Source: Okamejei kenojei (Eukaryota). Taken from it: 64,000 nt of DNA. The DNA lies in assembly GCA_035221665.1 (NCBI GenBank), contig CM069147.1:11036001-11100000 (forward strand), written 5' to 3'. Under the pieces are notes generated by a model. That model was not told the origin of the DNA. It searched no databases and saw only the letters and a program-made list of their open reading frames with translations. Shown here one piece after another: positions 1-64,000 of the stretch (positions are counted from its first letter, which is position 1; every line of letters begins with the position of its first letter). The position numbers and the translations under genes were made by a program.

Positions 1-305
1 CAGTCGGAACCTTTCTCGAAGGGTGGAAATGTCAAAGACTAGAGGGCATAGTTTTAATCTGAGAGGGAAATAGTTTAAAAGAGCTGTGCGGGGCAGGTTT
101 TTTAAACATTTTGGGTGCATGGAACACGCAGCAAGGGGTATTGATGGAGGCAGATATAGTCTTTTAAATATATGCATGGATGTGCAGGGAAGGGTGGAAT
201 ATGGATCGCGTGCAGGCAGAGGAGATTAGTTTATCTTGGCAGCATGTTCAACATGGATATTGTGGATCAAAGGGCCTGTCCAGTGCTGTACTCTTCCATT
301 TTCTA
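1..305 (+). mobile_element. CR1-type LINE 3' fragment
   Basis: Contains ...actagagggcatag... (TRGH motif), a ...gcatggaac... (AWN) remnant and a 3' UTR ending in aagggcctgtccagtgctgtactct, shared with other CR1 tails in the window. Confidence 0.75.
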
Positions 306-2414
306 TGTACAAGAAGGTTCAAGATTTGTAATGCATTTCTTAGTGCAGATTGAATGTGTAAATATGATAATTTCAAAGGTAACATTTATTTATAGCGTAA
401 CTCCATGAAATTGATCTTTTTCGTAGATTTCCATGCAGTCCTGACCTTTCTTGCCGATTATAACACTTTGTGCAAGTCACCAGCCGGTTACGGTATTACA
501 GGTCGCCTTCAATTTATGAATGCCTATCTCTTGTACCGTCTATGCACATGACCGAGCACTAGGGGGACGGATGGATTTGTTGATTGCGGGGCTGCAGAAA
601 TCTTCAGCGGGCAGGAACTTGGTCCGTGGCAATATCTGAATGGTTGAGTTAAGCACCTGTGTTTAATTACATATTGTCCTTGGTTGGAGTGTGTTTCTAT
701 TTAAATATATTGCCGGGTGGCCACATTGCTCACTTGTGTTACGAACAGTTCTTAGATACCTAATCCTGTCATAATCTGCAGTACTCTTCTGCATTAAAAA
801 TCAGTTGTTTGAATGTAGTAAGTTCATTATATTATCATCATACCTAAACATCTGATCTGGATGCTTCTGATGAGACAAAAATGTTTTAAAGGGCCATTAC
901 CTGGTATATTAAATGTACGAGGTGTTTTTGAATTCTCATGTCATTAAACATGCAATGGATTTCCGCTGAGGAGGATGTTCTGTTTTAAATGATCAACTAA
1001 TAAAAAGATTTGACTGCTGTCCGAATTGCATGATGCTTTTTACAGGAAGTTCACTAAATAGCAGATCTGGAACCAAACCCCAAAACAGATGCACTTAATT
1101 TTGATTTAATATAATCAGTTCATAAACGCACCTCAGGCTGAGTATTCTGTGGTGATTGGCTTGTTTTCTAGCTCCTTGAAGTCACTGTCCTGAAACTCTT
1201 CTCTATTAATGATACCACAAAGCTGTAGTGCATTGTATTTATAATATGTATTGCTCACTTCATCAATGCTTTTTTCCTTCAAAAAAAGTAGCGTTCAAAT
1301 CTGCTGCTTCCACCAGCAATGTGAGACTTCCAAGTTCATCTTGAATATATGTCAAGTTTGATAGTGTCATTCACTATCAAACTTGACATATATTCCCTTT
1401 TCATTCCAGCTGAGTCACCCAGTTTATCAACAGCAAGAATGTACAATGACCATTTAGGAGTGTGCTATGCTCCTTCAGGTTCTATTGAAGTATGAAAAGG
1501 TGTGGTCATGTATGGAAGCCATCATGGTCTGCTGCTGCTGTCACCATGTTTCACACCTACTTGGGTGAACTAGAATTTCTAGGTCTCTTGAGTGATTTTT
1601 TGGAAAATATAACCAGATTAGCCACAAGCTGACTCGCCCCCTAATAAAACTGGAGCACCTTATCTTCAGGACTGCTGGTATTCAGGACGTTAAAACATTG
1701 TGGGTTGGCATTAAATACCAATGTTTACTGATGCTTATAGGAGAATTGAAGATACATTTTTGAATAACCCCCAACCAGCAGCATGCACGTGCATATAACC
1801 AAATATCCTTTTTAATATATCAAAAACCCAACTTTTTAAGATACAGTGAGCCTGATTGTGCTTAGATCTCTGTAAAATTATGAACTTGCATTTGTGCACT
1901 GCTGTTCTGTAACCAAGTTGTTCTTATATGGTTAAATAGTGGACTGGGCCAGCCATTGGTGACAGTCTTATAGATTGAAAAGTACTATCCTGGAAGGAGA
2001 AAAGTGGTTTTGATGGTAACTAAAGCATATTGAAATGTTTTAAGGCAAAAATAATTCTCACATTTAATCGTAAGATCAACATAGAATCGTGAAATGGTAC
2101 AAGAGTGAAATTGTCCTTTTTTTGGTTCATCTCTTCAAAATCAGCCATGATGCCTATCTTTGTTAATCACATTTGCCTGCATTTTGTCCATATTCGTTTT
2201 GAGTTTTCTATCCAGGCACCGATACAATTGCCTTTTAAATGTTATTGTATCTGCATTGAACACTTCTTTTGTTAGCTCCTTCTAGATATTTTTCACCCGA
2301 TGTGATAAACGTACCCATCAAATTCTACTTAAGGACCTTCTAATGGTAATGTTGAAATAAAATACAATAATATTTTACAGGATACTTAAAGCATATGTAT
2401 ATTTTGACTTTCAG

Positions 2415-2577
2415 TACATCATCGTTGCCTTCCTTAGATTGGCCCTTGCCAAGTCAGTATATGCAGTATGATCTAAAGATTGAAATGCAGCCGAAGACTC
2501 ATCACAGGGCTCACTACGAGACTGAAGGGAGTCGAGGAGCAGTGAAGTCCTCTTCAGGTGGACACCCGGTTGTTAAG
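2415..2577 (+). CDS. NFATC3: NFATC3 coding exon (probably exon 3), start of Rel-homology domain
   Basis: tttcag|t acceptor, aag|gtactt donor, 163 bp. Encodes [14 protein letters not shown]...[20 protein letters not shown]...GHPVVK, which contains the NFAT DNA-recognition loop RAHYETEG. Confidence 0.97.
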
Positions 2578-4101
2578 GTACTTATTTTGCTAGTTTGCTG
2601 GCAAGAGCTGGTTGTTTACCATTGGTGTTTTAATTGTGTACTATTTTCTATGTGACATTTAGTCGACGGTTACATTCCAGATTCCTTCCCATATTGGTAA
2701 CAGGATACACAGTTTCTGAGAATTTAAGTAAGAGATCTATTGCTTCTGTTCATTTTTTGATATAGTTCTGCAAATGTAATACTGATTTGTTTCACCAATG
2801 CTCTAATTAATATTGCATGAATTTTCCCTGGTTTGTCAAATGTTTCTTTAAGTTTTAGGCGGGTGAAGGGAAAGCAGAACCACTAATTTTCATGTTATTT
2901 GTATCACTTATTGTCATTCTGTAAAAGGATATCTTATTTATCATTGGTGGTGATGTCACGTGGACTACAAGTAAAGCATCACCTGTTGATGCATTGCAAA
3001 TGAAGCAGCATGGACAATTGATTGTTACTATGGTTTCATTGTGTTAATAAAGTTTCATATTCTCTTACCTGTTAGCAGATGTCACTACTGTGGTATTCTG
3101 AATGACTTTTTTTAGAAATATGATTACTGCATGGAGGAAAAAATAAATAGTTTAAAGTTTAACATTTAATGGCGTGCATATATGCAAATGTGTGAATGTA
3201 ATCTGTTTTCCATTACTCTGCGATGGTGACTTAATTTTTTAAGACTCTTTTCCTAATGTGCTTGCCTTGAACATGTATATATTTTGGTGTAAATCAAATT
3301 TTTTGAATTATGTTGTACATTTGCGATTTGCTTCCAACTTCATTACTTTTGATTTAGCTTAACCTCAAATTGGCATTTTTATCAATGTGGCTGACTGCAT
3401 TTGGGAATCTTGTAAGGAAAGAAAGCAAAAGCTTTCCGCAAATTCTGTTCGTATTGTAGTTTTAATCTTCTATTTGAACCAGCCCTTTGGTTCTGCTGAT
3501 GATTCTGGAATTGCTCTTTTTTTAGAACAATTAAAATTTTATTGTGCAATGCTTGTGAAACAAAGTGTTAGAGGATGGTGGTTTATTTATAAACTAATAT
3601 TGGGGAAAGAAGCCAAGATTGAATGCTACTTTTCAAGCCCAGAGTTTTAATTCCCCTCTTTTTCGAGTGTTTGTGGTGTTGTGGTAAAAGCAATCACCCA
3701 CACTGTCCATTCTTCAGCTCAAACAGGTGCATTATTGCAATTGCTCTTAAACTTGCAAATGGGAAAGATTATGAATGGTTGTTGAGAATACAGTTTTAAA
3801 CATTTTCGTAAACAAAGTACATTATCTTGGCTTTGCTTTATTATTGTCACGTGTATTAAAGTACAGTGTAAATTTTTTTTGCATGCTGCAAGGCATTCCA
3901 TACAGTCAAACCATACGCAATATAACAATTAGTGCAAATAATACAGTGTTACAGCAATGGAGAAGTGTAAATAAACAAAACTGTGCAAGGGTCACTGAGA
4001 TACATTGGGAGATTGGGACTGCCCCGTTAGCTTACAAGGGGTCCATTTCATTGCTGATAATGGCAGCGATGAAACTGCTTCTGAACCTGATACTATGTGC
4101 T

Positions 4102-4145
4102 TGCCAGCTTTAGTATTTTCTGCCAGCTTTAGTATTTTCTGCCAG
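4102..4145. repeat. 19-bp tandem duplication
   Basis: tgccagctttagtattttc twice, followed by tgccag. Confidence 0.9.
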
Positions 4146-4539
4146 ATGGGTGAAGGGGGAAGACACTTAGCTACTTTCCTGAGGCATATCTCCCGGGGAC
4201 CCAGGTGGTCTTATTTGACAAGCACTGGGACTCTATACAATCTCAGTTTAACTACTGTGGGTGTCTCCCTCCCCTGCTATCCCTTCTTCAGGATTCCACT
4301 CAAGCCCCTCCCATGTGCCTTGCTCGGGCCCCTTACCCCCTTCATTGCACACAATTCTTCCCGTGCTACAATGTTTTTGCGTGACTTAACTGGAATGATT
4401 TTGTCTATTTATGTGAAATATACCTCTGCAATCCTGACCCCAGTTATCTTAAATTTGTATGTCTGTATTCTTGTCCCAAATGTATTGGTATACTTGCAAA
4501 CCGATAAAGGCAATCTCTGTTAACTGCTTACGACCAGAG

Positions 4540-4760
4540 ACATAGAAAAAAAAAATAGGTGCAGGAGTAGGCCATTCGGCCCTTCGAGCCTGCACCGCCA
4601 TTCAATATGATCATGGCTGATCATCCAACTTGGTATCCCTTACCTGCCTTCTCTCCATACCCTCTGATCCCTTTAGCCACAAGGGCCACATCTAACTCCC
4701 TCTTAAATATAGCCAATGAACTGACCTCAACTACCTTCTGTGGCAGAGAATTCCAGAGAC
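4540..4760 (-). mobile_element. CR1 LINE 3' end
   Basis: ataggtgcaggagtaggccattcggcccttcgagcc is the reverse complement of the CR1 tail seen at about 37800-37860. Confidence 0.85.
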
Positions 4761-4814
4761 ATACCATCATAATGAATCTGCGAAGATGATTTTAGAATTT
4801 TGTTACTTTAGAGA

Positions 4815-5105
4815 TCTAGCGTGGTACAGGTCCTTCAGCCCATTGAATCCACACCAACAAATGATCACCCATTCACTTGTTCTATGGTATCCCACGCTCG
4901 TATACTGCACACAAGGGCCAATTTACAGAAACCAATTAACTTACAAACCTGCCCGTCTTTAGGATGTGGGAGGAAACCGGAGCAACCGGAGGAAACCCAC
5001 GTGTTCACAGGGAGAACGTAAAAATGTTGCACACAGCAACCGAGGTCAGGATCAAACTTTGGTCTCTGGCTCTGCGAGGCAGCAGCTCTGCCACTGTGCT
5101 GCCCT
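4815..5105 (-). mobile_element. tRNA-derived V-SINE (HE1-like)
   Basis: V-domain core gtgggaggaaaccggagcaaccggaggaaacccacg; a diverged reverse-complement copy of the SINE at 21103-21400. Confidence 0.85.
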
Positions 5106-6085
5106 TGACTGACATGTTTTGTTACTGGAAATAGAACTTTAATATGTAGTTTGTTACTACTTCATTGTCTTTCCTGTTTTTGCCTTTTTAAAAGCTGTGG
5201 CTTAAAACTTTTCCCCACCCCCACCCCCAAATTCTTTGTAGGAAAATGAGTCAAAACATCGCCGAGCACATTTTCAAAATTAATTCTGACATAAAACTGA
5301 AATACATTGAATAATTCAGAAAAGATGCTCCCAGATGTTACCCCTGGCTTTATTGCCACTGCATCTTGAACTCTCTTTATGACTCTTGATATTGTCTTTT
5401 TTGTGTTTTCATTAGTCAGTTTCTTTGTTTTCCATTGAACAAAACATCTACAAATAATGTCACATGCAATGACTCTGTCACTTTATCCTTGGAATGATTT
5501 GCCTGTTTGGTAGATGAACTGTGAACATTTCAGTTTATATACAAGCTTAAGTATGCCACATGAGTCAAATACAGTTTAAATGGAGAATTGAAAAAAATAA
5601 TGTTCAGGTCCACTCCATTTTATCTATTATGCTATGATAGCTGAAATGGATATTGTTAAACACTTATCAGCTCTGATGCATGGGTATATGTCCGTTATTG
5701 GGGTTTGGGACATCGCTGGGAAGGCTAGCATTGTCACGACTAATTGTCCTTGAGTAGTGGTAACCTAACACCTTGAATTGCAGTCATTCTACTGGTGAAG
5801 GAGCTTTCACCGTTGCATTAGCTTGGGAAATCCAGGATTTAGACCAGTGACAAAAATGTGAGGGTGGCGTGTTTCTAAGCTGGAAAGGCGTAGGACATGG
5901 AGGGAATGTTGCGAGCATGTCTCTGAAACCGTTGTCCTGCCTGATGGGGGCATTGTGCATGTAGAACTATCGGCCGGAGCAGCCTCAGTGTTTGTTAGCT
6001 GCAATGTGCTTGTGCTCTCAGAGAAAAATGACTAGAATAATAAAATGGCTCCTGTACAGAGGGAAGCTATTTGACGTACATCTAT

Positions 6086-6874
6086 CAGACCTCCCAACTA
6101 TCCCGCTTTTGGCGGGATATTCCCGCTTTTTAGGTTCCCTTCCCGCCATTCCGATTTGTAACCTAATTATCCCGCTAAATTGTTCCTCCCGTGGTGAACG
6201 CCGGCGCCATGTGTCCCCGGTTTGCCGGCCCGCGCGATCAGCGGCACTTTGCCGGCCCTAGTGGCCGCGCGTGCGCAGTGGGTGAGGGTTGCCGGGCCCC
6301 AGTGGCCGCGCGTGCGCAGTGGGTGAGGGTTGCCGGGCCCCAGTGGCCGCGCGTGCGCAGTGGGGGAGGGTTGCCGGGCCTGGCGCCATTTCGAGCCACG
6401 CCACGCCTGGCCCAGAGCCCATGCGGCGCCGGCCCGCGCGATCAGCGGCACTTTCTTGCCGGCAGCCGGCCGCTCGCGGCAGCCCCATCACCGGGCCTCC
6501 CCCCCACCCCCACCCAGTGCGCAGGCGCAGACCCGCCGGCAACCTTGCCAAGTGCGCATGTGCCGCACCCGCCCGCCGGCAGCCCGCTGATCTGCACCAG
6601 TGCGCAGGCGCATAGCCGCCGGCAACAACCCCAAGTGAGAGAAATGAAGGTGAGTCTAGTGCCAAGTTTATCAAAGTTTAACAAAGAATTATAAATGTTT
6701 CAGCATACATGTACCTTTTTCACATTTTGGCATTTAAAATACTTCTTCACAATTTAGAATTTGTGACATGGGACCCCGAATAGGGCGCCGCGACATATTA
6801 TGAATTTTCATTTAAAAATATGAATTTTGAGGGGAAGTATTATGAATTTTGACAATCAAATGTTGGGAGGTCTG
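6086..6874. mobile_element. Non-autonomous DNA transposon (MITE-like) with 13-bp TIR and 6-bp TSD
   Basis: TIR cagacctcccaac (6086-6098) and gttgggaggtctg (6862-6874); atctat duplicated at 6080-6085 and 6875-6880; subterminal repeats tcccgc (left) and tatgaatttt x3 (right). Confidence 0.9.
6256..6380. repeat. 41-bp GC-rich minisatellite, 3 copies
   Basis: agtggccgcgcgtgcgcagtgggtgagggttgccgggcccc recurs at 6260, 6301 and 6342. Confidence 0.95.
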
Positions 6875-9299
6875 ATCTATGATAACTTTGGAGCAACTCC
6901 AGTTTTCCCCATTAACTGTTTTTGCAAATTCTTTCCACCATATTCAATTACTGATTTTATGTGTTGTGGATGGGGTACAAATCTTTGTCCCAGATTATTT
7001 AAATCCTCTTGAAAGTTGAACTAGACTTCTACTGACAGATGGAGAATATTCCAATATATTTCTGATTTGTATCTTGTAAATGCTGGGAAGGTTTTGAAAT
7101 GTCAGGTTTGTTATTTGCTGCAGAATACTATGCTCTGAGCACATTCTATTGACAATATATGTACCGTATATGGCTGATACAATGAATTTCTGTTCAGCGG
7201 TGCCCCCAAGGATGTTGACGGTGAATGTTGATGCCATTGAATGTCACGGGTAAATGTTAAGCTCTCTCGTGTTGTACATGGTCATTGTCTGGCAGTCTTG
7301 TGGCATGATAATGTTTTCCATTTATTAGCCCTTGAAAACTGGTTTGAGTTTTGCTTTATGAATACATAGATTGTTTTGTATGCAGGCATTGGTTTTGTTT
7401 GAAAGAGGTTGCGGGTGAAGTTGAAGATTGTGTGTTCTTCAACGAGCATTTTTTGTAACTATAATTCTCCATCCTCTTAAATTCTCTTGGCATCATTTCT
7501 TGCCCTATCACAATGCCCATGTAGCATGATGAGCAGAGTTGTGAGCAATAACTAATGTGGGTATGCAGTCAATATAAAAATGGGAGCGGTAAGTATGGTT
7601 TCTTAAGGAGTGAGATTGCTGTTGATCTGACACTTTTAATTATTTCAGTATCTTGTCAGTAATATGATTTATTGAGAAAGAGTGATGATTAAAACTCGGC
7701 TGGTGTATTTTGTGCAATTCTGTGCATCATAAATTAGGAAATACACCAGATCCCAAGAGTAAAGAAAATTGATCAGAATTGTATCAGAGATGAAGGATCT
7801 CTACTCGTCCTCCTTATAGCAGAGATGCTTATTAAAGGAATATTTAAACTAATGAGTGATTTAGGTTTGAATAAGAAACTAGTTCTGACCTTTTGGAAAT
7901 AATGAACCGAAGAACCAGAGACAACTTTAAAGCAAGGTTATGAAGTGAAATTCACAAATGCTGATTCAATAATATCTTCAAACATAGGAAATGGAGGAAT
8001 ACCTGTTAAGAAACACAGAGCTGAATGGTAGAAGTAGAGGAGTGGGATAAACAGGATAGCTCATCTAAAGAGTAGCTGCGTCTGAATTAATTGAATACTT
8101 ACCTTCATTGCTGGATGATTACACCAAGCTAATTCGCTTTTTCTATATTTCGTGCTGTTATAAAGTTAAAATCAAATGTAATACTCGCAGATTATCAATC
8201 CTTCCAGACAGTCCCAAAAGGCAACTCTTTTGGAGTCTGAACTCCACGCTCCTGACCCGAGTGAAAAGTGGAATCAAAAATGAAAGGTAATACAAATTAA
8301 GCTTTTCCATAAATGACACTTGATGTTTGGACAGCTGTTTATGTTAAATATGGATGGACATCTGTTAACCAAAATGAATAATGGTATTAAATAATACGTA
8401 GGTTGGTACGTGGAATATGTTTCGGATGGATTTTGATCTCTGCGGCTTGGAATAGGCTTGAAGGGCAAAGTTGCCATTGAATCAAGCTATATTATAAAGT
8501 GAAGGGCGTTGTTAAAAAAAAAACCCATGTCTGTGCATACGATGAAATCCTCCATAGGCTTCAATTAAAGCATTTTAGATCGGAGAAGCAGATGTTATGC
8601 TAGACTTGTTCGAAAGTTGATTTAGGTACAATTGGGGCCCAGCATACTCCATAGCATGAGGAAGATTGAAAAGGTATAACGCAGATTTACAAGTTATCGG
8701 AATGGAGCTTTAAACCCATCAGGGAGGACTAAACCAGTTGGAGCTTTATTATCCAGGGAAAAAAGGCTGACAGTAATCTAATCGAGGTCTTTAACATTTT
8801 AATTGGAAGCATGGTTTGGGAATCCCCAAAAGTCATGCCAGATTCTGATTTATTTTAAATGTTCTTTTTTTTTAATACTGGTTAGTCTGTTCTTTTGGCT
8901 ATATGTTAAATTTTCTGCCATATTATTATTCATTACGGTGCTCAGGTGATAGTGCCTTTGAGAGAGGGCGCTTGGCGAATTTAATATTTGCAGGGGTTCC
9001 CCAAACAGGAAAATCAAGACAAATGCCAAGTAATTAAGTTCTCAGCTTTCATGCATCTCAGAGCTTCCATTCAGTTACCAACAAAAAAGGGGACTTTCTG
9101 AATTAATGTTTTGAAACCTTAATTGTCATCCAGAATTAGTTAAGGTATTTTCATACTTTTTATCGAATGAAGCAACCTTGAGGCATGAGGTCTCTTTTGG
9201 TTTAAGGGTGGGAGCATTAGTCTATCTAAGATTACCTACAATTTGCAGCGTAATGAAAATTCATGACCTGCATTGCTTTAGATATCGAATGGTCATTTG

Positions 9300-9755
9300 T
9301 AAAGTTGGATTAGGGCTCATCTTTTGACTAACTGTAGTTGGGAGGAGAAAGAAGGGTAAGAGGTGAGGCCAGGGCAAACTCAGGCAAGTGATAGGTGAAT
9401 GAAGGGTGAGGGGGGTTTGGTTGGTAGATGGGTGGACAAGAGCCTGAAGTGAAAAAGGGACATTAGTCTGTGAGATAAGGAGAGGAGGTGCATGAATTGT
9501 GAGGCCAGAGCAAAGGATGTATATGGAAGGGGGCAGAGTGAAGAGGAAAGGGAGGGTGGGGGAGTGCAATAGTGGGAGAAGTGGGTGTGCATCCAGCTGG
9601 GCACAAGGAAGAGAGGGGGGGGGAGAAATGGATGGGGCGGGGTGTAGTGTTGATTCATTAATTAAAATTAGAGAATTGAATGTTCTCCCTGTTAGTCTGG
9701 AAGAGATCCAGTGAAATAGAGGTGCTATTCCTCCAGTTTGTGTGTGGTCATCATA
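9300..9755 (-). mobile_element. Degraded Penelope-like element 3' fragment
   Basis: 9665-9750 resembles the end of the GIY-YIG ORF of the element at 16685-18520 (gagaattgaatgttc ... aggtgctattcctccagttt), followed by the same purine-rich UTR. Confidence 0.6.
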
Positions 9756-10131
9756 TTTAGCTATGGTTTCATTAATGATATAGTCAGAATACTTCAATTA
9801 TTACTTAATCAATTACAGTTATCACAGTGTATGATTAGGCAGGAATGTTCAGAGTACAGGCAGAAATATGATGTTATGCAATCATTAACTCCCACGTATC
9901 ACTGGAATTAGCAGCACGCACTTCACTTTGAAGAATGATTCTAGTGCAGTCAGCATAAGCAGCTGTCACGTGCCTCCACGTACAGTATTTTTGTTTTCTC
10001 AGCATCCCTCAGAGAAATATTGCTCTTGAAGTTATGTCAGCCTCAAGATCTTGGGCACACGAGTACTTAATAAAAAAGAGATAAAGTTAGAGTTCCCTGA
10101 TGCACAGGCTTTTGTATGTTTATGGTAGTAG

Positions 10132-10235
10132 CAGAGCTCTCACTTTTCTTTTTTCTCTGTTGCCAGCCGGGCAACATTTGCAGCTTTTTAGGTTGCCAGA
10201 TGACAGTTTAGGCTGTCATTTAAGACGGCTTGCAT
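10132..10235. mobile_element. Truncated end of the hAT-like element found at 13641-14627
   Basis: cagagctctcactt...tgttgccagccgggcaac...atgacagtttagg...tcatttaagac aligns with 13641-13740. Confidence 0.8.
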
Positions 10236-10684
10236 GTTCATTTCAAGTAGAGCATTGTGCAAGTAATTTGAACATCCTACATTCTCAGTGCCATCAATGG
10301 ATGCGTTGAAATTTTCATGGAGTTGAGAAATTGCATGTATATTATCCAAGCAATACGGAGAGTTTGTTCATGATAGAGCATATTTATTAACCAACCTGTT
10401 TCAAATAGGTATCAAGCTTCTGAACAATGAATAGAAATGATAAAGTGAATTGCAGTGTATCCCCATATTATGGCCCTTCTAGTGACAGAAATTCACCAAA
10501 GCAGAAGTTATAAATTACCACCAAAAAAATTGAATTGCAGTATGAAAATTTGCTCTTCAGAGAATTTACATGAGAAAATAATAAATGGAAGATGTTAAAG
10601 AAATAGCAAATCTTGAAAATTTTTATCAAGGGTTCACAGTATGGAAAATGGCAATGCCTATGGGGTTTTCTTTAGGAACACGTC

Positions 10685-11320
10685 AAGTTTTATTTGTCAC
10701 TTGCACATAAAGTGCAAGTGAAATTAATTTACCAGCAGCGGTACAATAAAAGAACATGCAACACACAATAAAAATTTAACATAAACATCCACCACAACAT
10801 TCATCACTGTGGTGGAAGGCACAAAATTTGGCCGGTCCTCCTCCATTTTCCCCTGTGGTCGGAACCTCAACCCTCCGTAGTCGCCGCTGCGGGCGTCCAG
10901 ATGTTCAGACCATGTAAGTTCCGTTAAGTCCTGAATCGGTGCCTCCCCACCGGAGACTGCAGCTTCAAGTTGGTGTAGGCCGCAGGCCGGCAGTCGAAGA
11001 TTTAAAATCCCCGCCGTGCCGCAGCCGGAAGCGCCGCAGACCCAGCGGTCGGAGTTCATCTCCTCGCTGTGCCCACTGCTGAAGCCCCGGGCACGTCTCC
11101 GGGAAAGGCCACACCTATCCTCGATGTTAGGCCATGGGGGAGGCGACGTTGAAAAAGTCGCCTCTCCGTGGAGGCAGTGACCAAAACTGTTTCCCCAATA
11201 TCCCCCACACAAGACACACTGAGAAACATAAAAAAACACACGTTAAGATGCACTAAAAAAACAAAAGTAGAAAAACTAACGCTGATGGCAGGGCTGCCGG
11301 CTTGCAGCGCCCCCACCGAC
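10685..11320 (-). mobile_element. GC-rich non-coding retroposon with a LINE-like (Rex1/L2-type) 3' stem-loop tail
   Basis: Tail tttatttgtcacttgcac-ataaa-gtgcaagtga forms a 10-bp stem, adjoining a CpG-rich body; related to 45900-46145. Confidence 0.6.
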
Positions 11321-12289
11321 CTATTAGTCTGTGTCACTGGGATGGGATGTACACACTCTGTAACACATTTTATAATTTTTGATCAAATGCTACTCTTAGC
11401 ACACAAAATCCAGTTCATTTGTATTTGGTTCCAATTTGAAAGTAAACATCAACATTTGCAGCTGTAGAGGCTCGAAGGGCTGAATGGCCTACTCCTGCAC
11501 CTAATTTCTATGTTTCTAGATTTGTACAGGAATTGGCTTCATATTCAGCTAACATCATTATATTTGTCATTCTTCAGGGTAGAATGTCCTACATGAATGA
11601 GGTGCTTTCCACTGAGAGGAAAGGGGATTTGCAGATACTACTAGGCTTTCTATGCAGCCTGCTTGAATGGCATTGGCAGAGAAATCCTAATTGTAATGTA
11701 AACATTAGTGTCGTCTAGGGAGCATGTGACCAAAATAGAAATCTGGGCAGCTGTTGAAGTCGCATGATTCCCAGATGTCAAAATGATTTGAAATTGGGTT
11801 TGTCGCCTTTTTTAAATGTTGAGGACATGTGCTCGGAAATCGAATCCAAATGCTAGGATTCCAAGTAAATTAATTGCTCATTCGTTGTCATCTAAAATAT
11901 GGAGTTACAACAAAACATGAGCTTCTTTCCAGATTTAATAAAAAAAATTGCCACATGTAGAATTAATGTGAAATATTAGTTTACTGTGCTGAAAACAACG
12001 TGCTTGTTGGGACCATTGCGCAACTTCTGTAGTTGTGCATTTACAGAAAATTCTGTTGCACACCTTTAACATGCTCTCTCTCTAGCTTTAGTACATGTAT
12101 CCAATTTTGTTATTTTGAGGCTTCTGGAAAGCAGCCAAACACAATTCCCCTCCACCTCGCCATGTGTGGTTGTTTACAACCATTTGCCTTTTCATTTACT
12201 GTTATTCCCAGGTTACCTTTGCAGGTAGGAATGCTATTTTTACCTCAGCAGACAAAATGATTTCCACTTCCCTTGACACTGATGCCAAA

Positions 12290-12362
12290 TATAACCATAT
12301 AACCATATAACAATTACAGCACGGAAACAGGCCCTCTCGGCCCTTCCAGTCCGTGCCGACCA
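12290..12362 (-). mobile_element. Young CR1 subfamily 3' tail
   Basis: (ataaccat)n followed by aacaattacagcacggaaacaggccctctcggccc, identical to 23150-23215. Confidence 0.85.
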
Positions 12363-12474
12363 TTCATACAGTATTTGGAGTATTGTGTTTTATAACTGCA
12401 GTATAATAAATCTGGGCCTTATAAACTATCTATAAACAAAAGTGACAGTTAAATGTATGTATTTTACCAAAAGG

Positions 12475-12930
12475 CCAAAGGTCTACTCCGCCATGGCTGA
12501 TCTCTGCCTCCTAAACACATTTGCCTGCCATCTCCCCATAACCCTTTACACCCTTTCTAATCTCTACATTAAAAATATCCACTGATGGTCTCCACAGCCC
12601 TCTGTGGCAATGAATTCCACAGAGTATCTACCCTCTGACTAAATACGTTCCTCCTTTCCAAAAGAGTGCCCTTTCATTCTGAGGCTATGACCTCTGGTTC
12701 TAGACTCTCCCACCAGTGTAAACATCCTTTCCACATCCACACTATGCCTTTCATTATTCTGTAAGTTTCAATGATGTCCCTCCTCAACCTTCTAAACTCC
12801 AGCGAGTAGAGGTCCAGTGCTGTCAAACGCTCATCACATGCTAACCCACTCATACGTGGAATCATTCTTGTAAACCTCCTCTGGACCCTCTCCAGTGCCA
12901 GCACATCCTTCCTCAGATATGGGGCCCAGG
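12475..12930 (-). mobile_element. CR1 LINE 3' fragment
   Basis: Minus-strand ORF WAPYLRKDVLALERVQRRFTRMIP...YSLEFRRLR.D is typical of the CR1 ORF2 C-terminus. Confidence 0.9.
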
Positions 12931-13355
12931 TTGGATAGACTTGGATTGTTTTCTGTGGAATGCTGGAGATTGAGGGGAGACAGTAGAATAGAAGTATATA
13001 AAATATGAGAGGCATCGATAGGGTAGACGGTCAGAATGTTTTTCCCAGGGTAAAAATGTCCACATTGGAGGGCATAGCTATAAGGTGAGAGAGGGAAAGT
13101 TTAATGGAGATGTGCAGGGCAAGTTTTTTTTATACAAAGAGACTAGTGGGGACCGGGAATGCATTGCTAGGGGTGGTGGTGGAGACAGCTACGATAGTGG
13201 CACTTAAGGGGCTTTCACATAGCGCACAGGGAAGTGTCGGGAATGGCGGGATATGGATCATGTATAGGCAGGTGAGATCAGTTAACTTGGAATTGTGTTT
13301 GGCACAAACATTGTGGGCTGAACGGCCCTTTTTCGTGCTAAACGGTTCTATGTTG
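12930..13355 (+). mobile_element. CR1 LINE 3' fragment (different subfamily)
   Basis: cttggattgttttctgtggaatgctggagattgaggggagac (LGLFS...LRGD) through the tail gggctgaacggccc...ttctatgtt. Confidence 0.8.
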
Positions 13356-13431
13356 TGTATAGTTTTGCAAATTTGGGTCTAATTTTGTGCCCCCAGCCAC
13401 CCCCATAAAGGTAAATTTAGAGATCACGGCA

Positions 13432-13600
13432 GGTTTGGAGCATCTCTGGAGAACATGGACAGGTGATGCTTTGGGTAAGGGCCCGTCTTCACACGTTGCA
13501 TGTTCTCCAGCGATGCTGCCTAACTAGCTGAGTTACTACAGCCCTTTGTATATATTTTTTGTAAACTGACACCTGTAGTTCCTGGTTTCCCCAGTTTTTG
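13432..13600. mobile_element. Inverted pair of Penelope terminal-repeat fragments
   Basis: gcatctctggagaacatg ... catgttctccagcgatgc. Confidence 0.7.
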
Positions 13601-13640
13601 TTTTTTTTTTTCAGGTTCCTGCCCATCCAATGACATATCA

Positions 13641-14627
13641 CAGGGCTCTCACTTAACTTTTTTCCCCTGTTGCCAGCCAGACAACCTAGGCAGCTTTTTA
13701 CGTTGTCAAATGACAGTTTAGGTAGTCATTTAAGACTGCTTATATGACGCTTGCGATAATGTGCTCGGACGAAGTGCGTAGTTATCAGTTGGAATTATGC
13801 TCAATGAAGCATTCACATTTCTGCTTGAAATAAAGTCACAAACTAAACATATTCACCAATCAAGGCATGATATATACCACAATGACATGCAGCAAAATTA
13901 TAATACAGTATCTGAACTCTCAAGATGGGGAGGGGAGCACAGGGGATGTCAGTGAGGACTGAATAGAGGCGGGAATGGGGATCAGTGCGGGATGGAGAGG
14001 AGGGGTCTCAGGATGGGGGGGGGGGGTGGAGCGGGGTGTACGAAAGGGGGCTGGGGAGGAAGGAAGTTCAGCGCTCATCGGACAGGGACGGCATCATCGC
14101 CCTGCTGCCTTGGCCGTCATTGTCCACCGCCAAGTGCCACCGCGAAAGGGGGAGGCAGTTGGGATCTCCTCGCCTCCCCTCCTCCGCCAGCCAACAGGAA
14201 GGTGCGGGGCCAAGCGGTGCAGCTGCTTCAGATGGCGGAAGGAGGCCTCGGCGTGCAGGAGGGGTTGTATTAAAAGAGGATATGGCGGGGTGGCAAGCAG
14301 CGACCGCTATCAGGGCGGTAAGGGTGCGAGAGGAGAAGGAGGTGGAGCCGCTGCTGCTGTGCGGGGCACGCCATTCGCTCCGACCCTCCGTCACACTGCA
14401 TGTAGTATCTTTGTCCCGCAATACAGCTTGTTACTGCCACCGACACGAAACGTCATGTTCCTTTTCTCCAAAGATGCTGCCTGACCCGCTGAGTTACTCC
14501 AGTGTCTATATTCGGTATAAACCAGTATCTGCAGTGCCAAGCCGGGCAAAATGACTTGGTATTTAGGTTGCTCAGCGGCACAGTGGGTAGTGATTGGCAC
14601 CCAGGCAACCGCTAATTTCGAGCTCTG
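13641..14627. mobile_element. hAT-like non-autonomous DNA transposon
   Basis: Imperfect TIRs cagggctctcactta and taatttcgagctctg; flanks acatatca and ccatatac resemble a decayed 8-bp TSD; a second copy of the left end lies at 10132. Confidence 0.65.
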
Positions 14628-15007
14628 CCATATACAGAGGGCTGTTCTGCCACTGGGCTCAATAAAGTCCAGTGAAGAAGCAGGGAGTTAGATTCTAACT
14701 AGTGCAAACGCGGTGATGATATTTACACTCCTGGAGATGAATGCAATTAGTCAACCAGTAAATCATGCACACCCTGACCTTTCCAACATGGGTTATTGTA
14801 ATCTGCCCTCATTCAGCATCATCAGAAAGGTAGCCAAAGATTCTGGGAAGGGCAATGAGCATTGGGGGAATAATCCCAAAGAGGGTGTAGGAAGGGACTG
14901 CAGCTGCTAATTTACGCTGAAGATAGACACAAAATGCTGGATGGGCAGCATCAATGGATTGAAGAAATAGGTTGACAAATGCTTTTATATGGTTATATGA
15001 TTTTATC

Positions 15008-15165
15008 ATTTAAAAATAAATTGGATAGGTATATGGACGGGGAAGGAATGGAGGGTTATGGTCTGAGTGCAGGTAAATGGGACTAGGTGAGAGTAAGTGT
15101 TCGGCACGGACTAGAAGGGCCGAGATGGCCTGTTTCCGTGCTGTAATTGTTATATGGTTATAAAT
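15008..15165 (+). mobile_element. CR1 3' tail
   Basis: Matches 44858-45009; ends in gtaattgttatatggttat. Confidence 0.85.
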
Positions 15166-16684
15166 GGTTAAATGCAGTGAATAAAAGGGGACAAATTGAC
15201 ATTGTAGGAGTTAATGGGGGAGAAAAAAAGATGTGGGCAAGATCATATTCCTTTATGTGTGTGTGTGTGTGTGTGGGTGTACGTGTACGTGTGCTTGCTA
15301 AGCCAGAACATTTGTCTTGGATCCTCGTGGTTGGGCAAGGACTTTGCTTCATCAAGACCATCTGTAACAGCTGTTCAGTGGCCAATTCGCTTGCGTACAG
15401 ATCTCAGAACTGTAGTGCAAGTAAATCATGATCTTGAGGGGCTGCCTAACAAGGAAGAGACTTGTCAGATAAAAACAACTGAAGAATTTTGTCAAAATAC
15501 CATTCCAATATAAATGGCCTTTTGGATGAATAATTTGAAATAACTTTTTTTTGTTTTAAATGTAGTTAACTGTATACAACTTGAGACATTCTTAGTGATT
15601 GTAGTCTCAGTTATTTGGACCTCGGTTGATTTTTATCCTGTGGCGACCTTTGGTGTTAGCCCCTTCACTACAATTTTACTTGCGCATACACTGACCTTTG
15701 CCATAGAAACGCAAGAGAAACACAAACAGCTTGGCAATGATCCCATATAAAAGCAACGGGTGTCTGTACAAGTGTAGTGTTACATTAATGGTAGAGAAGG
15801 ATGCTTTGGAGGGAATAGGCCCAACCTCAGGCACTGCGTAATATCTTGGGCAATGTCAAAGTACCTTAATGATATTTAAGTGGTCAAAATAGGTTTTTAT
15901 TCAGTTCTTAATAAGGGAAAGTAATTTTTGCATTGTTTATAGGATGGTCTTTTGCTATTTCTGGCAAGTGCTGACAGAACAGATGACCAAAATAAAATGC
16001 CCTTAAATTAGATGATCAACATGTGTAATATTATACAGCAGTTTTATTTTAGTTTCTGTTTACTATCCCGGTAGAAAGGGCATGTGGTTGTTTTACTGAT
16101 CTGGACAGTATAAATGTCAGTATTTTAATATAACTCAGAATTCATATGCTTGAGTTGTGATGTGTAGCAGCTGGTTGACTGGGATTAGTTAGATTAAATA
16201 ACATTCAACCCTGTAGACATTGCATGCTTGATCAGAGCACGGTGTGTTTGATCCATACTTGTCACTGCAATTTGGCTTGCAATTGGCAAGATGATATAGT
16301 CTTCATATCCCTGGTTAGTTTGTGTTTTTAAAAAAAACTAGCTTTTAATCCCAATAATTTGAAAAGTATGCATCACTCTTCTTCCTGATTTTTGCCTTTT
16401 GTCCAGTGTTAAGCCTTTTGGCATCAGAACTCAGTCTGTTTGGTATTTTTATTTCTGACAGTATAGTCATCTGCTCATCAGTTCCTGAAACTGCTTTATA
16501 ATTTTAGTGACTGTTCATTTTAATTAAGTTATGTAATTAACGAATTATACAATTTTTGTTCAGTTGTCCTTAAAGCAAACGGTTAGCAGGCAGGTGCATG
16601 ATATGTTGGGTGGTGTGGGGGAGAGGGGGGGATGCAAATAGCACATTGAGTTAGAGTCTACAAATGGGGAAGTATTCTTACTGG

Positions 16685-17509
16685 GGTACACAAAAGGCTG
16701 GAGAAACTCAGCGGGTGCAGCAGCATCTAAGGAGCAAAGGAGATTAAGGTGACGTTTTGGGTCGAGACCCTTCTTCAGACTGGTTGGGGATCGGGGAAAC
16801 GAGAGATATAGACAGTCATGTGGAGAGATAAAGAACAATGAATGAAAGATATGCAAAAAAGTAACGATGATAAAGGAAACAGGCCATTGTAAGCTGTTTG
16901 TAGTGTGAAAATGAGAAGCTAGTGCGACTTGGGTGGGGGGGGGGAAGAGAGAGGGAGAATGCATGCATGCCAGGGGCTGAGGGAGAGGTGGGAAGGGGGG
17001 GAAGACAGCAAGGGTTAACAGAATTGAGAAAATTCAATGTTCAAGCAAAGAGGATGCAGACTCCCCAAGCGGAGTATGAGGTGCTGTACCTCCAACTTGT
17101 GGTGTTGCTCACTCTGGCCGTGGAGGAGGCCCAGGACCGAGATGTCCGATACAGAATGGGAGGGGGTGTTGAAGTGCTGAGCCACCGGGAGGTCGGGTTG
17201 GTTATTGCGGACCGAGCGAAGGTGTTTGGCGAAACGATCGCCAAGCCTCCGCTTGGTCTCACCGATATAGATCAGCTGGCATCTGGAGTAGCGGATGCCG
17301 TAGATGAGGTTGGAGGAGGTGCAGTTGAACCTCTGTCGGACCTGGAAGAACTGCATGGGTCCCTGAAAGGAGTGGAAGGGGGAGGTGAAGGGACAAGTAT
17401 AGCATCTCTTGCGGTTGCAAGGAAAGGTGCCCGGGGAAGGGGTGGAGCGGGAGGGAAGGGAAGAATTGACAAAGGAGTTGCAGAGGGAGCAGTCTTTGCG
17501 GAAGGCAGA

Positions 17510-17541
<32 letters not shown>

Positions 17542-18520
17542 CGGGGGGGGAGGAATGGGAAGATGTGGCGAGTGGAGGGGTCATGTTGGAGGTGGCGAAA
17601 CTGGCGGAGGGCTATGTGTTGTATTTGCCAGCTGGTGGGGTGAAAGGTGCGGACCAGGGGGACTCTGCCATTGTTGTGAGTGGGGGAATGGGGAGAGAGG
17701 GCAGTGTTGTGGGGTATGGAGGAGACCCTGGTGCGAGCCTCATCTATAGTGGAGGAGGGGAATTCCCGTTCTCTGAAGAATGAGGACATTTGTGATGACC
17801 TGGTGTGGAACACCTCATCCTGGGAGCAGATGCGGCGTAGACTGAGGAATTGGGAATAGGGGATGGAGTCCTTACAGGAAGCAGGGTGGGAGGAAGAGTA
17901 GTCCAGGTAGCCATGGGAGTCAGTTGGTTTGTAGTGGATGTCGGTCAGGAGTGTATCACCTGCAATAGAGATGGTGAGGTCAAGGAATGGTAGGAAAATG
18001 TCGGAAATGGTCCACGTGTATTTGAGTGCCGGATGGAAGTTGGTGGTGAAATGGATGAAGTCAGTCAGTTGTGTGTGGGTGCAGGAGGTGACTCCAAAGC
18101 AGTTGTCGAAATAATGGAGGTAGAGGTCGGGGATGGGGCCCTGGTACGCCGAGAACAAGGATTGTTCGACATACCCGACAAAGAGGCAAGCGTAGCTGGG
18201 GCCCATGCGTGTGTCCATAGCTATGCCTTGTGTTTGGAGGAAATGGGAGGAGTCAAAAGAGCAGTTATTGAGGGTAAGGACCAACTCCACTAGGCGGAGG
18301 AGGGTGTCAGTGGACGGGTATGGGTTGCTCCTCTGGTCGAGGAAGAACCGGAGGGCTTTGAGATCATCCTGGTGGGGGATGGAGGTGTAGAGAGACTGGA
18401 CGTCCATGGTGAAGAGGAGAGGATGGAGAATGGAATGCCCGGAGCCGACGGAGAGTGTCTGAGGTGTCTTGAACATAGGTGGGGAGGGATTTAACAAAGG
18501 GAGATAGGATGGGGTCAAGG
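16685..18520 (-). mobile_element. Penelope-like retroelement, 5'-truncated; RT + GIY-YIG pseudogene plus terminal repeat
   Basis: ORF 17259-18518 has MDVQSLYTSIPH, QGIAMDTRMGPSYA, YFDN (decayed YxDD) and FLDL...YKPTD. ORF 17015-17584 has CNRKRCYTC and NLIYGIRYSRCQLIYIGET.R (GIY-YIG). The terminal repeat has a hammerhead-like motif at about 16750-16783. Confidence 0.93.
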
Positions 18521-18784
18521 TATGTGGCTCACATGACTCCAGCCCAATTAATCCCCCTTTGCTGATTCATGACAAGAAACTAAACTGAACTGATTTGATT
18601 CACCACTTGCCAGCACTTGCACCCCCCACCCCCTCTCCACCCTTTCTCGCCTCCACCTACTGGCTATTTCCCCTCTACTTTTCCAGTCCAGATGAAAGAT
18701 CTTGATCCAAAATATTGAGTATTTCTCTCCAATAGAGTTGTCTGGCTGACGGAGTTCCTCCAGCAGCTTGTTTTACTGCTGTTT

Positions 18785-19160
18785 TAAACATTCACTCCCT
18801 CCACGACTAGAACTCTATGACTCCAATATGTATCATCTTCACAATGCATTGCATTTACTTGCCCAGGCTATTCCAGCAGCACCTCTCAACTATTAGACTC
18901 TGTAACTAAGAATGAGAATCGCGTTAAATGCCTGGGAATACCATCACCCGCAGGTTCCTCTTCAATTTCACTTACCAATCTGACAAAGAAATGTATCACT
19001 AATTCTTCATTTTTTGCTGGGTCAAAATCCTGGAACTCCCTCACGAACAGCGCCACGGGTTCACCTTGTTGCACCATGTAGCAGCTCATCGTGTTCTCAA
19101 ATGTAATTTGTAATGGGTAATAAGCACTGGCTTTCCCATCTGTGCCCAGATCCTAAAAAT
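18785..19160 (+). mobile_element. Old CR1/L2-class LINE 3' end
   Basis: aacattcactccctccac ... gggtcaaaatcctggaactccct (K.WNSLP motif) followed by a tail; same family as 5700-5860 and 60340-60460. Confidence 0.65.
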
Positions 19161-19169
19161 GAAATCAAG

Positions 19170-19510
19170 ACTAAATCATTGATATTGAACATAGAGGGCA
19201 AGGAATGGAATCGTGAATGTATTGGTACCAAAAGTCCTTGATGCATAAAAATATTTTGGCCCTTATCCTATGATTCCTACCACTAAACCCATTTTAGATC
19301 CAATTTGTCACTCTATTTTGGATCCCTGGAGATTTTATTTATTTGACAAGCTTACCTTGTGTGTCCATGTCAAAAGTATTGATAAAATCCTTTATTGACA
19401 GCATCAAATGCATTGGCATCATTGGCGCTCCTTGTCGACTGCTCAAAATAGTCAATTGAGTTATTCATGAAGGGCCGTCTAATGATGGAACCATATTAAT
19501 TGTCCTTGAT
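19170..19510 (-). mobile_element. Degraded CR1 RT fragment
   Basis: The minus strand at 19345-19405 reads as a decayed DAV..DF...FD....G.L RT motif. Confidence 0.45.
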
Positions 19511-20009
19511 TCACTTGTATATTCAATAAACCTGTGGTTCTTCCCTAATCCACAAACAACTATCAACTACATTATTAAAACCACGTGTCTTCCTTGGTGA
19601 TGGGAACAGGGGTTATTTATTATAGCAGGATTAAGCTAATTGTCTTGTCTGACTGCAAGATGTCTTTGAGGCTGGCTGCATGATCTGAGACCTGTGAGTT
19701 CATTTTTCCAAGTGAGCCTAATTATTTTCCTAAGCACCCAATTGCTTTTCTAGGCAAGCCTGCATGCTTGACATGGGGACTGTTAGAAAAAACATCATTT
19801 TAGCTGAAAAGCCTGTTTTAACCCTTGCATTACATGCCATCTCCTGGAATTGTCAGTCTACAGCACTCATATAACCAGATGCACTCAAATAACTGTTCCA
19901 CTGGGTGGCCTGGCAGCGCAATCCTCAGTCTTATGTACAAATCTCCCCAGTAACATAATGTATGTACTTTTTAACGAAATGTCATTAAAAAATAGAATAT
20001 GTTGTAATA

Positions 20010-21095
20010 TATGAACAATTCAAAGAAGCACAACAATCACATGTGATACGATGCAAATCAGTTGATTCCATAGTTCCAGATGTGATCCCACACACTTGGG
20101 TTCTGCAATTCCTGTACCGTGTTGTCTCTTTATGATGAGCTCACTGGTGACATACCCAATCTGTGCTGCCTTACATGTTTCCGATTCAATACAAAGCCTG
20201 CGCTGATTGGCCCTGTACTCTAATCCATGGCGTGGTACCATGTCCATTTGCAAGAGTTTCAGCCATTTGTCGAGGGTCATTTGGGTAGTGTATCCAAAAT
20301 CTCCCGCTTGCACACATTTGGAATCTGGAGAGAGGATGCGCATGAGAAGCTTGATCTGTTATTTAGACAGGCCATTCATCCTCTCAATCAGGCCTGACCC
20401 TTGAGGATAGTAGGGAATGTGTGTTAGTCAATACACACAATTGTCAGATGCCCATTCCTATACCTTCTGTCATGAAAAGTGGGTTCTATTATCAGACTAT
20501 TTCAAGAGGGTCTCCCGGGTAGGATATAAACTGGTGTCTCTTGACGGAAGGAATGGCTGCCAAACGGCCAGAGTAGGTGACAACCGTTGTTAAAAAATAT
20601 TGGTATCTTAGTTTCGAGGAAAGTGGGCCAATGTTGTCAAACTTCTAAAGCTACGTAGGGCTTCTCCCGTGCTTGTTTTGTGCCATGGGGCTATTTAATA
20701 ATGCTTGGCTCTTCACTTGTCAGCACACTTCACACGGAGATGCCCTCTCTAACTTTGTAAAAGGGCTTTGTTTAGAACATTCTGCAGTGCCCTGATTTCG
20801 CAAATGTCCCGATGTTCTTCTTCAATGCATACCACAGTTTTTAATAATATGATCTGATCCACGGTGTGTTGTAAAGCCATGTCAATCATCTTTCATGCGT
20901 GCGTCCACAGAATAAACAGTAATCGCCATGCATTGGGCTTTTTCAAAGTCTTACCATATGGGTTTGCCCCAGATAACCTTTCGCTGTATTATTCACGCCA
21001 TTCTTTTTCAACATTGGCTGCCACACAGCTATGCCATTGGGGCTATGCCCAGGACCTAGTGTAGATATATGTTCCTTGTCTTTTTCTTCTAATAC
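20010..21095 (-). mobile_element. Heavily decayed RTE-clade LINE
   Basis: Ordered minus-strand remnants resembling KKG.....NYRGISL, TVDQII, RM..GL.K and VCKRE. Confidence 0.45.
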
Positions 21096-21102
21096 CAGCA
21101 TT

Positions 21103-21412
21103 ATGGTGCACAGTGGCACAACAGTAGAGTTGCTGCCTTAAAGCACCAGAGATCTAGGTTCGATCCTGACTATGGCTGCTGCCTGTGCGGAGTTTGTACA
21201 CACTCCCTGTGACTTTGTGGGTTTTCTCCGGGTGTTTTGTGTTCCACCCACACTCCAAAGCCAAACATGTTTGTAGGTTAATTTGCCTCTGGAAATTGTA
21301 AAATGTCCCTTGCGTGTAGATTGTGCTAGTGGGCTAGGTGACCGTTGGTAGGCATGAACTCGGTGGGCCGAAGGGCCTGTTTCCATGCTGTACCTCTAAA
21401 ATCTAAAGTAAA
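21103..21412 (+). mobile_element. Full-length tRNA-derived V-SINE (HE1-like)
   Basis: A-box-like tggcacaacagtag, B-box ggttcgatcc, V-core gtgggttttctccgggtg and a CR1-derived tail gggccgaagggcctgtttccatgctgta. Confidence 0.9.
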
Positions 21413-22530
21413 GTCTAGCTGTATCACAGTCAATTCAGCAAGCATATTGGCTGGAACCTTGAGTCCTGTCACTGTAAAATAATCTGTGGATGGGCTTATC
21501 AGCTTTTTAACTCTCCATATCGGGCTTCTGTAGCCAGAGACTGCTGTTCGGATGAGGCCTGTCTATGGTTTCCCAATTTTCTTTCTGGCTCTCTGGTGTG
21601 CAGTACTGCTTTATGAAACTACATGGGCATCAGAATCAGCCAGGTTTCTATTTAGCATTGCCAACTGCCACCATCACTGTCTGTATCCCAGAAGAGAATT
21701 TTACCAAAAGCGTCTGTGTAGTATGTCCCCTTAGCAGATCCATGTCCAGTATGACTTTAGGAACATCTGAGATTAAAACGGGGACAAAATGATCACAAAA
21801 ACAGCAACAAGATGAATGACTGGTTAATCAGGATGGACGGTCGTATAAAACACAATATATTCGTTTTTCATTTGTTGAAAAATTAGACACGAGGTCTAAA
21901 AGTAACACAATTTTCTAAATAGATTTCTTTTTGCAACATAAAATTTTAATGAATCGCCAACATGCTCATTTATGAGTGTGAAGTGCTGTACCGATACTGT
22001 GCACATGCCATTGTGAGCACAAATTGGGGGCACTTGTTTTTTAATTTAGGCAACTACTAACTGTGGTGACAGTTTTCCATTTATTTTCTATCAATCAACA
22101 AGTGTTTTGGTTACAAAGCTTTGTCTGGAGGAAGAGGGTGAAGGGGATTTGTGATTGAATGACTTGTGCAACATGTGTGATTCTAATTTCCTTAATGTTT
22201 CCAGACTTCAGTCTTTTAAAAAAAAATTAACTCCAAAGGTTACATTGGCTGCATCTGCGTCTTTAAAATGTGGAAACTATATTTCGTGAGATGTTGTTGG
22301 AAGCAAAATGCTATTTTTTAGCAGAACTGAAATAACAGAATTATTTACACAATTTTGTGGCCAAACTGGATTAATTTTAGTAAGGAAAAAAAGTTATAGA
22401 AACTTGGTTTCCAATATGGTCAATTATGTCTCTCCATAAGTGTAATTCATCTTTGGGAGCCTATTGTCTTTGCTTTCTCTCCAGCAAATCTACTACATTT
22501 TGTTTATCGTAAATGTGTTTTCGTTCACAG

Positions 22531-22730
22531 CTTCAAGGTTACAATGAAAAGCCAATCAACCTGCAGATGTTCATTGGAACGGCTGATGATCGCTATTTAA
22601 GACCACATGCGTTCTACCAGGTGCACAGAATTACAGGAAAGACTGTTGCCACAGCTAGTCAGGAGATCATAGTTACCAGCACAAAGGTTCTTGAAATTCC
22701 ACTTCTACCTGAAAACAATATGACTGCCAG
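22531..22730 (+). CDS. NFATC3: NFATC3 coding exon (probably exon 4), RHD
   Basis: ttcacag|ctt acceptor, cag|gtactt donor, 200 bp, phase 0 to 2. Encodes [39 protein letters not shown]...[13 protein letters not shown]. Confidence 0.98.
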
Positions 22731-22774
22731 GTACTTATGCAAACCTAAGTGAAATGATATTGTGTTTTTGTCCA

Positions 22775-22910
22775 CTATCCTTTATCTGTGCACTGGGCTT
22801 GATTGTATTCATGTATAGTCTTTGACTGCATAGCACACAAACAAAAGCTTCTCACTGTACAGGATAATTTAATTATACAGATACATGACAGTAATATACT
22901 AAATTAAACT
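22775..22910 (+). mobile_element. Rex1/L2-type 3' tail fragment
   Basis: ttgattgtattcatgtatagt...aaaagcttctcactgtac...acatgacagtaa; similar tails occur near 3835-3900 (-) and 56560-56640 (+). Confidence 0.5.
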
Positions 22911-23140
22911 ATCCTGTTCGATGCTTTACATAATCGAACCATTAAAGTCAGTTGGAATGTGTACATTTTAATTACCTTTTCTTTAAAACCTTTGCCATTT
23001 TATTTAAAGTCTGTATAACTAAAAACCTATGAATAATATTTCAGGCAGGGTTTATACAAGTGAGAGAGAGATGCATTTATTTAACTAAGATACCTTTAAT
23101 GTACCAGGGTAAGGAATTACTACAGCTTTGCTGTTTTTAA

Positions 23141-23616
23141 CCATATAACATATAACCATATAACAATTACAGCACGGAAACAGGCCCTCTCGGCCCTTCC
23201 AGTCCGTGCCGACCATTTGTTTTCCCCTAGTCCCATCTATCTGCACTCAGACCATACCCCTCCATTCCCTTCACGTCCATATACCTATCCACTTTACTTT
23301 TAAATGTTAAAATCGATCCTGCCTCCACCACTTCTGCTGGAAGCTCATTCCACACAGCCACCACCCTCTGAGTAAAGAAGTTCCCCCTCACGTTACCCCT
23401 AAACTTCTGTCCCTTAATTCTCATGTCATGCCCTCTTGTTTGAATCTTCCCTACCCTCAATGGGAAAAACGTATCCACGTCAACTCTGTCTATCCCTTTC
23501 ATCATTTTAAAGACCTCAATCAAGCCCCCCCCCTTAACCTTCTGCGCTCCAAAGAGTAAAGACCTAACTTGTTCAACCTTTCTCTGTAACATAGTTGCTG
23601 GAACCCTGGCAACAGG
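23141..23616 (-). mobile_element. Young CR1 3' fragment with 8-bp TSD
   Basis: ORF LIEVFKMMKGIDRVD...TRGH...FFTQRVVAVWNELP; gtttttaa occurs at 23133-23140 and 23617-23624. Confidence 0.93.
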
Positions 23617-25094
23617 GTTTTTAAATTGTACAGTTTGAAATTATGATTAATGCTCATGATGTAGTGGTAGTTTCCTTTCATGGTTTTATTTGTAGGTCCA
23701 GGTTTAAAAAAGTAAATGTCTTGACTCCCCTCAACCCCTCTTGAAAGCAGGAAATCAAAGTTAATAGAAATACCACTAATAGCTCCTAATTTGGAACAGA
23801 ATGGTCACCAGCAACAGATTGTTGGATAAAGAGAAATGTTTTAGAAAGTTGGGCATTTTCAATTGAATGCTTGCAGATGCAATTGTTGCAAGAACTTGAC
23901 CTGGAGTATTCTCTTCAGCATATGTTTTGATAATGAAGCTGGTTCAAAGCAGACTGTCAAAAATCATGGACATAGATGAAGTGTATGATTTATCTAGCAT
24001 AAATGAATCTGATATGAGGTTGACATTTTGGTGGAAAGTTACATTCCCGTTTGACAGGATTGCCTTTCAAATGTAAAATGACTAGATAGTGATTTTGGTC
24101 GTTAATGCATCTCCCAATAAGCAAGGGAGATCATTTGATGTAAATTGCTCAATATATTTTACATTGTTTGTTTTGAATGTAATCTTGCTCCTATTGCAAA
24201 CTTATGAACACTATCCTTAATCAGCCACTGCCTTTCCAAATGCGCGCATGTGTTTTATCCTTAGGAATCCTTAGCAGTAATGTATCTACCGCTGAAGTTA
24301 ACATCACTGGTCTATAGTTCCTAGGCTTTGCCTTGCTGTTAGGATTCCCGCATACTGCAAGCTGAAAATATACCGTTGCCACTGCTGTCTGCTTTCTACT
24401 ACAATTTTTGTCTTTTGACAGATTGTGTGCACATTGTTCCTTTCCTGTTGATCATTTTTGGCAGCTTTATTTTGACTTTTATTAGTTGGCTGTCAACTTG
24501 TGGTTTCCCAAATTAAAATTAATTAGATCCAGTGTTATGATCTCTCGACCTTTCTTTACCTTCAGTGGTAGATTTTGTTTTTTTTTAAATGAGTGTAACA
24601 TTTGCAACCTTTCAATGCTCTAGGATACATTCCACTGGGATTGGCTGACTTTTAGCTAACCTTTTAAATAGTCCGCTATCCATTATCCATTCAATTTCTA
24701 TACAGTCTCGTCCTTTACCCATGTCATTAGCAGCAGCATATTTTGTGAATACAAACATTCATTCAATACCTCGGCCATGATCCTAATAGATCACTTCCTT
24801 AATTAATCTTTACTATTTAACTTTCAAAGGCAAGTTTAAATACTTTGTGTTTCCAATGTGATGGTATCAAACTTGCAGGCAAATCCCAACTGGTGGATTG
24901 TCAGCATGACCTGCCACCGGTTTTCAATTGTCATTCTTCTATCGAGACAAATGAAAAGATTAGGGGAAAGGGACAAGGGTTACCTCGACTGGAACTCTGG
25001 TATCTGTTTTCTTGCAGCAGTCTGAGACTGCATGTCGGAAGTGTAACCTCCTGTTGAATCACTGCTATGTTTTTGGTGAATGCACGCAGTATCT

Positions 25095-25372
25095 TACCCA
25101 GGTTTGGGGAATCAAGCTCTCGATGGCATAGGTTTAAGGTAAGGGGAAAGATCTAATAGGAACCCGAGGGGGACTTTTCCAGATGGTGGTGGGTTTATGA
25201 AATGAGCTGCCAGAGGAAGTGGTTGAGGCTGGAATAGTGATGGTGAAGGACAGTTGAACAGGTACTTGGATAGGAATAATTTTGAAAGATATGGGACTGG
25301 TTTAAATGATCATCTTGGTCAATGTGGAATAGTTGGGCTGAAGGGCATGTTTCCATGCTGTTTGATTCTATA
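25095..25372 (+). mobile_element. CR1 3' fragment
   Basis: ggcataggtttaaggtaaggggaaag...aatgagctgccagaggaagtggttgagg followed by the tail gggctgaagggcatgtttccatgctg. Confidence 0.75.
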
Positions 25373-26068
25373 GATACTCAAATGTTTGACTTCTAGATGT
25401 GCTGCAGAAGAAGCTGAGACATCAGGCTATGTATGCATTAAAAATGGAGCTTCCCTTGTATCCTGGGGAAATTGGGCTCCAGGCTGTGCATAAAGTTCTG
25501 TCCAATGATGGTGCTGGATTATCTTACCTATAAGCCTGACATGACACCAGGGATACCATTGTATGTGGCCATTTCCCTTATGGACTGCAGCATCAAAGTC
25601 TTTGTCCAGGTAACAGGCACTTGGATTATTAGGGAACAAACTGGGATGTAAGAATGAGGATTAAATACAACACCGCCATCGTCTTCAGTGGTCTTGAAGT
25701 CACAACCCCCATGAACATTGTCATGGTGACTTCATGTTGAATAATCTTGTCCATATGGTAAGATCCAGTAGGATCCGAATCCTGTTACTCTGTTGCTGCA
25801 TGTGCTTATTGTGCACCACATTGTTCTGAAAGAGAGAATTGTACTTTGTGATATGTCAGACCCAGTTAGACGTATTACTGGCAATGTGTGCTCATGGACA
25901 ATGTGAGAGGGTGGCACTTCTAGGGTAGGGGGGAAGCAGGAGGGTAAGCAGAAAAGGCACAGGATCATATTCCAGCTGAAGTTGCTGTTTAACCAACTTT
26001 CTAATTAGAAATCATCTGAATTTGATGTGAAATTGGAGTGCTTAAAATGTTTTCTTGTTTTGTTTCAG

Positions 26069-26241
26069 CATTGACTGTGCAGGAATTTTGAAACTTCGCA
26101 ACTCTGATATAGAACTTCGCAAAGGAGAGACTGATATTGGCAGAAAAAATACAAGGGTTCGCCTTGTTTTCCGTGTGCATATCCCACAGCCCAATGGAAA
26201 AGTTGTCTCACTGCAAGCATCTTCCATTCCTGTTGAATGCT
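26069..26241 (+). CDS. NFATC3: NFATC3 coding exon (probably exon 5), RHD
   Basis: tgtttcag|c acceptor, tgct|gttagt donor, 173 bp, phase 2 to 1. Encodes (S)[41 protein letters not shown]...PVEC. Confidence 0.98.
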
Positions 26242-27226
26242 GTTAGTATGAAATTTATTTCCATCCATTTTTTTTCTGTATAGTTTTTCTTCATAATTTC
26301 AGATATTATTGTGTTGGCAATCTGCTTTGTTTGGATGGACCTCACTGTATAGATTGTGTGCCTTCTGCAACATAATGAGCATGTTGGAGATGAGCTTTAG
26401 GAGAAATGTTTCCTTCATTTGACTTCAACCCCTGATTTCCCCGCCTTGAAATGTACCAATTTACTGATGAACACTCGTCAAAATGAGTTCATAAATATAA
26501 TTACCATACCAAACAATTGCCATATAGTAAGAAGAAAGTAGAAAAGTAGGCTGGCCTTTTAACGTCAAATAGCTGGGATTTAGGACTCATTACATGGAGC
26601 ATTGTGAAGTGAATCCGAACAACATTATCTTGGCCACTGCATCTAGATACTCTATAGCTGGGTGGGTATTTCTGCTAATTTCTTTTGAGTATGAAATGCA
26701 ACTATTAACACGCAAGCAATATCACAAACTTAATGCAACTGCTGTTTATTGTGGGTTTGAACATGAACTTACTGCCTCTAATTAGACATTTCGAGTGCTT
26801 CTCGTGCTTGATAATTAGTGAAAATAAATTCACTAAGAAGCACTGTCACATCTTTCAGATGAGTTCAGTAATGATTGAATTTGTTTCTTCTATCAAGTAG
26901 CATTCTAAAACCTGCTAAAGTTGTTTCCTTCTGATTGGATTTGCTTTAAATGAGCATATTATAACCGTGAACATTTTCCTGTCATCTTAATTGCCAATAA
27001 ATATCAACAGGATTTCATGAGATATTTGCATGCAAGCTTTTTTAATTCTTGAAGAGCGCATGATTATTAAGGCTGGAAAAATAAGTTGAAGCTGATTTCT
27101 GTGTACATATAAAAAAATCTGTGTACTTAATTTTTTTTGAAATTATGTAAGAATTGATGCCTTAAATTCAATATTATTTCCGTATTCAGTATATGTTTGG
27201 TAATTTCAATAATCTGATTAAAACAG

Positions 27227-27367
27227 CCCAACGATCTGCCCAGGAACTCCCTCAGATTGAAAAGTACAGCATCAATTCATGTTCCGTCACTGGTGGAGAA
27301 GAAATGATTGTCAATGGTTTCAATTTTCTTCCGGAGTCTAAGGTTATCTTCCTTGAAAAGGGCCCAG
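27227..27367 (+). CDS. NFATC3: NFATC3 coding exon (probably exon 6), start of IPT domain
   Basis: aaacag|cc acceptor, cag|gtatgt donor, 141 bp, phase 1 to 1. Encodes (S)[26 protein letters not shown]...[11 protein letters not shown]. Confidence 0.97.
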
Positions 27368-27619
27368 GTATGTGAAATATAATACTAAGCTATATATATA
27401 TTTGCATTACAAAAAATGGTGCAAATATGCTTTTCTCTGTTAATACACCTATTTATGTTTAAAACTGGTTCTCTCTTCCTTGGTTATCCTTTGCTCATTT
27501 TGGATAAGAGCATATCAGATGGAATATATTTTATCATCTGTTAACCAGAACTAATTGGCTATGCTCTTACAATGTCATTACTTTGGCTATTTTAGATTAA
27601 TTCAGCTACATTGATTGTT

Positions 27620-28075
27620 TGGAAGGGTGTAAAGGCTTTGAGGAGGGTGCTGAAATGGTTCAGAATTATAAAATCTGGGGGGGGGGGGGGGGGGGGGGAA
27701 ATAATGGTCTGCAAGAAGAGGTTGGGCAGATTGATTGTTTTCTGCTGAGCATCAAAATCTGAGGGGAAACCATAATAGAAGTTTATGAAACTATACGTGG
27801 CATTAGAGTCTTTCTCCAAGGATAGTGAGGTCAATTATCAAAGGGCATAGCTTTAAGGCAAAGGGGAAAAGTTTAAAAGAGAACTACGAGGCATGTTTTT
27901 TACAAGGTGGCAGGCGCCTGGAATGCACCACCAACGAGGGTGCTGTAAGCAGACATGATAGTGATGTTTAAGAGACATTTAGACAGGCACATGAGCAGAG
28001 TGAAAGAGACCATGTGAGGGCAGATGGGGTTAGTTTAATTTGGTATCATGGTTCACTGTTCTGTTACATTTTATG
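27620..28075 (+). mobile_element. Decayed CR1 3' fragment containing a G22 run
   Basis: ggctttggaggagggtgc ... aagggcatagctttaagg ... gcctggaatgcac. Confidence 0.65.
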
Positions 28076-29486
28076 ATATGCTCATTGTTTCTCTTCTATC
28101 TGAACATACAAATAAGTGGCGGATCATTGCTGTGGCACATAATGACTTGGCAAGTTTAACCTGACATGAGTTTGGTGGAAAATGTCAAGAAATTGCAGTT
28201 AAATAATACTAGTACGGTCTGTAAATCTTGTTTTATGAGTCAAGGGTTTGATAATGCGAGTATGTTTGTAAGCGCAATGAACATTAATGTTCAATTGCCA
28301 TACCTTGAAGTAAAACTTCGATTCAGGCCACACAAGTGCTGCAAAAGTTCAGGTCAAGCACAATCATACAGGCTTGCATGGAGTTCTGAACTTCTGTTCA
28401 TTTACACAGGCAAAAGAAGGCAGTTCCATGAAGAAGTGCTGCCTTTTTAGTAAAGTTTTATACTTATGTAAAGAATTTAAAAATCCAAAGTGATAGGCAC
28501 TAAAATATAAGTGCACTAGCTTGTTATTTTGTCTCTTTTAATTATAAGTAATTGGTTGTTGTAAATAAATGAATAAGTACTTAATAATCACTTAAAAAAA
28601 ATGTAAATATACTCATTTTCCCTCTTTAAATATCTTTAAAAAGGAAGCTGCAAAGAATATGTGATGGATTTGGGTGATTGTAAGCTTACTGTTAACACAC
28701 ACTTTTATGTATTGTATCAGGATATTTTCATCAGATTAGAGAATCTGAAAAATAATGGGAACAATACAATGGCAATATTTTATCTGACCTAGATTTGGAA
28801 GCTTCAGGCTTAATGCAATCTGCATCCAGGAAACAACATTTAAATTATGAATGTTTCTGTTGTTTACTTATAGTTGTCAGATGGTACTACTTTACTAGGC
28901 TGGGCAGTTTTAATCGGAAACATTACTAGATTGAATTACATGGTAAACCATTCTGGTTATTTAAAACAGCATGTTATTTATCCTGGCATGAAAGTGCCTT
29001 GAGAAAAGTTCTAGTTGAGTGATTTCTCCATGTAACACTTTTTCTGATGCATCACATTTATATTTGATGTTCCACCACTAATACAGATCATTATTCTTCC
29101 ATAATACAGAAAGTCAAAATCATTTGTAATCTATTATTGTCCAATTAATATATTTACACTTTTGAGCAGGAAAAAAACAGACTGTTCATAGTTCGCACTT
29201 TTTTTGGTAGCTGTCGAGTGAATTTGTACTTTAAGAAGCAGCATAACAAATTATGAGAAAGCTGTTAACATTAGCTACTGTTCAAAATGCCCATCATTGT
29301 TTCTGCATATATCCAGGTCCCTCTCCCCCATGTCTGGTGCTTGAGTGCATAATGTGAAGGTGTGGTGATAATTCCAGCTCACATGGACAGATTTTGGATG
29401 CTCCTCAGAGTTCGAGATATGTCAGGGGGGCTACACTTTTTGGAGATATAAGGAACCCTTGGTGCTGGTTTATATATATTTTTTAA

Positions 29487-29575
29487 AGACAGTGCTGAAG
29501 TATCTCAGCAGGTCAGGCAGACCTCTGGAGAACATGGGTAGGTGACGTTTCAGGTCAGGACCCTCTTGAGACTCC
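29487..29575 (-). mobile_element. Penelope terminal-repeat fragment (degenerate hammerhead)
   Basis: Reverse complement reads agtctcaagagggtcctgacctgaaacgtcacctacccatgttctccag. Confidence 0.75.
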
Positions 29576-29739
29576 TGAACAGCTGATGAAATGACACCAG
29601 TAAGATATTTCCATATGAACCAGTTTAAGAACTTAAAATAACAATTCATGGGTGAAAGGGAAAGTTTTGTAAATTATCGATACTTTGTACAAACATCTAA
29701 TTTCTTACCATGAATAATGAAAATCTAGTTAGAGTTATA

Positions 29740-29975
29740 ACCACACATTGCGGAAACGAGCCTTTCAGCCCAAATTGCCCATGCCAACCAAGATGCCCAT
29801 ACTCCACTTGTCCCACCTGCCTGTGTTTGGCACATATCCCTCTAAATCTTTTCCATCCATGGACCTGTCCAAATGTCTTTTTAGTTGAAGACGGACACAG
29901 AAGGCAGGAGTAACTCAGTGGGTCAGGCAGCATCTATGGAGAAAAATAATATGTGATGTTTTGGATCAAGGGCCT
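29740..29975 (-). mobile_element. CR1 tail joined to a Penelope terminal fragment
   Basis: cctttcagcccaaattgcccatgcc...cacatatccctctaaa, then ggagtaactcagtgggtcaggcagcatct. Confidence 0.7.
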
Positions 29976-30884
29976 GTGTCACATAAGGCACAATAAGGAT
30001 CTATTGATACGTTGATCAGGGGAGAAACTGGTATAGTGCGTGCCAGCATATGCAGCCGCAATTAAACTATTGACTTGGAGTCATAGCACGCCTCTGACTC
30101 CTATTAACTGCAGTCCATATTTGACAAGTTGCGAAGCAGAATTAAACATGTCCAGTGACGTGGACTTTACTTTAACAAAACGTGGACCACAAAAACTTGA
30201 GTACCATAAAAGTGCAACTAACTTTCTAATGCACTCTATTGTCTGGCTTAAGAATGACTTCAGTTATTCACATTTCATACGGTCAGGTTGGATAGGAGAG
30301 AAGCAGAAGTCAAGAATTAAAGAATGTTGGGCAAAAGCGTTTCAATGCCATAACACATGTAGTGAGTTGTTGGGGTGGGATGAAGGAGTAGTAAGAGATG
30401 TTAGAGTGAGTTTCAATATGCATGAATATTCATAAACTGACAACATTGCCTGCTGCTATATATCCCTGTTGCACTAAAATTGTGGGATTCCAAAAAAAAG
30501 TGATTTCTAATTATCACGAGCATACATTGAAAATGGGTCTAATTAATGGTCACTTCCATGGGCCCAAGGACCTGTTTCCGTGCTACATGGCTAATTGTCA
30601 TATGTACCCGATAACGGAACAGTGAAATTCTTACTTGGTGCAGGTTTTCATTACTGTTAATGCAATAACACGTAGATAATAATATAATATGTAATGATCG
30701 TTACACAATAAATAAATAACCTTCAAACTAGGTAAGCATATTATGTAAAACCAAAGTCCACAGTGCAACAAAGACACAGTCCATAGAACCAGTTACTGAG
30801 TTTAGTGTGTAATGGTTTGTAAGTAGCTATTCTTGAACCTGGTGGTCATGGTTTTCAGGCTCCTGTACCAACTTCTCAATGTTA

Positions 30885-31019
30885 CATCACCGTCTATATC
30901 TCTCGTTTCCCTGATCCCTGACCAGTCTGAAGAAGGGTCTCGACCCGAAACGTCGCCTATCTCCTTCGCTCCTTAGATGCTGCTGCACCCGCTGAGTTTC
31001 TCCAGCTTTTTGTGTACCC
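30885..31019 (+). mobile_element. 135-bp solo Penelope terminal repeat with 11-bp TSD
   Basis: tctcaatgtta at 30874-30884 and 31020-31030; the insert is nearly identical to the reverse complement of 16685-16818. Confidence 0.9.
30925..30956 (+). ncRNA. Minimal type I hammerhead ribozyme motif (PLE-associated)
   Basis: CTGAAGA (30927-33), extra A, stem II GGGT-ctcg-ACCC, GAAA (30947-50), CG, TC. Palindromic ACGT takes the place of stem III; stem I is only about 2 bp. Confidence 0.7.
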
Positions 31020-31444
31020 TCTCAATGTTAGTAATGGAATGAATGGGTGCTGTGGGTCTTTGATATTGGCTGCCTTTTTGAGGCAGCGCCTCCTATAGAC
31101 TCCTTTGTTTATTGCCGTCTGCAATCACAAAATAGAATCTTGCGCTAAGTGTAATCTTGCGCCTTGAATTGGGTGTTATGTTCCCATGAATATTGACCAT
31201 GTCATACCATTGTTTCTTAAATTTAAAAAAATCACTTTTTGGTCATTAAAAAATCTATCAATCATGTCCCATTTTAACACGGTTAACTTTTAACATTGGT
31301 CTTTTTTTTTTCCTTTGCTTTTTTGGGGTAAAATAACCCCAATCTAAATAATGGAATACTTGTGGATAAGTGCTGCAGTGTCACACCTCACAGCATTAGA
31401 ATGGCTTCACTGAACTCGGTGTAAAACCTGACTCCTGTATTAAG

Positions 31445-31530
31445 GATAGACACCAAGTGCTGGAGTAACTCAGTGTCTCTGAAGAAAAACGATGGGTGAC
31501 GTTTCGGGTTGTGACCCTTTCTCAGTCTGA
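31445..31530 (-). mobile_element. Penelope terminal-repeat fragment
   Basis: Reverse complement reads ctgagaaagggtcacaacccgaaacgtcaccc...gagttactccagcac. Confidence 0.75.
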
Positions 31531-32637
31531 AAGGGGGGAGGGGGAGGTGAAGATCTGGAGGGCTAAAATAGATATTTGAGGAAGCACTGCAATTGGATCA
31601 TATAGATATAACATTAGAACTGTAAAACGCAAAATGCCTAACAAATATCTGCTGCTGAGTTAGTTATCTCAGCAATTTGCATTGGCCCCCACTTCTCCTA
31701 TTTCAGAAACTTATGGTGACTTGTTAAATGTACAGATAATATAAAATAGATATACTTGGGTCTGGAGAGAAAGCTACCAAACTGCAAAATGTTTCAGACA
31801 GTACATGTTTGTACAGTTTCTGCTCGTACCACACTGTAAGAATTGTTTCAGATGTTAGAATACAAGGAAACCATTCAAAAAGCAAAAGGAGTTCAGAGAG
31901 AAGTCACCCACAGTCCCCTGTGTCAGAAGATGTAGTCGGTAGAAGAGGCCTGAAGCTTTGATTTTGATATTTGAGGGGATGCAATCAGGGAAATTATGAG
32001 GGAATGTTTTTTTCCCCCGGTGGATAAGCTAAGGTTAGTTGTAAGAACAATGATCTCTTGTATCAGATGTTACATATAGAAATTACAAATTAATTTAGAA
32101 TAAATTTTTTAATGTAGTTATTTTTCCAAACTTTAATGTTCAAGGAATGAAATCTAAATAAATGTTCCACCTGCATTTCCCAAGAATAAATATGATTAAC
32201 AATATGAGGATCGATTTGGCCATTTTTATTTTAATTTTTCATATTTGGAGAGCCTGTCTCCAGAGAATTATCATAAAAGCTTAAGGCCTGTTTACAGACT
32301 AAAACATTTTTGTTTGGAGTATTAGTCTCATTTGCCCTCCCCCCCTTTTTTTTAAAAACTGCCTACTTTCAGAAACACAAAATTCTAATGCTATCCCTTG
32401 TGTAATATAAAGCACATTGTTTTTAAACCATGTACTTTGCTTAATTGAAGTACTTTGAAAATATGAGCTGAAAAATGAAGAAACAAATCTCTTTGTTAAA
32501 AGTGCATTTTCTACAAAAAATGATTTGGCGCATACTATTATTTTATTCTCTGCCTTTGTCCCCATACATATCGGGGTGTTACACTTTGATTCTGGTCTAC
32601 ATTGAGTAAATGGATCCAATAATGGATCCAATAAATC

Positions 32638-32790
32638 AGACAAACTGCTGGAGGAACTTTGTGGGTCAGGCAGCATCTGTGGAAGGAAATAGAAAAACAT
32701 TATTTCCAAGACATCGCTTATCCGTTACTACCACAGATGCTGCAGCTTATGTTATTTTATAATCAAGATTCCAACATCAGCAGTCTTGTA
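32638..32790. mobile_element. Inverted pair of Penelope terminal fragments
   Basis: gcagcatctgtgg ... ccacagatgctgc. Confidence 0.6.
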
Positions 32791-33214
32791 ACTCAATGTC
32801 TGAGTCACCCTGACTCTGTTGATAGCGTGGCTCCGAAGTCAAAAGATTTTGGACTCTTCTTTCTGTGGTCATGCGGATCAGATGTAAGCCATGAACAGGG
32901 CAGGAGATGTGAATTAATGCATTGAACTGGAAGTGCCATTCTTATAATGAAACATGAAACAAAACAAAAGCTCATTTTGCCTATTCAAGTGTTGTGTTTT
33001 GACTGAGTAATAAATATGTACTAAATAGTTGTTGAGAAATATGGAAAGCACTGTATTAATGTTAGCCGATGTGGAAGCATCTACATGCGCACATTCTTCT
33101 CTCCACCGCAACAAACAAACAGACGCAACCATGTGGGCATTTGTGCCCCCCCCCCCCATGCTCCTACTCATTTCCAACCCCTCACATAAATTACCTAAAA
33201 TAGGTGCATGTTGC

Positions 33215-33698
33215 CACATAAAGAAAGGGAGCAGATTTAAGCCATTCAGACCATCAAGTCTACTCCGCCATTCAATCATGTCTGATCTATCTTGCCCTCC
33301 TAACCCTATTCTCCTGCCTTCCCCCCCCCCCCCCCCCCCATAACCCCTGGCGCCCGTATTAATCAAAAATCTATCTATTTCTGCCTTAAAAATATCAATT
33401 GACTTGGCCTCCACAGCCTTCTGTGGCAAAGAATTCCACAGATTTACCACCCTTCGATTAAAGAAATTCCCCCTCATCTCCTTCCTAAAAGAACGTCCTT
33501 TTCATTCTGAGGCTATGACCTTTAGTCCTAGACTCCCACTAGTGGAAACATCCTCTCCACATCCACTCTATCCAAGCCTATGTATGTTTCAATGTGGTCC
33601 CCCCACATTCTTCTAAACTCCAGCGAGTACAGGCCCAGTGCTGTCAAATGCTCATTGTATGTTAAACCACTCATTCCTGGGATCATTCTTGTAAACCT
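33215..33698 (-). mobile_element. CR1 3' fragment
   Basis: ORFs RFTRMIPGMSGLTY...LGLYSLEFRRM and NFFNRRVVNLWNSLPQKAVEA. Confidence 0.9.
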
Positions 33699-34096
33699 AT
33701 GTGAGTGACCCATTGCCTCAAGGCCACTTTATTAACTGATTTCCTTGTCGGCAATCCACAAAATTATCCAACTCTAGTCTTGAATATGTCCATCAACTGC
33801 TCATCCAGTGTTCCTTACATTGCACCTCATCTTGTTTTCCACGTGCACTTTTCCATCTTCAATATTAGCTTCACACTAAATGGAGATGTTCGGTCGTTGG
33901 GTTCATACAGATGCACCTGCACTTTCTCATCTTGCCCAAATACATATGTACACAGTTTCACATCCTGCTCCCCTCGCATGCACACAGATTTGGTGAAGTT
34001 TCCATGGATGCTCAGTATTGCAAGTCTTTATCAGTTGCATAGATGCAGTGTTATTTGGTTAGAGGTAAAGTTGATTATTTGTATGTGTTCCCTCAG

Positions 34097-34152
34097 ATGG
34101 ACGTCCTCAGTGGGAGGTCGAAGGCAAAATTCTCAGGGAGAAATTTCAAGGG
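34097..34152 (+). CDS. NFATC3: NFATC3 small coding exon (probably exon 7), absent from the ORF track
   Basis: ttccctcag|at acceptor, ggg|gtaaga donor, 56 bp, phase 1 to 0. Encodes (D)GRPQWEVEGKILREKFQG. Confidence 0.96.
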
Positions 34153-34781
34153 GTAAGATATATAATTTTCTATTTAAATAGTATTTTCAAAATATATGTC
34201 TCTTGTCCCTCAGGAGATTTTACTACAGTTTGAATTGTTTACCCAAATAGCTAAATGTGTGAACACTGAGGCTCAAAGCAGATTTTGATTGTACTAATTT
34301 CAATAAACTAAATTCATTTGGAACTTGAATCTTTCATTAAAATTGATTATTTTGATTGCTGTAAGACTTTAATCCTGTTCATTATCTTAAGAGCTGAGGG
34401 AATTGATTATGATGTCAAATGTTGACTTTAATTTCAACAGGTTTTCAGTTTTTTTAATTGCTAGCAAATTATAGTCATTGTTATAGCTCGAATATTTTGT
34501 GACGTGGATAAAGCTTATTTTTGCATACAAATTCTGAATGTTCCAAACATAAATTTGACGATTTGGTGCTTTTCTCATTATTTTAAAATTATAGGTTCAG
34601 TTTTATTCTTACTCTGCCCACCTCCAAAACTTATTCCACGAACTGTTCTTATAGTTTTTTAAATTTATTTTTTGGTGTAATATGCATAAAGCCCCTTGAT
34701 GATGGATGGAATGTACTATTTTATTCAAGCCTAAGTAATGGATTGTTCTTGAACTTATTCTTCAAAGTTATTTTGTTTCAG

Positions 34782-34908
34782 GTTAATCTTGTTGTTGAAG
34801 TTCCTCCTTACCATAATAAAAATATTACATCTGCAGTTCAAGTACAATTTTATGTTTGCAATGGGAAGAGAAAAAGAAGTCAGTCCCAACGCTTCTCTTA
34901 CATGCCAG
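34782..34908 (+). CDS. NFATC3: NFATC3 coding exon (probably exon 8), end of IPT domain with NLS
   Basis: tgtttcag|gtt acceptor, cag|gtaaat donor, 127 bp, phase 0 to 1. Encodes [13 protein letters not shown]...[22 protein letters not shown]. Confidence 0.97.
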
Positions 34909-35149
34909 GTAAATCAGTTATTTCACTTGGTTACACTTTGAAAACACAGATGTGGGGAAGAGGGTAATTTCTCTGCAACAGTGAGTTGGAGTAAAAAATG
35001 TTTATTCATTCGGTACTAATTCTAGAAGCTGTCCTTCTATTAAAGTGGGCAATGTTTTTTTATTAATGTGGCACAAAGCAGACAATTGTACTGTGTTTGC
35101 TCAAATTTCTCAAATTGGACACTGAACACAGACGGCTTTCTCCACAAAA

Positions 35150-35282
35150 ATGGATTTTTCTGCGATTTCCCCTCTCATTCCAAAGACATATGGGTTTGTA
35201 GCTTAATTGGCCTCTAAGTTGCCCCTCGTGTGAAGGGAGTAGATGGCAGCACAGTGGCACAACGGTAGAATTGCTGCCTTTG
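35150..35282 (+). mobile_element. Rearranged V-SINE fragments
   Basis: A V-core-like segment followed by the SINE head ggcagcacagtggcacaacggtagaattgctgcct. Confidence 0.6.
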
Positions 35283-37107
35283 TATTTGCAAGATGCTTGG
35301 TAGGGGAGAAAAGAGTGACTGCAAATGACAAATTATTTTTCAAATATCAGATTTAATATTTAAGAAGATTCGGTGTTTTTCTCCCATTTTATGAAGCTCT
35401 GTCAGTAAAAAAAATAATTTTTCCTAAAATGGGTAAGCCAAACTTTAGGGGAGCAGTTAATTTGTTTATTTCACTGCAATTTTATTCTCCAATCAATATT
35501 ATTAGTTTTTTAGGAAAGCAATTCTATATGTCTTACGTTGTGTATTTTGTAGGAGACTATAGACTAATAACAAACAATAGTGAATGACAGTATAATACAA
35601 GATACTTGCAAATGAGCCAAGCCATTACTTTCACCGTAGTTTATGCAGGAAGATCTTGTATTTTAATGTACAATTGCTCACACGCTGTATCAGAAAGCGT
35701 TAGAATTTTGCTGGTAGCGAGTTTCTTTACAATGTGTAGAAGGGTGCCTGGTATTTATCATTCACGAATTGTATTAGTGAGAGTCATGCATGGGTCAAGG
35801 AGTATCACTGCCAAATCAGACTCTGGTGATTTCCAATCACTGGTGCCAAGGTGGTTCCCCACTGACATATCAGTCACTTACCCAGTCTCATTTCCCAAGA
35901 AGAGGTCAAGTCTAAACTTGGTTCACTAACTAATTTCCCAGCCTCTTGGTAGAACTGAGCAAAAAATATCTATTGGGATGCTATGCAAGTGAGATGACAC
36001 TGATAATAAGATGTCGGCTGCAGGAGTACCAAAGTATAGATGGAATATGTGAACCACTTAATTCCTTGTCCAATGGGCAAAAGTGAATCTTCCCGTTCTG
36101 TCTGTTAGTGTGTAAAATGTCCTAAGTTTCTTTGTGGAACAATAAAATAATGAGTTATTTCACTAAAGCTGAATGCATATTATGCAGCCCACAATATGAA
36201 TATTTCCTGCTTTCATTGTAAGAAACATGTACTGGTCCAATGGTGGATCAGGGCAGGTGTTGGCAGGAAGTGGCTTGTACTGCTGAGCAGGAACCAGTTA
36301 TTATCTATAAACCACTGTCTCCTGCTAAACCAAGTGACAGAAGCTGAGGCTTGAACTAGTCAGAAATTGTTTGCTGCTAACTACAGAGTATGTGTGGGTG
36401 TATGGCACCCAAAGCCGTAGGAAAATGGTGCAAGAAAAACTTGCATTGTCCTCGCGTTATTTTAAGCTCTCAACAAACACCATTGCTTGAAATATCTTCC
36501 CATTTGATAATTATTTGGTTACAAAGAATAAGTTGTAGCTTAATATCTGGTTGAGGATATTTTGCTTCTAACTGGCTCATGCATGTCTTACTCGCACCTT
36601 TCTGAGAGGTTGTTACAAATATTTAATCGGGTAGGATGAGAGAAGTTTTGAATGGAAGTAGCACAGTAAAAGAGGATGTTTTAAGAAGTTTAGCATCTTT
36701 GAAAGAAGAGAATGCACCAAGGTCAGATGAAAGATATTCCAAGTCATTAAAAGCAAGGGGGGAAATTGCAGAAAATATGACCATAATTCTTCAGATCTTC
36801 CAGATTGTTATACTGAGACTTGGACTCCTTTGTGTGAGATGCTCTAGCAGATTGAAACGGCATTCTGCAGCCTTTCTTCTCCCTTTCAAAATCTTATGCA
36901 TGCTGCTTCTTACCTTGAGTCCCCCTGTCCTCTCTCCCTCCCCCACCCCCGCCCTCACTCGTCCATATATTCCCTCCACCCCCACTAAATCACATTTAGA
37001 GTGGTGCCATGAGAATAGAGAACTTCAAACATTTGTTTTTAAAAAAAAGGAAAAATGATTCAAATAATTACTGAGCAGTAACTAACTACATTTAGGTATA
37101 GACTGTA

Positions 37108-37274
37108 GAAGCAAAGAACTGCGGGTGCTGGTTAATACACAAAAGGGCACAAAGTGCTGGAGCAACTCAGCAGGCCAGGCCGCATCTCTGGAGAACATGT
37201 ACAAATTGCTGGAATAATGTTCTCCACAGATGCTGTCTGACCTGCTGAGTTTTTCCAGCACTTTGTGTCCTTTT
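37108..37274. mobile_element. Palindromic (inverted) pair of Penelope terminal repeats
   Basis: Arms 37141-37198 and 37217-37274 are near-perfect reverse complements. Confidence 0.85.
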
Positions 37275-37419
37275 TCTAGGTACAGATTATTGGAAACTAT
37301 GCAATTAGAAATTGATGCATTTGGAGAAGTGCAACAAGGCCAGTGAACATGTGAAAAATGGAAGGATATTGAGTGTTGTGAATGAACAAACATTTCTTAA
37401 TATTTATATCCAGGGGTGT

Positions 37420-37860
37420 TTAAATGTAGGCTTGTTTTCACTGGAGTTTATAAGGATGAGGGGGAATCTTATGGAAACATTTAAAATTATAAAAGAACTG
37501 GACAAGCTAGATGCAGGAATTTTTTTTCCCAATGTTGGGTGAGTCCAGAACCAGGGGCCACTGTCTTAGAATAAAGGGGAGGTCATTTAAGACTGAGCTG
37601 AGAAAAAAACTTTTTTACCCAGAGAGTTGTGAATTTATGGAATTCCCTGCCACAGAGGGCAGTGGAGGCCAAATCACTGGATGGATTTAAGAGAGAGTTG
37701 GATAGAGCTCTAGGGGCTAGTGGAGTAAAGGGATATGGGGAGAAGGCAGGCACGGGTTATTGATAGCGGACGGTCAGCCATGATCATATTGAATGGCGAT
37801 GCTGGCTCGAAGGGCCGAATGGCCTCCTCCTGCACCTATTTTCTATGTTTCTATCTATGT
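37420..37860 (+). mobile_element. CR1 3' fragment nested in an older CR1 (about 37290-38380)
   Basis: GLFSLEFIRMRGNLMETFKII ... tggaattccctgccacagagggcagtggagg with a ttctatgtttctat tail; flanked by more decayed CR1 coding remnants. Confidence 0.85.
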
Positions 37861-39851
37861 ATCAGGGTCAGTCAATAGGCAAGAGTGTTTTCCTTTTATT
37901 TGTTGAGGCACTGAATAAAACAGGAAAGTTATGCTAGAATGCATAATGCCATTTAGACCATAGCATGAGTACAGTGTAAAGTTCTGGTCATCATATAACA
38001 GGAAAAATGTGGGGTTTTTTTGGGCAGTTTTAGATATTTAGCTATGAGAAATGAGGGTAGGGGAGGTTTTTGGGGACTTGATCAAAATTAATCATGTTTT
38101 AGGTGACTAATGGAGTGTTCGGAAGGCTCTGTTTCTCTTGGTAATTGGTAAACCAATTTGAAGGAACTAATGATTCAGTAGAGGTGTAGAATTTGCTGAC
38201 TAAAAAGATGATAGTGGTAGAAATCTTCATAATACTTAAAGTACTTGTACATGTGGTTAGAGTTGCGACCTGTGAGGCTATGGACCTACTGCTGGGAGGT
38301 AGAATTTAGTTCGCTAGTTATTTTTCAACTAGCACAAATAGGAAGGGCTGAATGGCCTCATCTGTATCATAATATTTCTGAAACTCTGAGAACGAGTTAT
38401 TTTATATTAAAATGCTTATCATTGGAGAATGCAAAGCTATAAAATTTAATGCATGATTCAGTAAAAATGATGTTTATGAGTATGCCTTGAAAAATAATTT
38501 GGGTGGAGATGTGGAACACAGCTGTTAATGTTTGTTGTCTCAAATCATTTGATATGTTTAAATGGGATCAAACTACCAGTGCTTTGAAGTTTTTGATATC
38601 ATCTGGCTGCACAGCGTGGAAAAAAAAGTTTGGTTTGGATTTTTTCTTAACCCTTTCCACACTATCCTACAGCTGAGTTGCACTTCTACCAATTTGTAAG
38701 TTTAACTTACAAAAACGATTGTGGTTAGGGACTGGTTGTAATATACAGATTTTTAGATATTGATCTTTAAATTAATTTTTAAGCACTTTATAGATCAGGA
38801 TACTGCCCTTTGCTTTGAGTTGTGCTAGACTTGACACTATTTACTTTTTGTTATTTTGCTGCTATTGAATCTGTTGTATAAAAGGATGTGAACGTTGTTT
38901 TTAAAGGGTTAACTTTAAAGAGAGAGTAATCTGTTCAGTTTTCCTCTTATTGCTACTAAAAATAAATTGCTAATTCAGTTGAGGCAATTTACATAGGAAT
39001 CGCATGTAATTTTGATCCCCTAGTTCTTGAGCACATCTGTGACTTGTGGGCCAGAGTTTGTTTGAACACCAGATGCATTCTTCTTCAGGATGCAATCATG
39101 AAGTAGCTATCTTCACACTGAGTTAGCATTCTAATGTTCAACAATACATTTGTTTCATACATGCCTTGTGTAATTATAGAAAATAGAATCTTGCAAGGAA
39201 CCAATTTCAATTTGCAAACTAAATTCCAAACTATAAAATACTTATTGCAAAATTGCAATTATTAATTGTGAAAATCATATTATTGTGTTCAATACACTAA
39301 AACAATCATTGTTGATATAGTGGATGAAAAATGTTTTTCCTGTGCGATTAGAAGCCAGAGATTAGGTGAATTGGTTCTGGTTTTATTTGAATCACAGTAA
39401 GATGGTTGTATGTTCCAGAGGAAATAATTTGATTTATTTTGGTTATCTCTCATTTTTAAAGAAATGGATGTTCATATATGATCAAGCCATCCACCAGTGC
39501 TCAAGAAAACTTTATTCCATTTCTCACCTTTCAACTTGGAAATAAAACTGAATTGAACAATTGTGTTGTTTTAATGATGTTGTTTCAAGGGATATGTCCT
39601 TGGTAGTCTTTCAATAATGCATAGGATCTTTGTATCCTTTGACAATGTCTTTGTCATTAAGATGAGCATTAAAATGTCAGTTTAAACTATGTACTTTACA
39701 CCGTGTAAGTCTTGATAACCACAGCCTCTGTTTGGTAAAGTACCTGTTAAGCTTTAGTCCCATATTAAAGGAGAAATAGTCAATTCAGTATGATTTGGTG
39801 CATTCTCATGTGTCTATCCATAACCTTAAATTATTTTTATCATCTTTGCAG

Positions 39852-40598
39852 TTTTAATCAAGCGGGAACATAACGATGAGCTAGAAATACCCACGATTCC
39901 TACTCTTCCAATGCCTATTGCACACACAGCTAATATGTCTGGTCTACATCAAGTTGGATCTCAGCTGCCTTCAGCGGATACTGGACACCATGAAAATTTG
40001 ACATCTGCTTCACAGAGGAACCTTGGACCTCCACTGCAGCAAACATATGTATCGATGATTTCTCCATCAGTACCATGTTTGCCGCATCTGCCATCACGAA
40101 GCATTAGCCCGGGTACTGAATGCCCCATTATGGCTCCCCTGGGGCACCAGTCTTTCCCAAAACCAGCTCTACCTATTGGGCCTTCTTACCAGCCTATGCA
40201 ATCTAGCATGATGTATAATGGACAACCAGGTCTTCCCATGAATTCTGTTTCTAGCCAGGGATATGAGAGAATATCTTATCAGCCGGATGTAGTTGGTCCA
40301 CTTCAAATGAATCTGGGATGTCAACAAATGCAACAAATGTACTGTTCTCCAAATCCAGGCCCGGCCTCATCGCCATCCCCAACAGCAACTCATCCTTTGG
40401 GACATTCGCCACACTCTGGACAATCGTCACCACAGCTACACAATCTATCAGGGCCCCCTCCACTGACGCATCACAATGTGGGTAATCCTTCCTCATTTTC
40501 AACACCAGAGAGAGCTTCACTGAACATTAAACAAGAGCCAGAGGACAATGAGCTACCTTTCCAGACCATTGGACTGCAGGATATAACACTTGATGATG
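39852..40598 (+). CDS. NFATC3: NFATC3 large C-terminal coding exon (probably exon 9)
   Basis: ctttgcag|tt acceptor, gatg|gtaagc donor, 747 bp, phase 1 to 1. Encodes (V)LIKREH...SYQPMQSSMMYNG...NLGCQ...IKQEPED...FQTIGLQDITLDD, which matches NFATC3 rather than other paralogues. Confidence 0.96.
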
Positions 40599-40744
40599 GT
40601 AAGCAATCTAACCTATTTTAAACATGGATTTTTTTTTTGTTTAAAAGAGCTTTATGCACTCATCCTGGTAAATTTTCATCTTATTACTACTAACCTCTTG
40701 CACTATGTAAATTGTGCTTATAATGCATTTCTTAAAAGAATATT

Positions 40745-40856
40745 CAGATCCAAATGTCACCTATCCATGCTCTCTCAAGATGCTGCCTGATTGGCTGTTA
40801 CACCAGCACGATTCCGTATCTTTTTGGTAAACCAGCATCTACAGTTCCTTGTGTCA
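40745..40856 (+). mobile_element. Penelope terminal-repeat fragment
   Basis: gtcacctatccatgctctctcaagatgctgcctga...taaaccagcatctacagttccttg. Confidence 0.7.
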
Positions 40857-41384
40857 TTATTTCCTTAACACACTCCAGCATTTTCCCTACCACTGATGTC
40901 AGGTTAACTTGTTTGTAGCCTCCAATCTCTTAAATACTGATTAAATAAGGAACAATAATATATATTCAGCTTTGCAGGTATATAATTTGAAAGACCAAAT
41001 TTTAATTAATTTGTTCCCAAACGTGGCGGCTCTCTTGTTGGAAATCGCAGAGGAAGGAAGCACTTTTGAAGTAGTTCTTGAGTTATCTTTCAATTTATTT
41101 ACTATAGTCAAAATGATATAAATCCGTTTTGTCGGACCTTGGATCAGTTAAACGCTGAGTGTTTTTATGATAAACAACCACATTTCCTTTCTTTACAAAT
41201 TCTATCTGATCAAGTCTACGAGGTGTTAAGCTTTTTGTGTGCAGTTAATATTTGATTATATTCCTGACTACTCATGAGCTGAGAGACCTTGTGGTTTCAG
41301 ACAGTGGGCTGAACCCTTCATTGCAGAATTCCCACCGTTATCTTGCTTACTTGCTGATAAATCTCTAGACTTGAAAGTCCAGCA

Positions 41385-42080
41385 TGCAGTAACTGAAAGT
41401 AAGCAGGCAGGCACAGCAGGCAGTGAAGAAAGTGAATGGCATGTTGGCCTTCATAACAAGATGAGTTGAATATAGCAGCAAAGAGGTCCTTCTGGAGTTA
41501 TACAGGGCCCTAGTGAGACCACACCCGATGTATTGTGTGCAGTTTTGGTCTCCAAATGTGAAGAAGGACCTTCTTGCTGTTAAGGGAGTGCAGTGTAGGT
41601 TCACATGTTTAATTCCCGGGATGGCGGGACTGTCATATGTTGATAGAATGGAGCGGCTGGGCTTGCATACTCCGGGGTTTAGAAGGATGAGAGGGGATCT
41701 TATTGAAACATATAAGATTATTAAGGTTTTGGACGCGCTAGAGGCAGGAAACATTTTCCTGATATTGTGGGAGTCCAGAACCAGGGGCCACAGTGTAAGA
41801 ATGAGGGGTAAGCCATTTAGAACGGAGATGAGGAAATACTTTTTCACATAGTTGTGAGTCTGGAATTCTCTGCCGCAGATGGCGGTGGAGGCCGGTTCCC
41901 TGGATGCTTTCAAGAGAAAGTTAGATAGAGCTCTTATAGATGGGTAGCAGAGTCAAGGGATATGGGGAGAAGGCAGGAATGGGGTACTGATTGTGGATGA
42001 TCAGCCATGATCACATGCATGGCAGTGCTAGCTCGAATGGCTGAATGGCCTACACCTGCACCTATTGTCTATTGTCCATA
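41385..42080 (+). mobile_element. CR1 3' fragment
   Basis: ORF RPHPMYCVQFWSP...RRMRGDLIETYKIIK...SRTRGHS; (tattgtc)n tail. Confidence 0.93.
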
Positions 42081-42357
42081 TTGCCTTTATTTGGGGATTT
42101 GGCAATTGAAGGTTAGTCAATGTGCAAGGGATTATTCTTGTCTTTGGAAGATCATAAAGCTGCTGCTTGTAAATCTGGTTTTGCAGCCTTTAACAAACCT
42201 AAGTAGTTTCTATTGCAGGGTTGCTTGGAACTTAACAATCTCTTCTGAAATCAAATAATTGAAGATGGTTTCCCAAAGAACCCCTGCAGGAAGCTTAGCT
42301 TGTCAATTGGCATCATAGATGACAACTATCTTGCTTTGCAAGATACTGATCGACTAC

Positions 42358-42472
42358 TAGTCCCAACCCGAAACGTCATCTATCCATGTTCTCCAAAGAT
42401 GCTGCCTGATTCGCTGAGTAGCGTCAACATGGTCTTTTTTTTGTAAATCAGCATCTGCTGTTCTTTGTTTCT
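42358..42472 (+). mobile_element. Penelope terminal-repeat fragment
   Basis: cccgaaacgtcatctatccatgttctccaaagatgctgcctga. Confidence 0.75.
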
Positions 42473-43590
42473 GTGTTCTTGTAATCCTCACCGAGTTCAG
42501 TTTTGCATGAACTCCTTGCTACATCATTTGTTGACCGTTGCCTTTACGTGGAACTTTTTCTACGATCAGTAGGTGAATGAATAAAAGAACCCTGCATGAG
42601 AGACTGAAGATTTGTGGGTCAGGCAAGACCAATACTTCATTTTCCTATGAAGAGATTCCTATATAATTTTAGAAGTGAAATTGCAGAGGTTCGAAACTGT
42701 AGAGTTTTGCAGCGGTATAAAACAATTTTGGGTCATATTATTTTGGTTATTTGAAATGCCAATTGTGTTATGTCACGTTTTGGTTTACAATCAGAGCATT
42801 TAATCTATGTCATGAAATGACTGCCTTGATCCGCAGATAACATTTAAAAATCTGTTTTTCAGAATAGTTGATGTGTACACTCTTTCAGATTAGTGTGCTG
42901 TGGGCTTTGATCACAATTATTTTTAAATATCTAATAGTTTCAATAATAATGACAAACATTTAAGGCCCTTCTTTACTAATGGTCCCAAACTCAACTTCAA
43001 AATAATGCATGCCTTATTTATTGCAGCATAACAGATGATAATTAATAAGACTATAAATGATACTCGGACATTTCTAGTATCAGTTTCTCATCTCCCCTTC
43101 CTAAACCTTGCCCACCCTACTATTGACAGATCTCAAGTAACTTAATGGGCCAGAGCTACATTTTTTTTCCTAGTGCAAAAATGGTTCTCTGAAGTTGCCA
43201 TTCCCAACTCCTCCTCCCCACCCACCCTTTGATCAAAATTGTGAAATTTATGTACTTACCACATAATCATCCATGATTCAAGCCAACTTGTGCATCCTGG
43301 ATTTTTGAATAGAAATAGGAGTTACAGCATTAGAGATCATACAATCAAATTGCCGTATTTAGTTTACGTAAAATTAACAACATATGACTGGTCAAACACA
43401 TTTTAATAATTTCAGAATATCATGGTTCAGAATTGGAATTTGATTTATTCAGTCTAAAACTAATTTTGTGCTATTTATTTATATTCATGAACATGATTTT
43501 TCCATTTATGCTCCTATTGTGTGTAAACCATTCACTTAAGTCACCAAATAAGCTAAACCGACTTTAAAGTTTTCGATTTGATCTATAGTC

Positions 43591-45009
43591 CATTGTTTAA
43601 AAAGGGTTCAAAGAATAAACCTAGCAATTATAGACATGTTAGTTTGACGTAGTGGTGGGCAAATTAATGGAAAGGATACTTGGAGATAATATATATTAGC
43701 ATCTGGATAAGCAGGGTCTGATCAGGAACAGCCAACATGGATTTGTGCCTGGAAGGTCATGTTTGACAAACCTTCTTGAATTTTTTTAAGAGGTTACTAG
43801 GGAAATTGATGAGGGTAAAGCAGTGGATGTTGTCTATATGGATTTCAGTAAGGCCTTTGACAAGGTTCCCCATGGAAAGTTGGTTAAGAAGGTTCAATCT
43901 TTGGGTGTTAATGGCGGAGTAGCAAGATGGATTCAACAGTGGCTGAATGGGAGATGTCAGAGAGTAATGGTGGATGGCTGTTTGTCAGATTGGAAGCCGG
44001 TGACTAGTGGGGTGCCTCAGGGATCTGTGTTGGGTCCACTCTTGTTTGTCATGTACATCAATGATCTGGATGATGGGGTGGAAAATTGGATAAGTAAGTA
44101 TGCAGATGATACTAAGATAGGTGGCGTTGTGGATAATGAAGTAGATTTTCAAAGTCTACAGAGAGATTTGGGCCATTTGGAAGAGTGGGCTGAAAGATCG
44201 CAGAAGGATTTTAATGCTGAAAGTGTGAAGTGCTACATCTTGGCAGGACAAATCAAAATAGGACGTACATGGTAAATGGTAGGGAATTGAGAAATGCTGT
44301 GGAACGGGGATCTAGGAATAACTGTGCATAGTTCCCTTTAGGTGGAATCGCATGTAGATAGGGTGGTAAAGAAAGCCTTTGGTGTGCTGGCCTTTATAAA
44401 TCAGAGCATTGAAAAAAGGAGTAGGGAAGTAATGTTAAAATTGTACAAGGCATTGGTGAGACCAATTCTGGAGTATGGTGTACAATTTTGGTCGCCTAAT
44501 TATAGGAAGGATGTCAACAAAATAGAGAGAGTACAGAGGAGATTTACTAGAATGTTGCCTGGGTTCCATCAACTAAGTTACAGAGAAAGGTTGAACAAGT
44601 TAGGTCTTTATTCTTTGGAGTGCAAAAGGTTAAGGGGGGACTTGATTGAGGTCTTTAAAATGATGAAAGGGATAGACAGAGTTGACGTGGATAAGCTTTT
44701 CCCGTTGAGGGTAGGGAAGATTCAAACAAGAGGGCATGACATGAGAATTAAGGGACAGAAGTTTAGGGGTAACATGAGGTGGAACTTCTTTACTCAGAGA
44801 GTGGTGGCTGTGTGGATGAGCTTCCAGCAGAAGTGGTGGAGGCAGGACCGATTTTAACATTTAAAAGTGAAGTGGATGGGTATATGGACGGGAAGGGAAT
44901 GGAGGGGTATGGTCTGAGTGCAGGTAGATGGGACTAGGGGAAAATAAATGTTCGGCACGGACTGGAAGGGCCGAGAGGGCATGTTTCCGTGCTGTTATTG
45001 TTATATGGT
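43591..45009 (+). mobile_element. Young 5'-truncated CR1 LINE with RT domain (frameshifted) and 7-bp TSD
   Basis: VDVVYMDFSKAFDKVPH, GVPQGSVLGPLLF, YADDTK, RPILEYGVQFWSP; tatagtc at 43584-43590 and 45010-45016. Confidence 0.95.
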
Positions 45010-45899
45010 TATAGTCTTGGCTCATTTTGTTAATCTGGCACTGGGTAATAAGGGAATGTGCTTGGTGTTTTCACATGTTATCATTCAGATGTATGGTTGC
45101 AGAGTAATATGATCTCACGTTGATGCACTTCGTGGGTACAAGAATACCATTGCACATGTGGAGCCAAAGCTCAGCAAGGAAAGCCTTTTGAAGAGAGAGC
45201 AAAAAAGATAGTGAAAATGGAGAAATCCTTTTTTGATAAATCATGGTGCTAATAAATTAGTAGAGACCAATTATTCATATTGCAAAACTAGAATTTGTGA
45301 ATGTAGTGAAATTTGATGCTTTAACGTGAAAGTGTAATTTACAAATATTTAAGATGCAAGTCTTCAAAAGCTTAAGTAAATATGATGGAGCATCTTTGGG
45401 CTACTGAATTCAAATTTAATTTATTATGGAGCTTTACATACCTTTGCAAATCTTTGTTTATACAGTTGAATGTTGAGCTCCGAAATGGACTGCTATAGTC
45501 TATTATCGTGTGCCATAAAGGGCACTGCAATTGAGAATAAAGAATTCAACATACCAATTGTGATCTTTTGATGAAGATGATGCTTTGAAAATCATCTTTA
45601 GTGCGAAATGAAATGTTTTGGCATTTCCACATTCATCGTCTACTCGTTACAGACAAATCTCCCCTGTACATGTTGATGGGATGGACCACGATACTTGTGA
45701 CAATATAGTGGAGGGCTTCTCCATTCACGTTATGTAGCACTCTCATCATGTTAATGGAGAAGGATTGAATGTAGGTGGGAAATGCAAGCATTTGGGTCCC
45801 TGCAGGCAAAGGAGGAAAGTTAACATGCAGCTTGTTTCTACTCAATTTTGGAAGTTCACTTGTAGTTTACCACGATAATTCATGAAGCAAGATATTCGA

Positions 45900-46145
45900 T
45901 TTGATTTGATTTTATTACTTGTCATTTGAACCTCAGAGAGGCTCGAACGAAACTCCGTTTCTACAAGCCATACAAACAGAACAATTCATTAAAAAAACGC
46001 ACAAACAATTCAATTCACACAAACATCCATCACAGTGAATCTCCTCCTCACTGTGATGGAAGGCAAAGTTCTTCTCTCTCCCCCGCACCATTTCTCTCCC
46101 GATGTCGAAGCCCCAGGCGGGCGGTGTTAAGTCCCACGTCCATTC
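45900..46145 (-). mobile_element. Truncated relative of the 10685-11320 retroposon
   Basis: (gattt)n tail, tttattacttgtca and the shared aaacatcc..caca...ctgtg.tggaaggca segment. Confidence 0.6.
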
Positions 46146-47034
46146 AAAGACGTTAAAATGTGGTTTTTATTTCAAAGTTGTTTAGTTTGATGCTATTTAA
46201 TTGTGGAATTGTGCTATAATATGATTTTGAGCCTGTCAATTATGTGTAATTATTTACAATTTCAAAAATATTTAACAATTGTATTTTTTCTTAATGCACT
46301 ATAAAGATAAATATGGTGCAAAGAATAGTTTTCTAATTTTGCCGCAAAGAGTGAATAATGTACAAGCTTGCTAGGACTTGAAAGATGGTTGATACATTGA
46401 TGATGAACTATCCAGTGTTATCTACAAAAACATTCACCATCAACACTCATTTAACCAACTAATCTACATAATTATACTGTGTGCAATATAAATGAAACAA
46501 AATATTAATCTCTTAATTTGCATAATTGCATTAAAATGTTATAACTTTGAATTTGTGAACTACATTTAAATTTCAAAGGTTTCAATAACCTAAATTCAAA
46601 CCTTGTATTACTTTCTCAGAAGGAAGCCTCAAAATAATTCATTATACAAGAACATTTCACAGTAATACTGGTGTTAATTATGTGGTCTTTGCCTCTGCTA
46701 AGCGCACACATTTTTAAGAAAAGTTAATAAATGTCATTCAGTTGTGATGTGCTATAACTTCCTCGATGCTCTTGCAAGTTTATATTGAATGATGTCACTG
46801 CCCTCCACCACTTTCTTTCATTTATTGCCTGGCTCAATGGGGCTTACATTATTTGGAACCGTTCTTGCCATTCTGATTACGGTAATTCCCGTATAGCTTT
46901 CCCTATATTATTCCAATTGCACTCTTTAATAATGCACATATGCACATCCACTCCCCAGAACTTTTCATTCTTCAGGTTCTTCTGGCTATTTACTTTTAAT
47001 ATTCACTTTTTTAATCAAATCAGTTAAACTTTAG

Positions 47035-47320
47035 TATGGAGATACAGTGAGGAAACGGGCCTTTTGGTCCACCAAGTCCACTCTGACCAAACTGTATACT
47101 AGCTCTATCCTGCACATTAGGGACTGTTTACGAAATCCAATTAACCTAGAAATCTTCGTCTTTGGAGTGTGGGATGAAACCAGAGCACCCGGCGAAAACC
47201 CATGCGGTCACAGGGAAAATGTACAACTCTGTGCTGAAATGCAAATGTAGTCTGGATCGAACCTCAGTCTCTGGCTCCGTAAGGCAGCAACTCTACTGCT
47301 GCACCAATATGCTGCCCTAA
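47035..47320 (-). mobile_element. V-SINE (HE1-like)
   Basis: gtgggatgaaaccagagcacccggcgaaaacccatgcggtcacaggg; ggatcgaacc is the B-box reverse complement. Confidence 0.85.
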
Positions 47321-48644
47321 CATCTACACAGTTGCACCAATAGCTTAAAATCTGTTTCATGGTTATATATTTGTGTCATTTTTAATCATTAGATCTTCTG
47401 TTTAATGCAAGTTGCTATATTTCTGTGGGTGTAATGTGTTATAGTGCATACAACATCAGGCTGTTGGTTCCCTGCACTTCGTTCTCTTTGACTCCACTGT
47501 GGTGCTTTTGCCATTTACCTACATTGAGGAGTAGCCAGATAATCCACTGGGATATCTTTGGGATGTGACAGAAAACTAGACCACCCAGAAGTTCAAGCAG
47601 TCATCAAGAGAGCAGACAAATTCAGCGCCAGGATTAAAACTGGCTTGCAGGAACAATGAGGCAGCACCACTCACTGCCAACTCACTGTGCACATTTTGAT
47701 GAAACACTGGTTGTAAATGTGAATTGAAGTCTATTCGGAGAGAGACAAAAACATATTAAACCATTCTTAATATTCTACAGCATTACTCAAAAATTACGTT
47801 ATTTTAAATGATTCTATTTGCACACTCTTGTATCATCATGAAGTTCCCATGTCTACCAAATGTTTCTTGATCCGGCTAGCACAAAAAGATTGCAGCTGTT
47901 GCTCCACTATGAGAATAATCTGAGCTAATTATAGGTGAAGGCTGCTGCTATGGTGAAAGTTGACACTGTACCACTTACAGGTTTCACTCAGCCACAGACA
48001 AATCTAAATATACTTCACTGGATAATCTGGTGCAGCTACAGGGAATCTCTCCGTACCCACAGCTGTTAAAACTGGGCCTTTAGATGACAAGCTGCAGGCA
48101 ATGTATCTTAAACTTCTTTGAGCCTGACCGTTAATCTGACTAATTGATTCTAAGGACCAAATTGTTTTCAGCATTCACTGGACTTTCAGTGGGAGTAGCT
48201 AAGATTAAACAATGGAAGCTCATAAACAAAATGATGAGCAATGAACCTGCTGCTGCTAAATAGAATGTGGGCAATACAGAACTTTATACCATCAGTTCAT
48301 TCCCATCGTTGACTTCAATGTATTGAATGAATCAACAGACATCAAACCATAGGTGGCTGCAAAATGAGATGGTATTTCTTAAAGCTGTATCTCCTCAAGA
48401 GGTGTGCTATTGTGGCAGGAACTTGTTTTGGCGGATAGAAGAGTTTGGAGCTTGTGAAGAATTACCCAATTGGAGAAGGGGGTGAAATTTGAGGCTTTCA
48501 AACAGTGCACTGGAAATCAAGTGTGAGGGAGTCCTGCGAACACATGGCGTGAAAGAAGCCTGGAGAAAAGTACACAGATGGCAGGGGAGATGAATCTTTA
48601 TGAAGATATCCAAATTGAAGGCCTGATGTCTTGTACATTGTTTT

Positions 48645-49330
48645 CAAGTCAAGGGTGTTTTAATGTCATATGTCCCTGATAGAACAATGACAATTTTACT
48701 TGCAACAGCACAACAGAATATGTAAACATAGTACACTGTAAACAATATAATGAACGAGAAAAAAAAAGTTCTGTATAATAGAAGCACACGCACAAGCAAA
48801 TACACAAGCAAACACACGTACATATACACGAGCGAGTACACGCGCACGCACACACACAGGCAAACACATACGCACACACAAGCAAACATATGCACACATA
48901 CAAGTAAACAATAGTGCAAAAAAGACAAAACTAATGCTCCCAAGTCAACATAGTTCTGAGCGTATTTGGAGGTTGTAGTGTTTAATAGCCTGATGGCTGT
49001 GGGGAGAAGCTGCTCCTGAACCGGCTCATTATAGTTTTCAGGCTTATATATCTTATTCCTGATGGCAGGGCTGAAATGAGTGTGTGACCAGGGTGGTGTG
49101 GGTCTCTGGTGATGCTGGCTGCCTTTTTTGCTTCAGTAAATCCCTTTGATGGTGGGGAGGTCAGAACCCCTTGATGAACTGGGCAGTGTTAACCACTTTT
49201 TGCAGTCTTATTCGCGCCAGGGCATTCAAGTTGCTGAACTAGGATGTGTTGCAACCAGTCAATATGCTCTCTTCTGTATACCCGTAGAAGTTGAATAGAG
49301 TCTTTCGACATACCAAATCTGATGTTAAGG
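48645..49330 (-). mobile_element. Rex1/Babar-type LINE 3' end with a CA-rich low-complexity UTR
   Basis: Minus strand reads FNFY...ESILTGC...RLQKVVNTAQ...KKAASI.RDPHHPGH...LPSG.RY. Confidence 0.8.
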
Positions 49331-51239
49331 TAGAAAAATTGCTTCCTGAGGTCCTTAGATGGATATTTACCAATGTAGAGAGTCAACCTCCCTTCTTTAC
49401 TTCCAGTAGCTTGCTCTCTGCTCATTCTCTTAGTCATGCTGTTCTCTGAGAAATGTGTCTTTAAATGTATGCGTGTCAGGCAATAAATAGCTTGTGCTAA
49501 AGCCTTGAAGTCAAGCAAAATGTTTTGCAGCTTCTGTCATATCATATTCCAGAATTTCAAAAGAGGATGTAATTTGAAGAATCTTAACACCTGTACTCAA
49601 CTTACACTTAACACGTAGAAATTAAATAATGCTGATTACGGGGGGGTTGGATGGGGGGAGCCATTCCTTGCTTAATCTTCAGCTCTGCAAGGCTAAGGAA
49701 GGATGCAAGTTGAAGTATTAAGCTGAGATTGCCGTATAGGTACCATAGGTAACAGTAATGTCAAAATATCCTCCTGTGACTTTTGAAAGCGTTGCCAATT
49801 TGGCATCTAGAATTTTGTTCACACTATAGTTGCATTTTGAATGAAACATATGTACAGCACCAATACTAGTGGTCCAAACTTTATACTGAGTTTTAATCTG
49901 TTTTTACGTTTCTTCAATCACTGTTGCAAAACAAATAATGATATTGTATATAAACTGTAATAAAAATGCTTCCACTCCTCTACCCCAGTGCTTTCAGTAT
50001 CGCAACTTGCAACACTGATAGATTTTTAAATTTTATTTTAAAAAGAAAATATAAAGCATAATAGTTATATTTTGGTTTGCATAATTTCCAAATAGCAGCT
50101 TAAATTTACTGTAAAGGTTAATATTAACTTTGTCTTAATAATATAATGATGTAACGTAATCATCTACACCAATGGCTACAAATACATCTATGCATTTAAC
50201 ATTTTTTATAGAAGTTTCATAAAATAATTAATTACAACCTAAAATGCTGAGCGAAATGTTGCAAAATTCATTGGCAAAGCTCGTTTCTGTCATTGTGTAC
50301 AATTTTTTGATGAAGTATTTGCTTTAGAATCTGTACTAAAATTATATCAAATAGTTTTCTATTTTAAAACCTACTTTGAATGAAATGTTCTTACTGATTT
50401 CACTTTCAGATGAAGTTTGGGACTTTTGCCTATTTTAGCTAGGGAATCAGAGCTATACGTGACCCCAATTCCTTCTAGGCCACATTTACTTTTCCAGTAA
50501 GTACCATTTATTGAGTGTAAAGTTATTTATGGAATGGGACAAACCATCATGGTACTTAAGCAAAATGCAGAGTACATTATGGACTCAAAGTAAATAGGAA
50601 CATAGTTTTCCTAGGGGGAAAGTATATTGGAAAGTATATCTTGTCCTGGTAGCATGTGATGTAATGCTGGATACAATGCAAAATAATTGCATAAAAATAA
50701 CAGATCTTGGCTGGCTTGCAGAAAAATACTTTTACGTGCTGGCAAAAAGACAGTGGTTCTTGTGGGTTTCAGAAATGAGTATCTCCATTAGCTGAGTGAT
50801 TTAGAATATGACTTCTATTCCAAAATGTTGAATCATGCATGGACACAATCAGTTTATCCTAAGATAAGGTACTACTTGAAGACAGATGAATGATTTGAAG
50901 TGAAATTTCACCCTCAACAATATTAACATTTTGATTCACTTTCAGTTTCATGAAGTTGATTTATTTAAAATGTTTCTATCTGATGGAAGGAAAGCGAAAA
51001 ATAGCAATTCCCTGCCAACTTCTGAAATCTTTATTCCAAAATGGAAGTAGCTGTAAGGATCTGCTTGTCACATTTGCCATTGCAGTTATGTCATGCAAGA
51101 TCTCATTGAAATGCCATGCTTGCAAACCTGACAGATATACATTTTAATTTAAGATACTTGTTCTTTTTGATTATGCTTCTTGTCCAACAAGTACACACTC
51201 GGATTACTAACAATAAGAATAACTAAATACCGTAGAGAA

Positions 51240-51738
51240 TTGTGACTGTAATACCATCAGGGAGAATGGGGGCTCGGGAAGGCACATCAGTATTCTCCCT
51301 ATCGAACCATGCATATAACGCATTGAGCCATCAGGGAGTGATGCTTCACTGTCGTTTGAGCTGCCTCCTGATTTCGCCTTGTAGCAGGTGATGGCAGTCA
51401 AGCCCTGCCACAGTTGACGAACACCCGTCTCATCCTCCAGCTTAGAGCAGGAGTCCCTTTTGGCCTTTTTGATGGCCTTACCAAGGTTGTATCTGGACTT
51501 TTTATAGACCTCTGCATCGCCAGACCTGAATGCCCGGGATCTGGTCTTCTGAAGAATGCGGAATTCATGGTTCATCCAAGGCTTCTGGTTAGGAAACTCT
51601 CGGAAGGTTTTTGTTGGAATGCACTCCTCCACACATTTCTTTATGAAGTCTGTAACCTCTGTGGCGTATTCATTCAGGTCCGTTGCCGAGTCCTTGAACA
51701 TTGCCCAGTCTACAAACTCCAAGTAGTCCTGTAGTTGT
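51240..51738 (-). mobile_element. Rex1/Babar-type LINE internal ORF fragment
   Basis: ORF LQDYLEFVDWAMF...DLNEYA..VTDFIKKCVEECIPTK....FPNQKPWMN...RAFRSGD...YKKSRY.L.KAIKKAK. Confidence 0.85.
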
Positions 51739-52859
51739 AGATACATTTAACATTTGATGCCATCAATGCAAATGTACCTTAATGTCAGATTATCATACGT
51801 CCTTGAATGTTTGCTGAAAATTACCCTCTCTAGTTTTAAATTTGCATTTGAGTGTGTTTTTCAGTTTAGCGTGATGTCCTTTTCAACAAAAGGAAATGCA
51901 GAAAGTTCTGAATAATGCACACTGATGCTGAGAAAATGCACACCGATGCTGAAGGTTCTATCTTGCATTTCTGACAGCTGTCTTGCATCTGATCTACCAG
52001 AAACACGATTAAATGCAGTCTAGTATAATTTTACACAATGAGAAATTTGAAAAGCTGACCACCCAAGAATGTTTACATTGTTCCCTGAAAGACATCTTGT
52101 TGAAGTCAGCACCTTTTCATACAAATACACGGGAAGCTCTTCAATCGGAAGATTTATTGAAGACTTCAACAGTGATATGCTTAATGTGCGTTCTGACAGA
52201 CATGATATCCTTGCCTAAGAATTCATGACCATTCTGTAGATAGGTTTTTACTGTAGAGTTTTTGTCTATCATGGACTTGCTTCAATACCTTCAATTTCAG
52301 AAAGAGAAATTAAGTGTTTTCATGTATGGAATATAAATGAACAGTGTTTGGAAAATTCATTCACCTGCAAATACATTTTCTGAGCCCAACTACCTCCGTC
52401 TAAATTATATTCCAAATGCTTAGGAAATTTGCAGAGGTTTGCACTTATCTGATGAACTCCTTGCAAATCCACTGGTGCAACTCATGTACTTCAGAGTTAG
52501 ATCTATGCTCGGAGAAAGGCCAAGCTAGAGCCTGTATTTAGGAATAATCCAGTTATTGGTTTATCTGTTGGAAAATGCAGTTGAAACTTATCAGAAGTTG
52601 TGATCCAATATTTGTATTTTAGTCTCCCTCAAACATTCTTATGAATGTGCCCTCAGTTGCATTGTTTACCATTAAAAAAGTATTTGAATTCTCAGTTATA
52701 ATTGCCTGGAATATTTGATTAGATTTGTTGATACGGTGTTTTCTGTGAACTATTATCTCATGAGTAATTAATAATGATACCCATTTTGCTTTCACTTAAG
52801 ATGATGTGCACAATTAATATTTCATACATTAAAACCACATGAATATGCAGTTTGTTAAA

Positions 52860-52977
52860 AAAGGAACTGCAGAAGCTGGAGAATCGAGGGTACACAAAAG
52901 GCTGGAGAAACTCAGCTGGTGAGCAGCATCTAAGGAGCGAAGGAGATAGGCGAAGTTTCGGGTCGAGACCCTTCAGA
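52860..52977 (-). mobile_element. Penelope terminal-repeat fragment
   Basis: Near-identical to 16685-16780; reverse complement reads tctgaagggtctcgacccgaaacttcg (core partly deleted). Confidence 0.85.
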
Positions 52978-54404
52978 TATGATGCATGTTGCTTCATTAA
53001 ACTAAATTTAATACTTAATATATTGCAAGGAAATTTTTAATCTAGCATATTAAAAAGAATATTTTAGAATATAGCAACATAGTCAGCTATTCCAGTAATC
53101 CTTGTGTGCATTTACCACCACTATCAAATTAATTCAAAACTAATCACTCCAATTCTTTTGATGAATTTGTTTTATCCACCCCTTTCCACCCTTATTGGGT
53201 GGCCTTTGGAACTAATTTAGTACCTTTAAAATTCCTCTGTTGTAATAGTGATTTATTATTGTTGGCTTTGGAATTCCAAGTGAAGCTTGATTGTAGTTTT
53301 ATATTTGATGATACCGTTTTATTAGTTCATGTGCATGCACAAACTTAAATTTTACAATCATTGGTGCAGTTCTTTGAGTTGTAAGCCCTCTTGAAGCTGG
53401 GAATAATCAAATTATTTCTCAATGGGTGTGAATTTAAAAGGAGTGATATTTATTTTTATATATATTTTATAATCTCCAGATTTTACCTGCTTGTGTGTGA
53501 TTAAATTATATATAGATCCAACAACACAGATTTCTTTCAAGGAACTATCTAACATATAAATTGTACCAAAATAAAAACAACCAAAATGAAATAAATGTGG
53601 TCATTATTTTTAACAAGCAATTCAAAAATAGCTGATTATTTTAATGGCGGTCTTCTTAACATAATGGTAGTGTTATTCCCTTGAATTTAGATTTTAGAAT
53701 ATATTTTTGTGCATTTACTTTTGTAAAAGACCGTTCAGTTAAATGGCTAACTATTTAAGTGAATTTTCATTACAAATGAGTGAATCGTTCAACTTTGTAT
53801 GGGCCAACTATAACAATAACTTCTGCTCTGATTTTATTTGATAGTTATGATTACACCTTAGAGTCACAAAAACAATGCCAAAACAATTATTAAAAATTGA
53901 CATATTTTATTTTCCTTATTTTAGCTCACATATTGTTGGCAGCTGTGCAATTTAGTCCAACCCGACTCTGGATTAGTTTGTAAGGATCATTGAGTCTTTT
54001 GAATCTAGTTATTATGTAATTTTGTTTTTTCTGTCGTTTCGATGCCCCTTTTACCATTGTACTTTATTTTGCCTGCTTAAATCTATGTCACATTCACTTT
54101 TAAACTTTGTTCAACTTTTGTAGGTTTAGCCAGAATGTCCTGTTTTATCTTCCATTCTGGATCTAGGCTTTGCAGGTCAAATGCAGAACTTTTCAGCTAA
54201 GTCAAATTTAGGATAATGTGGCTTTAGTTTGTTCCATTGTCATTAATGGGCAAAGCCTTTGTTGTTTTTGTGAGCTTTCTTTATGGGGACAAGTAGAGTA
54301 GGTGTCATGAAGACTTCATAGTACCGTTCCTTCCATCATAGTACCGTAGTGTCAGTAATCCCAACAAAGTATTGTGTATTATTTTGTTCAGATCAATCTC
54401 TCTA

Positions 54405-54405
<1 letters not shown>

Positions 54406-54454
<49 letters not shown>
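54406..54454. repeat. (TG)n microsatellite, about 24 units
   Basis: Uninterrupted TG run. Confidence 0.98.
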
Positions 54455-54455
<1 letters not shown>

Positions 54456-57193
54456 AATGGACAATGGCTTTATTGAGAATTGTGTGAAATTTCAATGTCA
54501 ACATTTGAAAATTATTAATATTCTGCGTCTCAAAATTATGGAGTATGAGCTGAAAAAGGTAATAAATTAAGGGCCATTTCACTTGTAAAGATTGATATTT
54601 TCAGAACAGCTACCAATGTGTTTTGTCATGTGATGATAATGTCAGTCCACTGTCATGTGGTGAGACTGTTTCCTATCTAAACATGAACCATGATTTTATT
54701 AAACATTTTTAATTTAATTTTCAAGCCTCCTCAGTTCCTTTTAAGTTGTCTTCAACTTTACATGTTGAGAGAGGTTTTATATTGATAAAATACAATAAAT
54801 ACTTCTGAGGATATTTTTTAAAATGCATTGTCATAATGTGCAAATAGAGAATACACTATCTAAATAGTTTTCTGTAATATGCTGGTTAGAAGTTTAGTTA
54901 CATGGAAAAATGTTTAATTTTATATCTTCGTCACATGGATGTTTATCTGTTTAAAACCTAGGAACGAGATGTGGTTTAGAAAGCATTTGAGCAAGCAGTT
55001 TTTATTTGGCGGGGGCGGGTGTTTAAACTTCAAATAATACCTTGTGGTTCATGTCACGCCAAAACAAGATGGGTCAACAGGAAACAATTTCATATTATGT
55101 ACTAAGCAATGTGTTTTATAATACACCATATTGATGTGTTTAATGCGAGTGTCAACAAGATTTCTTATGAATTGCACTTTGCTGCAATTTACGCTGCTCT
55201 GCCATTAGTTTTAACAGAATGAGTTGTCCTTGCCATGATTTGGAACTTAAATTGTCAATTTTACTATGTAAACGGTTTGTGTTTATATATTACAATGTAA
55301 GGCAAGTTTATCAATGATTTCTCCAATTATGTTTCTCCAATGCTAAACAGAAAGGAGTTTAATTCCTTTTGGAAGTAAATAGTCATGAGGTTTTTTTTTA
55401 AAGTAGAAACTTTAAACAATATTGTATTTTCCTGTCATCAATACCTGAAAGAGTCAGGTGACTATTTAATGTGTATACAGCAATCTACGTAATAAAGCCA
55501 ATATTCAGAATCATTGTTGCCCAGAAGTCCAGAACTTTGTGTCGCCTATGTGCTGCAAGATTGGCCGTGGACGAGGTAATAACCAGGTAGAATAAGACAA
55601 AGGAGACTACAAATGCTGAAGACTTATGGATCTAACGAAGTACAGCCTTCCATCCATTTTCTTGGTCAAGATCGGTGAGAACTGCAACAGTCATGCACAG
55701 GATGAAGTTGCCTCTAAAATGTGTTTGCGGCCTCCCATTAGCTTCCTAATGTAAATGTTAAGGAAAACGGGTAGATGTGAATCTCTTTTTCATCAACATT
55801 TAAACTGAAGTTAGGCAACGTAACTTGGCTTGATGTGATGTTAGTCCAAAGCAAAGCAGAATTCCTCTCTCTAAGAATTCTCAACGTTGGTTTAGATTTG
55901 AGACTTGTGTAGTTTGCCTGAAATGTTAGTACATTGCTATCAGGTTTACCAGGTAATTGCATCTTCATTATGAATAGAGAGATTTAGTATGCATTGCCAC
56001 TTATTGCCACTGATGGACTTCACAGTGATACATATTTAAGTATTTACTTTAAACTCGCTCATGTTAAACCAATTGATTAAATGTGTTTTTGGAAAAAGTG
56101 GCAGTAAAAGTTCTATATAATGTGGGTTAGTTTGTGGTTATAGTTTCCACTGAGATGGACGTTGATTTTGTCCACATATTGATCAAGCTCTCTCTATCTC
56201 AGATAGCTTACTCAAAATGCCTTGAGTTCAAGTTAACATTTTAGATCTCATAATTTTAAAACCACCTTCACATGACAGAAACCTATCAGATTCAATGATT
56301 GAGTTAAGCTCATTGTAATTGAATTTCCAAGCTTTTCACTTGTAGTTATTCAAATGCTTTATCTTTTTATAGTTTACTCAATGGGGAAGAGGCTTATTTT
56401 TGTATTTAAAACTAAGCAATATTTTGTTTAATGGCTTCACTGTTTTATGGTACTCCAGTAGTATTTAGCTTTTATGCACAGAGAAATGACATTTTTCAAG
56501 TAAAGATAGGTGTAAATACAAATTCCATGCATGGTATACTTCATGGTATATAGTAAGTGCCCTTTATGGGCAATTATTTGTGTACTTTGGGTATGCAAGC
56601 AAAGAATTTCACTCTGACTTTTCACATGTTATCATAAAACATTAATTCATAAAGATTTTGAAATTGAATCTTATCCTTTGTGGAGGCTAATCCACTATGA
56701 CTTCAGTTTGCAGACTAAAATCCATAAAGGATCCCGCAATTTTGTTTGACTTTTTAGGCTTGTTGCGCAGTGGCAGGCAGAGAGATCGTAAAGCAGAAGC
56801 GTCCCACTGTGGTGAAATATTTAAGGAGGGACAGTATCCTAAGTTATAGCAGTAAGTTGAGAGAGTCTAACCTCCATTTGGACACTCCCAGATACCAATG
56901 CCTCCAACCTTACCTAAACCTGCAAACGGTTAGTTAAGATCTAATTATTGTCTCTACCCCAGCTCTATAAATCTTGGAAATCTGTGCTCCTGTTGAAATG
57001 ATGAATATGAACATTGTTTCCGATTGCTGTTCTTGAGTGTATTGCAATTGTTTAAAAAAAATCTGCCATTCCAATCCAATTGTTAACCCATTTGCATTGA
57101 AGGGATTTATGCAAACAAATGCAGCATATGTGCAAATGTCTTTGGGAATGTACCCTATTTCCAAGAGCATGTGCCTTGAGGTCTTTAAGATCT

Positions 57194-58070
57194 GCACACC
57201 CACCAGCCTCGTTTGAAATACTTTTATTTCCCTCTCATCTCCTGGCAACAAATTGAGTTGGGTTGTGAAATTTCAGCCAATCGACCTATTTATTGGGATG
57301 CTAATGTTTCTTTTTAAATCTGTTTAATTTGGGACTGGGCGACAACACCGTTCAGTGAAGCTTCAAATCTGTCCTCTAAATTTTCTGCATTAATTCAAAA
57401 TGAGATGTGAATACAACAGTTCCCATGTTTAAAAAACAATGTGAAGGCATTAGCATGCTGTATTTCTGTACCATCCAGCCTCAGTTAGGGAATCATTGTG
57501 CATCTGATAGACAGCCATTTAAAAAATAATTTATGTGGGCTCTAATTGTAGAAATTTAATTTCATCTTATTTTAGCCAAATTTACTGGCTCGTGTCTGAT
57601 TTGTGCAAGAGTACCTCTCTTTTAGAAGAAAAAGTGCACCAAAGAGGCCAGTCCATCTCGCATAGTAAAAAAATGCTGCATCAATAAACATCAGATGGTG
57701 GTGCTTCATAATATAGTGTATTTTAAGTTTTTATTCAGTATTTAATGTGGTTTTGTAATTTTAAATTTTTCATCTTGATCATGTCTCATGGTAGGCTTTG
57801 TTCATAGCTTCAAATGATTCATTGCTCGGGTATAATGTTCCTCCTGTTAACTGCTAGTACTCTAAGAACTTTATAACTCTACTGGTAACGCAAACGTTTA
57901 AAATATTGGTTTGAAGTTTCAAATTAAACGGGTTTGAAAATAAATATTTAGCATCCCAATAAATGGGTTGATTGGCTGAAATTTCACAACCTGACTCAGA
58001 ATACGAGTCAATTCGCTGCCAGGAGATGGGAGGGAAATAAAAGTATTTGAAACTAGGCTGGTGGGTGTGC
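57194..58070. repeat. Long imperfect inverted repeat (arms about 57194-57331 and 57920-58070)
   Basis: gcacacccaccagcct...cttttatttccct...ggttgtgaaatttcagccaatc...tttattgggatgctaa and its reverse complement. Confidence 0.92.
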
Positions 58071-58071
58071 T

Positions 58072-58160
58072 CCGAATGGTCTTGACATAAAAATTTCACC
58101 TATTCCTTCTCTCCAGAGATGCTGCCTGTCCCGCTGAGTTACTCCAGCTTTTTGTGTCGA
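58072..58160 (+). mobile_element. Penelope terminal-repeat fragment
   Basis: tcacctattccttctctccagagatgctgcctgtcccgctgagttactccagctttttgtgtc. Confidence 0.8.
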
Positions 58161-59402
58161 TCTTATGTGTATGCTTATCTGTAATGCAAAAAATCTCCCA
58201 TTTAGAAAATTTGCATATCTGTGCTGCTTAAGAAAATAATTACAGGTTGTTCCCAAGCTGTTTTGAGCAAAAAGCAAAAACATAACCTTTGACATCCGTT
58301 TACAGAACGTAAAGCATTCTCTTTTGTCTGCTAAAAATTGGCTATTGGTCTGATTATGTATCAGATTTGCTTTATCAGAATGGTGATTCATTATTGTGGT
58401 CTTGTTAGCAATGCAAATCCATATACATTGCAATGACCAATGTACCGTTGAGGAAAATCCTTTTGAGTGTATAAAAGCTGATGGTGTTCTCTAAATTAGT
58501 TTTATTCATTAAGTTCCCAGAGAAGCAGATCGTCAAGTCGTAGAATTAACAAATCAAGAAGTTCTTAGGTTAAAGTACCACATGTATATAAGCAAGAACT
58601 TGACGGGGAGATCAAAAATTACTCAAGATGGGGACTTCATTCAGGTCATCAAACCTTTCTCGGCCATCATGTTGATTTTTTATATTTTTTTGTTTTTTAT
58701 TTTTTTGAAATGTTTTAATAAATTGTTAATATAAATGTAATCTCGGCTAAATGATAGGTGCCTCACATCAACTTCCCCCAGATCTGTCTGAATTACTTTG
58801 TTGCTTCACACTACCAGCTAGTTTAGGATTAATATTTGAATGAGTAGCCTTCAAAAATAATTCAGTGATAATTTTCTGTCAAATTCAAATTCTTAGTTTA
58901 CAACTTAATTAGAGCCTTAGATTGTAGCTTTAATGCATTTCCAAATCTGAATTATTGATATTGGAAAATAACTTTTTCTTATTCTGCCATCTAGCAATTT
59001 ATGATCTGATGAATTCAATGTCTGGAATATTTCACTTCAGTTTTAAGTTATTTTAGCCACTTCCCTTTTGAAATAAAAGTTATGTGTAGACCCCTGTTCT
59101 ACAATGTTTGATGTTTGATCCTTTGCTGACTGTGATGGAGCAATATGATCAAATGTCAGTAAATTAAAGAAATGTGTGATTAATATTAACATTTTGATTT
59201 ATTTAATGCATTTACTTTGGAAATCATACTTTTCATTTATTTTTGTTCATTTGGGCTTAATAGTATGGCAATAAATAGGCAATTGTGAAATATATAGACT
59301 ACTTTTGTAAAGGTGAGGAAGCATGAACAGGCAATGTGGATGGAAATGAATAGAGGAAGAATAGGAAGAAAGTTAGAGCAAAGGCAAGAATGACGTGCAA
59401 AC

Positions 59403-59457
59403 TATAGCTATATATATCTACATATCTATATATATATCTATACCTATATCTATATAT
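59403..59457. repeat. Imperfect (TA)n / TATATC low-complexity repeat
   Basis: tatatatatctacatatctatatatatatctatacctatatctatata. Confidence 0.85.
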
Positions 59458-61519
59458 TTATTTTTTAAACCCACAAATTTAAAGTCAAGCTCGAGTTGGC
59501 TGCCAAGTATCGTTTTCTGATTTGTGTTAGCGGATCCCGATTTTGATAGTCATGCTTTCCTTAGTTAAATGTTGGTTCCAGACTGCCATTACTGTGGTTT
59601 GATGCACAGAGATCTATTATAAAGGTCCAGAATTAAGTTTGGGTTTCAATTTTATGCAGGAGCTTTGATACTAGTTTTAACTCTGCAAACAGAGATGAAC
59701 TTACATAAAGTTTAAAAATTTGGAAGTAAAACGAAAAAATATGTAACTGAGATATTAGGCAGCAAAGAACCCTTGGAAGTTCAAATTTAAAAACAAATCC
59801 AGGAAAACTCACCAATGTTACAAAGCTTTTCATTTGCGGTTGGTGGCCAATCCTCACATTACAGGACGCCAATGTTTGTATGGGTTTCTCAGCAGCAGCT
59901 TGGGCCTGAGCATTTTAAGCAGCAATGTATCCTGGGTTAGAAGATCAGGATGGGAATGTTTACCTTAATTGCAACCCCTTGGACAATTAAGTAATCTCGT
60001 GGGTGGCATGATCTATATAATCTTAAAGCGTGGCCTGAAACGTGGGAAGTAATATTTTGTCGCAAGTAATAAAAGTGACACACTTAAGCAAGAGGAACTG
60101 CTTTATCTTCAAATAACTTAGATGGAACTGTCTTCATTAAACTTAACTAACTGAGATCCTGGGAGTTACCTGAAACTTATCTCAGAGGTGTTTTTTTTGC
60201 AATAAATGAGTTATCACCTAACTTTCCAATATCTTTGCACTCTTTGCAAGGCACAACTTCGGTTATGAAGAAATGCTCTGCTATTGCCTGAATGAGTGCA
60301 GGTCCTGCAACGCACAGGAACTTAAAAACATTTGATGAAAAGTTGGCGCCACATCACTTCAATGATTGATTTCCTTCACTACTGGTGCTCTGCGGCTGCT
60401 ATGTACACCACCTTGAGATGTGCAGCAGTAGCACCTCAAACTCCTGACCTCCACCATTATGAATTCCAAGTATTTTCTTTATACCCCAATTCGGAGAGAT
60501 TATTTTCTGTGATGTTTCCCAATTCACGATCATGCTAAGAATGGGTAAGAATACTGCACCTTCAGCAAATTACTTTTTTTGTTTGGGGGGGGGGGGGGGG
60601 GGGGGGGGTGGGAGGAGGTGTTGTCATTTTCCATGTTTTTTTCCTCTACCACCTGTGCCTGCGAATAATAACTGCTCATCACTAATTCCATTCCCAAACC
60701 GGGTTGGTCTTTCCATCTCCCTGGATTGTATTTAGAGATGAATATAAGTTCCCCAGAGGCAATTCATCATTTAAGCATGGTGTAACGAAGTGGGGTTTGT
60801 ATTAATGCATTAGCAAGTTTTTGATTTAAACATCTTGCTTCACAATATTGTACAGAATTGAGAGGTTTTAACTGGGAATATTTACTACAAAATTACAAGA
60901 AGTTTGAAATGTTAGTGCATACAGACTAGTGGCCAAGAATGTATTCTCCTCTAAAATAATGGTTGGCTCTTGTAGGATGGTTGGCTGGACCATTAGTAAA
61001 GCTGTTGCAGTTAAAGTAGTAGCGTGTTACTTCCAGCTGTCAATTTAACTGAGCCAAGAACATTGGTAATCCAAGAGCTGGTGCTATTCACAGTATCCGT
61101 TTGACAATGATGGATTGTAATAAAATGTACTAATTTGAAAGACAAAAGGTGCTAGTTTGCAGAGCCACACATAACGTTCAGAGTAGTATAGCAACTAAGA
61201 AATGACTGTTTTCAATTTATCATTGCAGTTTAATTTCTGGCTGCAGACTTAACCTAGAATTGGAGCAAATCTGTAAAGCCATCAAAGTAAAACCCACATT
61301 TGGCTCATTTGGAAGCCTAATTGTTGAAGCTGTTAATGTTCAGCAGTGCAAGCATGCGAGCCTATAGAGAAGCACATGGAAATGGCCTTGTGAATTTGAT
61401 CCTCTGGAAATGGTGTTTTGTTAATGTCACAGAGCTTCTTTTGATCACAGCACTGTAACATGAATGGAATACAAAACTCTTTCAGTTTATTTGGATGGAA
61501 AAAAACTTCACATAAGAAA

Positions 61520-62170
61520 TAAGAGCAGGAGTGGTTTGCATTGCCATTCATCAAGATCACGATTGATCATGTTTCTGAGAGCTCACACTTGCATTATACC
61601 CATATTCTTGAATTACCTTAAAATGCAAAATCCTTAGTAATTCATTCACAACAGACTGAACCTCCACGACCACTGGAGCAGAGAATTCTAAAGATTCACC
61701 ATCCTCCGAGTCAAGAGATTTCTCCTCATTTCAGTGCTGAAACTATGGATCTAGGTTCTAAACTCCTCACTACTCCCTGCATCTGACCCATCGAGCCCTG
61801 TGAGAATTCTGTAAGTGTCTGAGATCACTTATTATAAATTAAAGAATGCTGGCCTAGCTTGGTTGGTTTCTCCTCACAATGAGTATCTGAGGTAAGTACA
61901 TCCTTAATTAAGGAATCCAAAACCGTATGTAATGATCCAGATACAGTCTCTCCTTCTGCAGAAAGACTTCCTGCGTACAGATCTTCTCATAAATACAGAT
62001 AACGTACTATTTGCCGTCCTCATTGTTAGATTCACTTAACATGTTGGTTTTTAGTGACATTCCCCTGCAAACATCAATGCCACGCAGTCTAACATAATTT
62101 AAATGTTAATTTGTATTTTTTCTGTTTTGATAGCCTCACATTTATCCACATTATGTTCCAGCTACCATGT
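61520..62170 (-). mobile_element. Old CR1 3' fragment
   Basis: ataagagcaggagtgg...cattc tail and gagaattctaaagattcaccatcctccgagtcaagagatttctcctcat. Confidence 0.6.
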
Positions 62171-62427
62171 CAGTTTGGCCAGACTACTGTCATATTATAA
62201 TTGGCCTTTAATCAATTTTTTGGTCCTCTACTTTATCTTAACTATATCTCGCAAATTATTTTATGATGGTAGCTTGAAGTGATAACCAAGTCATATTAAT
62301 TAAGCAGTACATGTCTTTTTCAGTGTATCTGAAGTTACATGACTGGGATCTTGCTTCAAATACTACATCAATCTATAAGAATTCTTCAAAACATTGTTTG
62401 TCTGGGCGTTTTTCTCATATAGGATTC

Positions 62428-63175
62428 TAGACAATAGACAATAGCTGCAGGAGTAGGCCATCCGGCCATTTGAGCCAACACCGCCATTCAATGTGATCAT
62501 GGCAGATCATCCACAATCAGTACCCCGTTCCTGCCTTCTCTCCATATCCCTTTCTAACTCTCTCTTGAAAGCATCCACAGAAACCATTTTTTGAGGCAGA
62601 AAATTCCACACACTCACAACTCTCTGTGAAATGTTTTCCTCATCTCCGTTCTAAATAGTTTACCACTTATTCTAATTACGGCCCCTGGTTCTGGACTCCC
62701 CCAACATTGGAAACATGTTTCCTGCCTCTAGCGTGTCCAAACCCTTAATAATTGCATATGTTTCAATAAGATCCCCTCTCATCCTTCTAAATTCCAGAGC
62801 ATACAAGCCCAGCCACTCCAATCTATCAACATATGACAGTCCCGCCATCCCGGGAATTAACCTTGTGAACCTACGCTGCACTCCCTCAATAGCAAGAATG
62901 TCCTTCCTCACGTTTGGAGACCAAAACTGCATACAATACTCCAGATGTGGTCTCACTAGGGCCCTGTACAACTGCAGGAGGACCTCTTTGCTCCCATACT
63001 CAACTCCTCTTGTTATGAAGGCCAACATGCCATTCACTTTCTTCTCTGCCTGCTGTTCCTGCATGCTTACTTTCAGTGACTGATGAACTAGGACCCCCAG
63101 ATCAGGTTGGTACTTCCCCTTTTCCCAACTTGACACCATTTAGATAATAATCTGCCTTCCTGTTTTTGCCACCAA
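62428..63175 (-). mobile_element. CR1 3' fragment (same subfamily as 41385-42080)
   Basis: ORF DLGVLVHQSLKVS...LYRALVRPHLEYCMQFWSP...RRMRGDLIETY; (gacaata)n tail. Confidence 0.93.
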
Positions 63176-63589
63176 AAACCTCTTAAATTGTTTTAAGAAT
63201 GTCTCTTTGCTTTAAATAGATTTAATTTACTTTTTAGTGAGCATCATTAGTTGCTTCACAGTTCTGCTTCCAAGCAGAAACATATTGGAGAGGTTACCAA
63301 ATGTAAGTTTAATTGAGGCAGTGCATGATGCATCCTGCATGGGAATCGAAAGACTTCAAATGTGGAGGTGTGGTAATAATGAAAGAATAAAATAATATGA
63401 AGTTATATCTGTTTAAAACTATGATGCAATAAGAAACGTAGTAGGAAGGATCAAAGCAGAGGTGGATTTTTGTATAGAGGTAAGGGTTTAAAAGGTTTTT
63501 TTCAGGTAGTTTAATCTTTGAAAAAGTAAGATTTTTGTGAATCAATTAATTTTGTGAATCAACCTGATAAGGAATTAGTTTACACTTGC

Positions 63590-63720
63590 ATTTGGATTGA
63601 TATAGATAAGTAGAGGAATATGGGCCAAATGTAGGCAAATAGGACTAGTCCAGAATGCAAACTTGGTCATCATGGACAACGTGGGCTGAAGGGCCTATAT
63701 CTGTGCTGTATAGCTCTGAC
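63590..63720 (+). mobile_element. CR1 3' tail
   Basis: gaggaatatgggccaaatgtaggc...gggctgaagggcctatatctgtgctgta. Confidence 0.7.
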
Positions 63721-64000
63721 TTCAAAGAGAAGGTTCATGGCAGCCTGAAACATAAAGCCCTGTTCAATTATTCACCATTTTCATTTCCATCAAAGTTAAA
63801 AAAAAATGGATCAACTGATTAGCAATTCAAAATTATCATTTCCAAAATTATCAAAATTTAATTTGAGGTTCTTGGAATTTAAAAAAAATATATAATTGCA
63901 GGATTAGAGAGGGGAAGGTATTTCTTCAAAACAACCTGTGGAACTATTTGGTCAGATATTTTCTAACAATACATCTCAAAATCCTGATCTTTGCCTGAGA

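What the first reader, a model, noticed from the sequence alone, without database searches (positions are those of the whole stretch)
30874..31030. 135-bp solo insertion carrying an intact minimal hammerhead ribozyme core, sense to the NFATC3 pre-mRNA
Seen: an exact 11-bp TSD flanks a unit containing CTGAAGA-A-GGGT(ctcg)ACCC-GAAA-CG-TC. The unit ends at tgtgtaccc, the same point as the long Penelope copy at 16685, which suggests a preferred terminus. Established: Penelope-like elements carry minimal type I hammerheads lacking a stable stem III, proposed to cleave as dimers through a palindromic loop (here ACGT); non-autonomous hammerhead retroelements (retrozymes) are known in other taxa. Inference: either an extreme 5' truncation or a self-contained ribozyme mini-retroposon mobilised by the PLE. 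Predicted cleavage is after C30954. Stem I is only about 2 bp, so monomer activity is doubtful.
Basis: partly seen in the sequence, partly recalled or inferred. Interest (0 to 1): 0.7.

Follow-up and report, generated by a model that had tools for sequence, protein, structure and literature searches.

The report
Clipped Penelope retrotransposon end with hammerhead
This 135-base insertion in a cartilaginous-fish gene intron is the clipped end of a very common Penelope-type jumping gene, and the stripped-down self-cutting RNA motif it carries, already known from this class, is likely an idle passenger rather than the core of a separate mini-element.

Summary
Observation confirmed: 11-bp target-site duplication, 135-bp insert, intact minimal type I hammerhead with a 2-bp stem I, sense strand of an NFATC3 intron. 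The insert is identical (135/135) to the terminal repeat of an intact Penelope-like element with a 1197-codon RT + GIY-YIG frame; its 3' 31-mer occurs 59,546 times. Its 5' end is not a family boundary: only 164 of 15,350 copies differ at the next upstream base, and 19 of 30 of those checked are substitutions. The shared 3' end is the shorter of two known Penelope termini (tail / no tail). None of 100 sampled copies starts at the predicted cut, so templates were likely uncut. Verdict: ordinary 5' truncation, not a mini-retrozyme. Side result: family 5' ends are not random; 48 of 100 start within 7 bases of the hammerhead's first base (this copy does not), probably where the RNA begins. Earlier scan notes report that pile-up on other DNA of this genome. 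Weak new lead: splice-like sites bound a 162-nt hammerhead segment, and two insertions carry exactly that junction, but template switching explains them as well.

The parts
30874..30884 (+). left target-site duplication (last A could also be element-derived)
   Evidence: family duplications 9-16 bp in 29 of 54 flank-joined copies
30885..31019 (+). 5'-truncated terminal repeat (pLTR) of a Penelope-like element, positions -42 to +92 counted from hammerhead C3
   Evidence: 135/135 identical to the terminal repeat of full-length copy L171
30925..30956 (+). minimal type I hammerhead: 2-bp stem I, CTGAAGA, extra A, 4-bp stem II, GAAA, palindromic ACGT without loop III; cut predicted after 30954
   Evidence: architecture as in PMC4209133
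30920..30934 (+). zone (-7 to +7) where about half of the family's copies begin; this copy reads through it; holds CAG|TCTGA, which fits both an initiator-like and an acceptor-like motif (consensus recalled)
31020..31030 (+). right target-site duplication
16684..18527 (-). longer 5'-truncated copy of the same family (RT thumb to GIY-YIG, frameshifted; hammerhead G12>A), 91% to L171
52855..52974 (-). third, short copy beginning at the hammerhead edge (core damaged) and ending with the tail
27217..27366 (+). NFATC3 coding exon upstream of the host intron (approximate bounds)
34096..34167 (+). NFATC3 coding exon downstream of the host intron (approximate bounds)

Best explanation
The 135 bp are an exact copy of the terminal repeat of an intact, high-copy Penelope-like element, likely made when the element's reverse transcriptase copied an uncut RNA and stopped by chance after 135 bases, so the hammerhead is likely a passenger. 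Shown: identity to the end of a full-length element, target-site duplication, two family 3' termini, background break rate at this 5' end, no copies starting at the cut site. Inferred from PMC11167929: the GIY-YIG domain nicked the target and copying began at the internal start site at about +92. Inferred: the template had sequence upstream of the hammerhead (a read-through or tandem transcript), unlike the roughly half of copies that stop at the hammerhead edge, probably at the RNA's 5' end. Inferred: as a lone minimal motif it cleaves NFATC3 pre-mRNA little or not at all.
For: 135/135 identity to L171, which has two repeats 3955 bp apart around a 1197-codon frame. 164 versus 15,186 genome-wide matches without and with the next upstream element base. 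Of 30 of the 164 examined: 19 substitutions in longer copies, 4 internal deletions, 2 inversions, 5 joins to unrelated DNA (sorted by eye), so about 0.4% breaks per base against a background of 0.26-0.42%. 3' ends: 60 of 100 at +87..+101, 36 of 100 at +123..+134. 0 of 100 5' ends at +26..+30, in line with uncut RNA as the main substrate in PMC11167929. Predicted fold no more stable than shuffles (z +0.55); stem I probability 0.0 and stem II about 0.03 in context. No second intact motif in the window.
Against: Family 5' ends are strongly non-random: 48 of 100 in -7..+7, and exact matches fall 39% over -3..-7 but 6% over -8..-12, so 'ordinary truncation' does not describe the whole family. A short genomic copy could be transcribed and copied again; sequence cannot exclude that for this one. 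The anole PLE hammerhead cleaves with protein help (PMC11167929), so folding predictions may understate activity. An antisense template was proposed for PLEs (PMC3846280, passage). No cleavage or RNA-end data were obtained.
Confidence: 0.92

Rival explanations
1. The 135-bp unit is a self-contained hammerhead mini-retroposon (retrozyme monomer) with its own lineage, mobilised by the PLE through a cut or circular RNA.
For: Clean duplication and intact core; retrozyme families derive from PLE repeats and have solo monomers (bioRxiv 10.64898/2026.07.22.740005); 5 of 30 examined loci break into unrelated DNA at this same base.
Against: Break rate here equals background; no private changes against the autonomous element; single copy, not a tandem array; ends are 69 and 65 bases from the cut site rather than at it; no stable fold.
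Confidence: 0.03
2. Family level: the pile-up at the hammerhead edge marks a transcription start, and reverse transcription begun at +92 or +126 runs off that 5' end, giving 95-135-bp solo copies. This explains the common short class but not this copy, which starts 35-40 bases further up.
For: 48 of 100 copies, about 4.3% breaks per base against 0.3-0.4% on either side; genome-wide step; the frame starts about 160 bases downstream; D. virilis Penelope has an internal TATA-less promoter in its repeat (PMC2377424, section 15); shortening the template's 5' end shortens the product (PMC11167929).
Against: Ends are spread over about 12 bases; a cap-derived extra G was not significant (12 of 28, p 0.12); 21 of the 48 are arms of inverted insertions, where pairing could set the end; an RT stall at a protein-bound or folded site fits too; contigs cannot show starts.
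Confidence: 0.55
3. The segment from -1 to +160 is an exon: splicing out the whole frame, or back-splicing, would give a tandem or circular 162-nt hammerhead RNA that is occasionally copied into the genome.
For: CAG| just before the core and AAG|GTATG at the frame start. The predicted junction exists in 3 matches from 2 insertions of sister lineages; in one, both arms of an inverted pair carry it. In D. virilis an intron ends at the 5' end of helix I (PMC4209133).
Against: Only 3 matches against 21,868 hammerhead 40-mers. Of 35 matches to a gapped pattern, 4 were element-to-element joints: 2 exact, 1 off by one base and 1 off by about 8; the off-by-one locus is a mosaic of several template jumps. 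Two-base microhomology favours the exact joint anyway. The acceptor region is no richer in pyrimidines than the rest of the UTR (75% vs 73-78%).
Confidence: 0.1

Closest known systems
Minimal type I hammerheads in the pseudo-LTRs of metazoan Penelope-like elements (Cervera and De la Pena 2014, PMC4209133; parts 1-2 of 4 read, no supplements)
   Same: Conserved core, extra base between 9 and 10.1, G10.1-C11.1 pair, palindromic 15.2-16.2, no helix III, thousands of dispersed single motifs ascribed to truncated PLEs; monomers inactive in their test.
   Different: Shorter helices here (4-bp stem II, 2-bp stem I, the latter as in D. virilis); cartilaginous fish are not named in the parts read (supplementary lists not seen).
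Endonuclease-bearing PLEs with a CX2-5CxxC linker (Neptune or Nematis; PMC8557442, passages) and the anole Poseidon element (PMC11167929, parts 1-2 of 4)
   Same: Partial tandem with direct repeats, RT plus C-terminal GIY-YIG, frequent 5' truncation, inverted 5' arms, optional 30-40-bp tail, uncut RNA as template.
   Different: Frame starts about 160 bases past the hammerhead, not inside it; about half of the copies stop at the hammerhead edge, which I did not find described in the papers read or in searches.
Animal non-LTR retrozymes (PMC7761336, passages; bioRxiv 10.64898/2026.07.22.740005, parts 1-3 of 5, supplements closed)
   Same: Short, non-coding, type I hammerhead, related to PLE repeats.
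   Different: Retrozymes are tandem units of about 150-300 nt that give stable circular RNAs; this is a single insertion, identical to the autonomous element's end, with no fixed unit length and no stable fold.

Membership tests
Endonuclease-bearing Penelope-like element (truncated copy) | Parent encodes RT with a C-terminal GIY-YIG domain in one frame | tested here: met
   1197-codon frame in L171; on related copy L076, Pfam GIY-YIG E 7e-4 and RVT_1 E 0.075, both under the curated cut-off; motifs read by eye
Endonuclease-bearing Penelope-like element (truncated copy) | Partial tandem forming direct pseudo-LTRs | tested here: met
   6 loci with repeats 3953-3957 bp apart, among 20 fetched for long frames
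Endonuclease-bearing Penelope-like element (truncated copy) | Optional 30-40-bp tail, inverted 5' arms, target-site duplication | tested here: met
   36 of 100 tailed, 33 of 100 with inverted upstream sequence, duplications of 9-16 bp
Neptune or Nematis clade | CX2-5CxxC linker between RT and endonuclease; clade by RT tree | tested here: inconclusive
   CNRKKCNTC is present; no tree was built
Minimal type I hammerhead (PLE type) | Core bases, extra base after 9, G-C closing stem II, palindromic 15.2-16.2 | tested here: met
Minimal type I hammerhead (PLE type) | Covariation in stem II | tested here: inconclusive
   128 family-like motifs: pairs mostly unchanged or changed on one side (T-A to T-G in 20); no clear two-sided change
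Minimal type I hammerhead (PLE type) | Self-cleavage as a dimer or with protein help | not testable with these tools
   needs a cleavage assay
Non-LTR retrozyme | Tandem units each with a hammerhead | tested here: not met
   single motif in the window
Non-LTR retrozyme | Discrete unit with its own lineage | tested here: not met
   background break rate at the 5' end; identical to the autonomous end
Non-LTR retrozyme | Abundant, highly paired circular RNA | not testable with these tools
   predicted fold z +0.55; only contigs were on offer

The most novel reading that the evidence does not exclude
The family's repeat is a 162-nt exon bounded by an acceptor at the hammerhead's first base and a donor that overlaps the start codon. 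Removing the whole coding frame as an intron, or back-splicing, brings two minimal hammerheads together or makes a small ribozyme circle: a spliceosome-made switch between coding and ribozyme-active RNA, and a direct route from Penelope elements to retrozymes.
Probability: 0.1. Interest if true: 0.7.

Novelty: new member of a known kind. Interest (0 to 1): 0.2.

Why it matters
The insertion itself matters little: it is one young copy among tens of thousands. The family is a useful test bed for an open question, what Penelope hammerheads do. Intact 1197-codon elements exist, the copies show that templates were likely uncut, and half of them stop at the hammerhead edge, which predicts where the RNA starts. 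If the splice-junction lead held, it would explain how motifs 4 kb apart form an active dimer.

Tried and rejected
Rfam scan: nothing. DNA similarity search of the own genome returned nothing because common words are skipped. PDB search of the NFATC3 exon: nothing. Pfam found no family for the window's RT fragment. A first reference copy had a 10-bp deletion that faked a pile-up at -385; redone on L171. Footprint of hammerhead cleavage at +28: 0 of 100 at +26..+30, and 2 of 161 in the looser set, both next to element-derived sequence. Cap-derived extra G: not significant. A downstream promoter element as in PMC2377424: 5 of 8 letters and wrong spacing by eye, dropped. A shared upstream exon in edge-starting copies: none seen by eye. 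Public runs were contigs only, most with RNA status guessed; the predicted junction was not among the joints shown, but the lists were cut and contigs drop rare forms, so this says nothing either way. A target-site duplication for the long window copy was not found. Orientation bias within genes was not tested.

Full report
Observation. Stem I has two pairs. The motif is the only descriptor hit in the window; 20 shuffles gave 3 hits in all. Rfam has no match. The exon at 39851-40597 matches NFATC3 of cartilaginous fish, and mapping those proteins places the insert in an intron on the sense strand. Positions below are counted from hammerhead C3 (30927 = 0), so the insert spans -42 to +92.

What it belongs to. 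The window holds two more copies. In the 2.76-Gb genome the hammerhead 40-mer occurs 21,868 times and a 3' 31-mer 59,546 times. A protein search found long open frames; of 20 such loci fetched, six have two repeats 3953-3957 bp apart around the coding region, and two of these keep a 1197-codon frame. [quoted passage not shown] By PMC8557442 (passages) the linker points to Neptune or Nematis; I built no tree. The insert is identical at all 135 positions to the terminal repeat of L171, so it is young and comes from the autonomous lineage.

Is 135 bp a unit? No. Among exact matches to the 33 bases that start at -43, 15,186 continue with the element's next base and 164 do not. I examined 30 of the 164: 19 are substitutions in longer copies, 4 internal deletions, 2 inversions and 5 joins to unrelated DNA (sorted by eye; one reassigned). 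That is about 0.4% breaks per base, equal to the 0.26-0.42% background upstream of the hammerhead. In the first 100 listed copies of a 3' 51-mer (all 100 recovered), 2 start between -50 and -36, and those two share one duplication, so they are one event.

The shared 3' end. 60 of the 100 copies end at +87..+101, 36 at +123..+134 and 4 elsewhere. In full-length elements the extra stretch of about 34 bases is the sequence that runs on towards the start codon. This is the Penelope tail. PMC11167929 (parts 1-2 of 4) shows in vitro that it lies between two internal reverse-transcription start sites, that hammerhead mutants insert normally and that uncut RNA is the main substrate. In agreement, 0 of 100 copies start at +26..+30, where a cut RNA would begin.

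Ribozyme activity. Untested here. PMC4209133 (parts 1-2 of 4) describes this minimal type in PLE repeats, thousands of dispersed single motifs, no cleavage of a monomer and low cleavage of dimers. Folding gives stem I probability 0.0 and stem II about 0.03 in context, and the insert folds no better than shuffles. There is no second intact motif in the window; the nearest sense one in about 90 kb of neighbouring DNA lies some 56 kb upstream. Against idleness, the anole motif cleaves when the element's protein is present. Covariation across 128 motifs was uninformative.

A real family feature that this copy lacks. Earlier scan notes said that many copies begin at the hammerhead edge. I checked this. 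48 of 100 copies start between -7 and +7, about 4.3% per base against 0.3-0.4% on either side; 79 of 161 do so in a looser set. Caveats: both arms of inverted insertions are counted, 21 of the 48 are such arms, one is a long copy of a sister lineage, and the sample comes from the first 17 Mb of one contig. Genome-wide, extending the exact pattern from -2 to -7 loses 39% of matches (21,868 to 13,276) and the next five bases lose 6% (12,441). The likeliest cause is that the RNA begins there and the RT runs off its end (about 55%); D. virilis Penelope has an internal promoter in its repeat (PMC2377424, section 15 and passages). A cap-derived G was not significant, so an RT stall stays open. This copy starts 35-40 bases further up, so its template likely was a read-through or tandem transcript.

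A weak lead. CAG| precedes the core and AAG|GTATG overlaps the start codon at +160 (splice consensus recalled). I predicted the joint and found it in 3 matches from 2 insertions of sister lineages; allowing 2 mismatches added none. A gapped control gave 35 matches, of which 30 were read: 4 were element-to-element joints, 2 exact and 2 not, and one of the latter lies in a mosaic of template jumps. Two-base microhomology would favour the exact joint without splicing. Public runs were contigs and gave no verdict. I put this at 10%.

Comparison. It works like any 5'-truncated PLE insertion and meets the tested features of that class. It fails the retrozyme features tested: tandem units and a discrete lineage (PMC7761336, passages; bioRxiv 10.64898/2026.07.22.740005, parts 1-3 of 5, which also notes that most PLE insertions are truncated to a single repeat). 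Searches found no paper describing this family or the edge pile-up; I read no supplements, and those of PMC4209133 and the preprint may list cartilaginous-fish motifs. PMC6155905 and PMC3846280 were seen as passages only.

Verdict. Real, correctly described, and ordinary in kind: new member of a known kind, interest 0.2.

Noticed in passing
L100, L102, L103, L107, L112, L115, L117, L118, L121, L127, L129 (G000:C1, 1.95-3.9 Mb): Dispersed 54-bp tandem arrays made from a sister-lineage repeat piece downstream of the hammerhead; the unit lacks the ribozyme.
   Followed up: no
L191 about 1400-1610; L192/L193 (L193 about 1130-1610): Insertions in which +160 is joined exactly to -1, as splicing or back-splicing would give; both arms of one inverted pair carry it.
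   Followed up: partly
L262:1360-1800: One TSD-flanked insertion built of several short element pieces, two starting at the hammerhead edge: repeated template jumping.
   Followed up: partly
L171, L172 (G000:C16 near 30.99 Mb; C6 near 42.88 Mb): Apparently intact elements with a 1197-codon frame that includes a long proline-rich N-terminal part; the family looks recently active.
   Followed up: partly
window 37135-37274: Head-to-head inverted pair of older sister-family repeat ends (self-match); about eight further sister-family fragments lie in the window.
   Followed up: no
window 30901-30925: The sense insertion brings a pyrimidine run plus CAG into the NFATC3 intron, a possible cryptic acceptor; no RNA evidence.
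   Followed up: no
runs X5 and X20 laid on L171:3780-3845: Very deep contigs cover +130 to +190, one rejoining a hammerhead start, hinting at a tandem hammerhead repeat in those samples.
   Followed up: no
L204 and L205: The same insertion and duplication 84 kb apart: a segmental duplication.
   Followed up: no
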